Positions 1 through 64,000 of a stretch of 64,000 nucleotides of DNA are shown here, one piece after another (position 1 is the stretch's first letter; each line of letters starts with the position of its first letter). The notes under the pieces are model-generated. The model did not search any database. It saw nothing but the letters and a program-made list of their open reading frames with translations, and was not told where the DNA came from. A program made the translations under genes and the position numbers. This stretch comes from Desulfomicrobium sp. (GTDB taxonomy: Bacteria; Desulfobacterota; Desulfovibrionia; Desulfovibrionales; Desulfomicrobiaceae). Location: contig JAXGMI010000002.1 of NCBI GenBank assembly GCA_040768745.1, positions 192,001 through 256,000 on the forward strand. The letters run 5' to 3'.

Positions 1-381
1 ACTGGGGTAGGCCGGGCCTTGAAACGCCGAAAGCCCGGCTTTCTGACCGTTGCCGTGGAGCCTGCGGCCTCCCCGCTTCTGAGTGGAGGTGCGCCGGGAC
101 CACATAAAATTCAGGGAATCGGTCCCAATTTTGTTCCTCAGGTCCTGGACCGCAGTGTTGTGGACCGCGTGGTTCAGGTGACCAATGAGGACGCCATGGT
201 CACGTCCAGAAGACTGGCCCGGGAGGAAGGCATCCTGTGCGGCATCTCCTCCGGCGCCAATGTCTGGGCCGCCCTGCAGCTGGCGTGTGAACCAGCAATG
301 GAAGGCAGGCTCATCGCCGCCATCATCTGTGACACGGGTGAGCGCTACCTCTCAACTGAACTTTTTGCCTCACAAGGTTGA
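1..381 (+). CDS. cysK: Cysteine synthase A (O-acetylserine sulfhydrylase), 5'-truncated by window edge
   Basis: Frame open from base 1 (TGVGRALK...); motifs [44 protein letters not shown]. Confidence 0.93.
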
Positions 382-383
382 AC

Positions 384-1277
384 ATGGCCAAATATCTCAA
401 AACCGACAGTGTCATTGGGGAGGTCGTGGAGCAGCTCTGCGCGCCCGAATCCTATCAGGGGGTCTATCATCAGCCCTCCTTTGGGTCACCCATGCCCTCC
501 ATTGAACTGCTGCACGACATCGTAGAGCGGCTCAGATCCGTGCTCTTTCCGGGATTCTTCAAGGAGCCTTTCATCACTCCGCAGAATATGGCTTATTTCG
601 TCGGGTCAAAGCTGGAGAAGGTCCGGCGCGAATTGACCCGGCAGGTGGAACGTGGGTTCTGCTTTGCCTGCGAAAAGGACGTGCAGTCCTGTTCCATGGA
701 CTGCACGGAGCGGGCCGAGCGTGTGGCCAACAATTTCCTGCTGACCCTTCCCCGCGTAAGGCATCTGTTGGCCACAGACGTGCAGGCAGCGTTCGCGGGG
801 GACCCTGCGGCCAAGAATCCAGGTGAAACGATTTTCTGCTACCCTTCCATCCGCGCCATGACCAACCACCGCATCGCCCACGAACTCCACGAGCTGGGTG
901 TGCCGCTCATCCCGCGCATCATCGCAGAGATGGCCCATTCCGAAACAGGCATCGACATCCACCCCGGAGCCACCATCGGTGAATCCTTCTTCATCGACCA
1001 CGGTACGGGCACGGTCATTGGCGAGACCTGTATCATCGGCAGGAATGTCCGGCTGTACCAAGGGGTGACGCTGGGGGCCAAAAGCTTCCCCAAGGGCGAG
1101 AACGGGCACTTGGTCAAAGGCATTCCCCGCCACCCCATCGTCGAAGACAATGTGACCATCTATTCCGGGGCGACCATCCTGGGCCGCATCACCATTGGCC
1201 AGGGGGCGGTCATCGGGGGCAATGTCTGGGTGGTGGACGATGTGTCCCCGGGCAGCAAGGTGTACAGCAACCGCTGA
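384..1277 (+). CDS. cysE: Serine O-acetyltransferase
   Basis: GDPAAK, HSETGIDIHPGA, FFIDHGTGTVIGET, YQGVTLG, RHP hexapeptide-repeat motifs; directly after cysK; ATG 384 with AAGG upstream (ORF could start at TTG 378). Confidence 0.92.
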   Translation: MAKYLKTDSVIGEVVEQLCAPESYQGVYHQPSFGSPMPSIELLHDIVERLRSVLFPGFFKEPFITPQNMAYFVGSKLEKVRRELTRQVERGFCFACEKDVQSCSMDCTERAERVANNFLLTLPRVRHLLATDVQAAFAGDPAAKNPGETIFCYPSIRAMTNHRIAHELHELGVPLIPRIIAEMAHSETGIDIHPGATIGESFFIDHGTGTVIGETCIIGRNVRLYQGVTLGAKSFPKGENGHLVKGIPRHPIVEDNVTIYSGATILGRITIGQGAVIGGNVWVVDDVSPGSKVYSNR

Positions 1278-1298
1278 ACCTGTCCCAACAGGTGCTTC

Positions 1299-1340
1299 AG
1301 AAACCGTCTCCGGAAAGATCGGAGACGGTTTCTTGTTTTC
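1299..1340. terminator. Intrinsic terminator hairpin between convergent cysE and K+ channel genes
   Basis: agaaaccgtctccg-gaaagat-cggagacggtttct, 14-bp perfect stem followed by tgttttc. Confidence 0.75.
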
Positions 1341-1383
1341 GTGAATGGGACCGAGGCGATGTTGTGGTCGGCCAGGAGCCGGT

Positions 1384-3084
1384 TCAGGCCGACTGGTAGC
1401 TTTCGGCAAACTTGCGTTCGGCCTCAGCAGTGCCGATGAGGATCAGTTCGTCACCCGGAAGAGGGATGGTGGATGGGTCAGGGTTGATGATCATCCGTTC
1501 TTCCCGTTTGATGGCGATGATACTGCATCCCGTGTCCTCGCGGATGCGCTGGTCCTGCAGGGATTTGCCCAGGATGGATTGGCCGGGAATGGATCGGAAG
1601 ATGTTCAAGCCTTCGGAGATCATGAGCAGTTTCTCTGGGCGCAGCAGATTGAGAATAGTCGTGGTGCAGAGAGAGGAAAAAGACATGACCAGATTGGCTC
1701 CGGCCCGGTGCAGGGTGTTGATGTTGCGATCCAGACTGGCCCGGCTGATGATCTGCGCGTCTGGCCTCAGCCGGCGGCAGTAGATGGTGAGGAAGATGTT
1801 CAGGTCGTCGTCATGGGTGGTGATGATGATTGAAGGCGTTTCGTTGATGCCGGCTTGGATCAGCACGTCCAGGTCCGCGGCGCTGCCCTGGATGATTCGT
1901 GCATCATCGTGGGTGCGGGTCGCTTTCTTTTCCACCACGCGGTAGTCGATGTTCATGCGCCCCAGGGTCGAGGCTACGGACATGCCGACCCTGCCCCCAC
2001 CCAGGACCAGGACCGGTCCTGAAGATTGGCCGTCTGGTCGGGCAGCCCCCATGAGCTGATCAAATTCCTCCAGTTGCATCTCGGACCCAGCCAGGACCAG
2101 GACTGTGGACGCCTCGATGCGGGTGGACGGGGAGGGCAGCTGAAACCGGCCCTGTTCCCACAGGCCCACCACATTGACACCGGTCAGCTGGCGCAGCCTC
2201 GTTTCAGCCAGGGTCCTGTCCTGCAGCGGGGAACGCATGGCCGGGGCCTCGGCAATGAGCAGTTCATCGAATTTACCGATGACGTTGGCCTCCATGCGCA
2301 GCCCCAGTACCCTCCGGGCCAGGACCTGGCCCAGCATTTTGGTGAACTGGAACGTATGGGTGCTGCCGGCCAGCTTCAGGATGTCCAGGGAATCTTCCTG
2401 ATCAGCGTTGGTGACCGTGACCACGCTGTCCGAAACTTCCCGGATGGTGAAAATGATGTTGGTGCTGACCACATCGTCGTTCATGACCACGACCATGGCC
2501 GCCGCATCCACCCGCAGTCGGCGGTACGTCTCGGGATCGTCGAGCTCGCCGACCACGACACGCAGTCCTGTTTCATGCAGGTTCAGGGCCTGCTGCAAAT
2601 CAGGAATGAGCACCACGTAAGGAATATTGTACTGATTCAGCTTCTCCACCAGATTGAGAGCGACTGCGTCGAAATGGGTCAGGATGACGTGCCCGGACAT
2701 GGTCTCGGGGACAGCACGGGGCGCTCTGGCCTTGTTCTGTTCCTCCAGCCAGGGGGCATAGAAAAATTGGATGAAGGTGAAGGGCAGCACGATGAGCAGA
2801 AAGATGAGTCCGCTCAACAGCACGATGATGGAAAACAGGCGGCCCAGATCCGTGGTGAAGGTGATGTCGCCGAAGCCGAGGGTGGTCATGACCGTCAGGG
2901 TCCAGTAGAAGCCCGTCAGCCAGGAATGGCGTTGGCCCTCGTAGAGCATGAGAAAATGGAACAGTGTGCTGAAAACGATGAAAAATCCCAGCAGTACAAG
3001 GAGGAAACGCGACATCAGCCGGGTATTGCTGCGGTGCCTGGCCTGATTGACCAGCGCCGTCATCTGCGAAATCATGAATTTCAC
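1384..3084 (-). CDS. Potassium channel protein with 2TM pore and tandem TrkA-N/TrkA-C (RCK) domains
   Basis: Filter TVMTTLGFGD, GGGRVG Rossmann motif, two RCK repeats; GTG at 3084 with GGAGG RBS (the ORF-track extension to 3699 overlaps another gene). Confidence 0.88.
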   Translation of the reverse strand: MKFMISQMTALVNQARHRSNTRLMSRFLLVLLGFFIVFSTLFHFLMLYEGQRHSWLTGFYWTLTVMTTLGFGDITFTTDLGRLFSIIVLLSGLIFLLIVLPFTFIQFFYAPWLEEQNKARAPRAVPETMSGHVILTHFDAVALNLVEKLNQYNIPYVVLIPDLQQALNLHETGLRVVVGELDDPETYRRLRVDAAAMVVVMNDDVVSTNIIFTIREVSDSVVTVTNADQEDSLDILKLAGSTHTFQFTKMLGQVLARRVLGLRMEANVIGKFDELLIAEAPAMRSPLQDRTLAETRLRQLTGVNVVGLWEQGRFQLPSPSTRIEASTVLVLAGSEMQLEEFDQLMGAARPDGQSSGPVLVLGGGRVGMSVASTLGRMNIDYRVVEKKATRTHDDARIIQGSAADLDVLIQAGINETPSIIITTHDDDLNIFLTIYCRRLRPDAQIISRASLDRNINTLHRAGANLVMSFSSLCTTTILNLLRPEKLLMISEGLNIFRSIPGQSILGKSLQDQRIREDTGCSIIAIKREERMIINPDPSTIPLPGDELILIGTAEAERKFAESYQSA

Positions 3085-3221
3085 GCGCTGCCTCCTGCAG
3101 TGGGGTCGGGTGCCAATCCCAGGGTCCGTTCCCGTTGGCAGAGGACCTGGCACATGGCCTGGGCCTGCTTGGTGTGGAGCAGACCGTTGGTCGCTGCCTC
3201 GTCGAGGAGGATCAGTTTCAT
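3081..3221 (-). CDS. Putative 46-aa small protein overlapping K+ channel start
   Basis: MKLILLDEAATNGLLHTKQAQAMCQVLCQRERTLGLAPDPTAGGSA; GGAG upstream; its TGA overlaps the channel GTG (GTGA). Confidence 0.35.
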   Translation of the reverse strand: MKLILLDEAATNGLLHTKQAQAMCQVLCQRERTLGLAPDPTAGGSA

Positions 3222-3365
3222 GGTCGGCTCCAAAAGGTGGGGAAGGAGGCCTGTACGCGTCGGGCAGGTGTACTTGGCGCAGATGTACTGAACATGGACC
3301 GATTCTTATCCCTGAAGGAAAAATGCAGCAAGAACTCAATGCCTCCCGCAAGCCAGGACAGACCC

Positions 3366-4325
3366 TCACACGGTCAGCACAAGCCCCTTCTCGGCGGCTT
3401 TGGAGAGGGCAAGGGAGCAGATGGCGATATCCTGTAACGCCATGCCTGAACTGTCGTACACGGTGATCTGCGCATCGGAGGTGCGCCCTGGGGCTCCGTT
3501 CAGCACCGCACCGATGGGCGTGATGCGGTCCATCCCGATGCGACCCTCCTTGAAGGCGGTCTGGTATTCCCCGATGGAAACCGACTGCTGGACCACGTCG
3601 GCAAAAAGAGAGGCCGAGGCTGTCAGGTTCGAGTCTAGTTCCTGCTTGCCTACCTGATCGGCGCCCATGGCCGAGACATGTGTCCCCGGCCGGACCCATT
3701 CCGCCCTGAAAAGGGGTTCGCGGGCAGCGGTGACCGTGGCGATGATATCAGCCGCAGAGACAGCCTCCCGCACTGGGACTGCCTCGGCTGGGAGGTCGAG
3801 CTCTGCACGGATCCGCCTGGCGAATGCCTCTCCAGCCAGGGTCGACCGGTTTGCCACCAATACCCGGTCTATGGGGCGGACCTCGCGGATGGCCAACAAC
3901 TCGAACCAGGCTTGGTGTCCCGCACCCAGAAGAGCCAGGGTGCGGCTATCGGTTCGGGCCAACAGGCGGACGGCCACGGCATCCGATGCGGCCGTGCGCA
4001 GCGAAGTCAGGTGCGACGCGGACACAAGGGCTTTGGGGAATCCTGTTTCCGGATCAAGCAGCAACGTGGTGGACGCGTGGGCCTTGAGGCCTTGGGCGCG
4101 ATTGTCCGGCCAGTAGCTGCCGACCTTGAGGCCCACCTTCCGGCTGCCTTGGATCAAGCCGCTCTTGATGCTGAACGATGTTCCGGGATCAGGGCCATGC
4201 CCTTGTACGACCGGGAAAACCTCGGCCAGGCCTTGCCCGTATTCGCGGAACATGGCGTCGATGGCCTCAATGGCGTCGGCCACGGACACAACTTGGGCGG
4301 CGACTTCCTCACTGACAAACTGCAT
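3366..4325 (-). CDS. Ornithine cyclodeaminase/mu-crystallin family NAD(P)-dependent imine reductase, iminosuccinate reductase (BhcD)-like
   Basis: FPVV, GLKVGSYWPDN, LTSLRTAA, GAGHQ, AMGAD..GKQEL, QSVSIGEYQ, YDSSGMALQD; GGAGG RBS before ATG 4325. Confidence 0.85.
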   Translation of the reverse strand: MQFVSEEVAAQVVSVADAIEAIDAMFREYGQGLAEVFPVVQGHGPDPGTSFSIKSGLIQGSRKVGLKVGSYWPDNRAQGLKAHASTTLLLDPETGFPKALVSASHLTSLRTAASDAVAVRLLARTDSRTLALLGAGHQAWFELLAIREVRPIDRVLVANRSTLAGEAFARRIRAELDLPAEAVPVREAVSAADIIATVTAAREPLFRAEWVRPGTHVSAMGADQVGKQELDSNLTASASLFADVVQQSVSIGEYQTAFKEGRIGMDRITPIGAVLNGAPGRTSDAQITVYDSSGMALQDIAICSLALSKAAEKGLVLTV

Positions 4326-4339
4326 GGTATTCCTCCGTA

Positions 4340-5509
4340 TCACCAGCCGGAAAAACGCGGCCAGACTTCCGTCACGTCGTTTCCGCCGGTGCCGATGACA
4401 TGATAGCATCTGTGTTGCGTGGCCGTTGCGCATGCATGGCTGGGAAGGATCCGCAGTTTTTTTCCCACCGGCAGGTGGGGACTATCGCCAGCAGCGCCCG
4501 GGCGTCGGGCCACAATGCCATGTTCCTGGTTGACAGCGATGACGATGAGGTCCGGGATGGGGCTCCCTGATTCATCGCAGACCACGCCATAGCCCTGGTC
4601 CACGGCCTGGGTCGCTGTGCCCCTGTCGCTGGATAGCGCGGTCCAGCCTGCATCGACCAGGGTCCAGCCTTTTGCGTGCTGGTGGCCGATGACCGTGGTC
4701 AGCACGGAAAGGGCGATGTCGTCCACCGTGCAGACTCCGATTCCGGCCTGCACCAGGTCGAAAAATACATACACCCCGGCCCGGACTTCCGATACTCCGG
4801 CATAACTGGACGCAGAGAGGGCCGTGGGCGTCGAGCCCACGCTGACCACCGGGCAGGCCCAACCGGCCGCGCGCAGGCTTTCTGCAGCCATGACAGCGGC
4901 CATACGTTCCTGCTCTGCCGCCGCGATGAGGGCCGCTCTCCCCTTGGCCTCGTAGCTCTCCCCTGCATGGGTCAGGACTCCGCGCAGTTGCGCCGCCGGG
5001 GTCAGCGTGCGCGCGATAGACACGAGGAGGGATGTGTCGTCGGGTTTTACCCCGGACCGATGGCCATCGCAATCCAGCTCTATCAGCACTGGTACGGGAT
5101 CTGCCGGGTCAGAAACAGCCGCCACTGCGGCAGCCTGTTCCACGCTGTCCAGAAGGATACTGAGATCCACCCCTCGGCTGCGGAGTGTCTGCACCCTTGG
5201 CAGTCTGTCCGGGGCTATGCCCACGGCATAGGTGATGTCCGTCACGCCATGATCTGCCAGCTCTTCGGCCTCGCGCAGGGTGGAGACCGTGGCTGGTCCA
5301 TGGGGCGTCGGCATCATCCTGCGGGACACCTCAATGGACTTGGCGGTTTTGAGATGCGGGCGGAAACCGACTCCGGCGGAGAGCAGGCGGTCGCGCAGGC
5401 GGGAGATATTCAGGTTCATCCGCTTTTCGTCAAGAAGCAGGCACGGCGTGTCCAACAATCCCATGCTGCACGGCCAGGCTGGTTTTTTGCACGAGCTGAA
5501 GATGTGCAT
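4340..5509 (-). CDS. Fold-type III PLP enzyme (DSD1 family), D-threo-3-hydroxyaspartate dehydratase-like
   Basis: RPHLKTAKS (PLP Lys), ELDCDGHRSG, VLTHAGESY, VSVGSTPT, EVRAGVYVFFD, NQEHG, HAC metal motif; GGGAG RBS. Confidence 0.85.
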   Translation of the reverse strand: MHIFSSCKKPAWPCSMGLLDTPCLLLDEKRMNLNISRLRDRLLSAGVGFRPHLKTAKSIEVSRRMMPTPHGPATVSTLREAEELADHGVTDITYAVGIAPDRLPRVQTLRSRGVDLSILLDSVEQAAAVAAVSDPADPVPVLIELDCDGHRSGVKPDDTSLLVSIARTLTPAAQLRGVLTHAGESYEAKGRAALIAAAEQERMAAVMAAESLRAAGWACPVVSVGSTPTALSASSYAGVSEVRAGVYVFFDLVQAGIGVCTVDDIALSVLTTVIGHQHAKGWTLVDAGWTALSSDRGTATQAVDQGYGVVCDESGSPIPDLIVIAVNQEHGIVARRPGAAGDSPHLPVGKKLRILPSHACATATQHRCYHVIGTGGNDVTEVWPRFSGW

Positions 5510-5672
5510 ACGGTCTGCTCCCTGAAGAGGTACACGATCTCGAAGAAATGGGCACGATTCGGTTTATGCTGAAACCATGGAGGAGGGCAGATCTCCCTGG
5601 ATTTGACAAAGAGAGTCCCTACGCTTCGTTCACCATTCTTGATCAATAACGAGAAAAGGTTTATGAAAAAAC

Positions 5673-5969
5673 ATGGTTAATTACACTATTGAACACATCA
5701 AAGGCATCGAGGAATTCTACGGCAGCATTGGCGACGCAGTCCGGAGGGCCATTGCCATCGAGAAAGAGTTCCGGCCCGCCTTGGGCGTCACCGTCAGTCT
5801 GGGGCGGGAGCTGCTCTGCGAGGTCATCGACGGCGTGGCGGACAAAACTTCTGATGCATGGTGGATCTGGCACGATGAGGACCCCAGACGCTGGTCTGAC
5901 ACCGAAGTCGAGGCCGTGCAGCGATGCGAGTCCTGGATGGCCGGTAAATCGGACGACGGGCCATTCTGA
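5673..5969 (+). CDS. Hypothetical acidic, Trp-rich protein (98 aa)
   Basis: ORF filling the gap between two minus-strand genes with plausible composition; no recognisable motif. Confidence 0.5.
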   Translation: MVNYTIEHIKGIEEFYGSIGDAVRRAIAIEKEFRPALGVTVSLGRELLCEVIDGVADKTSDAWWIWHDEDPRRWSDTEVEAVQRCESWMAGKSDDGPF

Positions 5970-6258
5970 ATTCAGGGCAGTTCCGTTCAGTTCCATCGGC
6001 GAGATCTCCTGCCAGCCTCCCCCCGTGAGACATGTCTCGAAACAGGCCACCCGTGGGATGCTTTCAGAATGGAGAAGTCCCTGACTCCATCGGGTTTATG
6101 TTCTTTTCCGGGAAATGTTGCGGGGCACAGGTCCTGTTGAGACAGGCGACAAGACTTTCCGCTGCCGCCATGTCGCCATGCAGATGCCAGTCCCCGGCCA
6201 GAAAACATAGAGTTCTGATGTCCCTTGCCTCAGCGGCGTTGCGTTTACAGCCCCTGTT

Positions 6259-6675
6259 TCAGCATGTTGCTGTCCCGAGAAGAGGGCGGTTTTTGCGGAA
6301 AGAATTCTTGAGTATGATCTTGCCCTTCCGGAAGGTCAACAAGTCGCAGCCATTGACTTCGATACGGTTCCCGTCAGATCGTGTTCCGGTGAACGTCCAC
6401 TCCGACACGCCCATATTCCCGGAAACAAAATGCCGCGCATTTCTCCACTGTGCATCAGGATAGGTTGCCCATGCTTCTGTGAATCCTGCCCGCACAGCCT
6501 CAGAACCTTCATATCTCTTGCCGCAAGCATCCGGACCTGCGGAGGATTCAAACGCACAGTCCTCAGCCATGAATGACATAATCGCTTCAATGTCGTGGCG
6601 ATTCCACGCATCAGCGAATGCTTGCAACAATGTTACTGTGATATCAGCTCCAGTTTCTGTCATAAAATTTACCAT
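6259..6675 (-). CDS. SnoaL-like / NTF2-fold protein
   Basis: AFADAWNRHDIEAIMSFMAEDC, GVSEWTFTGT, EVNGCDLLTF; start may be ATG 6663. Confidence 0.85.
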   Translation of the reverse strand: MVNFMTETGADITVTLLQAFADAWNRHDIEAIMSFMAEDCAFESSAGPDACGKRYEGSEAVRAGFTEAWATYPDAQWRNARHFVSGNMGVSEWTFTGTRSDGNRIEVNGCDLLTFRKGKIILKNSFRKNRPLLGTATC

Positions 6676-6718
6676 ATACAGTAATTAAAATCATATAAAG
6701 ATAATCTTAAATATAATC

Positions 6719-7096
6719 TTATTTGAGTGCAGCAATCAGTTCTATTTCTATCATTGCTCCTAATGGCAGCGCGCTCACAGCGACACAGCTTCTGGACGGA
6801 TACGGCTCGCTAAATATCGTTTTATAGACTTCGTTGATGGCAGGAAATTGACCCATATCAATAATAAAAATGGTCACCTTGACAACAGTATCCATCCCGG
6901 CGCCTGCAGCTTCGACAATCGCCTTGAGATTTGCAAAGCACTGGCGTGTGGCATCGGTGATGTCTGTGGACAATTGTTTTGTCTCAGGATGCAGGGGTAC
7001 CTGGCCTGAAGTAAAAACGAAGCCGTTGCTGATCACAGCTTGGGAGTACGGCCCGACGGCGGGCGGTGCATCTGGGCTGACAACTGTCTTTCGCAT
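6719..7096 (-). CDS. ridA: RidA family enamine/imine deaminase
   Basis: APPAVGPYSQA, TSGQVPL, KVTIF, FPAINEVY, PSRSCV (catalytic Arg), LPLGAMIEIE; GAGG RBS before ATG 7096. Confidence 0.88.
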   Translation of the reverse strand: MRKTVVSPDAPPAVGPYSQAVISNGFVFTSGQVPLHPETKQLSTDITDATRQCFANLKAIVEAAGAGMDTVVKVTIFIIDMGQFPAINEVYKTIFSEPYPSRSCVAVSALPLGAMIEIELIAALK

Positions 7097-7156
7097 AAAC
7101 ACCTCTCGATCGTTGATTGTGTAAAGTGGGAGGTCGCAATTTTGGGAATCTTGCGC

Positions 7157-7948
7157 CTACAAAACCAGCTCCGAAGCTTCGGTGATTTGATGCCGCAGTT
7201 TGAGAAACTCCATGTCTGTGGGTTCACGAGGCCTGTCCAGATCCACATTGTACACCTGCATTCCCATGCGTCCCGGCAGTTTGCCCTCCATGGTCACGAT
7301 TCGATCCCCGAGAATGATGGCCTCGTCGATGTTGTTGGTCACAAAGATCACGGTGCGCTTGTCGGTCTGCCAGATACGCTCGGTTTCCTTCTCCATGAAG
7401 AGACGGGTCTGGGCATCCAGCTGTCCGAAGGGCTCGTCCAGCAGCATGACCTGGGGCTTGTTGGCATAGGCCCGGGCAATGCCCACCCGTTGTTTCATTC
7501 CTCCACTGAGCTGATGGGGATAATGTTTCTCGAATCCGGTCAAACCGACTAGATCAATATAGTGTTGTGCAATCCTGCGGCGCTCTTCCCTGGGTACCCC
7601 GGACAGTTTTGGCCCCATTTCCACGTTGCCCAGCACTGTCCGCCAAGCGAACAGCATGTAGCTTTGGAAGACAAGTCCACGATCTGGACCAGGACCTTCG
7701 ATCGGTTTGTCATCCAGAAATGCCTTGCCTTCAGTCGGGGTTTCCAGGCCTGCAATGATGCGCAGAAGCGTGCTTTTACCGCTCTGACCCGGCCCCAGGA
7801 TGACGAGGAATTCGTTCTCGTACACGTCCAGGGAGATGTTTTCCAGAACATGGACCTGCTGGTCACCCTTCTGGATGAATATTTTCCGAATATTTTCGCA
7901 GGAGATTTTAACTTTTTGTGTTGCAATATTATCCTTCACCTGTCTCAT
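7157..7948 (-). CDS. ABC transporter ATP-binding protein (TauB/SsuB/NitT family) with variant Walker A and H-loop
   Basis: GPGQSGKST, LSGGMKQR, LLDEPFG, IFVTNN. Confidence 0.9.
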   Translation of the reverse strand: MRQVKDNIATQKVKISCENIRKIFIQKGDQQVHVLENISLDVYENEFLVILGPGQSGKSTLLRIIAGLETPTEGKAFLDDKPIEGPGPDRGLVFQSYMLFAWRTVLGNVEMGPKLSGVPREERRRIAQHYIDLVGLTGFEKHYPHQLSGGMKQRVGIARAYANKPQVMLLDEPFGQLDAQTRLFMEKETERIWQTDKRTVIFVTNNIDEAIILGDRIVTMEGKLPGRMGMQVYNVDLDRPREPTDMEFLKLRHQITEASELVL

Positions 7949-8007
7949 ACCATCCTACGGTTTCTGATTGCTCCGATCACGGTATTGTGCAGTCTGCCAG
8001 GCATGCA

Positions 8008-8853
8008 TCACAAGCCTTCAATTTCGCGTTTCCATGGGCACAAAAGCTTTTCCAGGTGAGCCAGGGCCTCGGAGGAAAGCCACGCCACCAGCGCAATGAT
8101 CAGCATCCCGCCGATGACCATTTCGGGTTTGGTTTGCTTCATGCCCTGCACGATGATCCATCCCAACCCGGATCTGGCGCTGACCAGTTCGGCGGCCAGC
8201 ACGCAGGTCCAGCCGATACTGAGGGAAATCTGCAATCCGGCGAAGATGGCCGGGAAAGCGGCTGGAAAGCTGACCTGGAAAATTTCGTCCCGGGACTTGC
8301 CGCCCAATGAACGCACCACATCGTACAGCTCCGGCTCGATAAGGCGAATGCCGTTGTAGGAGTTGAGCAAGCAAGGCACGAAGGTGCCGATGACGATGAT
8401 GAAGACTTTGGATGCTTCACCGATTCCGAACCAGAGAATGGCAATGGAAACCCAGGCAATGGGGGGCATGGGTTTGAAAAGATCGAACACGGGTTTGATG
8501 ATGGCGTTGGCGGTGCGGTTAAGGGCCATGAACAACCCGAGGGGCACGCCCACGAGAGAGGCCAGGATGAATCCGATCAGGATGCGTTGGGTGCTGGCCC
8601 AGATGTGCCCCCAAAGTGTTTGGCCGGCCAGTTCGGTGGATGTCAGGCGGTAGAGTTCCTTTATGACGGCATAGGGTGTGGCCAGAGATTTCCCAAGGAT
8701 CTGTTCGGCCGCGACCCAGTGCCAGATGGCCACAAAAGCCACGCTGGAGACAACGTAGAGGAAATATTCGTTGCGGATCAGGGCCAGCAGGGAGAATTCC
8801 TTCTTTTCCCGGACATTTTGGACAATTTCATTGGCGACAGTGCTCGTGCTCAT
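8008..8853 (-). CDS. ABC transporter permease (TauC/SsuC family)
   Basis: KPMPPIAW..ILWFGIGE, WTCVLAAELV..RSGLG; multiple TM segments. Confidence 0.9.
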   Translation of the reverse strand: MSTSTVANEIVQNVREKKEFSLLALIRNEYFLYVVSSVAFVAIWHWVAAEQILGKSLATPYAVIKELYRLTSTELAGQTLWGHIWASTQRILIGFILASLVGVPLGLFMALNRTANAIIKPVFDLFKPMPPIAWVSIAILWFGIGEASKVFIIVIGTFVPCLLNSYNGIRLIEPELYDVVRSLGGKSRDEIFQVSFPAAFPAIFAGLQISLSIGWTCVLAAELVSARSGLGWIIVQGMKQTKPEMVIGGMLIIALVAWLSSEALAHLEKLLCPWKREIEGL

Positions 8854-8858
8854 CTATA

Positions 8859-9653
8859 TTATCTCCTGATCCCGGCCAGCAGGCGTTTTTCCAAGACATC
8901 GATAATGACGCCGATCAATGATCCACCCAGGCCGACAGTGACCATACCCAGCACCACCATTTCAGGCATGGCCAGACGACGGCCCATGCTGATGAGGTAT
9001 CCCAGGCCCTGGTCAGCAGCCAGCAGTTCGGCTCCAACCAGGTTGGTCCAGCAGCACACCAGCGCGATTTGCAGGGCTCCGAAGACCATAGGCAGGGCCG
9101 AAGGGACGCAGATCTTGGTGAATATCTGCCAGTCGCTGGCACCGTACGTGCGGGCCATCTGAATGAGGGTGGGATTGGTCATCTTGACTCCGACCCAGGC
9201 GTTGATGACACAGGGCACGATGCCGGCGATCCAGATGATGAAGACCTTTCCCCAGAGACCGATTCCGAACCAGAATATGCACAAAGGAATCCAGGCAATG
9301 GGGGGAATAGGCCGGATCAGTTCGAAGAGAGGGCGGAACATGCCGCGCACCGTCGTGAACCAGCCCATGAGCAGGCCCAGCGGCAAACCCACGAGCAAGG
9401 AGAGAAGGTATCCAGTGCCTGCTTCCTTGAGGCTCATCCATGCGTGTTGGCTCAGTACGGCCCCGTCCGGATTGGGCTCCGTCAGTTTGTAAATAAAGAA
9501 TTTGACCACCTGCGAAGGAGAGGCGAGCATTGTCTCAGGGACAATGCCGGACTGGACGACGAACTCCCACAATCCGAAAAAAAGGGAGATGCTGATTATC
9601 GGCAGGATCTTGAGGGAGAGTGGCGTTTTTACGTGCACATGTTGATAGGCCAT
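8859..9653 (-). CDS. ABC transporter permease (TauC/SsuC family)
   Basis: RPIPPIAWIP..FWFGIG, ARTYGAS, VGAELLAADQGLG. Confidence 0.9.
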   Translation of the reverse strand: MAYQHVHVKTPLSLKILPIISISLFFGLWEFVVQSGIVPETMLASPSQVVKFFIYKLTEPNPDGAVLSQHAWMSLKEAGTGYLLSLLVGLPLGLLMGWFTTVRGMFRPLFELIRPIPPIAWIPLCIFWFGIGLWGKVFIIWIAGIVPCVINAWVGVKMTNPTLIQMARTYGASDWQIFTKICVPSALPMVFGALQIALVCCWTNLVGAELLAADQGLGYLISMGRRLAMPEMVVLGMVTVGLGGSLIGVIIDVLEKRLLAGIRR

Positions 9654-9751
9654 CGATTTTCCCCTGATTCGTTGGACCTGCGGGAGTTGCCAGAGCTGAC
9701 AGGCACCGTTCTCAACCCAGGACCGTCATTGCTTCACTATAACTTGAATGG

Positions 9752-9783
9752 GGTGGCGGCAGGCGACTTGCGCCGCCGCCACC
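9752..9783. terminator. GC-rich hairpin downstream of the binding-protein gene (mRNA-stabilising or partial terminator)
   Basis: ggtggcggc-a-ggcg-acttg-cgcc-gccgccacc; no U-tract. Confidence 0.45.
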
Positions 9784-9828
9784 ACTTGGGATCAATTCAC
9801 GTGTCAGCTCTGAATTGCCCAGGACACG

Positions 9829-10908
9829 TTATTTGTATGCCGGAATCGGAGTCTGGACCATCTTGAGGAACTTGTCGGTAATCCACTTGTCGCTCAGGAC
9901 CTTGGCCAGTTCATCATCCTTCAGGCGTCCGTTGGCATGAAGCAGCATCTGGGCGATCATACGCTCGTACATTTGGGCTTTGCTTTCCCCGCTGCTGGCA
10001 TCGAAGAGCTTGAGTTGTTCATCGTACTTCCATACCGGATGCCCCTCGATGTCCTTCTTGGCGTCCTCGTAGCTGTACTCCATACCGCCAAATTCCTTAT
10101 ACATGCGCTGGAACAGCTTGATGTTCTCGTCCGTTGCCCCTTCATCTGCGAGCTTGTGGATGCCGCGGAACATGATGCGCAGGAATTTGGCCACGACTTC
10201 AGGATTCTTGTCGCAGAACTCCTTGTCCCCGATAAACGTGATAGGCAACGCAGCCCCTGCCTTATTCACATTGGAAACCTCGACCCAGCCGGCCTCTGCC
10301 GCTTTGTAACTGTAGGGGGCCCACAGGCAGGCAAAGTCACCGATGCCGGATTCAAAAGCTGCCATGATGGAGGCCTGGTCCATCTGTTTGACCACGACAT
10401 CGCTATCCTTGAGTCCCAGGGACTTGAGGTAGGTTGTCATGGCATAGTGCGCGGAAGACACGGTGGTGACGAGGAAGGTTTTGCCCTTCACGCTTTCCGG
10501 AGTCCCCAGAACCTCAGGATTGGCTTTGTTCCATCCTTTGGTCTTGACAGCGGGGCTGTCCTTACGGGCGAAAACTGAGTTGAGATAGGATTCGTCGTTG
10601 CCCAGGCCAATCAGATACGCACCGTAACGCAGGGCGCCAAAAACATGGGGGACACCGCCTGTACTGCCAAGGACCCACTGTTTGCCGGGCAGGGCTTCGA
10701 GCTGGGACATGCCGCTCTCAAAGTAGATAAGTTCCAGATCAAGGCCTTCTTCCTTATCCCAACCTTTTTCCTTGGCATACCAGGCAAAGAAAAACTCGTG
10801 CTCCGGCATCCAGCAGGTCGGTACCTTGATCAGATCCTTGGCCATGCTGCTTCCGGCAAACAAAAACATGATCGATAGAACTACAATTAAACTTACAGAA
10901 CGTTTCAT
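9829..10908 (-). CDS. ABC transporter substrate-binding protein (TauA/SsuA/NMT1-like)
   Basis: Signal peptide MKRSVSLIVVL..SMA; KGWDKEEGLDLEL..FESG; LWAPY; AGGAG RBS before ATG 10908. Confidence 0.85.
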   Translation of the reverse strand: MKRSVSLIVVLSIMFLFAGSSMAKDLIKVPTCWMPEHEFFFAWYAKEKGWDKEEGLDLELIYFESGMSQLEALPGKQWVLGSTGGVPHVFGALRYGAYLIGLGNDESYLNSVFARKDSPAVKTKGWNKANPEVLGTPESVKGKTFLVTTVSSAHYAMTTYLKSLGLKDSDVVVKQMDQASIMAAFESGIGDFACLWAPYSYKAAEAGWVEVSNVNKAGAALPITFIGDKEFCDKNPEVVAKFLRIMFRGIHKLADEGATDENIKLFQRMYKEFGGMEYSYEDAKKDIEGHPVWKYDEQLKLFDASSGESKAQMYERMIAQMLLHANGRLKDDELAKVLSDKWITDKFLKMVQTPIPAYK

Positions 10909-11088
10909 ACCGTCTCTCCTTGTGGTTACTTGGATGTTTTGATTCTTGTAATCAACCGATCTCCACAAAATTTTTTGCAGCGTTTGATTCCTCCTTGTAG
11001 TTGGTCCACTGTATCAGTATGTATGACAAAATATCAGCATTCCATAAACATACAATTGAGACAGTCACACGCTGTTTTGATGATCCGC

Positions 11089-11844
11089 TTACCACCAGCG
11101 AATCAAATCAGTCACCTTTTTGCGTATTTCAACAAAAGCGGGATCAATCATGTTCCGTGGATGCGGCAGGTCCACTTTAACTTCGGCTTTAATGTTTGTT
11201 GGCTTGGGGCTGAGGACCAGAATCCGTTCGGCAACGTAGACCGCCTCTTCGATATTGTGCGTGATGAAGATGACTGTGCTTTTGAGGGTCTGCCAGAGTT
11301 TCACCAGTTCATCCTCGAGATAGAAGCGCAGCTTGACATCAAGTTGGCCGTAGGGTTCGTCCATGAGGAGCAGATCGGGATTGACGGCAAACGCCCGCGC
11401 AACGGCGATGCGCTGCAGCATACTGCCGGAAACCTGATTCGGATAAAGATCGGCTGTGTCGGTCAGGCCTACCAGGTCGAGAATTTTTTCCAGCTTCTGG
11501 TTGGCCTCCGCTGCGGGAATTTTTTTGACCTCCATCCCATAGGCTACGTTTTGCCGAACAGTACGCCAGGGCATGCAGGTTGGTTCCTGAAAGACGAAGG
11601 AAATGTTGTGCTCTTTGGGATTGGCGACCTTGCCATCTATGTAGATATCACCGTGGGTGGTGGGGATGAGTTTGGACAGGCAGTTCAGAAAAGTGGTTTT
11701 GCCGCAGCCGGTTGGCCCCACGATGGCCAGGAATTCACCTTCTGCGACGTTGAAGTTGATGTTATCTAGGACCGTGAGTTCTCCAAATTTTTTGGTCAGG
11801 TCCCTGACTTCGATTTTGATCTTCCGTTCACCGTGATTTCCCAC
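11089..11844 (-). CDS. ABC transporter ATP-binding protein (TauB/SsuB/NitT family) with variant signature motif
   Basis: GPTGCGKTT, VSGSMLQR, LMDEPYG, FITHN; GGAGG RBS before GTG. Confidence 0.9.
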   Translation of the reverse strand: MGNHGERKIKIEVRDLTKKFGELTVLDNINFNVAEGEFLAIVGPTGCGKTTFLNCLSKLIPTTHGDIYIDGKVANPKEHNISFVFQEPTCMPWRTVRQNVAYGMEVKKIPAAEANQKLEKILDLVGLTDTADLYPNQVSGSMLQRIAVARAFAVNPDLLLMDEPYGQLDVKLRFYLEDELVKLWQTLKSTVIFITHNIEEAVYVAERILVLSPKPTNIKAEVKVDLPHPRNMIDPAFVEIRKKVTDLIRWW

Positions 11845-12035
11845 AAGCCCTCCATCGGTGGCGGGGTTGTGACTGCCCCAGCCCCCAATCAGCCATACTT
11901 TTTAAGCATAATCCCGCTCCAGCGAATCCGTGTTCCCGGTTCATCTATCGGGACGGTCCTGGTCCTTCTTGATCTTTCAAGTACACATTGAAGTTTGCTA
12001 CAGCAACTGTTTGTTTTTCGCCATGTTCTTGCTAA

Positions 12036-12057
12036 GGGCGCCGGGTTTCCGGCGCCC
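12036..12057 (-). terminator. Hairpin just downstream of the aldehyde dehydrogenase gene
   Basis: gggcgccgg-gttt-ccggcgccc, perfect 9-bp stem; weak U-tract. Confidence 0.45.
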
Positions 12058-12081
12058 ATCCATCAGCATGATGCAGGGACA

Positions 12082-13614
12082 CTATGAGGCGACGCAGGAG
12101 CGCACCACTGTGCTGGCCTGCTTCTTGGCGCCCGGCCCCTTGGGGTCGTGGGTGCGCACGGTGACGACCTTGTCCTGGGTGAAGAAGTCCAGCCCCCCCT
12201 TGCCCTGCACTTTGTTGGTGCCCAGCAGGGAGCCTTTGATGCCGCCGAAAGGCACGTAGGGATGCGGCGCGCAGATACCCACGTTGACTCCGACCATGCC
12301 GACATCGGCATAGCGGCTGAACGTTTCCATGTAGTGCATGTTCTGGGTGAAGATGCAGGCCCCGTTTCCGAATTCGGAACGGTGGATCAGGTCAAGGGCG
12401 TCGTCCATATCCGCCACCTTGATCGTCGCCACCAGGGGACCGAATGCCTCTGTGGTGAACAGAGGGTTGCAGGGCGTCACGTCTTTGATGATGGTGGGAC
12501 CCACGAAGAAGCCGTTTTTATTCTTCTCGGGCATGACTGGGTTGCGTCCGTCCAGGATCAGTTCGCACTTTCCATGGGCCAGGGCCATGTCCACGTATTG
12601 GTGAATCTTTTCCACAGCAGCCCGGGAGATCAGGGGGCCCATGTAAACTTCCGGATCAAAGGCGTCGCCGAATTTGAGTTTTTTGGACGCCTCCAGGATG
12701 CGCTCAATGACCTGGTCGTAAATTGCGGGTACAGCCGCCACGATGGAACCGGCCAGGCAGCGCTGTCCGGCAGATCCGTAGCATGAGTTGAGGAAGTTAT
12801 CGATGAACACGTCCATGTTGGCGTCTTCCATGACCAGGAGCATGTTCTTGGCCCCGCCCAGGAGCATGGAACGCTTGGCCCCTCTGGCGCAGCCCTCGGC
12901 CATTTTCTTGGCCGTAGGGGTGGAGCCCACCAGACATACACCAGCCATGCGCTGATCCTCGTACCATGTGCCGGGCACGTCACGATTGCCGTGGATGACG
13001 TTGACCACACCGGCGGGCAGCCCGATCTCCATGAAGATTTCGCACATGACCTGCATGAAGTACGGCGACTGGGTCGAGGGTTTGAAGATGAAGGTATTGC
13101 CCGCGACAATTGCGTAGGGGATGAACCAGCCAAAAACCAGGGCCGGGAAGTTGAAGGGTGCCACGCCCCCGAACACGCCCAGGGACTGCCGGACAACCTT
13201 CACGGAAATGGTGGAGCCAACCTGATCCAGGGTGTCTCCCTGCATGAGGGCCGATGCCCCTGCTGCTGACTCCACGAGTTCGATGACACGCTGAACCTCG
13301 CCACGGGCCTCGGAGATATGTTTGGCCTGGTCAAGGGCGATGGACTGGGCCAACTTTTCCGCATGTTCGACCATGGCATTGCGGAGCTTGAAAATGAGCG
13401 CAACCCTTTTGCCGATGGAGACGTCCCTCCAGGATTTGTATGCCTCGTAGGCTGTGGCGATGGCCAGTTCACAGGTTTCAGGCCCGGACATGGGGACTTC
13501 GCCAATCTGGGCCCCGGTGGACGGGTTGAACAGCGGCACGGTCTTGCAGCCCGCTTCTTCCTGCCACTGGCCATTGATGAAATTTTTGATCTTGATGTAC
13601 GGAACTTCTGACAT
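12082..13614 (-). CDS. CoA-acylating (methyl)malonate-semialdehyde dehydrogenase family aldehyde dehydrogenase
   Basis: PFNFP, LVGSTP, LGGAKN (no catalytic Glu, typical of the MmsA/IolA group), GSAGQRCLA, EAFGP, FGNGACIFT, GMVGVNVG, PFGGIKGS. Confidence 0.85.
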   Translation of the reverse strand: MSEVPYIKIKNFINGQWQEEAGCKTVPLFNPSTGAQIGEVPMSGPETCELAIATAYEAYKSWRDVSIGKRVALIFKLRNAMVEHAEKLAQSIALDQAKHISEARGEVQRVIELVESAAGASALMQGDTLDQVGSTISVKVVRQSLGVFGGVAPFNFPALVFGWFIPYAIVAGNTFIFKPSTQSPYFMQVMCEIFMEIGLPAGVVNVIHGNRDVPGTWYEDQRMAGVCLVGSTPTAKKMAEGCARGAKRSMLLGGAKNMLLVMEDANMDVFIDNFLNSCYGSAGQRCLAGSIVAAVPAIYDQVIERILEASKKLKFGDAFDPEVYMGPLISRAAVEKIHQYVDMALAHGKCELILDGRNPVMPEKNKNGFFVGPTIIKDVTPCNPLFTTEAFGPLVATIKVADMDDALDLIHRSEFGNGACIFTQNMHYMETFSRYADVGMVGVNVGICAPHPYVPFGGIKGSLLGTNKVQGKGGLDFFTQDKVVTVRTHDPKGPGAKKQASTVVRSCVAS

Positions 13615-13739
13615 GCTGCGCCCCTCAATATTGGTTAGAAGAAACGAGACGTTGGGTTGTTTTTCAATGTCCTCTACTATGCATATACACATAAATCAAT
13701 TGTCTAGGCATTGTTTGAAAAAGACAATCTATATCGCAA

Positions 13740-14552
13740 TTATGCCATTCGGTTCGCGGATTGGCCAAGCACGAGGCCGGGTGGAACGCCGTGCATTCTT
13801 TTGAAGGCGACAATGAACGCCGAGACCGATGAATAGCCGCAGCTCAATGACACAGCAGTGACGGATTCTCCTGTCTGAAGCCGCTCCATGGCATTCAGCA
13901 AGCGGACCTTGCTTCGCCATTTGCCAAATGTTTCACCTGTTTCCATGAAGAACCTGCGGGCCAGAGTGCGTTCGGACATCCCGATTTCCTCGCTCCACTG
14001 CAGAAGTGTCTTGGAAAGGCTGGGAGCTTGAAGGATTGCTGCGCACAAGTGCAGGAGCCGTCTGTCCGTGGGGAGCGGCAGTGAAAACTGCGCCTGTGGC
14101 AACCGCACAAGCTGATCCAGGAGGGTTTGCACCAGACGGGCGTCTGGACCTGGTTCGTAAAGCGGGGGAATGTCGGCGAGGGCCATGATCAGTTCGCGGA
14201 CCAGCGGCGACACGGAGAGAACGCATTGCTCCTTGAATCGTCCCTCCGGAGGCAGGACAGTGGGGGAAATGAAGAGGCTGCGGTCATTCGTAACATCGGG
14301 CAGATACCATTCATGTGTCAGTCCAGGAGGTATCCACACCATGCAGTGGGGCGGCACAAGAAAGTTGCCCCGTGGGGAGCACACAGCCATTTTCCCGCTG
14401 CTCACATAGACGAGCTCTCCCCATTTTTCGTGGGCATGCTGATTCGCCCATGTACCGGCCGGAAAAAACTCGTTGAACCAGTATACGGGTCGGGGCAATT
14501 CAGAAAAAGGCAGCTCATAACACTTCACTTCCCGAATACGGAGTTTGCTCAT
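13740..14552 (-). CDS. AraC family transcriptional regulator (cupin + HTH)
   Basis: HAH..WGELVY cupin; GMSERTLARRF..ETG, GYSSVSAFIVAFKR..GVPP. Confidence 0.92.
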   Translation of the reverse strand: MSKLRIREVKCYELPFSELPRPVYWFNEFFPAGTWANQHAHEKWGELVYVSSGKMAVCSPRGNFLVPPHCMVWIPPGLTHEWYLPDVTNDRSLFISPTVLPPEGRFKEQCVLSVSPLVRELIMALADIPPLYEPGPDARLVQTLLDQLVRLPQAQFSLPLPTDRRLLHLCAAILQAPSLSKTLLQWSEEIGMSERTLARRFFMETGETFGKWRSKVRLLNAMERLQTGESVTAVSLSCGYSSVSAFIVAFKRMHGVPPGLVLGQSANRMA

Positions 14553-14817
14553 AGCCGATCTCTCATATTTTTTGCTTTGCGGCTGTTCAGGTTTGAAAAT
14601 GTCATCGAGACCTCAGCTCGCGTCGCGTTCGATGAGAAAAAAATTCCCCTCTGAAAATCTCGCGGTCCAAGGGTAACGCAACTGAAAGATCATGGTGGAC
14701 GTACCGTTGTTTGTTTCGAGTTTTTTGAATTGAAAATTTCAGGTTGTGCAGGAAGGGTCCACAAGCTAGGCTTTGCGCTGTCCCATTCCCTATTTACAAA
14801 TTTGAGTGAGTCCACAC

Positions 14818-16014
14818 ATGCATATCGCAGAGAGGATCGTACGACTTGGCACCGAGACGGCCTTTGCCGTTGCGGCTCGCGCAACGGCGCACAAGGCCGG
14901 CGGGCACGAGGTGTATCCTTTTCATCTGGGCGACTTGAACATCCCGACCCCGGCCAACATCATGGAAGCGGCCTGTGCCGCCATGCGCGCCGGGAAGACG
15001 GGCTATTGCCCCAGCGCAGGTATTCCGGAACTGCGCGCGGTCCTGGCCGAGGATGTGGGAAAAAGCAGGAATACGCCCTTTGCCATGGAAAATGTGGCCA
15101 TCCAGCCGGGGGGCAAGCCGGTCATCGGCAAGTTCATCATGGCCTGCATGAACCCTGGCGAGGAAGTCCTGTACCCGAATCCTGGCTACCCGATCTACGA
15201 ATCCCAGATCGAGTATCACGGAGGTCGGGCCGTGCCCTACCGGTACACGTGGGATACGAGCGGGTTCCATATCGACCTGGAGTATCTTGAAAGCCGCATC
15301 ACGCCTCGCACCCGGGCCCTGATCCTCAACGACCTGCAGAATCCCATGGGCGCAGAGTGCACCAGAGAGGAGCGCGAACGCCTGGCTGAGCTGGCATTGC
15401 GCCACGACCTGTGGGTCCTTCTGGACGAGGCCTATTTCGAGATCCGATACAGCGGCAAGAGCGTGTCCTTGGCTTCCATACCGGGCATGGCCGAGCGGAG
15501 CGTGATCCTCTATACCTTTTCCAAGAAGTTCGCCATGACCGGCTGGCGGCTGGGTGCGGCCATCGGTCCGCGCAATATCATCGACGTCATATCCAAACTC
15601 AACGTCAATGACGAGTCCTGCTCCAATCATTTCGTGCAGTACGGGGCCCTGGAAGGTTTGACCGGCGACCAGTCCGGCCCGGCCGGTATTCTGGCCACAC
15701 TCAGGGAACGGCGCGATACGGCCGTGGATTTCCTCAACGCGACGCCCGGTGTGAGATGCCCTCGTCCCGAAGCCACCTTCTACCTTTTTCCTGAAGTCAC
15801 GGAACTCATGGCCCGAAAGGGCTTTGATGGCGACTACGCCGCCTTTGCCGAGGACGTTCTGGTCAGGACAGGTGTTTCCCTGTGCACCCGGCTGCACTTC
15901 GGCCGCCTCCAGCAGGGAGAGGATCGCCGCTTCGTGCGGCTGGCCTATTCCGGCATCGGAACAAAGGACATCCGCAAGGGACTTGGCGCGCTCAAGGCCT
16001 ACGCCGAGAGCTAG
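14818..16014 (+). CDS. Class I/II PLP-dependent aminotransferase (AspC-like)
   Basis: GYCPSAGIPELR, PGYPIY, QNPMG, DEAY, TFSKKFAMTGWRLG, PEATFY. Confidence 0.9.
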   Translation: MHIAERIVRLGTETAFAVAARATAHKAGGHEVYPFHLGDLNIPTPANIMEAACAAMRAGKTGYCPSAGIPELRAVLAEDVGKSRNTPFAMENVAIQPGGKPVIGKFIMACMNPGEEVLYPNPGYPIYESQIEYHGGRAVPYRYTWDTSGFHIDLEYLESRITPRTRALILNDLQNPMGAECTREERERLAELALRHDLWVLLDEAYFEIRYSGKSVSLASIPGMAERSVILYTFSKKFAMTGWRLGAAIGPRNIIDVISKLNVNDESCSNHFVQYGALEGLTGDQSGPAGILATLRERRDTAVDFLNATPGVRCPRPEATFYLFPEVTELMARKGFDGDYAAFAEDVLVRTGVSLCTRLHFGRLQQGEDRRFVRLAYSGIGTKDIRKGLGALKAYAES

Positions 16015-16135
16015 GCATTCCGCACTGCGTGGCGCCCCCTCCATTCTGCGACATGCGACCGCCCAGGATTGCGGTCCCACTCAGCTGATGTCCTTGATTG
16101 GATCCCTGTCGCGAGGGCGGTCTGGGTTGAAGGCA

Positions 16136-16885
16136 TCACCCGTACAGGTGATGCAGAAAATACTGCATTTGCCTGTACCACCAGGGCCAGTCGTGGTTGA
16201 CGTCCCGCCCCCAGAAATCAACCCAGGCCGGGACCCCTTTGTCCCGGAAAACGGCATCCAGGGCGAGGGTGTCGGCCACAGCCTCGTCCTCCCAGTCCCC
16301 CTGACCCACGCAGACGATGACGTTGCTGTCCCTGTAGCGATCCAGGTACCAGGAATCACTGATGTTTCGCAGATAGTTCAAGGGAGAGTTGAAATACACA
16401 GCGCCTATGTCGGCCGCCGAGAGCCCGAACTCCGATCGGTCGAGCCGGTACAGCCCGCTCAAGGCCACGGTGCCCATGAACACATCCGGGTGCTTGAGAA
16501 AGAAATTGACGGCATGGTAGGCGCCCATGCTGCACCCGTTGGTCATGATCCGCCCTTCGGCAAGGCTGCAATGGTCGCGGACAAAGGGGCCCACCTCCTG
16601 CACCACATACCGGTCGTAGGCTTCGTGTGCGGCGTTGCGGTCCGAGGGAGAGATGCCGAAATTGTACCACGACTCCGCATCGATGCTGTCGACGCAGAAC
16701 AGCTTGATCTTGCCGTTGTTGATAAAGGGTTCGACGGCCTGGATCATGCCCATGGTTTCGTAATCAAAATAGCGGCCCCGGGAGCAGGGGAAAACGATGA
16801 ACGGTTGTCCCCAGTGCCCGTAGACTTTCAGAGCCATGTCCCGCTGGAGGTTCGGGCTGAACCAATGTCTTTCTTCGGTGCGCAT
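16136..16885 (-). CDS. Putative esterase (alpha/beta hydrolase)
   Basis: YGHWG.P..VFP, GCSMG nucleophile elbow, VGQGDWE, HDWPWW. Confidence 0.85.
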   Translation of the reverse strand: MRTEERHWFSPNLQRDMALKVYGHWGQPFIVFPCSRGRYFDYETMGMIQAVEPFINNGKIKLFCVDSIDAESWYNFGISPSDRNAAHEAYDRYVVQEVGPFVRDHCSLAEGRIMTNGCSMGAYHAVNFFLKHPDVFMGTVALSGLYRLDRSEFGLSAADIGAVYFNSPLNYLRNISDSWYLDRYRDSNVIVCVGQGDWEDEAVADTLALDAVFRDKGVPAWVDFWGRDVNHDWPWWYRQMQYFLHHLYG

Positions 16886-16887
16886 GT

Positions 16888-18051
16888 CTAGCCTTCCGTT
16901 GCGTGGATGAACCGCGTGATCTCGTCAATATCGTCGAGACGTTCCGATCTGAAAATATACCCCACATCCCCCAGGGCGCTGCTGAACACTCCAGGAACGC
17001 TGGCCACCTGAACCATGAATGCTCCATAGCGGGCCAGAATGTCCTCGTGCGCGTGCACGTACCGCCGGTTGTTTTTGCGGCTGGCGTAGCAGCAGTGATA
17101 CCTGCGCTGGAAATCCAGATTCGCGCGCCCATCCACCAGCAGGTTGGCCCACACCCGGTAGATGTCCATATCGCAGGCGTAGTTGAACATGTCGGTGGTG
17201 AACCCGCCCGGCGGGCGCATGTTCACCTCCAGGGCCGTGTAGGCGCCAGGAGCGGTCTGGAAAAATTCGATGTGGAAAAAACGCTCCTGCACCGCAAAGG
17301 CCGCGACGCAACGCCTTCCGATCTCCTCCAGGGCGGGGGGGATATCCCGCAAGGAGTAGTACGAAATATGCCGGGCCTCGTTCACCGTCTCCATGATTCC
17401 CTGACTGAAGAAGTGGGAGGTGAAGAACACCAGGTTGCCGTCGCGGTCGGCCAGCCCGTCGAAGGAATAGATGTCCCCGGCGACGAACTCTTCCATGATG
17501 TAGTCCACTTGAGGTTTGCGGGCAAAGAACTGGATCAGGTCATGGTCGTTCTCCAACCTGTAGGTGTCCATCGCTCCAACCCCAGCATCGGGCTTGGCCA
17601 CCACCGGATAGCCCGTGTCCCGGATCAGGGCGCGGGCATCCCCGATGTCGCGGACCACCCTGCCTCGCGCCACCGTAACTCCGGCCTCCCGAAACGTGTC
17701 CTTCATCCTGGATTTGCGGCGGATCGTATCGATCTGGCTGACACGCACCCCGAAAATGTTGAAGTCGTCCCGGATCCTGGCTTCGGTCGCCAGCCAGTAC
17801 TCGTTCAGCGACTCGAATCTGTCGATCTTGCCGTATTTATGGGTGAAATACCCGCAAGCCCGGAGCAGTGCGTCGTAGTCGTGCATGTCGTTGACGCGGA
17901 AGTATTCGGTCAGTCCGTCGCGCACCTCGGAGGACAGATGGTCGTACTGCGGATCGCCAACGCCAAGGACGTTGGCTCCGGCCTGTTTGAGTTGGCTGCA
18001 GAAGTGGGCGTAGTGGGGCGGGAAGTGGGGAGAGAGGAAGACGACGTTCAT
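16888..18051 (-). CDS. ATP-grasp domain protein (putative carboxylate-amine ligase)
   Basis: KSRMK, GYPVVAKPDAGVGA, IMEEFV, FFHIEFF, LEVNMRPPG; AAAGGTG before ATG 18051. Confidence 0.85.
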   Translation of the reverse strand: MNVVFLSPHFPPHYAHFCSQLKQAGANVLGVGDPQYDHLSSEVRDGLTEYFRVNDMHDYDALLRACGYFTHKYGKIDRFESLNEYWLATEARIRDDFNIFGVRVSQIDTIRRKSRMKDTFREAGVTVARGRVVRDIGDARALIRDTGYPVVAKPDAGVGAMDTYRLENDHDLIQFFARKPQVDYIMEEFVAGDIYSFDGLADRDGNLVFFTSHFFSQGIMETVNEARHISYYSLRDIPPALEEIGRRCVAAFAVQERFFHIEFFQTAPGAYTALEVNMRPPGGFTTDMFNYACDMDIYRVWANLLVDGRANLDFQRRYHCCYASRKNNRRYVHAHEDILARYGAFMVQVASVPGVFSSALGDVGYIFRSERLDDIDEITRFIHATEG

Positions 18052-18212
18052 GGTGATCACCTTTGGAGAACAATTGTGTTTGGGCCACGATGGGCCGGGA
18101 GATTACCCTTCCGGCATCTGGATCATGAGCATGCATGGGTTGTCAACGCAACCGAAACCGGAAATGGCGTCGTGGTCTGAGTAGGTCCGCGGGTCTGACG
18201 AGGACAGAATGT

Positions 18213-18241
18213 AAAAAGGCCGGGAAGTTACCTTCCCGGCC
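18213..18241 (-). terminator. Intrinsic terminator of fdhAB
   Basis: ggccgggaag-gtaa-cttcccggcc followed by TTTTT on the minus strand, about 25 nt after the fdhB stop. Confidence 0.85.
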
Positions 18242-18267
18242 GGCTAATGGAGGAGGTTGTTTACGAT

Positions 18268-19002
18268 CTAAGCCTTGTTTCTGGATGCAGGGCCGAAGAG
18301 CTTGGCGAACATGGCCTTGCGGTTCATGAGGCCAGGCAGTGTGGCTGAGGCCACGGCGAAGTCGTGATAGGATTTGGGCGGCATCTGGTACAGGTAGATG
18401 ACCCGGACCATGTCGGCATCGCCCAAGGTGGCTTCCGGATACTTCTTCTGGACTTCGGCCAGCCTCTTTTCGGCCAGGGCCAGCATCTCTTCCCGATCAC
18501 CGAAGTTCATGGCCCCGGTGGGACACGACTGCACGCAGGCCGGTTTGAGGCCGTTCTGCACGCGATCCAGGCACATGGTGCACTTGGTCATGACCTTGGT
18601 GGCCGCGTCCTGACGCGGAATGTTGTACGGGCAGGCCTCGCGGATTTCGTCGAACTCCGGCAAATCCTTGGTTTTTTCCGTGAAGATGACGGCACCGGTG
18701 GCCTCGTCATGGATGATGGCCTTGTCGTCATAGGCGTCGGCGGTCATCTTGCAGGGAGGTTCGGTGCAGTGCCGGCACTGCTCGGGGAAGAACAGCCACG
18801 CGGCCATGAAGCCCTTGTCGTCGGCCACTTCCTTCATGTGCACGGTTTTGTAGGTAATGGCCGAGACGTCCATGGGATTCTGGTGGGAACCATGGTTTCT
18901 GGTCTCTTCGGCCGGGAGTTTGTTCCACTGTTTGCAGGCCACCTGGCAGCCGCGGCAGGCCGTGCATTTGGTCAGATCGACGAAGAATGATTTTCCTGAC
19001 AT
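18268..19002 (-). CDS. fdhB: Formate dehydrogenase beta (Fe-S) subunit
   Basis: CTACRGCQVAC, CRHC..PPC, CPYNIP, CTMC..R...PACVQSCPTGA; directly after fdhA. Confidence 0.93.
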   Translation of the reverse strand: MSGKSFFVDLTKCTACRGCQVACKQWNKLPAEETRNHGSHQNPMDVSAITYKTVHMKEVADDKGFMAAWLFFPEQCRHCTEPPCKMTADAYDDKAIIHDEATGAVIFTEKTKDLPEFDEIREACPYNIPRQDAATKVMTKCTMCLDRVQNGLKPACVQSCPTGAMNFGDREEMLALAEKRLAEVQKKYPEATLGDADMVRVIYLYQMPPKSYHDFAVASATLPGLMNRKAMFAKLFGPASRNKA

Positions 19003-19013
19003 GTCGGCTCTCC

Positions 19014-22000
19014 TTACGCTTTCTTCACGTTGACCATGAAGGCCTTGGTTTCCGGGATACCCGTGTTAGGATCACCGACAGCTGGGGTCAGCAGGTTGGC
19101 CGCATCGCCGCCATCCTTGGGCCAGACCCAGCCGAAGTGCCATGGAATGCCCACGACATGGACCGGGTTCCCCATTACTTCGAAGGGCTTGAAACGTTTG
19201 GTGACAATGGCGATGGCCCAGAGTTTGCCGCGCAGGTTCTCCAGAATGACCTTGTCGCCGTTCTTGATGCCCTTGAGCTCGGCCAATTCCTCGCTCATTT
19301 CGCAGAACATCTGGGGCTGGGCTTCCGTCAGCCAGGGCAGCCAGCGGGTCAAAACACCCGTCTGCCAGTGCTCCGTGACCCGGTAGGTGGTGCAGACAAA
19401 GGGGAAGCGGGGGTCGCAGACCGTGCGCTTGTAGGCTTCGTCGGCAAACTGCAGAGCCGTGGGGTTGTTCAGCTGCTTGGAGAAGGGATGCTCGGTGACC
19501 GGGCATTCCAACGGCTCGTAGTATTCCGGGAACGGGCCGTCGTTGAGGCCGGGCCCGTAGAGTGCGCCCAAGCCATGCTGCTGCATGATGAATGGGTAGA
19601 TCGTGCCGGCATCGCCGCCGCCGTCAACGATGTCGATGAGCCATTTCTTGTTGGCTGCATCCCAGGCCAGCACAGGCTTGTTCGGCGCCCAGGGCTTGCC
19701 GTTCATGTCCACTGCGGCCCGGTTGTAGATGATGCGGCGGTTGACCGGCCAGGACCAGGTCCAGTTGGGGAACAGGCCAATCTTTTCCTGTTCCGGGGTC
19801 TGGGTCTTGTCACGGCGGGCGGCCATGTTGCCTTTGGCCGTGTAGGACCCGCTGTAGATCCAGTTGCCGGAGCAGGTGGAGCCGTCGTCCTTCAGGAACA
19901 CAAAGCTGGCGAGCTGGGTGCCGGCCTTCATGGTCGTTTCCGTTCCGTCAGCAGCCTTCACCACCGTGTCTTTCAGGTAGTAGCCGTTGATCAACTTGGC
20001 CACCTTGTGCGGGTCGAAGACATGTCCGTCACCCCAGTCGCCGACGTTGAGGCCGAGAACGGGTTCAGGGAAGGCGCCCTTTTCCTTTTCGTACAGTTCG
20101 CGGATCTTCAATGCCAGCTCGTAGATGATGTCGCCGTCAGGTTTGCTCTCACCCATGGGGGCGGGGCCTGGGTAGCGCCACTGCATCCAGCGGCCGGAGT
20201 TGGAGATGGATCCTTCCTTTTCCACGGACACGGCGCAGGGCAGGAAGAAGACTTCTGTCTTGATCTGCTTGGGGTCCATGCCCGGTCCCTTCCAGAAAGA
20301 GCCGGTCTCGTTTTCGAAGATGTTGACGTTGACCATCCAGTCCAGGTTGGCCAGGGCCTGACGGGTCTTGTTGGAGTCGGCGCCGCTGGCGGCCGGATTC
20401 ATGCCCCAGGCAAAGAAGCCCTTGAACTGGCCTTTGTGCATCTTGTCGAAGAGCACGAGCCAGGAGGCGTTCTGGCCGTCGTCGAGTTTCGGCATCCATT
20501 CGTAGGCCTTGGCGGGCTCGATGTCCTTGTACAGGGACTTGCACAGGCTGGCCATGTATTTGGGCTGATTTTTCTTCCAGTTCAGGCTCTTGGGATCCTT
20601 GCTGACCGGCGAGATGGACTTGATGTAGTCCTCGTAGGTGGCCAAACTTGCTCTGGGCGTGGGCAGATAGCCCGGGATGATGTGGAAGAGCAGGGCCTGG
20701 TCCGTGGAGCCCTGGACGTTGGATTCGCCGCGCAGGGCGTTGACGCCGCCGCCGGCCACGCCCATGTTGCCCAGGAGCAGCTGGATGATGCTCATGGCCC
20801 GGATGTTCTGCACGCCGACAGTGTGCTGGGTCCAGCCCATGGCGTACAGGATGGTACCGGCCTTGTCGGGCTTGCCCGTGGCGCTGTATGCTTTGTAGAA
20901 TGCCAACAGCTTATCTTCCGGTGAACCGGAAATGGCAGACACCTTCTTGATGTCGTAACGGTCGTAGTGCTTCTTCAGGAGCTGGTACACGCAGCGAGGA
21001 TCCTGCAGGGTCATGTCCCGCTTGGGCACCCCGTTCTCATCCATCTCGAAGGCCCAGGATTTCTTGTCGTACTTGCGGGCTGCCTGGTCAAAACCCGAGA
21101 ACAGGCCGTCCTTGAAGTCGAAATCCTTGGAAACAAGGAACGATGCATTGGTGTAGCTGAGAACGTACTCTTTCTGGATCAGGTCATTGTCCAGAATGTA
21201 CTTGATCATGCCGCCCAGGACGCCGATGTCGGAGCCTGAACGCAGGGGAACGTAGAGATCGGATTTGGAGGAGGTGCGGGTGTAGCGCGGGTCCACATGA
21301 ATGACCATGCCGCCCTTTTCCTGCGCCCTGGTGACCCATTTCCAGCAGATGGGATGGTTTTCGGCAGCGTTGCTGCCCATTACGAGAATACAGTCACTGT
21401 TCTTGAAATCGATCCAGTGATTGGTCATTGCGCCGCGTCCGAACGACTCTGCCAGAGCCGCAACAGTCGCGCTGTGTCAAATACGGGCCTGATGCTCTAT
21501 GTAGGTTAACCCCAGACTGCGGAGAAATGCCTGGTAGATCCAGCATTCCTCGTTGTCCATGGCGGCCGAGCCACACGAGGCGATGGCTTCGGTGCGGTTG
21601 ACAACCTGTCCTTTGGCATTGCTGCCGGTGAAGGACGCGTCACGGACACTCTTCACGCGTTTGGCGATTTCTTCCAATGCCCATTCCCAGCTCTTCTCTT
21701 CCCATTTGTCGCTGTTGGGGGCGCGGTACTGGACTTTGGTGACGCGTTTGGGATTCTCGGCCAGCTGAAAAGTGGCCGCGCCTTTGGCGCAAAGAGCGCC
21801 TTCGTTGATGGGATGGTCCGGGTCGCCTTCGATGTTGATGGCGCGTTTGGTGGCTTCGTCCGTGGTGACGATGAGTCCGCAGCCCACGGAACAGTAGCAG
21901 CAGACCGATGTGGTTTCTTTGCCTTTGCGCAGACTCATGAGCTGCGCGTGGGCCTTGGTCGGGGCCAGGTCAAACCCAAGGCCTCCGAAGGCCGTGACCG

Positions 22001-22049
22001 CGGTAGCCGCAGCCGTGAGTTTGACGAATTCTCTTCTTCCCAGTTTCAT
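19014..22049 (-). CDS. fdhA: Formate dehydrogenase alpha subunit, selenocysteine-containing, Tat-exported (FdnG type)
   Basis: Two ORFs in one frame joined at UGA 21477-21479: EHQARI-U-HSATVAALAESFGRGAMTNHW; Tat motif RREF; CCYCSVGC Fe-S motif; LRGESNVQG; C-terminal PETKAF; GGAGG RBS. Confidence 0.95.
21441..21476 (-). promoter_or_regulatory. Putative bacterial SECIS element
   Basis: Immediately 3' of the Sec UGA; apical hairpin ggcucu-GGC-agaguc with a G-containing loop. Confidence 0.7.
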
Positions 22050-22362
22050 GCCGTTCCTCCTGACAATGGTTCTGGTTTTACCTGCCACGGATTTCCCGGC
22101 CCAGGCGGATGCAAAACCGCCTGCCAACCGGGAGGGGGATTTCTGAGGCGGGTCGCCACAGATACTGATTGACGTTCATCAGCGTAGGGCGCCTGCGGAA
22201 AACCCGCCCAAGATCAAAGCCGAGTCCGGAAAAGGGGAACATGCATTCCGGCGAAAGGGTTTCGCCCTGGCTTGCCGAAGGAAGTTGATTCTTCAGTACC
22301 TTATCCGAACATCGCATGCTGCGGTGTATGAATCAAAAAAAAGGAAATGCGCAAGGAGAAGG

Positions 22363-23223
22363 TTAATCCTCAAAGTCCGGCACCAGATCACAAAGATATT
22401 TGGCCAGGATAGGAAAGATGTCTTGCGTTCTGTGGTTATATCTGAACTCCAGCTCCTTGATGTAGAGTGGAAAATTGCGGGGCGAGATGCCCTTCAGCCT
22501 CCGGAACCATTCCTTGGAGTAGGACCAGAACCCCTTGGATGAGTCGATGAAAAGCCCTTTGTCCGCATGCTTGATGTTGTACGTGGCAGAGAGGCGGCTC
22601 CCGCCGACAAGGAGGGCTGAATACTGTTTAAATTGATCAGTATAAATGATTTTGCCGAGGCTTGCAGTCTTCAGATGAAAGTTCATTTTGAAGTGCACGA
22701 TGTTGTCTTCGTCCAGTTCGGGGATGAGGTCGGCAAACACATGCGGACCGCGTTCGACAATGCCGAAGACAGGCATGCGTCCTCCGACCTTGGAGCTGAC
22801 ATCGAGGTGGAATTTTCCGGACTTGCCGAAGCCCAGACCTTCAATGGAGCGGATAATGAGGGAGGCGTCCAGGGAGTGTGCCAGGATGGCCATGCGCAAG
22901 GTGGTTACTGATTTGTAGGCGGTGTTGTAGGATACGGACAACTGTTCGGCCATGCGGCCGGTGGGCACCTCAAGTTCAAAGAGTTTGATGAGTCGCAGCC
23001 ATTGCTGGCAGGTGATGTTTCCGTTGTTGATGAAACGCTGGCTGAAGTCGTGAAACGTATAGGCGCAACGCCCACAACGCCGCCGCCCACCCTGCAGGGT
23101 GTAGATTCTGCGGGACCGGCATTTAGGGCAAAATCTTTGATGGTTTTTCCAGCAAAAATGCAACAAAAATTTTTTTGCTGTATTTTCATTTTTAACAATT
23201 TTTTCAAAAGATTGTAGATCCAT
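22363..23223 (-). CDS. IS1595-family transposase-derived protein (Zn ribbon + HTH + degenerate DDE domain), apparently catalytically inactive
   Basis: FCPKC..CGRC, QLSVSYNTAY HTH, PVFGIVERG, IIYTD, GFWS, LYIKELEFRYNHR; lacks the E-x-D-E-(T/S) and H-x-N-x-I-E motifs; no terminal inverted repeats seen. Confidence 0.8.
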   Translation of the reverse strand: MDLQSFEKIVKNENTAKKFLLHFCWKNHQRFCPKCRSRRIYTLQGGRRRCGRCAYTFHDFSQRFINNGNITCQQWLRLIKLFELEVPTGRMAEQLSVSYNTAYKSVTTLRMAILAHSLDASLIIRSIEGLGFGKSGKFHLDVSSKVGGRMPVFGIVERGPHVFADLIPELDEDNIVHFKMNFHLKTASLGKIIYTDQFKQYSALLVGGSRLSATYNIKHADKGLFIDSSKGFWSYSKEWFRRLKGISPRNFPLYIKELEFRYNHRTQDIFPILAKYLCDLVPDFED

Positions 23224-23455
23224 TTGTGCTATTATTCAGTGTAAAAATTTGAGTATTAATCTAAAAATTCTGAAATGTGTTTTTTTCGATTAGCCACAAA
23301 CCATCAGGGTTTTATTATGTCAGAATTGATATAATCATCGTGTGCTCAAATATTCCAATTCATGGTTTGACACAAAATAGTCTGTTTGCAGCCTGTAATC
23401 AACTCCCGAAGTGCATCCGCAGCGGAATGCTATCCCGTGCACAAGGAGCAAAAGG

Positions 23456-24703
23456 ATGCACGTCTTCCAAGGAGCCCGGTCGGTGCAATTATACGATTAC
23501 CTTTTTTTGCTCTTCAGCCTTGTGTTCCTCAGTTCGTGCAGAGATGCGGACGTGCAGATCCCCATGTCTCAACTAGGGATCGGGGTGAACAGCTCCGAGG
23601 TCGTTTTTGGATCGTCCCTGGCCCTGCAGGGACATGCCGGGTATCTCGGCCAGGAGACATTGCGCGGAGCCATGAGTTACCTCCAGCACGTCAATGATCG
23701 CGGCGGAGTGCATGGTCGGACCGTCCGGCTGATCGCCCGGGATGATTCCTACGACCCTCCAAAATGCCTGCAAAATACCCAGAAATTTTTAATCGAAGAC
23801 CAGGTGTTTGGGCTGTTCAGCTTCGTAGGCACCCCGACAGCGGTCAAAATTCTGCCCCTGGTGGAGGAGGCCGAGGTGCCTCTTTTAGGCATGTTCACAG
23901 GTGCCAATGCCTTGCGCGAGCCCTTCACGTCCAATCTCATCAATGTGCGCGCTTCCTATTACCAGGAAACAGATGCCGCGGTGCAGCACATGGTCAGGGA
24001 TCTGCATCTGACCCGCATCGCCGTTTTCTACCAATACGACGCTTACGGATTCGACGGCTTGATCGGCACAGAGCTAGCCCTGAAACGTTTCGGCTTGGAG
24101 CCCGTGGCCCGTGGAAGTTACGTGCGCGGCACCCAGGACATCGGAGAGGGCTTTGATCGCATCCGGGAGGCTGGAGCAGAGGCAGTGTTCATGATTGGTA
24201 CCTCCGATCCCTGCGCAAATTTCATTCGCAAATCCATGGAGTCGGGCTATGATCCCATTTTCTATATGGTGTCCTTTGTCGGCGCCAAGGAATTGGCCCG
24301 CAACCTCTTTGGAACGGGTACCAGCAACGCCAATGTGCTGATGTCCCAGGTCGTTCCGCCGCCGATCATGCCGGACGGGAAGGTTACGGAAAGCGCCGAG
24401 GAGTTTGTCCGCCTGCTGGGAAAGTACTTTCCCGGGGAGGAGCCCAATTTTGTGGGCTTCGAGGGCTACATCAACGCCAAGGTTCTGGTCGAAGCGTTGC
24501 ACAGGGCGGGTCGCGATCTGACCAGACAATCCTTCCTGGGCGCCATCAGCTCCATGACCGATTTTTCCCTGGGCAAAGATGTAAGCCTGTCGTTTGGACC
24601 TGCGGACAATCAGGGCATGGACAAGGTGTACTTCACCCGTCTGCATGACGGGAGGTTCGTCCTCGTCGAAGACTGGAAGCGACTGCCCCAGGGGCGGCAA
24701 TGA
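23456..24703 (+). CDS. Periplasmic ligand-binding lipoprotein (LivJ/PBP type 1 family)
   Basis: Lipobox-like LVFLSSC; VNDRGGVHGR, DDSYDP, FVGTPT, NVRASY, FEGYINAK; AAGGAG RBS. Confidence 0.85.
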   Translation: MHVFQGARSVQLYDYLFLLFSLVFLSSCRDADVQIPMSQLGIGVNSSEVVFGSSLALQGHAGYLGQETLRGAMSYLQHVNDRGGVHGRTVRLIARDDSYDPPKCLQNTQKFLIEDQVFGLFSFVGTPTAVKILPLVEEAEVPLLGMFTGANALREPFTSNLINVRASYYQETDAAVQHMVRDLHLTRIAVFYQYDAYGFDGLIGTELALKRFGLEPVARGSYVRGTQDIGEGFDRIREAGAEAVFMIGTSDPCANFIRKSMESGYDPIFYMVSFVGAKELARNLFGTGTSNANVLMSQVVPPPIMPDGKVTESAEEFVRLLGKYFPGEEPNFVGFEGYINAKVLVEALHRAGRDLTRQSFLGAISSMTDFSLGKDVSLSFGPADNQGMDKVYFTRLHDGRFVLVEDWKRLPQGRQ

Positions 24704-26694
24704 AACCGTATGCCCGCATTTCCCTCAAGAACAAGATCTTTGTCTCCATTCTTGCGGTCATTTTGGTCATCAGTATAACCATCGCGCTTTTGGCGCGCTG
24801 GATCCTCATTTCAGGTCTGAACAAGGAACTGGAGCTGCGTGGTGTGGCCGTGGCTTCCTCCATCGCCGAGCGTGGAACCGGGTTTGTCCTGGATAAGAAC
24901 TCTCCTGAACTGCTGAGCCTGATTTTTGACGAGGCCCGATTGAGGGAGCGCCAGCATCTGATCAACTATATTTTCGTGCTGGATCGCAACGACCAGGTGC
25001 TGTCCCATACCTTCAGCGTGCCCTTTCCGGCGGCCCTGGCCCTGGCCAACCCCATCCCGGAAGGGAAGGAGCAAAGCGTCTACCTTGTGGAGCATGGGCA
25101 TCATACCTCTTACGATATCGCGGTGCCCATGAACGAAGGCCTGTACCGCATCGGGAGCGTGCATGTCGGTTTGAGCAAGGAACACATCGACATGCTGGTG
25201 GCCAAGTTGCGATTCATGTTCCTGGGCTTTATCTCAGCGGTCGTCATCATCATTTTCTATGTCAGCCTTCGTATTTCCCGCTATATCACCAGCCCTATCG
25301 CGCGACTGACCGCCATCTCGGATGAACTGAGTCGTGGAAATTTCGACGTGAACATGGGCATGGGCAGAGGCCTGGACTGGGCCGTGATCAACTGCCCTGC
25401 CTACAAGGATACGAACATGCCCTGTTGGCATTTCGACGAACAAGCCAGAGTGAACCGCGATGCCGAGAGAAATACCGGCCAGGTCTGCTCTACATGTCTG
25501 TTCTACCGGAAGCGGGAGGGGGACGAGGTCATCCAGTTGGCCGATTCATTCATGAACATGGTCTGGTCTATCAGACTCTATCGCAAGCGCTTGCAAGAAT
25601 CGGAAATGAAGTACCGGTCCCTGTTCGATTCCGGACCGGATCCGATCTTTGTTGTCGATTGCGCAACAGGCACGGTGCTGGATGCAAATCCCCGGGCAGA
25701 GGAAACCTATGGGTATGCCAGAAGCGAACTGGTTGGGTTGCCATTTTCGAGACTCGCCCAGGACAATGTGCGGGAGAGCCTGGCCTCCCTGGATGAGGCA
25801 TCCACGCCGACGGGTTGTGTGTACTACCCGAAGGTTCTGCACTACAAAAAGGGGGATCAGCCGTTCTATGTGAATATGCATGCCTGTCCCATCAGTTACG
25901 GCAAGACTCTCTCAGTCATCGTGGCCGTGACCGATATCACCGAAATGATGGAAAAGGATGCCCAATTGATACAGGCCGCAAAGATGAAGACCCTGGGAGA
26001 AATGAGCGCGGGCATCGCACATGAGATCAATCAGCCCCTGAACGCCATCAAAATGGGCAGTGAATTCCTGAACCTGCTGATCGAGCAGAATCGTGAACTG
26101 ACCGAAACCCAGGTCCGGGATATGGTCAATGTGATCAGTCAGCAGGTGGACAGGGCCTCGGACATCATCAACAACCTGCGGGCCTTTGGAAAAAAATCAG
26201 GAATTGTCCTGGAGCGGGTGCACATGAACGATCCCATCCGCGGGGTGCTGTCCATCATTGGCCGTCAGTTTTCTCTCCAGCGCATCACAATCCGTCTTGA
26301 ACTTGCCGAAGCGTTGCCGACCGTCTTCGGGCATAACAACCGTCTGCAGCAAGTCTTCTTCAACCTGCTCAACAACGCCCGTGACGCAATCCAGGAGAAA
26401 ATGGAAAGTGAGCCCGCCCTGAGGGGGGATATCCTGATCAAAACGTATGCCGAAGCAGGTCGGGTTTTCGTCTCCTTTGCCGACAATGGGGCTGGAATTC
26501 CCGAAAACGTCCGCAACAAGATATTCGAGCCGTTTTTCACCACCAAGCAGACGGGAAAAGGCATGGGACTGGGGCTGGCCATCACCTATGGCATTGTCCG
26601 GGATTATGGTGGGACCATCACGATTGACAGCTGTCCAGGCCAGGGCACCACCTTTGTGTTGAGCTTCCCGGGTGTTGACGAGACAGACGGATAA
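24700..26694 (+). CDS. Membrane sensor histidine kinase (periplasmic domain, HAMP with Cys-rich insert, PAS, HisKA, HATPase)
   Basis: Two TMs; [12 protein letters not shown]-box; [33 protein letters not shown] overlap with the upstream gene. Confidence 0.92.
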
Positions 26695-26740
26695 TGGCTG
26701 TAATTGCCTGCGTTCACCTCAATCCGCTGGGATGTCCGGA

Positions 26741-27457
26741 ATGACACACGAAAAAATACTGGTCATTGATGATGAAAAGCCAACCCTCAAGATGTTCAGG
26801 CTTTTCCTGGAGGTGTATGGCTTTGAGATCATGACGGCCGAGTCAGGAGAAGAGGGGTTGAAGGTTTTCGAGCGGGAGAGACCGGATATTGTGCTGACCG
26901 ATATCAGGATGCCCGGGATGGGCGGCATTGAGGTGCTGCAGGAAATCAAACGACGTTCACCCGCAACTGAGGTCATTGTCATCACAGGGCATGGGGACAT
27001 GGACCTCGCCATCCAGGCCCTCAACCTCGATGCGGCGGATTTCATCAACAAGCCAATCCAGCGTCAGAATCTGGAGGAAGGTTTGATCCGGGCCAGGGTG
27101 CGGCTGCAATTGGCCCGCAGCCGGCAAAAAGAAGTCAGCCTCAGAAAGGTCGGCGGTGCCTTGGTCATCGATATTCATGGCCGTTTCGGTTCACACAGCG
27201 AACCGTACCTGCGCGAAGTGTACTCCAAGGCTGTGGACTCCCGCACACGACGTATCATTCTCAATTTTGACCCCAATACATCCATCAATGGGGCTGGGAT
27301 TGCCATTTTGACGCAGCTGTTCATGGACAGTGAAAGGGCTGGCATGGAAATGGTCATGGCTGGGCTGTCAGACAATTTCCGCATGGTATTCGGCATGGTG
27401 GGATTGAGTCAACTGGCTGAGATGCATGACACTTTGGAGCAAGCACTGAATCCTTGA
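26741..27457 (+). CDS. Response regulator with C-terminal STAS (anti-anti-sigma-like) domain
   Basis: ILVIDDE, LTDIRMPG, ITGHG, FINKP; then IILNFD..SINGAG, GLSDNFRMVFGMVGL. Confidence 0.87.
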   Translation: MTHEKILVIDDEKPTLKMFRLFLEVYGFEIMTAESGEEGLKVFERERPDIVLTDIRMPGMGGIEVLQEIKRRSPATEVIVITGHGDMDLAIQALNLDAADFINKPIQRQNLEEGLIRARVRLQLARSRQKEVSLRKVGGALVIDIHGRFGSHSEPYLREVYSKAVDSRTRRIILNFDPNTSINGAGIAILTQLFMDSERAGMEMVMAGLSDNFRMVFGMVGLSQLAEMHDTLEQALNP

Positions 27458-27545
27458 TCTTCAAAATGTACACCGCCACGGAGAGGGTGAGCGGAAGGAG
27501 ACTGTTTATTCCGGCATGGTCGTCCGAGGTGACGCCCGCGCACGG

Positions 27546-28130
27546 CTACAGCACGTGGACCTCGCTGTTGTCCAATTTGCGCAGGTCATGAGGGTAGTTG
27601 ACGTTGAAGAAAAATTTGCCGTCATTCTCCGCATAGGTAATTGTATGGCGCAAGGATGGGGGGATGAGTCGGCTCAATTTGAAGACTCCCCGGGCCACAC
27701 CCTGTTCGAGATGAGGAAGAGCCCCGTCTTCGTAGATGGCGACCAAGGCCTCGATAAACCCCGTGCCCCCTTGTTCCCATGTGGTCATCACGCAGTGGGG
27801 AGGGCGCTTGGCGTGGGCCTGCAGGAGCTGTCGCACAACGCTGTCTTCCATGAATGGCAGGTCGCAGGCCAGCACAAGCAGCGGCCCACCCAGGCGCCTG
27901 AGGGCAGTGATGATGCCGCCCACCGGTCCCATCCGCTCCGTCGCATCAACAATGACCGGCAGGGGCAACGGCATGGTTTCCGGGTGCCTGCAGGAGATAT
28001 AGACCTCTTCGCAATGCCGGCCCAGAAGTGCTGCCGAGCGTTCCAAAAGGGTCTGTCCTCCATGTAGGACTGCAGTTTTGTCTTGCCCCAGGCGGGAGGA
28101 TTGTCCCCCTGCCAGCACGACTCCTCTCAT
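27546..28130 (-). CDS. mobA: Molybdenum cofactor guanylyltransferase
   Basis: VVLAGGQSSRLGQDK, GPVGGI, LACDLP, FFNVNYP. Confidence 0.92.
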   Translation of the reverse strand: MRGVVLAGGQSSRLGQDKTAVLHGGQTLLERSAALLGRHCEEVYISCRHPETMPLPLPVIVDATERMGPVGGIITALRRLGGPLLVLACDLPFMEDSVVRQLLQAHAKRPPHCVMTTWEQGGTGFIEALVAIYEDGALPHLEQGVARGVFKLSRLIPPSLRHTITYAENDGKFFFNVNYPHDLRKLDNSEVHVL

Positions 28131-28293
28131 GTTCTCCCCGGTATGTCAGTTTCGTTGGCCTGTCCTTGCCGGAGACGTCACAGGGAATCCACCGGCATGA
28201 ACGCACCCCTGCGAAAGTGACGCTGCAAAGGACCGTCTTGGAACGCATGTGGTGCCCAGTTCGGTAGGCAGAAGGTTCCTGTTTACGCCCCTG

Positions 28294-29178
28294 TCAGAAT
28301 CCCCAGGCTGAGAGAGTCGGCCGCTTGTATTTTTTCTCCCGGGCCAGGACGTCAAGTCGCAGGGACTCCAGATCGTCCACCAGAGGCAGGGCCCTTCGGT
28401 CAAGGTTCCTGAAATCCGTTGTCTTGATATACATTTTACACGTTTTGCAGGCATTGACGCGCAGTCCCGGCTCTTCAGGACTGTCGTAATATTCGAGTCT
28501 GCCCGTGTCTGTTTCGAGACAGAAGGGGCACTGGAGCCGGGTGGCGCGGTATTCGGCATGACAGAATCCACAGATGTTGTAGCGAAAGCCTTCCTTTTCC
28601 CGCAGATCTGACATGATGGGCATGCTGCCGCACAGGGGGCAGTGTCCGTGGCCCCATGATTTGTTCAGGTCAGTCCGGGCTCCAAGCAGCTCGGCGCAGC
28701 GTTCCAAGGACGGAGTCATGGCTGCCTGCACAAGCATGGGCAGGGTCCGGGGGGCACTCGGGGTGGCAGTGCTCCACTTGGCGAAAAAGTTTTCGTCGCC
28801 GTCTAGATGGGCCTGCATGGCCTCGTCCAGATTGAGTGAGGGCTCTTTCAACGACCTGTCAATGGACGAAGCCGCTTCTTTCAAGGCCGGAGTGCTGGCC
28901 GCAAGGAGTTCCAGGAATTGATGGAAAAGACCCACGGTCTGGTCCCGGTCATACGGGAATTTGTTTCGCGGAAGCAGGGGCGCTCCCTGGGCGTGCTGGA
29001 GTGGGTCGGCGATCCCCAGCGTGGAGGCGGATGAAACCTGGGCCTTTTCGCGCGACTCAAGTTGGGCGGAGTATATCTTTTCGACCAGATGGATCAGGTC
29101 TGCGGGCAGAAAACCCCGTTCTTTGCATGCGTTGATCCGCTTGTTGAGCAATTCCCGTGCATTTCCGGCTGCGAGCAT
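28294..29178 (-). CDS. fdhE: Formate dehydrogenase accessory protein FdhE
   Basis: GHCPLCGS, CGFC..RLQCPFC, CKTCKMYIK, DDLESLRLD; start ATG 29178 or 29184. Confidence 0.9.
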   Translation of the reverse strand: MLAAGNARELLNKRINACKERGFLPADLIHLVEKIYSAQLESREKAQVSSASTLGIADPLQHAQGAPLLPRNKFPYDRDQTVGLFHQFLELLAASTPALKEAASSIDRSLKEPSLNLDEAMQAHLDGDENFFAKWSTATPSAPRTLPMLVQAAMTPSLERCAELLGARTDLNKSWGHGHCPLCGSMPIMSDLREKEGFRYNICGFCHAEYRATRLQCPFCLETDTGRLEYYDSPEEPGLRVNACKTCKMYIKTTDFRNLDRRALPLVDDLESLRLDVLAREKKYKRPTLSAWGF

Positions 29179-29339
29179 GTGCATTCTCCGTCAAAGGTGG
29201 AAGAAAAACAAGACATAACCGCCAACTTGCTATCCTTTCTTGCCACATATCACAATGCTTGTTTTATGCCCATGATTCATCTTATGGAATTGTCCGTTTG
29301 ATCGTGTGACATGTCATCCTCAAACGAGGGGAGGGAATC

Positions 29340-29753
29340 ATGACTGACTTTGCACAGGATGTAAGCCTGACCTTGCGTCTCCACTTCTGGCTTGAAAAGG
29401 ATCAGAAGATCTTCCTTGGCATTGGGCGGGCCTTGCTTTTGGAGAAAATAGAGGAGCACGGATCACTCCGGCAGGCCGCCACGGACATGAAAATGTCCTA
29501 CCGGGCAGCCTGGGGTAAACTCAAGGCGGCCGAAGAGAGTGTCGGCAGGCCGCTGGTGCAGAAGGTCAAAGGGCGGGGCCAGCGTTATGAATTGACGCCC
29601 GTGGGACGCCAACTGTCCCGCCAATTTCTGCAGCTCCAGGAGGACATCGAAACATTTGCGCGGACCAAAGCCCAGGAACTTTTCGGTGAAAAGGTGCAGT
29701 ACTACGCTGAGACCTACCCCGAAGGAAAAACACCACCCCTGAAGCCGGAGTAG
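29340..29753 (+). CDS. ModE-family winged-helix regulator lacking the molybdate-binding TOBE domains
   Basis: LGIGRALLLEKIEEHGSLRQAATDMKMSYRAAWGKL, LTPVG; upstream of moeA genes. Confidence 0.85.
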   Translation: MTDFAQDVSLTLRLHFWLEKDQKIFLGIGRALLLEKIEEHGSLRQAATDMKMSYRAAWGKLKAAEESVGRPLVQKVKGRGQRYELTPVGRQLSRQFLQLQEDIETFARTKAQELFGEKVQYYAETYPEGKTPPLKPE

Positions 29754-29756
29754 GTC

Positions 29757-30995
29757 ATGGATCATGGTTTTTTCCGGGTCATCACGCCGGCCCGTTTTCT
29801 GGAACTCCTCGCTGAATTCGCTCCAACTTCAGGAGAGGTGGCGGCCTTGGACGGCTGTCTGGGCCGGGTCCTGGCCGAAGATCTTGTGGCGGAGGAAAAC
29901 ATTCCAGCTCTGGACCGCTCCTGCATGGACGGATACGCACTGCGCGCTGCGGATACGTTCGGGAACAGCGAAGGCAATCCCGGCTACCTCCAACTCGTTC
30001 AGAATGCGGCCATCGACGAGGTGGTCGCTCGGCCGCTTGGGGTGGGCGAATGCATGGGTATTGCCACGGGAGGCTCGCTTCCGCCGGGCGCCGACGCCGT
30101 GATCATGGTCGAGCATACCCAGATCCTTGGTGAAAATACGGTCGAGGTCCGCAAGACCGTGGTGCCCGGGGAGAACGTCATGCTCGTTGGGGAGGACGTG
30201 GCGGCAAATGACGTGGCCTTGCCTGCCGGCCGCAGGCTGCGACCCCAGGACATTGGCCTCATGGCCGCCCTGGGTTTCAATACGGCCCGGGTCCATTGCC
30301 GGCCCCGCTGCGGTATCGTCTCCACAGGGGACGAACTCGTGCCCGTAACGGATAAACCCCGTCCCGGACAGGTCCGGGACGTCAATACGCACACACTTGC
30401 CTGCCTGGCCCGTCAGGCCGGGGCCATACCGGTGCTGCGCGGGCTGGTTCCTGACCAGCGGGAAAGCCTGGTGCGGGTCATATCCGAAAGCCTTGACCAG
30501 GACGACGTGCTTTTCATTTCCGGCGGCAGTTCCATCGGGGTCAGGGACCTGACCATCGATGTCCTGGAGTCCTTTGCGGACAGTGAAATTTTGGCCCACG
30601 GTGTGTCCATCAGCCCTGGCAAGCCAACCATCCTGGCCCGGGTCGGTGACAAGCCTGTTCTCGGTCTGCCGGGTCAGGTCACGTCTGCCCAGATCGTCAT
30701 GCTGGTTTTTGGGCAGCCCCTGCTCGCTCATCTTGGCGGAGATGCGCGAGCCTTTGATCCAGGTCGGAGGACCTTGCGTCCGGCGCGTCTCGGGGCAAAT
30801 CTTTCATCCAAACCCGGCCGGGAAGACTACGTGCGGGTTCGGCTGGAAGACCTTGGCGGAGAACTCGTGGCCATGCCAAGGTTGGGCAAGTCCGGCCTGC
30901 TGCGAACCATGCTCGATGCCGACGGATTGGTGCGTCTGGATGCCCCCTTGGAAGGGATAGCGGCCGGACAGACTGTGGCGGTCTGGGTCTTATAA
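29757..30995 (+). CDS. moeA: Molybdopterin molybdotransferase MoeA
   Basis: GRVLAEDL, SCMDGYA, TGGSLPPGADAV, STGDEL, SGGSS, PGKP, GLPG. Confidence 0.93.
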   Translation: MDHGFFRVITPARFLELLAEFAPTSGEVAALDGCLGRVLAEDLVAEENIPALDRSCMDGYALRAADTFGNSEGNPGYLQLVQNAAIDEVVARPLGVGECMGIATGGSLPPGADAVIMVEHTQILGENTVEVRKTVVPGENVMLVGEDVAANDVALPAGRRLRPQDIGLMAALGFNTARVHCRPRCGIVSTGDELVPVTDKPRPGQVRDVNTHTLACLARQAGAIPVLRGLVPDQRESLVRVISESLDQDDVLFISGGSSIGVRDLTIDVLESFADSEILAHGVSISPGKPTILARVGDKPVLGLPGQVTSAQIVMLVFGQPLLAHLGGDARAFDPGRRTLRPARLGANLSSKPGREDYVRVRLEDLGGELVAMPRLGKSGLLRTMLDADGLVRLDAPLEGIAAGQTVAVWVL

Positions 30996-31007
30996 CAGGG
31001 AGAACGT

Positions 31008-32948
31008 ATGCAAAAACGCAATGTTTATCTGCACACCATGCCTGTGGCCGAAGCCCTGCGCCTGGCCATAAAGGCCTTGGACCGGGATCGGCTGGTCCGC
31101 AGGGAAACCATTCCTGCCCAATTGGCATCAGGTCGGGTTCTGGCCAGGCCGGTTTATGCCGTGTGCTCGTCCCCCACGTTCCACAGTGCGGCCATGGACG
31201 GCTTCGCTGTGAGGGCAGATACGACCTTTGCTGCCCGGGAAGGTCATCCTCTGCGGTTGGCCAAGGGCACCCAGTGCGTGGCCGTCAACACGGGACATCC
31301 ACTTCCTGAAGGCATGGATGGCGTGCTCATGGTCGAAAAGGTTGTGCGTGAGACTGCGGACTTCATTGAAACGGAAACGCCGGTCTTTCCAATGCAGCAT
31401 GTCCGACGCATCGGTGAGGATATCGTGGCCACGGAACTGCTGCTGCCCCAGAACCGCCAGCTGTCGCCGTACGACGTGGGAGGGCTGCTGAGCGCGGGGA
31501 TCTGGGAGGTGCTGGTGTGGGAGAAGCTGCGCATAGCTTTCATCCCCACGGGCGACGAAGTCCTGGATTTTACCCTCCGTCCACAGCCCAGTCCAGGGCA
31601 GGTCATTGAAAGCAACTCTCAGATTTTTGCCGGACTGGCCGCCGCGCAGGACTGCCTTTTCGAGCGCATACCTCCCGTCCCGGACAACATGGAGGCCCTG
31701 ACCCAAGCTGTGCGGACTGCAGTGGATGGGGAGGCCCACATCGTGGTGGTGGGGGCAGGCTCATCGGCAGGGTCCAAGGACTATTCCAGGTCCATCATTG
31801 AGCGTCTGGGCCGCGTGCTGGTTCACGGAATTGACGTCATGCCCGGCAAGCCATCGATTTTGGGCGTGATCGACGGGAAACTTGTCGTGGGTGCCCCGGG
31901 ATACCCTGTGTCGGCCGTTGTCTGCTTCGAAGAACTGCTCATTCCCATTCTTTCCTGGCTGTCACGGAAGACACGGCCTGAACGGCGGAAGATCGGCGTC
32001 GAGATTTCCCGCAAAGTGCCCTCCAAGCTTGGCACCGAGGAGCTGGTTCGCCTGGCCATTGGCCGGGTGGGATCCAAATTAGTGGCCAGTCCCCTGAGCC
32101 GTGGCGCAGGTATGATCACCACATTGATCCGGGCCCAGGGTGTGACCCGCATCCCGGTCGACAGCGAGGGGGTCGAGGCAGGGAGCATGGTCCAGGCCGA
32201 GCTCCTGGTTCCGGAGTCAGAACTGGACCAGACCCTGATCGTGATCGGCAGCCATGACAACATCGTGGACGTGCTCGGGAACGATCTCATGTGTCTGCCC
32301 CGGCCGGTCCGCATCTCCTCCAGCCATGTGGGGTCCATGGGCGGCCTCACCGCCCTGCGCACCCGTTCGACCCTCATGGCTGGAACACATCTCTTCGATG
32401 AAGCCAGTGGAGACTTCAACTTTCCTTTTTTCAGCAAGTACTTGCCAGGCCTGGACGTGGTTTGTGTCAATCTGGCCATTCGCCACCAGGGCCTTATCGT
32501 GGCCAAGGGAAACCCCCTGAATATCCGGAGCGTGGAAGATCTGGCCCGGCCGGAGGTGCGCTTCATCAACCGCCAGCGCGGCGCGGGCACGCGCATCCTG
32601 CTCGACTATCATCTCCGTCAGGCCGGGATTGGAGCTGAACAGGTTCGGGGCTATGAGAAGGAGGAGTTCACGCATATGGCCGTGGCCGTCAACGTGCTGA
32701 CTGGCACTGCATCCTGTGGCCTGGGCATTTTTGCCGCAGCCAAGGCACTGGATCTGGACTTCATCCCTCTGGCCAGGGAGCGATACGACTTGGCGTTCCT
32801 GCCCGAACTGATGGATTGGAAAACGGAAGTTGTGCTGGAGCTGATCAGTTCGGCGGGATTCAAGGCCAGGATAGAAGCCCTTGGCGGCTACGAAACCACG
32901 CTTACAGGCCGGGTCATGCAACCGGGCGAGGGGCTTTGCGAGAAATAA
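31008..32948 (+). CDS. MoeA fused to a C-terminal periplasmic-binding-like (PBP) domain
   Basis: AAMDGFAV, PTGDEV, AGSSAGSKD, PGYPVSA; then GSHD, VGSMGGL, NRQRGAGTR, GYEKEEFTH. Confidence 0.9.
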   Translation: MQKRNVYLHTMPVAEALRLAIKALDRDRLVRRETIPAQLASGRVLARPVYAVCSSPTFHSAAMDGFAVRADTTFAAREGHPLRLAKGTQCVAVNTGHPLPEGMDGVLMVEKVVRETADFIETETPVFPMQHVRRIGEDIVATELLLPQNRQLSPYDVGGLLSAGIWEVLVWEKLRIAFIPTGDEVLDFTLRPQPSPGQVIESNSQIFAGLAAAQDCLFERIPPVPDNMEALTQAVRTAVDGEAHIVVVGAGSSAGSKDYSRSIIERLGRVLVHGIDVMPGKPSILGVIDGKLVVGAPGYPVSAVVCFEELLIPILSWLSRKTRPERRKIGVEISRKVPSKLGTEELVRLAIGRVGSKLVASPLSRGAGMITTLIRAQGVTRIPVDSEGVEAGSMVQAELLVPESELDQTLIVIGSHDNIVDVLGNDLMCLPRPVRISSSHVGSMGGLTALRTRSTLMAGTHLFDEASGDFNFPFFSKYLPGLDVVCVNLAIRHQGLIVAKGNPLNIRSVEDLARPEVRFINRQRGAGTRILLDYHLRQAGIGAEQVRGYEKEEFTHMAVAVNVLTGTASCGLGIFAAAKALDLDFIPLARERYDLAFLPELMDWKTEVVLELISSAGFKARIEALGGYETTLTGRVMQPGEGLCEK

Positions 32949-33104
32949 CAGTCATGTCTCGATTCGTTCTGCAGATCGCCTGGAATACATGGGCTGCTTC
33001 TGGCGGGCCTGTTGCGTTGACGTGCCTGAAAGGGGTGGAACCACAACGGGGCCATTGTCCTCGAAAAAATCCGTGATCCCTGAATGTGGTGAAATAACCA
33101 GAAG

Positions 33105-33311
33105 TTAGATGCGGCCCATGGAGCGCAGGCGAAGCTCGTGGAGGATAGCGTTTTCGTAATGCACGGAGGGCGGTTCCTGGTGTTCACTGGGCTCAATGTA
33201 TTTGTCGAGCATCTGGCTTTCTTCCCAAAAATCGAGCAATTCGTCGTGGCCGAGGATTTTGAGCTGATCTTCCAGGGTGAAGGGGTCCTGATTGGGAAGA
33301 AAACGCGCCAT
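33105..33311 (-). CDS. Small hypothetical protein (68 aa)
   Basis: MARFLPNQDPFTLEDQLKILGHDELLDFWEESQ...YENAILHELRLR; GGAG RBS; acidic helical composition. Confidence 0.65.
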   Translation of the reverse strand: MARFLPNQDPFTLEDQLKILGHDELLDFWEESQMLDKYIEPSEHQEPPSVHYENAILHELRLRSMGRI

Positions 33312-33694
33312 AGGGTCTGCTCCGTGGACTCGATTGAAGGGGTCGGACAGGCCATGCCATACAGGTCAGCCCCGCCACTGTCCATCCTTTTTCGTCTCGT
33401 GTCACGTCCTCGTCAAATGGCAAACAGCAGTTGCCTTGCTCCCCTGAAGGACGTACCCATCATCGCAGGTCTGGCCTTTCAGCAGGTCTGAAACGGTCGC
33501 GCCACCCGGGAGTATGATCCTGTTCTGGCGCAAAGCTTCCTGGAAGACATCTTGAGGATGGAAACCTGCACCGGAGCCCCCTGCCGGGTGCGTTCCCGTC
33601 TGATCGCCCTTGACCTGATCCGTCTTATGGGCCAGGAGATACGGCTCGTTTGGACCGAGCTGATTCGTATCCGAGCCGAAAAGCCAGGTATCTG

Positions 33695-33720
33695 AGCCGC
33701 CCCCGACCTGGGCGGCTTTT
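33695..33720 (+). terminator. Intrinsic terminator upstream of mfd
   Basis: agccgccc-ccgacct-gggcggct followed by ttt. Confidence 0.65.
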
Positions 33721-33752
33721 GCTGTTCACCATCATTTTTCCAGGCGTTCCGT

Positions 33753-36700
33753 GTGATTCCTTCCGCGCTGCAAAAATTTCTTGACGGGAACGAGTCCCAA
33801 ATCCGCATTTTCAAGAGCGGTCCGGCCACACAAATGTATTTGGCCCAGACCCTCATGGAAGATGGATACAATGTCGTTGTGGTGCTGCCCCCCAGCGCAG
33901 AGCTGCATCTGTATGTATCCTTGGCGCGACTTTTTTCCCCTGGTGAGCAGCACCGTCCGTTCTGGGAACGTTCATGGCTGCGCTTCCCGCGTTACGCGGT
34001 GGAAGAGCCGCGCCGCTCGCCGTGGCCCGAACGCTGGCAGGCCCTTTTTGCCCTTGGCCAGAAAGGACCCTCCCGGGGCGTGCTCCTGCCCCTGGAAAAC
34101 CTCATTCAGAAATGGCCTGAACCCGAAGTTCTCGCCCGCGAGCATCTGTGGGTGACCACGGGGGAGGAGGTCGCGCAGGACGATCTTCTCGAAACCCTCA
34201 TCAACTGGGGATACACCCGTGTCTCCATGGTCACGTCCGTGGGAGAAGCCTCATTGCGCGGGGACATCATGGACGTGTTCTGCCCCGGCTACGACCACCC
34301 CCTGCGACTGGAGTTTTTTGGCGATACCCTGGAGCGGATCCGGATATTTGAACCTGTGTCTCAGCGTTCCCGGGAAGATCTGAAGCATGCAGCCGTGTTG
34401 CCGGCGGGCCCGTGCATTGGCGCCAACACCTACCGCGAGGCGGCGCGGTCCATGCACGACGGATGGGTCAGGTTGGGGGAAATTCCCAAGGCCACGCGGG
34501 CAGATCTGGAAAAGGAAGTACTGCAGGTCAAGCCCGGTCTGCCTCCGAGCATGTACTACCAGCGCACTGTGGGCCTCCAGGCATGGTTGCCGGAGAAGAC
34601 TATTTTTCTCATGGTCGAAGCTCAGGATCTGCGGGCCAAGCTCGAGGAGACAAGCTGGGTCTGGCAGGACCATTTCCGCGGGGAGCAGCGGCAGTGGCCC
34701 CGGCAGGGCTTGATTCAGACTCCAGGAGATGTGCGCAGGGTATGGGATGATTCCCCCCAGATTCTTTTCGAAAGCTTGGTCATGGGTGTGCGGGAAGAGG
34801 GAGTCGAATTCCCCGAGGAGAGCGTGAGCAGCTTCGAGGATCTGTTCTGGACCTCGGAGAGCCGCACCAGACCATGGCGGGCTCTGATGCAGGAGTTGGA
34901 CGTCTGGAGACGGACGTATGGCCAGACCATTCTCTGTTTTCACTCCGAACAGTCCCGCAAGAAATTCCTGCAGCTCGCGGCCCAGGATGAGCACGTCCTG
35001 CAAACGGACTACGACATGCGCGGCAGGGGCCTGTTTGCCCTGGTGGGCTCTCTGGGTCATGGCATGCGCATGCCCTGGGCCGGGCTGCAGATCTTGCCAG
35101 AGTCCGTCCTGCAGCCCGGCGCGCCCAAGCCCCAGCGGATGGCAAGCAAGGCCTTCAAGGGATTGGATTCCTTTGACGAGTTGGAGGCCGGGGATCTTCT
35201 GATCCATCGCGACTATGGTCTGTGCAGGTTTGGCGGCCTGCATCGCATCAAGTTCGGCAGCGTGGCCAACGACTATCTGTTGTTGCAGTACGACGGGGAG
35301 GACCGCCTGTATCTGCCCGTGGACCGTCTGTCCCAGGTGCAGCGTTACAAAGGTCCCGAGGGAAGCAGTCCCAGCCTGGACAAACTGGGGAGCTCCTCCT
35401 GGATCAAGGCCCGGGAGAGGACTCGCCAATCCATCGCCAAGATCGCAAGCGATCTGGTTGAAATGTATGCTTTTCGCAAGATTGCCAAAGGCTTTCAATA
35501 CAATCCGGTGTCAGAAATGTACTGGGAATTCGAGGCCAGTTTCGGCTTCGACGAAACTCCGGACCAGGAAAAGGCAATCGGTGACGTCCTGGCTGACATG
35601 GAAAAGCCTGAGCCGATGGACCGGCTGGTTTGCGGGGACGTGGGCTTTGGCAAGACTGAAGTTGCACTGCGCGCGGCCTTCCGTGCGGTTATGGACGGCA
35701 AACAGGTGGCCTTGCTGTGCCCGACGACTGTTCTGGCCGAGCAGCACTATCAGACATTCCGCCAACGCATGGAGCCGTTTTCCATTAGTGTGGGCCTGCT
35801 CAGCCGCTTCGTGCCCCCGTCGGGTCAGAAGCGGGTCACCGAAGCCGTCCGGCGGGGGCAGGTGGACGTCCTCATCGGCACGCACCGCATGCTGTCCAAA
35901 GACGTTGAATTCGCCAACCTTTCCCTTCTCATCCTGGACGAGGAGCAGCGTTTCGGGGTCAAACACAAGGAGCGGATCAAGAAGATGCGCTCGAACATCG
36001 ACGTTCTGACCCTGACCGCTACGCCCATTCCGCGGACCCTGCAGCTGTCTCTTTCCGGAATCCGGGGATTGAGCGTTATCGAGACGCCTCCCCGAGACCG
36101 CAAACCGGTGGAGACATCCCTGATGGAACGCGATCCGGCCCAGCTGAAGGCGATTGTGGAGCGCGAAATAGCCCGTGGAGGCCAAGTCTTCTGGGTTTAT
36201 AACCGGATCCAAGGTCTGGAGCGGGTGAAGGAGTTCGTTTCCTCCCTTGTTCCCGGGGCCCGGGTCGGCATGGGGCATGGCCAGATGAAGGCCGCTGATC
36301 TGGAAGAAACCATGCACCAGTTCTGGCACGGAGAGCTGGACGTGCTCGTCTGTACGGCCATCGTTGAATCGGGGCTCGATTTCCCGAGGGCCAACACCCT
36401 TATCGTCGACCAGGCCCACCTTTTCGGCCTTGGGCAGCTCTACCAGTTGCGCGGTCGCGTGGGGCGTTCCAGCGAACAGGCCTATGCCTATTTCATCATC
36501 CAGGACCTGGACCGCTTGCAGGAAGCGTCCCGGAAACGGCTGAAGATCATCCTGGACATGGACTATCTGGGTGCGGGTTTCAAGGTGGCCATGGAGGACT
36601 TGCGCATGCGGGGGGCCGGGAACATCCTGGGCGAGGCCCAGTCCGGGACCATTGGCAAGGTTGGACTCGATCTTTTCCTGGAAATGCTGGAGGAAGAGGT

Positions 36701-37259
36701 GACCCGACTGCGTGGAGGAAAGGTGGAGACGGAAATCGAACCGGAACTCAACCTGGGCTTCCAAGCCCTCATCCCTGAACACTATGTCGCCGATAGCAAG
36801 GAACGCCTCCATTTGTACAAGGCACTTTCCTCGTGCAGGGATGAGGCCTGCATTGTCGAGGTTGTGGACGACATGCGCGACAGGTTTGGGTCCCTGCCCG
36901 AGGCCCTCAAGCTTTTTGTGGCGGTGCTTATGATCAAGATCGATGCCCGCCGGCTGGGCGCGGTGCGGGTGGACCTGTTGGATGATCGCGCTCTTTTCCA
37001 TTGGGATGAAACCCGCCACAACCTTGATTTGGCCAAGCTGGTGCTTTGGGTCAGCCAAAACGCGCAAGCCGCCCGGATTCTTCCTCCGGCCAAGGTGGAG
37101 TTGCGCTTGGCCACAGATGTTTCCCGCACCCAGGCCATGCATGGTCTCAAGGAAAGGCTGGGGAGTCTGCGGAACCACGTGCAGGTTTGCCAGGACACTT
37201 CCACCTCGCTCCCCGGGCTGGTCAAGTTTGAACTGGACTCGGCCGGCGCTGAAGGTTAG
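33753..37259 (+). CDS. mfd: Transcription-repair coupling factor
   Basis: RGDIMDVF, RLEFFGD, HRDYG, ETPDQ, CGDVGFGKTE, DEEQRFG, TATPIPRT, QLRGRVGRS, DLRMRGAGN. Confidence 0.97.
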   Translation: MIPSALQKFLDGNESQIRIFKSGPATQMYLAQTLMEDGYNVVVVLPPSAELHLYVSLARLFSPGEQHRPFWERSWLRFPRYAVEEPRRSPWPERWQALFALGQKGPSRGVLLPLENLIQKWPEPEVLAREHLWVTTGEEVAQDDLLETLINWGYTRVSMVTSVGEASLRGDIMDVFCPGYDHPLRLEFFGDTLERIRIFEPVSQRSREDLKHAAVLPAGPCIGANTYREAARSMHDGWVRLGEIPKATRADLEKEVLQVKPGLPPSMYYQRTVGLQAWLPEKTIFLMVEAQDLRAKLEETSWVWQDHFRGEQRQWPRQGLIQTPGDVRRVWDDSPQILFESLVMGVREEGVEFPEESVSSFEDLFWTSESRTRPWRALMQELDVWRRTYGQTILCFHSEQSRKKFLQLAAQDEHVLQTDYDMRGRGLFALVGSLGHGMRMPWAGLQILPESVLQPGAPKPQRMASKAFKGLDSFDELEAGDLLIHRDYGLCRFGGLHRIKFGSVANDYLLLQYDGEDRLYLPVDRLSQVQRYKGPEGSSPSLDKLGSSSWIKARERTRQSIAKIASDLVEMYAFRKIAKGFQYNPVSEMYWEFEASFGFDETPDQEKAIGDVLADMEKPEPMDRLVCGDVGFGKTEVALRAAFRAVMDGKQVALLCPTTVLAEQHYQTFRQRMEPFSISVGLLSRFVPPSGQKRVTEAVRRGQVDVLIGTHRMLSKDVEFANLSLLILDEEQRFGVKHKERIKKMRSNIDVLTLTATPIPRTLQLSLSGIRGLSVIETPPRDRKPVETSLMERDPAQLKAIVEREIARGGQVFWVYNRIQGLERVKEFVSSLVPGARVGMGHGQMKAADLEETMHQFWHGELDVLVCTAIVESGLDFPRANTLIVDQAHLFGLGQLYQLRGRVGRSSEQAYAYFIIQDLDRLQEASRKRLKIILDMDYLGAGFKVAMEDLRMRGAGNILGEAQSGTIGKVGLDLFLEMLEEEVTRLRGGKVETEIEPELNLGFQALIPEHYVADSKERLHLYKALSSCRDEACIVEVVDDMRDRFGSLPEALKLFVAVLMIKIDARRLGAVRVDLLDDRALFHWDETRHNLDLAKLVLWVSQNAQAARILPPAKVELRLATDVSRTQAMHGLKERLGSLRNHVQVCQDTSTSLPGLVKFELDSAGAEG

Positions 37260-37367
37260 TACCGTGGGCGCGCTGCATGTGTGCAGTCCATGCCGGAAAT
37301 CAGGCTGGGCGTCACAACCAGCTCTGCTTCCGGTGCAATCCATATGAGTACAACTGGACCGTTCAAT

Positions 37368-38282
37368 ATGAAAAAATATGGTCTGACCTCCGCATTGGTG
37401 GTTCTTTTCCTTTTTACCTTTCTGGCTTCCGGTCGCGCGGCCCAGGTCGTTGACCGCATCGTCGCCACGGTCAACGGGGAAATCGTGACCTATCAGGAAA
37501 TTCTGCAGCACATGCGGTCCATGGGTCAAATGCCGGACCAGGCCACAGCGGAAAAGGTCGCATCCCAGGTGCTGGACAGTATGATAGATGATATCATTCT
37601 GCGCCAGGAGGCTGAACGCTTGCAAATCGCTGTTACGGATTCGGAAGTGGAAAATGAAATCCGGCAGCTGAAGGTCCGCCGACGCTTGAGCGACGATGAA
37701 TTCAACCGTGGCCTGCGCCTGCAGGGCATGACCCTGGAGCAGTTCAAGGAGAGCACCCGGCAGGACATCATGAAGCATCGCATGCTCGGGTACATGGTTC
37801 GACGCAAGGTCGTGGTCACCCAGGAAGAGGTAGATGCGTATTTCGCGCAAAATCAGGCTGAGCTTGGCAGGGATCGGATCGTGGAATTGCAGATTCTCGT
37901 CCTGGGCGACCAGGACATGGCTGTGTCTCTGCGCGAAGCCCTGGACAAGGGCGAGTTCTCCTTTGCCGAGGCAGTGGCCCGTTATTCCGAAGGGCCCAAG
38001 GAAGCCGATGGCATGCTATCCGATGTGCACTGGAGGCAATTGGACGAGCCCTGGAAGGACGCATTGCGCGATCTCTCCGTGGGTGAGCTGAGCAGTCCCT
38101 TCATGATCCAGAACAAATGGGTACTTTTGAAACTTCTGGACCGCAGGGAGGGGGCAACTCAGCAGCCGGCCGATGTAGAGGAGGCAGTGCGGGAGGCCAT
38201 CATGCGTCCCAAGCTGGAAGAACGTTTCCAGGAATATATGCGCGGCCTGCGCAGCAAGGCAGTGATTGAGAAGCGGCTCTAA
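37368..38282 (+). CDS. surA: SurA-family periplasmic chaperone / PPIase
   Basis: Signal peptide; VVDRIVATVNGEIVT, FAEAVARYSEG, LRSKAVIE; start uncertain. Confidence 0.8.
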   Translation: MKKYGLTSALVVLFLFTFLASGRAAQVVDRIVATVNGEIVTYQEILQHMRSMGQMPDQATAEKVASQVLDSMIDDIILRQEAERLQIAVTDSEVENEIRQLKVRRRLSDDEFNRGLRLQGMTLEQFKESTRQDIMKHRMLGYMVRRKVVVTQEEVDAYFAQNQAELGRDRIVELQILVLGDQDMAVSLREALDKGEFSFAEAVARYSEGPKEADGMLSDVHWRQLDEPWKDALRDLSVGELSSPFMIQNKWVLLKLLDRREGATQQPADVEEAVREAIMRPKLEERFQEYMRGLRSKAVIEKRL

Positions 38283-38320
38283 CATCCCTGACGCCAAGCC
38301 ATGCATGGAGTTTTCCGGAT

Positions 38321-39184
38321 ATGGATCTGATTGAAATTGGAGCGGTTCTGCGCGCGGCCAGGGAACGTAAGGGGCTGAGCATCGAGGCGGTGGAGGAAAA
38401 GATCAAAATCGCCCCGTCGGTGATCGTGGCTTTGGAAGAGGGCAATCGCAGCAGGTTTCCTCATCCTGTCTACGCCAGGGGTTTTGTGCGCAGTTATTCC
38501 ACGCTGCTGGATCTCGACGCCGCTGAAATCTGTCTTCATTTCAGCCGGGCGTACCCTGTTCCCACGGAAGCCGACCACCCGGAAATGCACGCTCCCAGGA
38601 TCAAGGTGAAGAGCCATGATCCCGGCCATCTGATCAGCGCGGTTCGTATTGTGGCAGTGCTGGGCATTTTCGTCCTCGGTATCGGAGGCTGGTATGCATT
38701 CGACGTGTACCGCGGCCGCCAAACCAAAGTTGTGGAGCCTGTCGCGGAGCAGCCCCGGGCCATTCCGGAAACTTCTGCGCCAGCCGAGTCGGCTTCGGAT
38801 CTGCCTGCCCCCATCACGCAGATGCAGGAGGTTGCGGCCGCGTCGGACCCCGGTGTCCAAAATTCCTCCAATGCCACGGTTGATTCCCCACAGCCCTCTG
38901 ATCCTGCAGCCCAAACAGTGGAGACTCCAGGTCCGCAACAGACCGCACCTGGCAACGAGCGGGTCCTGATCGTGACTGCTCATGCCGCAAGCTGGCTGCA
39001 GGCCAGGGCAGATGACAAGGTGGTGGATTATTTTTTGCGCAAGGGCGAGTCCACTTCCATCGCTTTCACAAAAACTCTGAGCGTCAAATTTGGCAATGCC
39101 GGAGGAGTCAAGCTGGAGCTCGACGGCAATCCCTATCCCTTTGAAGCCAAACCCGGCGAGGTCAAGACCCTGGTCGTGGAGTAG
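38321..39184 (+). CDS. rodZ: Cytoskeleton protein RodZ-like (HTH, TM, periplasmic C-terminal domain)
   Basis: IGAVLRAARERKGLS, ALEEG, YARGFVRSY, single TM, FGNAGGV. Confidence 0.85.
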   Translation: MDLIEIGAVLRAARERKGLSIEAVEEKIKIAPSVIVALEEGNRSRFPHPVYARGFVRSYSTLLDLDAAEICLHFSRAYPVPTEADHPEMHAPRIKVKSHDPGHLISAVRIVAVLGIFVLGIGGWYAFDVYRGRQTKVVEPVAEQPRAIPETSAPAESASDLPAPITQMQEVAAASDPGVQNSSNATVDSPQPSDPAAQTVETPGPQQTAPGNERVLIVTAHAASWLQARADDKVVDYFLRKGESTSIAFTKTLSVKFGNAGGVKLELDGNPYPFEAKPGEVKTLVVE

Positions 39185-39198
39185 TTCCGGAATTGGGC

Positions 39199-39945
39199 AT
39201 GGAATTTTCCGAACAGGTCATCGTGCTGCGGGTGGGGACGTTTCGCGAAGCAGACTGTTGGGTCCGTTTTTTTTCCCCCCTGCACGGCCTGTTGACTGGC
39301 TTCGCCTTTGGAGGCCGCCGCAGCCGCAGACGCTTTTGCGGCTGCCTTGACCCCCTCAGCCTGGTCCATTTCCGTGTCAGCCGGGACCGCAGGAGAGAGT
39401 ATCATTGCCTGGAGGAGGGGGTGCTGATCAACTCCTTTTCAGGGATGAAAAAGGATCTCAAAAAACTGGGCATGATCTGCAACTGCGTGCGTTTTTTTGA
39501 ATCCCTGTCCTTTGCCCCGGACGGGTACGCTCCGGCCTATGCCCTTCTCCACGAGACCCTGGAAGCCCTGGACAGGGATGTTTCCGGATCGTGCTTTGTC
39601 CCCCTCCTGTTCCGGGCAAAGATGGCCTTTGCCCAGGGATATCAGCCGAATCTGCGTGTTTGCCGGGAGTGCGGCCGGCCCCTGGATTCTTCTCACAGGG
39701 CCGTTTTTGCAGTGCAGGAAGGAGGGCTTTACTGCCTGCGGTGTCCCTCTGGCCCGGGGTCCAAAATTTCCGCCTCCCGTGAAACCTTGAGCCTGCTCGA
39801 GCATCTGGCCAGAACTGGACCCAGGGAATGGTCGGAATGGATGCCGCCAGCCAAGGTCCGGGAGGAATGTGTCCATCTGGTGGACGCCTTTGTGCAATGC
39901 CACCTCGGTCTGGTTTGCTCCGGCAACCGCTTCGTGCGCTGTTGA
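39199..39945 (+). CDS. recO: DNA repair protein RecO
   Basis: FREAD, GGRRSRRRF, GYQPNL..CRECG, GGLYCLRC; upstream of glyQS. Confidence 0.9.
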   Translation: MEFSEQVIVLRVGTFREADCWVRFFSPLHGLLTGFAFGGRRSRRRFCGCLDPLSLVHFRVSRDRRREYHCLEEGVLINSFSGMKKDLKKLGMICNCVRFFESLSFAPDGYAPAYALLHETLEALDRDVSGSCFVPLLFRAKMAFAQGYQPNLRVCRECGRPLDSSHRAVFAVQEGGLYCLRCPSGPGSKISASRETLSLLEHLARTGPREWSEWMPPAKVREECVHLVDAFVQCHLGLVCSGNRFVRC

Positions 39946-39987
39946 CGTGGTCTGCCATTGAATAGCGAGAGCATAAGGAGTTTGTGC

Positions 39988-40884
39988 ATGAATTTTCAGG
40001 ACGTCATCCGAAATCTGCAGGGATTCTGGGCCGACCAGGGTTGCGTGCTGCAGTTTCCATATGACTCGGAAGTGGGGGCGGGCACCTTCAATCCGTCCAC
40101 CTTTTTACGGGTTCTTGGCCCCGAGCCCTGGAAGGTGGCTTACCCTGAGTCCAGCCGCCGTCCCACGGACGGTCGATACGGCGAGAACCCGAACCGTTTG
40201 CAGCACTACTTCCAGTTTCAGGTTATCCTGAAGCCCTCTCCCGCCAATGTCCTCGATCTCTATCTGGACAGTCTCGGGGTCCTCGGGATCGACAAGCATG
40301 TCCATGACATCCGTTTTGTGGAGGACGACTGGGAAAGTCCGACCCTGGGCGCCTGGGGCCTGGGTTGGGAAGTCTGGCTCAACGGGATGGAAGTGACCCA
40401 GTTCACCTATTTCCAGCAGGTCGGGGGCATCAATCTGGATCCCATCAGTTGTGAGATCACCTACGGTGTGGAACGACTGTGCATGTATCTGCAGGAAAAG
40501 GAATCCGTATATGATCTGGCCTGGAACAACCATGTGACCTACGGTCATGTCTATCATCAGGCTGAAGTGGAGCATTCAAAGTACAATTTTGATTATTCCA
40601 ACGCCTCGATGTTGTTCGGAGTTTTTGATTCATACGAAACGGAATGCATGAGATTGTGTGAGGCGGGTCTGCCATGGCCGGCCTATGATTTCTGCCTCAA
40701 GTGTTCCCATGCCTTCAATCTGCTGGACGCGCGCGGGGCCATTTCCATCACGGAACGGGCCAAGTATATCGCCAGGGTGCGCAATCTGGCCTCTGCAGTG
40801 GCCAAATTGTACGTGGAGCAGCGCGAGGCCATGGGGCACCCCCTCTTGGCATCCTGTCCGAACGGTCAGCATCCCCTGCCGTAG
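39988..40884 (+). CDS. glyQ: Glycine-tRNA ligase alpha subunit
   Basis: [49 protein letters not shown]. Confidence 0.97.
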
Positions 40885-40918
40885 GTGTCTTTCAAGGCTT
40901 TGCATAGGGAGTTTTTGT

Positions 40919-43000
40919 ATGGCGCATTTTGTTCTTGAAGTCGGTGTCGAAGAGATGCCGGCCCGTTTTCTGTCCAGCCTGGATCAGGAACTGCATGACC
41001 TTTTCACGCTCCAACTCCGCGAGGCGGGCCTTGGTGTTGCGACAATCGGCACTGCCTCCACTCCCAGGCGCCTGGTCGTGGACATCGCTGGCGTGGCTCC
41101 CCTGCAGCGCACCGAGGAGATCGTTGTCTCTGGCCCGCCGGCCCGCATTGCCATGGATGCCAGCGGGCAGCCAACCAAGGCCGGCCTCGGGTTTGCCAAG
41201 TCCCAGAACGTGACATTCGACCAAATTTATGTCGAATCCACGGAAAAAGGTGACTATCTGGCCTTGAAAAAGGTTGTTGGCGGGAGGCCCGCCGCTGAGA
41301 TCCTGGCTGAAGTGTGCGCCAGAGTCCTTCCGAGTCTGACATTTCCCAAGAAAATGCAATGGATAGGTAAAGATTGCACCTTTGGGCGGCCAGTTCGCTG
41401 GATCATGGCCATGCTCGACGACCATGTCGTGCCTTTCTCTTTTGCCGGACTGACCTCGGCAAACAAAACGCGGGGGCACCGGGTAATGGGCCCTGGGCCT
41501 TTCACGGTTCCCCATGCCGACAGGTATGCGGCAATCCTTTCCGAGCAGGGCTATGTCACTCTGGACAGAACGCTTCGCAAGGCTGTCATTCAGACCGGGG
41601 GAGATCGTCTGGCCGCTGAGGCGGGCGGACGGGTGGAATGGTCCCCCCTGCTGCTGGATCAGGTGGCCGACCTCGTGGAGACCCCCCGACCCATCCTGGG
41701 CAGATTCCATGAAAAATTTCTGGACCTGCCGGCCGAGGTGTTGCTGACCAGCATGGAAACGCATCAGAAGAGCTTCGGCCTGCGCGGTCCGGACGGAAGA
41801 CTTCTGCCCTGTTTCCTGACTGCGGCCAATATCGAATCCCGTGAACCTGGCCTGGTCCGAAAAGGCTGGGAACGTGTGCTGCGGGCCCGTCTGGAGGACG
41901 CCCGTTTTTTTTGGGAGGCCGATTGCGCCGCGACGTTCCAAGGCTGGCTGGACAAACTGGACAAAGTCGTCTTCATCGGACCCTTGGGCACCATGGGCGA
42001 GAAAACCAGACGGCTGGAAAAGCTGGCTGCATCCCTGGCCTCCAGGATCGAGCCGCAACTGGCCGGGGACATGGCCCGCGCCGGACGTTTGTCCAAGGCC
42101 GACCTTGTCTCGGAAATGGTTTACGAGTTCGACGACCTCCAAGGCAAGATGGGCGGGATTTACGCCCGCCGCAAAGGTGAGAGCGAAACTGTGGCCCAGG
42201 CACTGTCCGAGCAGTACCTGCCCGCCGGGCAGGACTCCCCATTGCCCTTGAGTGTGGCCGGGGCCATTCTGTCCCTGGCGGATAAGCTCGACAACCTGAC
42301 GGGCTGCTTCGGGCTGGGCATGATCCCCACGGGAGCGGCCGACCCCTATGCCTTGCGCCGCAGCGCCCTGGGTGTGATCCGCATTCTCCTGGAACTGGGG
42401 CGTTCTATGGATCTGCAGGTACTTCTGGCGGAAGCCCAGGCCGGGTACACCGGCGTGGCCTGGAAAATATCTCCGACCGAATCCGTGGACAAACTCATGG
42501 ATTTTTTTGGCCAGCGACTGCGGGCCTATTGGGCCGGGCAAGGCATTGAAACTCTGGTCCTGGACGCGGCCATGGCAGCGGGATTTGCTGACATCGTCGA
42601 CACCTGGCGTCGGGTCCAGGCCTTGGCCCATTTCAGCAGGGAAGCAGACTTCGAGGCCTCGGTGTTGACCTTCAAGCGGGCGGCGAACATTATCCGCAAG
42701 CAGGCCGAGCAGGAACTTTCCGGCTTGGTACGCGAGGATCTTTTTGAAGCGGAGCAAGAAAATGCGTTCTGGCAGACCCTGATCAGGGTGGAGCCAGTCT
42801 GGGCAAAACAGGCCCTTGAGGGGAAGTATGCGGACATGTTGGCGCAATTACGTGAACTCCGGCCAGTAGTGGACGCTTTTTTCGACAGGGTCATGGTCAT
42901 GTGCGACGATCCGGCCCTGCGAACCAACCGTCTGAATCTGCTTTTTCGCCTCGTTTCTGCCCTGGGGGGCGTGGCGGATTTCGGAAAGTTCCAAGTTTGA
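40919..43000 (+). CDS. glyS: Glycine-tRNA ligase beta subunit
   Basis: EVGVEEMPA, TPRRL, FPKKMQW..FGRPVRW, RARLEDA, KADL..MVYEF..LQG, DPYALRR, NRLNLL. Confidence 0.96.
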   Translation: MAHFVLEVGVEEMPARFLSSLDQELHDLFTLQLREAGLGVATIGTASTPRRLVVDIAGVAPLQRTEEIVVSGPPARIAMDASGQPTKAGLGFAKSQNVTFDQIYVESTEKGDYLALKKVVGGRPAAEILAEVCARVLPSLTFPKKMQWIGKDCTFGRPVRWIMAMLDDHVVPFSFAGLTSANKTRGHRVMGPGPFTVPHADRYAAILSEQGYVTLDRTLRKAVIQTGGDRLAAEAGGRVEWSPLLLDQVADLVETPRPILGRFHEKFLDLPAEVLLTSMETHQKSFGLRGPDGRLLPCFLTAANIESREPGLVRKGWERVLRARLEDARFFWEADCAATFQGWLDKLDKVVFIGPLGTMGEKTRRLEKLAASLASRIEPQLAGDMARAGRLSKADLVSEMVYEFDDLQGKMGGIYARRKGESETVAQALSEQYLPAGQDSPLPLSVAGAILSLADKLDNLTGCFGLGMIPTGAADPYALRRSALGVIRILLELGRSMDLQVLLAEAQAGYTGVAWKISPTESVDKLMDFFGQRLRAYWAGQGIETLVLDAAMAAGFADIVDTWRRVQALAHFSREADFEASVLTFKRAANIIRKQAEQELSGLVREDLFEAEQENAFWQTLIRVEPVWAKQALEGKYADMLAQLRELRPVVDAFFDRVMVMCDDPALRTNRLNLLFRLVSALGGVADFGKFQV

Positions 43001-43002
43001 AC

Positions 43003-43030
43003 TTGACAGCTTTTCCCGGCTTCGGATAGT
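43003..43030 (+). promoter_or_regulatory. Putative sigma70 promoter of rpsT
   Basis: TTGACA-16 nt-GATAGT, 65 nt upstream of the start codon. Confidence 0.5.
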
Positions 43031-43094
43031 GGCACCGGATTGCAGAGACATCCACTACTGACTGACACACGCGTAGAATAAAGGAGAAATACCC

Positions 43095-43355
43095 TTGGCC
43101 AATCACAAGTCTGCCCTGAAGAGACACCGTCAGAGCCTGAAGGCCCGCGAACGGAACAGAATGATGAAAACCCGGGTGAAGAATGCCATGAAGGCTGTGC
43201 GCCTTGCCGTGGAGTCCAATGACGCCGACGCTGCGGCCAAGGCCTTGCAGGACGCCACTTCCGTTTTGGACAAGGCCGCCGGCAAGAAGGTCATTCACTG
43301 GCGTACTGCGGCCAGAAAAATTTCGCGTCTCAGTTTGGCTGCGAACAAGATCTAG
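43095..43355 (+). CDS. rpsT: 30S ribosomal protein S20
   Basis: [38 protein letters not shown] start with AAGGAG RBS. Confidence 0.97.
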
Positions 43356-43380
43356 TCATCACGCACCCGCTTCAGTCACA

Positions 43381-43420
43381 AGGCCCGTCATGATGCTGCA
43401 TGATGGGTCTTTTGTTTTTT
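43381..43420 (+). terminator. Intrinsic terminator of rpsT
   Basis: aggcccgtcatg-atgctg-catgatgggtct followed by tttgtttttt. Confidence 0.8.
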
Positions 43421-43597
43421 GGCGATCCGCTCCATGCGTCTGACCCGAAATTTTGGCTTGGGCATTTTCTGCATTGTCGCCCCGGTGGGTTGGCGCCGCT
43501 GATTGACAAGCGAGGGGACGCCCGGGTATCGATTATCGGTCAGATGGGTTCTCCACAATTTCGGGAACATCAACACATCAGCTTGGCGGAGGTCTCC

Positions 43598-44734
43598 ATG
43601 AAAGCGGCGAGATGGATCGTTGTCCTTTTGCTTTATCTCTTGTGCAGCGCCTCGGCTCTGGCGGAGAGCATCAAGATCGGGGCTGTTCTCTCCGTGACTG
43701 GTCCTGCCTCATTCCTGGGCGAGCCGGAAAAGAACACCCTCCTCATGCTCCGGGATCAGGTCAACAGCAAGGGCGGCATCAACGGCCAGCAGGTCGAGGT
43801 CATCGTCTATGACGACGAGTCCGACGTGAACAAATGTGTGATGGCCGCCAAGAAACTCCTGGATCAGGACCGTGTGTCCGTGGTTGTCGGACCGAGTATT
43901 TCGGGCAACACCCTGGCTATCGCCAAGTTTTTCTCCTCTGCCCAGGTTCCTCTGATTTCCTGTGCCGCTGCGGAAAAAATTGTTCGTCCTGTGGACCCCT
44001 GGATTTTCAATACACCACAGCTGGACCGCCATGCTGTGACCAAGATTCTGCTGGACGCCCAGTCCAGGAAGTACTCCAAACTGGCCATCCTGACCGTTTC
44101 CGACGGCTATGGACAGGCGGGCCGTGGCGTCCTGAAGGAACTGATCCCAGCTCAGGGTTTTGCCCTGGTGGCCGACGAGAGCTTTGGACCCAAGGATACG
44201 GACATGACCGCCCAGCTGACCAAAATCAAAGGCACGTCTCCGGATGCCATCATTTGTTGGGGCACCAACCCCGGACCAGCCGTAGTGGCCCGCAATCGGA
44301 CCCAACTGGGTTTAACCACACCGCTGTACATGAGCCATGGCGTGGCTTCAAACAAGTTCATCGAGCTCGCCGGGGAAGCCGCAGAAGGATTGATTTTGCC
44401 TGCCGGGCGATTGGTGGCCGTGGAGCAAGTGCCGGCTGGCCACCCGCAGAAGAGGGTCCTGGAAGAATACGTGGCCAACTATACGAAAACCTACAACACT
44501 CCGGTTTCGTCCTTTGGTGGATACGCTCACGATGCATTTGCGCTGGTCAGGGAGGCCATAATCAAGGGTGGTTCCGCCAAACCGTCCGACATCCGCAACA
44601 ACCTGGAGAAGATTTCCTCCTTTGCAGGCACTTCCGGGGTGTACAGCTATTCGTCCGACAACCATAACGGCCTGGATGAGAATGCCTTCATCATGGTCAC
44701 CATTGAAAAGGGCGCCTGGAAGGTCATGCAATAA
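43598..44734 (+). CDS. Branched-chain amino acid/aromatic acid ABC transporter substrate-binding protein (LivK-like)
   Basis: Signal peptide; IKIGAVLSVTGPASFLG, GGINGQ, YDDESD, DGYG, YMSHG; GGAGG RBS. Confidence 0.9.
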   Translation: MKAARWIVVLLLYLLCSASALAESIKIGAVLSVTGPASFLGEPEKNTLLMLRDQVNSKGGINGQQVEVIVYDDESDVNKCVMAAKKLLDQDRVSVVVGPSISGNTLAIAKFFSSAQVPLISCAAAEKIVRPVDPWIFNTPQLDRHAVTKILLDAQSRKYSKLAILTVSDGYGQAGRGVLKELIPAQGFALVADESFGPKDTDMTAQLTKIKGTSPDAIICWGTNPGPAVVARNRTQLGLTTPLYMSHGVASNKFIELAGEAAEGLILPAGRLVAVEQVPAGHPQKRVLEEYVANYTKTYNTPVSSFGGYAHDAFALVREAIIKGGSAKPSDIRNNLEKISSFAGTSGVYSYSSDNHNGLDENAFIMVTIEKGAWKVMQ

Positions 44735-44746
44735 ACGCTTCAGCCC

Positions 44747-44781
44747 AAGCCGGCGTCCCTTCGGGGCGCCGGCTTTTTTTT
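44747..44781 (+). terminator. Intra-operon terminator-like hairpin after the binding-protein gene
   Basis: aagccggcgtccc-ttc-ggggcgccggctt followed by T6. Confidence 0.75.
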
Positions 44782-44789
44782 CTGCGCAC

Positions 44790-45671
44790 ATGGATTCTTC
44801 AAGCCTGCTTCAATACCTGATCACTGGCCTGACCTTGGGCAGCACCTATGGGCTGACCGCGCTGGGCTTCACGATCATTTTCAACACCACAGGGGTGATC
44901 AATTTCGCCCAGGGCGAGTTTGTCATGCTCGGTGGGATGATGAGCGTTTTTCTGGTCAGGGTTCTGGGGGTCACTGTCCCTCTGGCGGTTCCCCTGGCCG
45001 CTCTGGGGACAATGCTGACCGGTGCTCTGGTTGAGCGGCTGGCCATACGTCCCGTGCGTGGCTGCCCGTCTATCAATCTCGTCATCATCACCATTGGCGT
45101 GTCCATCCTCATCCGAGGTCTGGCCATGCTCTTCTGGGGCAAGGATACCCATGTGCTGGAGCCCTTCTCAGGTGACCAACCCGTAATGGTCCTGGGTGCC
45201 GCCATCATGCCCCAGGCCTTCTGGGTCCTGGCCATCAGCGTGATTCTGCTGACCGGGCTCAAGCTGTTCTTTTCCCTCACCACCCAAGGCAAGGCTATGT
45301 TGGCGTGTTCCTTCGATCCCAAGGCGGCGTCCTTGGTTGGCATCGGCGTTCAGCGCATGGTGATGCTGTCTTTCATGATTTCGGCTCTCATCGGGGCAGT
45401 GGGGGGCATCATTCTGACCCCCATCACCATGACCTCCTACGACAAGGGGATCATGCTGGGTCTCAAGGGTTTTGCGGCCTGCATCCTGGGGGGGTTGGGC
45501 AACCCTTTCGGCGCCGCTGCCGGTGGGCTCATCCTCGGGGTGCTGGAGTCCCTGGGGGCAGGGTTTGTGTCTTCTGCCTACAAGGACGCACTGGCCTTCA
45601 TCGTTTTGCTGATCCTCCTTTTCGTGAAACCGTCGGGCCTCTTCGGTCAGAAAGATGCAAAACGGGTATAA
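44790..45671 (+). CDS. livH: Branched-chain amino acid ABC transporter permease (LivH-like)
   Basis: GLTLGSTYGLTALG, INFAQGE, KGFAACILGGLGN. Confidence 0.85.
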   Translation: MDSSSLLQYLITGLTLGSTYGLTALGFTIIFNTTGVINFAQGEFVMLGGMMSVFLVRVLGVTVPLAVPLAALGTMLTGALVERLAIRPVRGCPSINLVIITIGVSILIRGLAMLFWGKDTHVLEPFSGDQPVMVLGAAIMPQAFWVLAISVILLTGLKLFFSLTTQGKAMLACSFDPKAASLVGIGVQRMVMLSFMISALIGAVGGIILTPITMTSYDKGIMLGLKGFAACILGGLGNPFGAAAGGLILGVLESLGAGFVSSAYKDALAFIVLLILLFVKPSGLFGQKDAKRV

Positions 45672-45672
45672 C

Positions 45673-46618
45673 GTGGCATATCGCAGAGATATGTTCTGGC
45701 TGGCCGGATTTTTCACCCTTCTCATGCTGGCCCCGTTCTGCATGCCGAACAATTATTATTTGACCATCCTCATCCTGTGCGGGCTGCACGCCATGCATGC
45801 CGTTGGCCTCTGCCTGCTGGTCGGCCACGCGGGGCAGATCTCTCTCGGGCATGCTGGATTCTATGGTCTGGCAGCCTACACCAGTGCCTACCTGAGCACC
45901 ACACTGGGTCTTGCCGTGGGTCTGTCCATGGTGGCGGGAGTGGTCCTGACCGTCCTGATCAGCCTGCTGGTTGGCCTTCCTTCACTGAAGCTCAAGGGGC
46001 ACTACCTGGCCATGGCCACGCTGGGGTTCGGTATCATCCTGTCCATCCTGTTCACCGAGACCGTGGACATCACAGGGGGGCCGTCGGGGTTTGTGGGTAT
46101 CCCCCGGCTGTCCATCCTGGGCCAGGAATTGACCACGGACATCGCCGTGTACAGGGCTGTGGCCGTAGTGTTGTGCCTGATGGTCTGGCTGTCTTTTAAC
46201 GTGCTGCATTCACGGATTGGCCGGGCCCTGCGCGCCCTGCACACTTCGGAAAAGGCGGCCCAGGCCATGGGCGTGGACATCGCCCGCTTCAAACTGTTCG
46301 TTTTTGTCCTTTCCGCCGCATTCTCTTCCATATCAGGGGTTCTGTACGCCCATTATTTGACCTTCATCGCTCCGGTGTCCTTCGGATTCATGTTTTCGGT
46401 AGAACTCATTGTCATGGTTGTTTTGGGTGGAATGGTCAGTGTCCCCGGGAGCATCGTGGGTGCGTTTTTTGTCACGATCCTGCCGGAATTCCTGCGCGCT
46501 TTCGAAAACGTCGAAGTCGTTCTTTTCGGCGCTATTTTGATTTTGTGTATGATGTTTCTGCCCGATGGTCTGGCCGGTGGGTGGAATCGTCTGTGGAGCA
46601 GGTTCCGAAGGGCAGTCC

Positions 46619-46626
<8 letters not shown>
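45673..46626 (+). CDS. livM: Branched-chain amino acid ABC transporter permease (LivM-like)
   Basis: GHAGQISLGHAGF, LKGHYLAMATL, SRIGRALRA, VVLGG, FLPDGL. Confidence 0.85.
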
Positions 46627-47389
<763 letters not shown>

Positions 47390-47390
47390 C

Positions 47391-48131
47391 ATGCAGCCGA
47401 CGCTCCTGGCCCTCAAGAACGTGGATGTCTTCTACGGTCGCATTCACGCCGTCCGCCGGGCGACACTGCACGTACGCCAGGGCGAGATCGTGGCCCTCAT
47501 CGGTGGCAACGGCGCGGGCAAGACCACCATGCTGTGCACGGTTTCAGGGTTGATCAGGCCGGGTCAGGGCAGCATCATGCTGGGTGACCAGGATATCGTA
47601 TCCCGCACGCCCGAGCAGATAGTGCGTGCCGGCATCTCGCATGTGCCCGAGGGCCGTCTCGTGTTCAGCCCCCTGTCGGTGGAGGACAACCTGCGTCTTG
47701 GCGCCTACACGCGTCCCCGGTTTCGGCAACGTGAGGGTATTGCCACGGACCTGGAGGCCATGTTTGATATGTTTCCGGTCCTGCGGGAGCGTCGCGCCCA
47801 GCCCGCCGGGACATTGTCCGGTGGGGAGCAGCAGATGCTGGCCATTGGCCGGGCACTCATGGCCAGGCCCCGGCTTCTCCTCCTGGACGAGCCGGGCATG
47901 GGTCTGGCCCCGATGGTAGTCAAGGATATTTTTCGTCATATCGTGAACCTGCGGGATCGGCTTGGCCTGACAGTGCTCCTGGTGGAACAGAACGCCCGCA
48001 GCGCCCTGAAAATTGCCGACCGGGGCTATGTTCTGGAGAACGGGCGGGTCATCTTGCAGGGCACTGCTGCGGAGCTCCTGGCCAATCGGGACGTGCAGCG
48101 GGCGTACCTGGGCCGCGAACTGGACGAGTAG
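47391..48131 (+). CDS. livF: Branched-chain amino acid ABC transporter ATP-binding protein (LivF-like)
   Basis: GGNGAGKTT, HVPEGR, LSGGEQQMLAIGRALM, VEQNA. Confidence 0.88.
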   Translation: MQPTLLALKNVDVFYGRIHAVRRATLHVRQGEIVALIGGNGAGKTTMLCTVSGLIRPGQGSIMLGDQDIVSRTPEQIVRAGISHVPEGRLVFSPLSVEDNLRLGAYTRPRFRQREGIATDLEAMFDMFPVLRERRAQPAGTLSGGEQQMLAIGRALMARPRLLLLDEPGMGLAPMVVKDIFRHIVNLRDRLGLTVLLVEQNARSALKIADRGYVLENGRVILQGTAAELLANRDVQRAYLGRELDE

Positions 48132-48141
48132 GAGGGAGAGT

Positions 48142-49428
48142 ATGTTCTGGCAGGGCGAATATGAATGCATGGACCGTGGCGAGTTGGAGCTGCTTCAACT
48201 GGAGAGGCTGCAGGCGACTCTGAACCGCGTGGCCCGCAATGTGCCACTGTACCGCAAGCGTTTTGCCGAGCTGGGCATTGACCCTTACGACGTGCAGTCC
48301 CTGGAGGACGTCAAGTCCCTGCCATTCACCACCAAGGAAGACTTGCGGCAGCATTATCCCTACGGCCTTTTCGCCGTGCCCCTGAGGGATGTCGTACGCA
48401 TGCAAACCTCAACGGGCACAACAGGCAAGCCGACAGTGGTCGGCTACACCTCCGGAGACGTCCGCCGATGGTCCGAGTTGGCCGCGCGGATCCTGACCGC
48501 CGGTGGCATAACCAAGGATGACGCCGTGCAGATCGCGTACAACTACGGCTTGTTCACGGGTGCGTTCGGAATCCACTCAGGGGCCGAACTGATCGGTGCG
48601 TCGGTCATTCCCAGTTCCAGTGGCGACGCCCGGCGCCAGATCTCCATCATGCAGGACTACCGGACCACGGCGCTGGTCTGCACGCCGAGCTATGCCCTGC
48701 ATCTGGCCGATACCTTGGAGGAGATGAACATCAACAAGACCGCGTTGAGCCTGCGGTTCGGTCTCTTCGGCTCCGAACCATGGACCGAGGAGACTCGTCT
48801 GGAGATCGAAACCCGGCTCGGCATACAGGCCACAGACAATTATGGTTTGAGTGAGATCACGGCCGTGGCAGGGGAATGTCTGGAACGTACCGGCCTGCAC
48901 ATCAACGAGGACCATTTTCTGCCCGAAATAGTGAATCCGCTGACAGGGGAAGTACTGCCTCCGGGGCAGAAAGGTGAACTCGTCTTGACCACGCTGACCA
49001 AGGAGGCCTTTCCCCTGGTCCGTTTCCGCACCGGGGACCTGACAGCCCTCATCGAAACGCCGTGCACCTGTGGGCGGACCCTGCGGCGCATGACCCGCAT
49101 CCCTGGGCGCAGCGACGACATGCTTATCATTCGTGGATCCAACGTCTTTCCTGCCCAGATCGAAGGGGTCATTGCCACAACCGGCATCCACAATCCGCAC
49201 TACCAGATTGTGTTGGATCGGGTTGGACACATGGACAGGGCCACCATCATGCTCGAAGCCCCGGAGTCCTTCTGCACCGACTCCATCAAGGAGTCTCAGC
49301 GAATTCTGGAAAACGTGCGTATCCGGTTGCATACGGAATTGGGAGTGGCCTTTGAAGTCCGGTTGGTTGAGCCCAAGACCATAACGTATGAAGCCCAGGG
49401 CAGGATCATAGACCGGCGCAAGATGTAA
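48142..49428 (+). CDS. paaK: Phenylacetate-CoA ligase family protein
   Basis: LPFTTKEDLR..YPYGLFAVP, STGTTGKP, YGLFTG, TPSY, DNYGLSE, RFRTGD, GRSDDMLIIRG.NVFP. Confidence 0.88.
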   Translation: MFWQGEYECMDRGELELLQLERLQATLNRVARNVPLYRKRFAELGIDPYDVQSLEDVKSLPFTTKEDLRQHYPYGLFAVPLRDVVRMQTSTGTTGKPTVVGYTSGDVRRWSELAARILTAGGITKDDAVQIAYNYGLFTGAFGIHSGAELIGASVIPSSSGDARRQISIMQDYRTTALVCTPSYALHLADTLEEMNINKTALSLRFGLFGSEPWTEETRLEIETRLGIQATDNYGLSEITAVAGECLERTGLHINEDHFLPEIVNPLTGEVLPPGQKGELVLTTLTKEAFPLVRFRTGDLTALIETPCTCGRTLRRMTRIPGRSDDMLIIRGSNVFPAQIEGVIATTGIHNPHYQIVLDRVGHMDRATIMLEAPESFCTDSIKESQRILENVRIRLHTELGVAFEVRLVEPKTITYEAQGRIIDRRKM

Positions 49429-49453
49429 GGAGCACTTCAGGTCTGTTCCCTGG

Positions 49454-49486
49454 AGCGCCTCCACCCGGAATCCGGATGGGGGCGCT
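49454..49486. terminator. Hairpin between convergent paaK and small membrane protein genes
   Basis: agcgcctcca...tgggggcgct with inner ccgg/ccgg stem; no U-tract. Confidence 0.45.
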
Positions 49487-49508
49487 GGTCAGGAAAAACG
49501 GACAGGCA

Positions 49509-49682
49509 TCACCATCTGCGGTTCAGATAGCGGATGACACAATAGGACAGGACTGCGATAACCACGGTCATGCCGCCCAGGAGCCCGAATATGTTGGTGG
49601 ACTTGCCCAAAAGCCTGAGTCCGCCCATAGTCAGCACCCCGATCACTCCGCCAATCCACAACAGCACGTTCCGGTTATTCAT
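49509..49682 (-). CDS. Small two-TM membrane protein (57 aa), absent from the ORF track
   Basis: MNNRNVLLWIGGVIGVLTMGGLRLLGKSTNIFGLLGGMTVVIAVLSYCVIRYLNRRW; GGAG/GAGG RBS; positive-inside termini. Confidence 0.65.
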   Translation of the reverse strand: MNNRNVLLWIGGVIGVLTMGGLRLLGKSTNIFGLLGGMTVVIAVLSYCVIRYLNRRW

Positions 49683-49724
49683 CCCTCTGCTCCACGAGTG
49701 AACCAGACATGTTCCTCGGCCCCC

Positions 49725-51035
49725 CTAGTTGCGTTCAAAATCGCGGGTCACATACTCCTCCTTGACCCAACCCTGAATTTCTGAATCCGGAAGGGAAACA
49801 TAGAGCCATCCCGGAGCAATACCCAACACGTCGAGTATGGTAAATTCCTCCACCTGGGCAATGATCTCTTCGTTTTCATCGGGTCCATAATAGACGTCGA
49901 GCAAGGGGATGACCACCTCGACCTGACCTGGGTAATCTTGAGAAGCAGCGCGCACAGGCTCCACCACTTCGTAGCCCATGGGTACCCGGCGGTAATAGAC
50001 GTCCCCGTAGACATAGTAGGTTACGCCGGCCGATACGAATATCCAGCTACCCAGGGGGATGTTCACCACGACGAGTCCCAGAGGAGGGCGCACCAGGATG
50101 AAACCCGAAGACCAGGGGCGGTAGAACCTGCCCATGTGGTAGTGGTAGTGGGCATGGCCGTGCATAATGACCGCGTGCCGGGGAGGGAGTGTATGGACCA
50201 CGTATTTGAATTCAGGTTGGCGGCCTTGCTCATGACGTCCTCGCTGGTCGATTTGCTGACGGTCATCAGGGGAAGTCCGGTATTTCGCATTGTCCCGGTG
50301 GTCCTGATTGAATCGGTCATCGCCCTGGAGTCGGTCATGGCCATCCCTGTCGCGTGATGGGCTGGGTCTGGCTCCACGGTTCATGGTGTCGCCGTTTGGG
50401 CTTCGAGGGGAATCCTGTCGCATTTCGCGAACGGGTTGTGTCTTTCTTTCTGCAGGGTTGAGTTGCATCATTTCTGCCGGAGGCGTGACAGAAGGGCCGG
50501 ACGAGGGTCTGGAGTCCAGGCGGTCCTGGCGGACCCCTTCCTGTCTGGGTCGGATGTTTCCGGAGCCCTGGCCCCTGTTTTGTTCAGGCTTGGGGGTCGA
50601 TCTCTGCGCAGGATTGAGTTGCATCACTTCTGCCGGAGGCGTGACAGAAGGGCCGGACGAGGGTCTGGAGTCCAGGCGGTCCTGCCGGTTTTCCCCGCGC
50701 TCTTGACGATGTTGACGGGACTCCCCCAACACGGATCGACCCATTTCCGGTCGAGGGGATCTGGATTGCCGTGTTTCAGCCTTTGGCAATCCGGAATAAG
50801 GAGATGAAGATTCTGATTTCTGCTGCGCAAAGGACTCGGGTCCGCGATCAGGGCGACCACCAGGGCGAATCGTCATTGCCCCGCTGTTGGGATCGCTGAT
50901 GCGTTCGATGTGACGGTGTCCTGTTTGTTTTTCTGGAGATGGAGGGGTCTCCTTCCCTCTGAGCTGCCCTGCCTGGACTGACGGGCCAAGCAGGGTAACA
51001 AGCAGTACCATTATGGCGGATCTGAAGATGATCAT
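49725..51035 (-). CDS. Secreted protein: long disordered R/Q/P/S-rich region, Tyr-rich DUF6515-like domain, C-terminal SH3-like domain
   Basis: Signal peptide; YHYHMGRFYRP..VRPPLG..GVTYYVYGDVYYRR..GYEVV; LDVYYGP..GWLYV..GWVKEEYV; AGGAGG RBS before ATG 51035. Confidence 0.75.
   Translation of the reverse strand: MIIFRSAIMVLLVTLLGPSVQAGQLRGKETPPSPEKQTGHRHIERISDPNSGAMTIRPGGRPDRGPESFAQQKSESSSPYSGLPKAETRQSRSPRPEMGRSVLGESRQHRQERGENRQDRLDSRPSSGPSVTPPAEVMQLNPAQRSTPKPEQNRGQGSGNIRPRQEGVRQDRLDSRPSSGPSVTPPAEMMQLNPAERKTQPVREMRQDSPRSPNGDTMNRGARPSPSRDRDGHDRLQGDDRFNQDHRDNAKYRTSPDDRQQIDQRGRHEQGRQPEFKYVVHTLPPRHAVIMHGHAHYHYHMGRFYRPWSSGFILVRPPLGLVVVNIPLGSWIFVSAGVTYYVYGDVYYRRVPMGYEVVEPVRAASQDYPGQVEVVIPLLDVYYGPDENEEIIAQVEEFTILDVLGIAPGWLYVSLPDSEIQGWVKEEYVTRDFERN
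50452..50684. repeat. Intragenic direct repeat, two copies of about 77 bp offset by 156 bp
   Basis: 50452-50528 and 50608-50684 differ at 2 positions; both encode QDRLDSRPSSGPSVTPPAE(V/M)MQLNPA. Confidence 0.9.
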
Positions 51036-51067
51036 GGCATCCTCCTGGATGTGTCCCTTCCGGTGTC

Positions 51068-51083
51068 GCAAAGCCTGTGCCAA
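51068..51083 (-). promoter_or_regulatory. Sigma54 (-24/-12) promoter of the secreted protein gene
   Basis: TTGGCAC-AGGCT-TTGC on the minus strand, exact GG-N10-GC spacing, just downstream of a sigma54 activator gene. Confidence 0.85.
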
Positions 51084-51164
51084 ATGTTGAGCAGCACAAT
51101 GTCCGGTTTCTGCAGGTGCTTGGCCATTTCCGGGGCTGCCTGGACAGTCTTTCTCTGCAGGGCC

Positions 51165-51179
51165 GTGCAGTCTTTGCAC
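51165..51179. promoter_or_regulatory. Putative enhancer (activator binding) palindrome
   Basis: GTGCA-N5-TGCAC about 85-100 bp upstream of the sigma54 promoter. Confidence 0.55.
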
Positions 51180-51191
51180 AGCGGGATCGTA

Positions 51192-52526
51192 TCAATCAAG
51201 GCCGAGGCGTTTGATTTTGTAGATCAGACCTCGACGGGTGATGCCCAGGATCTCGGCCGCCCGGGTCCGATTTCCGCCGGTTTGCTTCAGGGCCGCAACG
51301 ACAGCGTCGTATTCCTGCTGTTCCAAGGTCTTTGAATCAGCTGGAGTTGCCACTGCTGTCTGCATCGGTGGACGGACCTTGATCACACCCTTGCGCACTG
51401 CAGCGGGGAGGTGCTCAGGCAGGATGACGTCGGTTTGGCTCAGGAGGCGTACATGGGACATGGCGTTGGCCAGCTCACGGACATTGCCAGGCCAGTCGTG
51501 GGCCAGCAATGCCTGGATGGCCGCTCTGGACAGGCGCTTATTCTCGGTCTTGGTCTGGTTCAGGAAATGTCTGGCCAGGGGGACAATGTCCTCGGGCCGA
51601 TCCCGCAGGGCAGGGATTTCGATGGTGATGACATTCAGGCGATAGTAAAGGTCCTGGCGGAATCGGCCGGCGGCAACGTCCTCGTCGAGACGGCGATTGG
51701 TGGCTGCAATGAGCCGGCAGTCGATCTCGATCTCATGATCGCCGCCCACCGGGGTGATCCGGCCCGTTTCTGTGGCCCGGAGCAATGAGGCCTGCAATTC
51801 CAGAGGCATGTCTCCTATCTCGTCCAGAAAGAGGGTGCTTTCATGCGCCTCACGGAAGTAGCCTTTACGCTTGGCCACGGCCCCGGTGAAGGCTCCTTTT
51901 TCATGGCCGAAAAGCTCGCTGGACAGCAGCGTTGGGGCGATGGCCGCGCAGTTGACGGCCACAAGGGGCCTGTCACGGCGAGGACTGTGTCTGTGGATGA
52001 ACTGGGCCACAACCTCCTTTCCGCTCCCGCTTTCGCCGATGAGGAGAACCGTTGCCTCGCTGTCAGCCACCCTGTAGGCATCCCGCAATACGGCCCGCAT
52101 GGCTGGGCTTTCGGTGATGATCCCGTGCAGTGCTGCGGGGGGGATCTCGATGGACTCCCCTGGATCAACGCCCAGAGTGTCACGGACCACGGCCAGCAGC
52201 TCATCCAGATCCACGGGTTTGGCCAGATAATCCACGGCGCCGAGTTTCAGCGCATCCACTGCCCCGCGCACGTCGGCATAGGCAGTGACCAGGAGAAAGG
52301 GCAGGGAGGAGTGGTCCCTTCGACTGCGACGCAGCAGGTCCAGTCCGTTCTCGCCGGGCATGCGCACATCGCTGATGACCATGGCCGGTGCTTCCTGGGA
52401 GATCAGCCGCAAAGCTTCTTCCGCGCTTTCAGCCTCGCGCACGGCAAATCCAGCGTCACGAAGGACACGGGCATAGAGCTGTCGATACATGCTTTCGTCG
52501 TCAACGACGATGATGTGGTTACGCAT
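51192..52526 (-). CDS. Sigma54-dependent response regulator (NtrC/ZraR family)
   Basis: VVDDE, SDVRMP, GESGSGKE, ELFGHEKGAFTGA, FLDEIG, WPGNVREL, Fis-type HTH GNRTRAAEILGI. Confidence 0.95.
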   Translation of the reverse strand: MRNHIIVVDDESMYRQLYARVLRDAGFAVREAESAEEALRLISQEAPAMVISDVRMPGENGLDLLRRSRRDHSSLPFLLVTAYADVRGAVDALKLGAVDYLAKPVDLDELLAVVRDTLGVDPGESIEIPPAALHGIITESPAMRAVLRDAYRVADSEATVLLIGESGSGKEVVAQFIHRHSPRRDRPLVAVNCAAIAPTLLSSELFGHEKGAFTGAVAKRKGYFREAHESTLFLDEIGDMPLELQASLLRATETGRITPVGGDHEIEIDCRLIAATNRRLDEDVAAGRFRQDLYYRLNVITIEIPALRDRPEDIVPLARHFLNQTKTENKRLSRAAIQALLAHDWPGNVRELANAMSHVRLLSQTDVILPEHLPAAVRKGVIKVRPPMQTAVATPADSKTLEQQEYDAVVAALKQTGGNRTRAAEILGITRRGLIYKIKRLGLD

Positions 52527-53823
52527 GTTCCTCCTCGGCGGGTTTTATGCCGGAAATGGTCATGATGGTTCCCTGGCCTGGCGTTGAGGACGCATTAATC
52601 CGCCACCCATGCGCATCAACCATGCGCTTGACTATGGCCAGGCCCAGGCCGTGTCCTGCGGCAGTGCCCGATGTGTAGGGTTTGAAGATGTTGGGCAAAA
52701 GTTCGGGGGAAATGCCGCAGCCCTTATCTTCAACCATAAGTTGAAGTTTTCGGCGGTGCCGATTGGTCCTGACGAATACCGTCGTGCCGGGGTTTGAGGC
52801 GCGCAGGCTGTTCAGGAGCAAGTTGACCAGGATCTGGCGAACCATGGTTCCGTCAGCCAGAATTCGAACCGGGTGTACGGCAACCTGGACATAGACTCCC
52901 CCTGAATCGAATTCGGGTTTCAGGGCCTGGACTACCTCGGAGCAAAGTCCGAAAAGATCCACGGGAGCCAGGTTGGCCGTCCGTTGGCGGGCGAAATTCA
53001 TGAAGCTGCCCAGGCGTGACGTGGTCTTGTCGACCTCGTCTATGATCTGCTCCAGCATGGCCCGGCTATCAGGGGGGATGTTGGGGCGGGATGCAATCTG
53101 TTGGGCCATGCCCATGATGATGCCCAGGGGGTTTTTGGTTTCATGGGCCAGACCAGCCGCTGCCAGAGCCAGTTCTTCCAGGTGGGCGCTGCGGATGCGT
53201 TCGGCCGCAAGTTGTGAGACCACGGATCTGCGGCGGAGGCTGGCGACCCACACGGCAGAGAAGGCCAGGATGCAGACCAGGGCGGACAGGAAGATGGGTC
53301 CCTCGCGCCTCCAGAACCATGAGGAGGCAAAGGGTTCCGACGGAGGCCGAAAGCCGAGGTACATGACCGGGGTGCCTGACGGCCACAGCCCCAGGTGGGG
53401 GATGTTCAAAGCCTCGGACCATGAGATGGGGATCTCCATGGGTCGCAGTGGGGCCCAGAAGACGTACATGGTTTCTTCCAGGCGTTCCCCCTGGGTGCTG
53501 TTGGACATCAGGAAATCAGGGGCAGTCCCGGTCTGGGCAAGGCGTCCATGGCGATCCTGAATGACTAGGAAAAGAATGCGCGAATTGCGGGTTATGCTTC
53601 CGAGCACGTTTTCGACCTGTTGCCAGTCGGTCAATTCGCCATTGGCCAGGGAGGCGACAACAGCATTCATCGTGTCAAAACTGTCCTGGGCCCGTTGCCT
53701 TCGCCATTCCAGAGACCGTTCACTGTAGCCCTGCCAGGACCAGAAAACCCACAATCCCAGTGCCAGGATCATGCCCGCAATGGTCAGGATCGGAGTGCGG
53801 AAGGTGTGTTGGTCGTGATTCAT
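52519..53823 (-). CDS. Membrane sensor histidine kinase (ZraS-like)
   Basis: Two TMs; AGLAHETKNPL, QILVNLLLNS, DKGCG, GHGLGL; overlaps the regulator start. Confidence 0.92.
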   Translation of the reverse strand: MNHDQHTFRTPILTIAGMILALGLWVFWSWQGYSERSLEWRRQRAQDSFDTMNAVVASLANGELTDWQQVENVLGSITRNSRILFLVIQDRHGRLAQTGTAPDFLMSNSTQGERLEETMYVFWAPLRPMEIPISWSEALNIPHLGLWPSGTPVMYLGFRPPSEPFASSWFWRREGPIFLSALVCILAFSAVWVASLRRRSVVSQLAAERIRSAHLEELALAAAGLAHETKNPLGIIMGMAQQIASRPNIPPDSRAMLEQIIDEVDKTTSRLGSFMNFARQRTANLAPVDLFGLCSEVVQALKPEFDSGGVYVQVAVHPVRILADGTMVRQILVNLLLNSLRASNPGTTVFVRTNRHRRKLQLMVEDKGCGISPELLPNIFKPYTSGTAAGHGLGLAIVKRMVDAHGWRINASSTPGQGTIMTISGIKPAEEEHA

Positions 53824-53861
53824 GCTCCCTCCTTGCCAGAGAGCGTTTAGCAAAGAGCGTG

Positions 53862-54674
53862 CTAGGCATGCATTGGTCGCGATGTGTTCAGGAGCATCCT
53901 GTCGGAAATATCCCCTTCGCCCTGGGTGTGAAATTTGTGCAGCAGGGCTTCCACAGTCAGGCTCGATTTTTCGTCCGCCCGTGCATCCAGGATGATTCGT
54001 CCCTGGTGCATCATGATCAGCCGGTTGCCGAGGTTGAGGGCCTGATGCATGTTGTGGGTGACCATCAAGGTGGTCAGTCCGTTGTCTGTGACGATGGTTC
54101 TGGTCAGCTCCAGCATCTGCGCCGCTGTTTTGGGGTCCAGGGCCGCGGTGTGTTCGTCCAGGAGGAGAAGATCCGGCCGCACCAGGGTGGCCATAACCAT
54201 GGTCAGGGCCTGGCGCTGTCCCCCCGACAACAGACCAACCCTGTCCCTGAGACGGCTTTCGAGCCCCAGGCCCAGGACCTGCAGTCGCCGTCTGAACAGA
54301 TCGAGATCCGTGACCTTGACTCCGCGACCCAACCCCCGGGGCTTTCCGCGTTTCAAGGCCAGGGCCATGTTCTGGGCAATGGTTCCATTGGCGCAGGTGC
54401 CCTTGAGGGGATCCTGGAAGACGCGGCCGATGAGGCGCGCCCGTTTGTATTCGGGCCAGTGGGTCACGTCGGTGCCGTGTACGCCGATGGTTCCGGAGTT
54501 CACGGCATGGGTCCCTGCCAGACAGGACAGAAACGTGGATTTGCCGGCCCCGTTGGATCCGATGATGGTGATGAAGTCGCCCTGTTCGATGTCGATGGAC
54601 AGGTCGCGGATACCGTGCACTTCATTCACGCTGCCGCGATGAAAGTATTTGTTGATGTTCTGGACGCAGATCAC
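53862..54674 (-). CDS. ABC transporter ATP-binding protein (putative aromatic amino acid transporter family)
   Basis: GSNGAGKST, RVFQDP, LSGGQRQAL, LLDEHTAALDP, VTHN; GTG 54674 overlaps the permease stop. Confidence 0.9.
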   Translation of the reverse strand: MICVQNINKYFHRGSVNEVHGIRDLSIDIEQGDFITIIGSNGAGKSTFLSCLAGTHAVNSGTIGVHGTDVTHWPEYKRARLIGRVFQDPLKGTCANGTIAQNMALALKRGKPRGLGRGVKVTDLDLFRRRLQVLGLGLESRLRDRVGLLSGGQRQALTMVMATLVRPDLLLLDEHTAALDPKTAAQMLELTRTIVTDNGLTTLMVTHNMHQALNLGNRLIMMHQGRIILDARADEKSSLTVEALLHKFHTQGEGDISDRMLLNTSRPMHA

Positions 54675-55555
54675 CGGGCGAGTCTCCGTTTGAGCATGGG
54701 CGAGGTCAGGGCCAGGATGACCAGGAAGGCGGTGATGAGATTGAGATCGCTCGGGGTCAGTGCAAAATCTCCAAGTTTGAAACTGAGGGCCAGGGCGATG
54801 GCAATGCGATAGACCAGTGACCCGGCAAGGACGGCAGCGCAGGTCCGGGCGATGGTCGGCGCACCACAGATCGTCTCGCCCAGGATGACCGAAGCCAGCC
54901 CGGCGACGATGGTGCCCACGCCCATGTTCACGTCGGCCGCGCCCTGGTTCTGAGCGATGAGTGCCCCGCTGCAAGCCACCAGGGCGTTGGACAGCCCAAC
55001 CCCGATGATGATGACGTTGTCCGTGTTCACTCCCAAGGCCGTGATCATGTGCCGGTTGTCGCCCGTGGCCAGCATGGCCTGGCCGAACTCGGTATGCAGA
55101 AACCAGATCAGGACAGCCATGACCGAGGTTGCCACCACGAAAAAGCACAGCGGGCTCAAGACGTGGAGGGGCAGTCCCGTTTTCTCCAGATCGGTCAGGA
55201 TCGACGGCGCGCCGAGCAGGGCCACGTTGGGACCGTCCATGATGCGGATGTTGATGGAGTAGAGGGATATCATGGTCAGGATCGAAGCAAGGAGATGCAG
55301 GATCTTGAGCTTGGTGTTGAGGATGGCGGTGGCGGCTCCAGCCAGGAATCCCGCTAGCGTGGCCAAGGTCAGTGCCAGGTAGGGGCTGTGGCCAGACGTC
55401 ACGGTCACGGCGCAGACTGACGCGCCCAGGGGCAGGCTGCCGTCCACGGTCAGGTCAGGAAAATCGAGGATGCGGAAGGTCAGGTAGACCCCCAGTGCCA
55501 TGATGCCGTAAAGAAACCCCTGTTCCAGGGCTCCGAGAAACGCGTACAGGGTCAT
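54671..55555 (-). CDS. ABC transporter permease (putative aromatic amino acid transporter family)
   Basis: GVYLTFRILDFPDLTVDGS, LYSINIRIM, ATGDN, GLSNALVA..GAL, GLASVILGE. Confidence 0.88.
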   Translation of the reverse strand: MTLYAFLGALEQGFLYGIMALGVYLTFRILDFPDLTVDGSLPLGASVCAVTVTSGHSPYLALTLATLAGFLAGAATAILNTKLKILHLLASILTMISLYSINIRIMDGPNVALLGAPSILTDLEKTGLPLHVLSPLCFFVVATSVMAVLIWFLHTEFGQAMLATGDNRHMITALGVNTDNVIIIGVGLSNALVACSGALIAQNQGAADVNMGVGTIVAGLASVILGETICGAPTIARTCAAVLAGSLVYRIAIALALSFKLGDFALTPSDLNLITAFLVILALTSPMLKRRLAR

Positions 55556-55972
55556 AGGTGTACCGGTGGTGAGGGTGGACAAAGGGGGAGTGCATGCATT
55601 TTACGGAATGCCGTGTCTGGTTTCTTTTCCAGCATGGCCAGGTTCGTTCGCTTCATGCCCACGCGGCGGCTACCCGTCAACTCCTCCCTGAAATGGCCAG
55701 AGGCAGGGTCAGGATCCGGTCTGCGGTTGGTTGATGGACTCCACCAATATTGTGCGGAACCTCAGGGAGGTGCGGACCAAGTTGCCGCTTTCAGTTTGGC
55801 CGGTCTTTTGACATAGTGATTGACCAGTGTTTCCGCTGCGATGATGCGACTGTTCACGTTTGTCTTTGCGTCGTGTGGCTGAAAAGGTTGTTTTCCTTTT
55901 GAGCGTGGGGCAGAGAGCGGGGAGAGGAATCCTTGATGCGCTCCACATTACCCCCGGAAAAGTGACGAATAC

Positions 55973-57097
55973 ATGCAAATCTATCTGGTAGGAGGGGCGG
56001 TGCGTGACATGGTTCGCGGGAGGATGGAGCCCGCGGATCTCGATTATGTGGTGCTGGGTGGGACCGAGGATGATTTGCGCCGTAACGTGCCTGGACTGAT
56101 TCGGGTCGGGAGGGACATCCCAGTATTTTTGAAGGGTGCCACGCAATACACATTTTCGACATTCACGAGCATCGAGGATGACCTGGCCTCCCGGGACCTG
56201 ACCATAAACGCCCTGGCCCAGGACAAGTCCGGAGTCGTCATCGCTCATCCACTGGCTTTGGCCGATTTGCGGGACAAGATTCTGCGGCCCGTGTCTGCGG
56301 ATAACTTTTTGGCCGATCCATTGCGGGTTATCCGCGCCGCCCGTTTCGCAGCAGTGCTTTCCGATTTTTCGGTTCATGCCGAGCTGTTGGCCGCCATGCG
56401 TTCTGTTTCTGCACAGGGCCTGGGTTCGGTGGCTGCCGAGCGGGTTGGCCAGGAATCGCTCAAGGCCTGCGAAGGACACAAGCCGGGAAATTTTCTACGC
56501 ATCTTGCACGCTGGAGATGCCCTTGATCCATGGTTGGCGGAATTTGCCGCAGCGGACGCCATTCCTGCCGGCCCCTCATCCCACCATGACACGAGCGTAT
56601 TGGAACACACGGCCCAGGTCATGGATGGTTGCGCAGGCCAACCCATGGCGGTGTGGATGGCGCTGTGCCATGACCTGGGAAAAACAGTGACCCCTGTTAC
56701 GGCCTTGCCCCGGCATATCGGACATGAAAAAGAGGGAGAGCCTCTGGCCGCGAACCTGGCCTTCCGTCTGCGCCTCCCGAAACGTCATTTGGTGGCCGGA
56801 CGTTTGGCCGTGCGCTGGCACATGGCCGGAGGATTGTATGCGAATTTGAGGCCTTCAACAAAGGTCCGCTTGCTCCTGGCCCTGGACAGGGCAGGGGTGG
56901 TCGACCAGTTTTTTCAGATGGTGGCGGCGGATCAGGGCGGAAACCATACCGCTGCGGCCCGGAAGGATCTGCTGCTGATCAAATCTGTCAGGCTGCCAGA
57001 CAAGCACCGCGGGTTGGGGCCGAGAAGCGCGGAGATTCTGCTGCAATTGCGTTGCGAGGCTCTGGCCGACCTGAGCGGACAGGATCTCGTACGCTGA
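55973..57097 (+). CDS. Class II tRNA nucleotidyltransferase with HD domain; flexible loop missing (probable CC-adding enzyme)
   Basis: YLVGGAVRD, DLD, VGRDIPVF, DL..RDLTINA, DPLRVIRAARF, ERV, HDLGK. Confidence 0.85.
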   Translation: MQIYLVGGAVRDMVRGRMEPADLDYVVLGGTEDDLRRNVPGLIRVGRDIPVFLKGATQYTFSTFTSIEDDLASRDLTINALAQDKSGVVIAHPLALADLRDKILRPVSADNFLADPLRVIRAARFAAVLSDFSVHAELLAAMRSVSAQGLGSVAAERVGQESLKACEGHKPGNFLRILHAGDALDPWLAEFAAADAIPAGPSSHHDTSVLEHTAQVMDGCAGQPMAVWMALCHDLGKTVTPVTALPRHIGHEKEGEPLAANLAFRLRLPKRHLVAGRLAVRWHMAGGLYANLRPSTKVRLLLALDRAGVVDQFFQMVAADQGGNHTAAARKDLLLIKSVRLPDKHRGLGPRSAEILLQLRCEALADLSGQDLVR

Positions 57098-57184
57098 CTT
57101 CGGTGGCGGTGTCGCACGAGGCGTTGCGGGGGACCCCGGACCTCCGAACCGACAGGGACTGATACTCTTCAAGGATGGGGTGCA

Positions 57185-57949
57185 ATGCAGGAAGCGACTG
57201 CTCTGGCCAGACAAATGATGTCCCTGCTGGATCTGACCTCGTTGTCCGGGAGGGAGACATCGGAGGATGTTCGCCATCTGTGCGGAAGGGCTTGCAGCCC
57301 ATGCGGCCGGGTGGCAGCCGTCTGCCTGTTTCCCCGCTTCCTCCGGGAGGCGCGCACGGCCCTGGACCGTTGGGGAATTCGTGGCGTCAGACTGGCCACG
57401 GTGGCCAATTTTCCGGCAGGAGAGGAGGACTCTGCCCGGGCTGTGGCCGAGATTGAGCTCTGCCTGTCTAACGCGGCCGACGAGGTGGACCTGGTCATGC
57501 CGTACGGGGCGCTTCTGCGGGGAGATTCAGGGTTCGTGCGTCAGTTTCTACGGACCTGCAGAAAGGCCTGCCCGGTCCTGCTCAAGGTTATTTTGGAGTC
57601 TGGCAGGCTGGGCTCACCGGACCTGATCAGGACTGCGAGTCGGTTGGCCATCGAGTGCGGTGCAGACTTCCTGAAAACGTCCACGGGCAGGACCCCGGTG
57701 CATGCAACGCCCGAGGCGGCCAGGATCATGCTGGAGGCCATCGCCGAGTCCGGCCTTCCTGTCGGATTCAAGGCTTCCGGCGGCCTGCGGACCATGGCCG
57801 ATGCCCAGGTCTATCTCGATCTTGCCGCGGAAATCATGGGGCCAGACTGGATCGGTCCGGGCAGGTTCCGTTTCGGGGCAAGCCAGCTGTTGGATGAACT
57901 TCTGAGGGTGGCCGCTCAGGAAGGGGAGCCATGCGTCGGGTCTGCCTGA
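57185..57949 (+). CDS. deoC: Deoxyribose-phosphate aldolase
   Basis: LDLTSL, ATVANFP, ADEVDLV, LKVILESG, ADFLKTSTG, GFKASGG, RFGAS. Confidence 0.93.
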   Translation: MQEATALARQMMSLLDLTSLSGRETSEDVRHLCGRACSPCGRVAAVCLFPRFLREARTALDRWGIRGVRLATVANFPAGEEDSARAVAEIELCLSNAADEVDLVMPYGALLRGDSGFVRQFLRTCRKACPVLLKVILESGRLGSPDLIRTASRLAIECGADFLKTSTGRTPVHATPEAARIMLEAIAESGLPVGFKASGGLRTMADAQVYLDLAAEIMGPDWIGPGRFRFGASQLLDELLRVAAQEGEPCVGSA

Positions 57950-59148
57950 TCGTCCTGGACTCCCTGGGTGTGGGGGGCGCCCCTGACGCGGCTCGGTTCG
58001 GTGACCAGGGGGCAGACACCCTCGGCCACATCGCCGAGTCCTGCGCCCGGGGTCTGGCCGATGCAGGCCGCGTTGGTCCCCTGGTTCTCCCGACGTTTTC
58101 AGCCCTGGGCCTCGGCCTGGCTGCGGCCCTGTCCACCGGTGTCGTGCCCTGGGGTCTGCAGCCAAGCGGTCCGCTCAGGGCCCGATACGGCTGCGCGACG
58201 CAGATCAGCAAAGGCAAGGACACGACGAGCGGACATTTTGAGATGGCCGGTGTACCGTTGACGTCCGACTGGGGCTATTTCGAATCCCAGACCGCATCCA
58301 TTCCGGAGCCGTTGCTGGATGCGCTGACAGAGAAAGCGGGACTTCCAGGGGTGCTCGGGAACTGCAAAGCGTCGGGCACGGATATTCTGATGCAGCTGGG
58401 GGAGGAACATCTTCGTACCGGCCGGCCCATTGTTTACACCTCCGCGGATTCAGTGCTGCAGATTGCTGCCCACGAAGAGCATTTCGGATTGGAACGTTTG
58501 CTTGCGGTCTGCCGCATTGCCAGGAAGCTGGTTGACCCGTACCGCATCGCGCGGGTCATAGCCCGTCCCTTCACGGGAAAGGATGCCGCATCGTTCGTGC
58601 GCACATCCAACAGACGGGATTTTTCCATGCCACCGCCAGTGCCGACCCTGCTCGACCATGTCTGCAGGGCAGGAGGAACTGTCGTGGCAGTGGGCAAGGT
58701 GGCCGATATTTTCGCGTCTCAGGGTGTCACACACGTCTTGCACACATCGGGCCAGGATCAGCTTCTGGACGTCACCCTGCAAGCCTGGGAGAAAGCTGAA
58801 GACAGGTCCTTGGTTCTGACCAATTTTGTTGATTTTGACACCGTCTACGGCCATCGTCGGGACGTGGCCGGGTATGCCCGGGCACTGGAGGCTTTTGATC
58901 TCCGCCTGCCTGAACTGCTGGGGCGGATGCGTGAGGGGGATCTGTGCGTCCTGACCGCGGATCACGGCTGCGATCCGACCTGGGCCGGCACGGACCATAC
59001 CCGGGAAAGGGTCCCGATCCTGGCCTTTGGCCCCTCCATCCGGCCCGGCTCCATGGGGGTGCGGGACAGCCTGGCCGATATCGGCGCGACTGTGGCCAGA
59101 TTTCTGGGTGTAAAGGAAACGGGATACGGCCAACCCTTTCTCGAGTGA
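57931..59148 (+). CDS. deoB: Phosphopentomutase
   Basis: VLDSLGVG..PDA, GKDTTSGH, YTSADSV.QIAAHE, RVIARPF, NFVDFD..YGHRRD, TADHGCDP, DHTRE. Confidence 0.95.
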   Translation: MRRVCLIVLDSLGVGGAPDAARFGDQGADTLGHIAESCARGLADAGRVGPLVLPTFSALGLGLAAALSTGVVPWGLQPSGPLRARYGCATQISKGKDTTSGHFEMAGVPLTSDWGYFESQTASIPEPLLDALTEKAGLPGVLGNCKASGTDILMQLGEEHLRTGRPIVYTSADSVLQIAAHEEHFGLERLLAVCRIARKLVDPYRIARVIARPFTGKDAASFVRTSNRRDFSMPPPVPTLLDHVCRAGGTVVAVGKVADIFASQGVTHVLHTSGQDQLLDVTLQAWEKAEDRSLVLTNFVDFDTVYGHRRDVAGYARALEAFDLRLPELLGRMREGDLCVLTADHGCDPTWAGTDHTRERVPILAFGPSIRPGSMGVRDSLADIGATVARFLGVKETGYGQPFLE

Positions 59149-59182
59149 TGACGAATGTGCAATTTTTTTCGAGGATAAAAAT

Positions 59183-60340
59183 ATGACATATGAACCCGGT
59201 CCTGAACACAACATGCGGGCTGAACGCATTGTTCCGAATCTGATCCGGGTGATGGTCTGGGGTGGAGTGTTCACGGTTTTGTTCATCCTGCGCTCCTTTT
59301 TTCTCCTCCTCTTTCTGACCTTCGTGTTCGGGTACATCCAGAGTCGTGGCGCAAACAAACTGCAGCCTTTCATTCCGCACCGGCCCACCCGGGTGATCCT
59401 GGTAGCCATGCTCTTTCTGGGCGTCCTGGTGGCGGTGGGCGTGTTCCTGGTGCCCCGGGCCAAGGATCAGACCGTCCTTTTTGTTTCCCAGCTCCCGCAG
59501 TACATCACCCGTCTGGACCAGGAGCTCGTCGCCCTGGGAGAACGCTACCCCTTGCTCAGCAACATTATTCCGGAGCTTGGGCATCTGACGGACCAGCATG
59601 CCACAGGGCTCGGCAAATCCCGTGTCGCGGTCCTGGTGCAGCAGATTTTCGGCCTTGTCGAGCACGATGGACAGCACAAGGTCAATCAGCTCGTGGATCT
59701 TGTCCGCGGAGTGGGGGGCAGTATCGCGGCCATCGCCTCGGCCTTCCTTCTGGCCCTCCTGTTTTCCTTCCTCATCGTGCTTGATCTTCCACGTTTGAAA
59801 CAGAGCGTGCAGTCTTTGGAATATTCCAGGCTGGGATTCATTTATCGGGAGGTCGCCGGAAGTATCAGCGACTTTGCCAGTGTTTTGGGCCGCTCTTTGG
59901 AGGCCCAGTTTGCCATTGCGGTCATCAATTCCCTGCTCACGGCCATTGGTGTGGCCATGCTGGGCATGGGCTCCACCATGGCCTTTCTGACAGTCATCGT
60001 CTTTCTGTGCAGCTTCATCCCGGTCCTGGGCGTGTTCATCAGCTCCGTCCCCATTTGCCTCATCGCCCTGCAGACATCCGGTCTGACCACAATGATCCTG
60101 GCCATCGTCATGATCACGGTCATTCACCTGATCGAGGGGTATATTCTCAACCCCCGTATCTACGGCTCCTACATGCGCATCAATCCAGTGATCGTGCTCT
60201 TCATCCTGACCATCGGGGCCAAGTTGTTCCACATCTGGGGGCTGGTTCTGGGCGTCCCCATATGCACCTATCTTTATGGGCTGGTTGTGCAAAAGCCCAC
60301 CCCTGCCGGCCATCATGAGGACAATGCCGAATTGCCCTGA
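59183..60340 (+). CDS. AI-2E family transporter
   Basis: Multi-TM; SFIPVLG, IEGYILNPRIYG, WGLVLGVP. Confidence 0.85.
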   Translation: MTYEPGPEHNMRAERIVPNLIRVMVWGGVFTVLFILRSFFLLLFLTFVFGYIQSRGANKLQPFIPHRPTRVILVAMLFLGVLVAVGVFLVPRAKDQTVLFVSQLPQYITRLDQELVALGERYPLLSNIIPELGHLTDQHATGLGKSRVAVLVQQIFGLVEHDGQHKVNQLVDLVRGVGGSIAAIASAFLLALLFSFLIVLDLPRLKQSVQSLEYSRLGFIYREVAGSISDFASVLGRSLEAQFAIAVINSLLTAIGVAMLGMGSTMAFLTVIVFLCSFIPVLGVFISSVPICLIALQTSGLTTMILAIVMITVIHLIEGYILNPRIYGSYMRINPVIVLFILTIGAKLFHIWGLVLGVPICTYLYGLVVQKPTPAGHHEDNAELP

Positions 60341-60403
60341 GAAGATGCGTCATTGCGTTGGCCTGCGCGCGTCAGAAGAGACATCACGAAATATGGAGAA
60401 TCC

Positions 60404-60814
60404 GTGGCCGGTGAGTTGTTCATTGTGATTGTGGAAGGTCCGTGTTTTGGGCGCAATGTGTTGTGCAGGGCGCTTGCTAGCTGGGGCTATGCGTATTTTT
60501 TGGCGGAGGATGAGGCTGCGGCCTGGTCCGCGGTGACGGCTGTAAGAGGGCCGACCGTGGTTCTGGCCGACTGGCAGGTGGATTTCATGGAATGTGAGAA
60601 ATTTTTTCTCCGCATCCGCCGCCAGCAGGACCTGGGCCAGATACATCTGATGGGTGCAATCCCTCGCGGGGCACCGGGGGCCATCCGGCAATGCGTACGG
60701 GCTGGGGCGGACGATGTCGTCTCCGTGCCCTACGATCTGGACGAGGTGCGCTTGCGACTGCACACGGCCCGCAAGCTGCTGGGCTTATCGCCGGGTGGTG
60801 CCGTTTTTTCCTGA
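60404..60814 (+). CDS. Stand-alone atypical receiver (pseudo-REC) domain protein
   Basis: IVIVEG, WGY, VVLADW, AGADDVVSVPYDLDEVRLRL; GGAG RBS before GTG 60404. Confidence 0.7.
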   Translation: MAGELFIVIVEGPCFGRNVLCRALASWGYAYFLAEDEAAAWSAVTAVRGPTVVLADWQVDFMECEKFFLRIRRQQDLGQIHLMGAIPRGAPGAIRQCVRAGADDVVSVPYDLDEVRLRLHTARKLLGLSPGGAVFS

Positions 60815-60895
60815 TGTTCCGCAGGGTTTTCACTCCTGACCGGGTGATGGGGTGAGGAGGCCGGTGCACTCCGCGGCACTACCCAAGATGATCCT

Positions 60896-62113
60896 TCACA
60901 GGGTGGTTGACCAGTGCAGGGCCTTTTTTTGGATAGCCATGTTCATTTCCGGCTGGATGAACTCCTCGGGCTTTTCTAAAAAGGGAAGATACTCGATGCG
61001 AGTCTGCACAGGCCTGAGGGAGCCACCAAGGATTTTTGGAAAAAGGTTCTTACGGGCTGGTGCCAAATATCCCAAAACAACGGGAAGCGCTTGGAATGCC
61101 TCCTCCTTGGGCAACGTAACCGGGTGAAGATGCGCCCCCGGCAGTTTCTCCCTTTCCTCTGCTGTGGGCTGGTAGAGGCTGAGCCTGCTGCTCAATGCCA
61201 GAAAAAGTTCGGGTCTGATTTTAAAGGCCGGGACGCGAAAGCTGAAGGACGTGGATTCCATCCATGGCAGGACAACCCGAGGTATGTTGGTCAGTCGGAC
61301 AAGATCGGCCCAGGTTTGCAGGCGGAATCCTGAGGCCGTGCAATGCAGGTTCCAGAAGGGAAGATAGATGGTGGGCTCTTCCCCGGAAGGAAAAAAGAAC
61401 GGCACGATAGGCATGCCACCGCTGGGTCCAGGCTCCCAGGCTGTATCGCAATGCGGGCACGTTTGGACCAGGCTTTGCCGATCCCCCTGCACGTCCCAGC
61501 CGCACTGGGGGCAGAGGGTGGAGGAGAACCGGAGCTTGCTGGACGCGGGCTGCAGTGCTTCGAGGTCGATACAGGCAGGGCCGAGTTGCTCCCCCGTGAG
61601 TCCGTCCACGAGGTCATTGCCTTGAAACACTGGCAGGTAAATGAGGGAGAGGACATCCCCGACGCAGGCAGTCAGTCGTGGCGAGGCCAAGGTTGTCATT
61701 CCAGGAATGGCCCGGAGAAGTTTCGATTTGAAATCCGCACTGCCCATGGCCGGCTTCTGAAAAAGACCCGGGGTCCCGGGCTCCACGAATGACAGTCGCA
61801 TGGCCTGGGGACGCAATCCCAGAGAAGGGGGCATGGTCCTCAGATCGGCGGCCAACAGTGTCGAATCGAGAATTTTGTGATGCACGGCCTCCATCCCAAG
61901 GACGAAGGCGTTGCCACGGAACCGCCAATACGGGACATGAATAAGGATCCCGTCGTGCTCGATGCGGGGCTTGATGAAATAGTGGAAGGGGCCGTCGGAA
62001 TGGATGAAGAGGCGGACTTGGCAAAACGGACAGGCAAAGATCCTGTCCGTCTCTTGGAGCTCCACCGGCGCCCCGCATTGCGGGCATTGATGGAAAAGGT
62101 TGAGTTTTCCCAC
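60896..62113 (-). CDS. Hypothetical protein with two double zinc-ribbon modules
   Basis: CPQCG..CPFC, HVPYWRF, CPQCG..CPHC, YLPFW; GTG start 2 nt after the SPFH gene stop. Confidence 0.75.
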   Translation of the reverse strand: MGKLNLFHQCPQCGAPVELQETDRIFACPFCQVRLFIHSDGPFHYFIKPRIEHDGILIHVPYWRFRGNAFVLGMEAVHHKILDSTLLAADLRTMPPSLGLRPQAMRLSFVEPGTPGLFQKPAMGSADFKSKLLRAIPGMTTLASPRLTACVGDVLSLIYLPVFQGNDLVDGLTGEQLGPACIDLEALQPASSKLRFSSTLCPQCGWDVQGDRQSLVQTCPHCDTAWEPGPSGGMPIVPFFFPSGEEPTIYLPFWNLHCTASGFRLQTWADLVRLTNIPRVVLPWMESTSFSFRVPAFKIRPELFLALSSRLSLYQPTAEEREKLPGAHLHPVTLPKEEAFQALPVVLGYLAPARKNLFPKILGGSLRPVQTRIEYLPFLEKPEEFIQPEMNMAIQKKALHWSTTL

Positions 62114-62115
62114 GT

Positions 62116-63252
62116 TCAGGCCATGCGCTCACCGCAGTGGTTGCAGAACAGGGAACTGGCCAGATTTTCCTGACCACAGGACGGACAGGCGGCTGTCTGG
62201 CGCGTGCTGCCGACCCGCAGCCCGCATTTGGGACAGAAGCGTGTGCCCGGGGCCAGATTCTTTCCGCATCCAGTGCACTGTTCGAAGATCAGCAGTTGAT
62301 GGCCGCATGATGGGCAGAACCTGTCCTGCTCCCGGATGGGTTCCTTGCATTCGGAGCAGCTCAATGACGCTGACGCCACAGGGGCCGCTGGAGTGGTCTG
62401 GGATGCCATATGCATGGCCTGGGCCATGAGGGAGGGCATCATGAAGCCCACGCCTAGGCCCATGGATTCCCCTGCAGTTCCAGGGTTTTCGGCGGCCTTT
62501 TCCATGGCCGTTGCCGCTTTGAGTTGGATCAACTTGGTCATGTCGTCGAACATGCCGAGCTTGGTTTTGTCGTCCATGGCCTTCTGGACTTCTGGAGGGG
62601 GGGTAATGGCGTTGATGTACAGCTGGTTCAGGGAAATGCCGAAATGGCGGAAGTCCTCCTGCAATCTGGCCTGCAGCCCTTTGGACCACCCCTCGTAACG
62701 GCTCGGCAGATTGAGGATGGTGTCCATGTTTTCGCCGAGATAGTCGTTGAAACGGGAGACGATGACCTTGCCCAGGTACTCCTCCAGGCTGTCCACGGTG
62801 AAGGAGGCCATGGTCCCCACCAGGGAGTTGATGAACAGCAGGGGCTGGACCACCTGGATATTGAACATCCCATAGGCCCGCAGGCGGATGAGGCCAAGTT
62901 CCGTATCCTTGAAGGCAACGGGCTGTCGGGTGCCCCACTTCAGGCTGGCGAAGACCTTGGTGTTGATCAGGTAGGCCTCGGCCCGCAGAGGACTTTCCAG
63001 CCCCCAGGGAATGCCCATGATCTTGTTCAGGATGGGGATATTGGCGGTTTTCAGGGTGTGGCGGCCCGGAGGAAAGACGTGCACCGCCTTGCCGTTGTAA
63101 AAGAAGACTCCGGCCTGGGACTCACGGACCACCATCTGCGCGCCGTATTTGATTTCCCCGGAGCCTTCCTGAGGAAAGCGGTGCGCAACTTCCTTGCCGC
63201 TGTCGTCGAACCACTCTATGAGTTCCAAAAAGAAGATGTTGTCCGTGCCCAT
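62116..63252 (-). CDS. SPFH-domain protein with C-terminal double zinc ribbons (YdjI-like)
   Basis: VVRESQAGVF, PGRHTLKTANIP, KWGT..P, RLRAYG, AMEKAAEN, six CxxC pairs; AGGAGG RBS. Confidence 0.85.
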   Translation of the reverse strand: MGTDNIFFLELIEWFDDSGKEVAHRFPQEGSGEIKYGAQMVVRESQAGVFFYNGKAVHVFPPGRHTLKTANIPILNKIMGIPWGLESPLRAEAYLINTKVFASLKWGTRQPVAFKDTELGLIRLRAYGMFNIQVVQPLLFINSLVGTMASFTVDSLEEYLGKVIVSRFNDYLGENMDTILNLPSRYEGWSKGLQARLQEDFRHFGISLNQLYINAITPPPEVQKAMDDKTKLGMFDDMTKLIQLKAATAMEKAAENPGTAGESMGLGVGFMMPSLMAQAMHMASQTTPAAPVASASLSCSECKEPIREQDRFCPSCGHQLLIFEQCTGCGKNLAPGTRFCPKCGLRVGSTRQTAACPSCGQENLASSLFCNHCGERMA

Positions 63253-63362
63253 GGTGCCTCCTGATGGGGTCAAAGATATTCGGCCTATAGGACGAATCGC
63301 TTGCAATTACAACGTGGTCCGCTTAATATTTCAGGCCAGATTGAGGCACAGGAGGGTTTTCC

Positions 63363-63893
63363 ATGCACAACGGCAGGGAGATCATGTCCCCAGGGGATAT
63401 CGAGCGTTCCTTGGACCGTATGGCCTGTGAGATTCTGGAGCAGGTCCCGGCCCAGGAGTCCATCGCCTTAATAGGCATTCAACGCCGGGGAGTGGATCTG
63501 GCTGCCCGGCTGTGCAGTCTGCTCACGTCCAAGACTGACCGGCCCATTGTCTGCGGAGAATTGGACATCAATCTGTATCGGGATGACTGGACCACTTCTG
63601 TGTCCACTCCGAACATCAACGCCACACACATCGATTTTCCGGTGGAGGACAAGACCATCATCCTGGTGGACGACGTTCTTTTCACAGGCCGCACCGTTCG
63701 GGGGGCTTTAGAAGCCATTCTTGACTTCGGTCGTCCGCGGGCGGTGAAGCTGCTGGTCCTGGTTGATCGTGGCCATCGTGAGCTGCCCATCCAGGCGGAT
63801 TTTGTGGGCAAGGTCGTGCCGACCTCGCGCACGGAGCAGATCAACGTTTTTTTGATGGAACGCGACGGTCAGGATCGGGTGGTCTTGGGCTGA
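63363..63893 (+). CDS. pyrR: Pyrimidine operon regulator / uracil phosphoribosyltransferase PyrR
   Basis: IGIQRRG, LDINLYRDD, ILVDDVLFTGRTVR, DRGHRELPIQADFVG. Confidence 0.95.
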   Translation: MHNGREIMSPGDIERSLDRMACEILEQVPAQESIALIGIQRRGVDLAARLCSLLTSKTDRPIVCGELDINLYRDDWTTSVSTPNINATHIDFPVEDKTIILVDDVLFTGRTVRGALEAILDFGRPRAVKLLVLVDRGHRELPIQADFVGKVVPTSRTEQINVFLMERDGQDRVVLG

Positions 63894-63904
63894 TTTTTAT
63901 GCCG

Positions 63905-63959
63905 GATGCAAACAGAAATGCCGCCTTCCCAACGGAGAGGCGGCATTTCTGTTTGCATC
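63905..63959. terminator. Long perfect hairpin after pyrR (probable bidirectional terminator)
   Basis: gatgcaaacagaaatgccgcct-(11 nt)-aggcggcatttctgtttgcatc, 22-bp perfect stem. Confidence 0.7.
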
Positions 63960-64000
63960 AGCAGCGCTGTTCAGATGAGGTGTTTTTCCCGCAGAAACGA

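Follow-up and report, generated by a model that had tools for sequence, protein, structure and literature searches.

In the genome of a Desulfomicrobium sp. (G000), a gene recognisable as an IS1595-family transposase lies in front of the operon for a periplasmic formate dehydrogenase (FDH), and annotation pipelines class such genes as mobile elements. The question raised by this locus is whether the gene still belongs to such an element or has become a DNA-binding regulator of the operon behind it, as proposed by the initial annotation. The window (the whole stretch of DNA that was analysed, 64,000 nucleotides) contains the following features around the gene:

22363..23223, minus strand: domesticated IS1595-family transposase, 286 aa, with Zn ribbon, HTH and remodelled RNase H-type core (G131/F132, D196, D227, K230)
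22078..22242, minus strand: small conserved ORF ahead of fdhA, 54 aa (PFxGLGxDL ... GYxL ... REIRG)
19014..22049, minus strand: fdhA, Tat-exported FDH alpha subunit with selenocysteine (in-frame TGA at 21477-21479)
18268..19002, minus strand: fdhB, iron-sulfur subunit
23411..27457, plus strand, divergent: periplasmic binding protein, sCache/HAMP/PAS histidine kinase and receiver-STAS regulator
27546..32948: FDH maturation cluster (mobA, fdhE, ModE-like HTH-only protein, moeA, moeA-PBP)
29340-29753, plus strand: the ModE-like protein, 137 aa, HTH only, no molybdate-binding domain

As originally noted, the transposase gene is co-oriented with fdhAB, and fdhA and fdhB lie downstream of it; beyond fdhB come esterase-family and ATP-grasp genes (16136-18060), likewise on the minus strand. 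A SECIS_3-like element of fdhA, which scores below the Rfam gathering score, is the only Rfam match in 21300-23600. The small ORF resembles part of the FdhA Tat signal region, has no Pfam match (Atlas best score 0.77) and occurs in many genera, including 8 of the 17 fdhA promoters of genomes without the dead transposase; it may serve as a decoy for Tat or a chaperone, or as a leader peptide. The divergent region said to be shared with a sensor operon was confirmed within the genus (20 of 20 loci), but only about 16 of 80 loci across the order show it when judged by eye. Relatives of the ModE-like HTH protein are present in 135 of 201 genomes of the order.

Two model strains probably carry the same gene. 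The accessible part of PMC10102598 lists DVU0583 (lipoprotein), DVU0584 ('transposase, putative', 873 bp), DVU0585, DVU0586 (225 bp) and DVU0587 (fdnG-1), and that of PMC4215793 names Dde_0714 ('transposase', with mutants), Dde_0715 and Dde_0717 (fdhA). Based on annotation and gene order, DVU0584 of D. vulgaris and Dde_0714 of D. alaskensis are likely orthologues, and both are annotated only as transposases, which is the mislabelling that had been anticipated.

Catalytic site, selection and distribution

The reading frame is intact, and every motif quoted in the initial annotation was found again. Pfam models for Zn_ribbon_IS1595 (PF12760, residues 11-56, 40.6 bits against a cut-off of 25.4) and DDE_Tnp_IS1595 (PF12762, residues 144-263, 44.5 bits against 27) both match, and the NCBIfam IS1595 transposase model (NF033547) gives 52.5 bits, below its cut-off of 75. 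Residues C32, C50 and C53 of the Zn ribbon are invariant. The accessible text of PMC8101967, from which the family criteria for the membership test were taken, describes an N-terminal Zn ribbon in every IS1595 group except IS1016. Compared with these criteria, the Zn ribbon is present, as is the domain DDE_Tnp_IS1595, and an intact DDE motif (G131, D196 and K230 stand in its place), complete terminal inverted repeats (TIRs) with terminal GG, a target duplication of ~8 bp and mobility are absent. An unrelated IS1595-family element without the Zn ribbon (IS1016-like) also occurs in G000 with intact motifs and repeats, in five full-length copies (one with an altered C-terminus) and one partial copy (C1:736402, C1:1102880, C1:1410369, C1:1413965, C2:170242 and C1:266644).

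Alignment with intact sister transposases, on which the triad was mapped rather than on structure since the model of the intact sister is poor in the catalytic region, places G131 at the first catalytic aspartate (D1), F132 at the following E, D227 at an N and K230 at the catalytic glutamate (E3). Among the best 120 of 2042 homologues, the full motif set is present in 44; in each of the other 76 the triad is disrupted. In the same best 120, E3 is glutamate in 44/44 intact and 0/76 dead homologues; at D1, 28 of the dead ones carry G and 17 carry D, within a segment that has indels and is hypervariable (identity 0.21 in dead versus 0.77 in intact forms). The second aspartate, D196 of the YTD motif, is retained in 68 and the new D227 found in 72 of these 76. 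The claimed catalytic death thus holds for two of the three residues, D1 and E3, but not for the second. The dead and intact groups are 48% identical over 283 columns of a profile alignment, and the dead forms make up one side of a branch with an SH-aLRT of 100 in a quick tree of the best 120 homologues.

Conservation of D196 and D227, together with the fact that both old ends of the element are recognisable, might point to a rebuilt acidic site with residual nuclease or recombinase activity on the repeats, for example in DNA excision or inversion. This appears very improbable in view of the universal loss of E3 among the 76, the hypervariable D1 segment, the lack of conservation of terminal GGT and target duplication, the fixed orientation of the gene in 19 same-genus loci and the absence of copy-number growth.

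The predicted structure is confident (pLDDT 90.6) and contains three helices at residues 72-115. In fold it comes closest to HTH, homeodomain and Myb domains, at a weak Z of ~4, and the SETMAR structure 7s03 appears as a weak HTH-level row (Z 3.7). No PDB match was found by Foldseek at E <= 0.001 and none by VIA-align at Z >= 5, and no solved structure matched the predicted model beyond the HTH; such an absence is no evidence for a new fold. According to the model, the DNA-binding domain is retained in the dead transposase. No sensor domain is recognisable in the protein, which was counted against the best explanation.

Evolutionary data bear directly on whether the gene is merely a neutral, decaying IS relic, as its transposase annotation and its GC content (0.50 versus ~0.60 for the genome) might suggest. 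Neutral evolution had been named in advance as an argument against domestication, and the opposite was observed: among 21 same-genus copies, dN/dS has a median of 0.075 and a maximum of 0.143 over 210 pairs (dS median 0.87), indicating purifying selection. The gene is single-copy in the genome apart from one paralogue at 45% identity, and 20 of 24 same-genus genomes have one orthologue. It also occupies the same place in relatives, with fdhA downstream in 19 of 20 same-genus loci (the remaining one is cut by a contig end) and an identical orientation in all 19 that reach fdhA. Among relatives at 81-86%, those with names are mostly Desulfomicrobium. Reading frames are open in all 150 listed matches across the order, and genera cluster on the gene tree. 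Against the combined selection and distribution data, the relic explanation is already refuted and retains next to no probability.

The dead family was detected in 117 of 201 Desulfovibrionales genomes (118 match at E <= 1e-30; G166, at E 4e-31, was uninspected and dropped). Of ~159 order-wide matches, 80 loci were fetched to span genera. The D1 motif is absent in all of them; fdhA is directly downstream in 41, fdhA, fdhB or fdhE lies within 5 kb in 21, and neither applies to 18. Across 79 named loci, five of whose intact members were reclassified, one of these three genes is nearby in 51/60 dead versus 0/19 intact loci, many of the intact ones being on short contigs. Co-occurrence in the 201 genomes also links the gene to this FdhA type (both in 107, gene only in 10, FdhA only in 16, neither in 68), and the 16 genomes with FdhA alone were counted against the best explanation.

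Catalytic loss, purifying selection and vertical descent, the criteria for domestication, are all found here. As judged from sequence, the gene is an ancient, real domestication that now stands outside the IS1595 mobile elements. On the gene tree, the paralogues (class B) nest among class A, and the placement of the more distant class C is unsupported; domestication may have happened once or twice. In a phylum-wide sample, 14 of 301 genomes match, 11 of them outside Desulfovibrionales; of the eight out-of-order loci inspected, most represent IS copies, either intact or decayed, and both residues are missing from one (L275). Both motifs are absent by pattern in 91 of 107 long representatives. 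Relatives without D1 and E3 outside the order (L275, P0143, P0183, P0174, P0179, P0195, P0207 and P0217; the named ones are Desulfuromonadales and Phycisphaerae) give hints of repeated domestication.

Terminal repeats of the intact sister element and their remnants

The intact sister clade (~46% identical) is a true IS of ~900 bp, present in several copies per genome and bounded by 25-bp TIRs (consensus GGTAATTAGTCACGTTTTGGCACCA) and AT-rich target duplications. The CxxVP C-terminus and the right repeat overlap, and the left repeat has its start 41 nt upstream of the ATG. Near-identical copies of this IS lie in unrelated contexts, as do those of the unrelated IS1595-family element in G000, whereas the dead gene has fixed neighbours. 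The two share length, architecture, the overlap of right repeat and C-terminus, and a TG[GA]CAC core; the dead family differs in having lost D1/E3, the terminal GGT and the target duplication, and in its 1-3 divergent copies at fixed loci with vertical descent. The ancestor is still alive at this identity, and the conversion can therefore be followed at the level of single residues and bases, down to the proposed reuse of a terminal repeat as operator.

Comparison with this consensus overturned the earlier statement that the locus has no terminal inverted repeats, for the inner 20 bp persist both upstream of the gene and at its 3' end:

22366..22385, minus strand: right TIR-derived box in the last codons (V-P-D-F-E-D), candidate fdh-promoter operator, assessed by intact-repeat matrix, family matrix and codon shuffle
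23237..23256, minus strand: left TIR-derived box, 33 nt upstream of the ATG, candidate autoregulatory site
23356..23375, minus strand: third TIR-like box in the divergent promoter, ~152 nt upstream of the ATG

Compared with each other, the 25-mers at 23237-23261 and 22361-22385 agree at 16/25 positions; they match the consensus at 15 and 16/25, respectively, near the register of the intact IS ends. They were recognised only through the intact sisters, and a repeat search with a 7-nt seed detected no TIRs. The terminal GGT is not conserved among orthologues, and the reported absence of a target duplication was borne out by two flanks that differ at the query locus. Terminal repeats, which the initial annotation had listed as an argument against domestication, are thus present in their inner part; since these remnants track the target promoter rather than the gene, they lend support to a regulatory role.

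The main box matrix drew solely on intact repeats, using the inner 20 bp of 24 distinct ones. With this matrix the query right box has a moderate score of 6.6, and with the family matrix it ranks fourth of 62 matches in a G000-wide scan that has no clear cut-off and delineates no wider regulon; the three other sites scoring at least as high were counted against the best explanation. The same scan found no box at the promoters of the second FDH cluster or of the class B-linked FDHs. Among dereplicated fdhA-adjacent loci (40 with a Tat start, less 2 without anchor), 30 of 38 have a box scoring above 6 in the 3' end of the gene. Synonymous shuffling (500 shuffles) gave a mean of 0.65 and a maximum of 3.8 against a real mean of 11.4, and therefore coding constraint does not account for the box. 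Codon choice is biased within it, with Val as GTG in 50/63 versus 344/759 elsewhere and Pro as CCA in 32/67 versus 73/797. Furthermore, a significant non-coding copy lies downstream in 6 of 8 loci with a weak coding copy versus 4 of 30 others.

Two groups of divergent copies extend this comparison. The class B paralogue (G000:C1:28330-29178, minus strand; L284) lies beside two fdhAB-fdhE units, fmdE and a second ModE-like gene, and has also lost D2 and the box. Class C comprises dead homologues of ~30% identity (L253-L263) that keep the box, most of them lying with hcp or NIR_SIR genes on one side and nrfHA or NapC plus multihaem operons on the other; it is possibly a second domestication, for nitrite reduction. 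The coding box, kept in 30/38 loci before fdhAB, is likewise kept in 7/8 class C loci before nitrite-reductase-type operons, versus 1/36 where no target follows (class B 0/26; class A away from fdhA 1/10). All class A, B and C copies scored have a CxxVP-type peptide; 7 more class A copies and 3 class C loci lack the anchor and are unscored.

The box also follows the presence of the gene in the genome. When the gene lies elsewhere, 15 of 20 fdhA promoters have a significant box, against 2 of 17 in genomes without the gene, the two sets consisting of related genomes from 8 and 6 genera, so that Fisher values overstate the difference, and one start (L354) probably being mis-called. Both box-positive promoters of gene-lacking genomes are without the GTGCC core. 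The 5 of 20 promoters of gene-bearing genomes without a significant box were counted against the best explanation. Two genomes (L358, L363) lack gene and box although their congeners have both, G042 has a 66% identical FdhA with neither, and in L239, where 3 kb lie between the gene and fdhA, a box precedes the small ORF's conserved motif by 248 nt. Retention of the box and its coupling to the target promoter and to gene presence are demonstrated by these comparisons.

In two genera (L199, L244, L245), the gene has been relocated directly behind or near topA, away from FDH. The fdhA promoter of G033 retains the box despite a gene away from FDH, and the other topA-linked genus (L367-L369) has a palindrome-like 20-mer in place of the box at the same distance.

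In each of the 21 same-genus loci, the query included, the left box comes out as the best site, at -32 to -34. Across the order, core hexamers peak at -30 to -21 (15 matches in 81 loci, other bins 0-5), but with the full matrix the left box scores above 6 in only 6 of 81 dereplicated loci, which was counted against the best explanation. For the third box, 15 of 21 loci have their best site in reverse orientation at -149 to -153.

Candidate fdh promoter and proposed regulatory mechanism

Downstream of the right box, a hexamer suggestive of a promoter is found:

22349..22354, minus strand: inferred sigma-70 -35-like hexamer, 29 bp from the box-core start, with an invariant TTG in 10 aligned loci

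Among 50 boxes, TTG[AC][CT]-type hexamers occur at 28-30 bp from the core start in 25 of 38 cases and at 33-35 bp in 7, the latter spacing class being half a helical turn off and counted against the best explanation. Class C loci show a spacing of 29 in four and 30 in one. A test for the -10 element was weak (21/30 at spacers of 16-18 versus 14-17/30 at control spacers), and a generic promoter scan did not call the putative promoter. A sigma-54 reading of the TGGCAC core was rejected, the GG-to-GC spacing being 9 or 11 by eye rather than 10. If the hexamer is the -35 of the fdh promoter, the box would span about -64 to -45 and the predicted transcription start would fall near 22318 on the minus strand; activators usually bind upstream of the -35, about where the box falls. 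Contigs assembled from four RNA runs cover fdhA and the small ORF, one bridging both (21849-22263), with short pieces inside the transposase gene, and are uninformative on starts or levels, with gaps in their coverage carrying no weight.

The proposal that the gene is a domesticated regulator of FDH gains support, at the level of sequence, from triad loss, single copy, fixed site, low dN/dS and a box that tracks the promoter. The following history may be suggested. An IS1595 element would have settled before the fdhAB operon in an early Desulfovibrionales lineage and been domesticated as a unit; the transposase would have lost D1 and E3 while keeping the Zn ribbon, HTH and core fold, and the inner 20 bp of the terminal repeats would have been kept as operators. 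We infer that binding of the protein to the right-end box (~-64 to -45, taking the hexamer as the -35 of a sigma-70 promoter) activates, rather than represses, the small ORF-fdhA-fdhB transcript, that the protein binds the left-end box over its own leader and thereby limits its own synthesis, and that it receives a signal of molybdenum/tungsten (Mo/W) status. That some regulator acts through the box, by activation or by repression or modulation, is regarded as likely; the fuller account, in which the dead transposase binds through Zn ribbon and HTH, activates the operon and limits its own expression downstream of a Mo/W signal, is somewhat more probable than otherwise.

The same protein and box could instead repress or modulate the fdh promoter, for instance by keeping another activator away or through a loop that joins the left and right boxes in the manner of a transposase synapse. 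The ties between box and gene fit either sign, three boxes surround the gene in both orientations, and the minor second spacing class is compatible with this. Nevertheless, the position of the box upstream of the putative -35 at a preferred distance is the usual activator geometry, and a local loop is difficult to reconcile with the retention of a box upstream of fdhA where the gene and its left box are distant from it. Repression or modulation is thus considered unlikely.

Somewhat further down the scale stands the possibility that the box is a promoter element, a legacy of the former IS end, which RNA polymerase or some other host factor recognises, and that the protein has been kept for a different job such as DNA/RNA binding or partnership in FDH maturation. 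The core domain is conserved as much as the HTH or more (dN/dS among same-genus copies of 0.043 for residues 151-231 and 0.107 for residues 1-119), class B paralogues are retained beside FDH genes without a box, and the gene closely follows fdhE or mobA in many genera. On the other side, the box is rare in gene-less genomes, where even L358 and L363 lack it, and it persists at the leader of the gene and before a different target, the nrfH-type operons.

The proposed Mo/W signal may reach the favoured activator through the promoter of its own gene, which contains a further conserved element:

23315..23334: 20-bp palindrome of the TTATGYC-N6-GRCATAA type, conserved in the genus

In G000 the palindrome also occurs before aor, moeA-mop, the paralogue/fmdE and the second FDH cluster (C1:17035, C1:29245, C1:760054, C1:1835402 and C2:655484-655605), and it probably marks a Mo/W-enzyme regulon. 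Since the gene's own promoter carries a palindrome common to Mo/W-enzyme genes, the protein would probably relay a Mo/W-status signal to FDH. Perfect sites are present in 64 of 117 gene-bearing versus 17 of 84 gene-lacking genomes, and the palindrome stands before fdhA in three genomes without the transposase gene. ModE-like HTH genes have a comparable distribution (135 of 201 genomes), two sites lie just upstream of a ModE-like gene in G149, and a PF12727 search saw no TaoR-like protein in G000; the ModE-like protein is the favoured owner of the palindrome.

The half-site of the palindrome resembles the box core, and together with the 20-bp frame it matches the left half of the box, which leads to a bolder reading. 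A whole IS may have become a portable regulator-plus-operator cassette that activates the operon next to what was once its right end. This would have happened for fdhAB and, through a repeat event or a duplication, for the nitrite-reductase-type operons of class C, and it may recur in other lineages; in the boldest form, dimers would also read the palindrome before aor, moeA-mop, fmdE and other FDH clusters. This is tentative and rather doubtful; if true, an ex-transposase would be the main Mo/W-enzyme regulator in these sulfate reducers.

Relation to known systems

Conversion of transposases to transcription factors is already known in eukaryotes and, in bacteria, for TnpB. The bacterial TldR proteins, described in the accessible text of bioRxiv 10.1101/2023.11.30.569447 as nuclease-dead TnpB repressors, likewise arose from a transposon enzyme that became a transcription factor by catalytic loss. 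They derive from an accessory RNA-guided nuclease, use a guide RNA and repress, whereas here the DDE transposase itself would act, on its own TIR and probably as an activator. TldR hallmarks were not seen at the locus, with IS1595 domains only and thus no TnpB/RuvC ancestry, and no guide RNA family in 21300-23600.

Eukaryotic transposase-derived factors include SETMAR and FHY3/FAR1. SETMAR binds Hsmar1 repeats, and its action on them is the closest in logic to the dead transposase and its box. Plant transposase-derived transcription factors are a further precedent (accessible text of bioRxiv 10.64898/2026.08.24.746577). The present family differs in being prokaryotic, in the retention of a whole IS in place as regulator plus operator, and in a small respiratory regulon rather than dispersed repeats. 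The dead transposase would work like these eukaryotic factors, which appears new for bacterial DDE transposases in the literature searched. That search, with most subscription papers outside its scope, yielded neither a description of the dead IS1595 family nor a report of a bacterial DDE transposase turned transcription factor, and 'DDE' and 'IS1595' occur 0 times in the main text of the review PMC8987985.

TunR has a recombinase-like DNA-binding domain. TaoR (accessible parts of PMC11980592 and PMC10102598), TunR and ModE-type Mo/W regulators of Desulfovibrio concern the same organisms and metabolic area, and the palindrome found here also stands before aor and moeA-mop. The dead transposase belongs to an unrelated family and has neither a TOBE nor a PBP sensor domain.

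For the periplasmic FdhAB of Desulfovibrionales, which the accessible part of PMC4215793 describes as required for growth on formate, a candidate direct regulator and an exact candidate operator can now be named. Likewise, DVU0586-0588 form the fdh1 operon, and FDH1 is needed for growth on formate and sulfate (accessible part of bioRxiv 10.1101/2022.01.18.476765). Two model strains already have transposon mutants in the likely orthologues, which makes the proposal quick to test. Pooled fitness values on formate given in PMC4215793 are uninformative here, being near zero for both Dde_0714 (+0.21, +0.10 and +0.01) and fdhA (+0.14, +0.15 and +0.11), and those of fdhA are attributed in that source to hydrogen cross-feeding.
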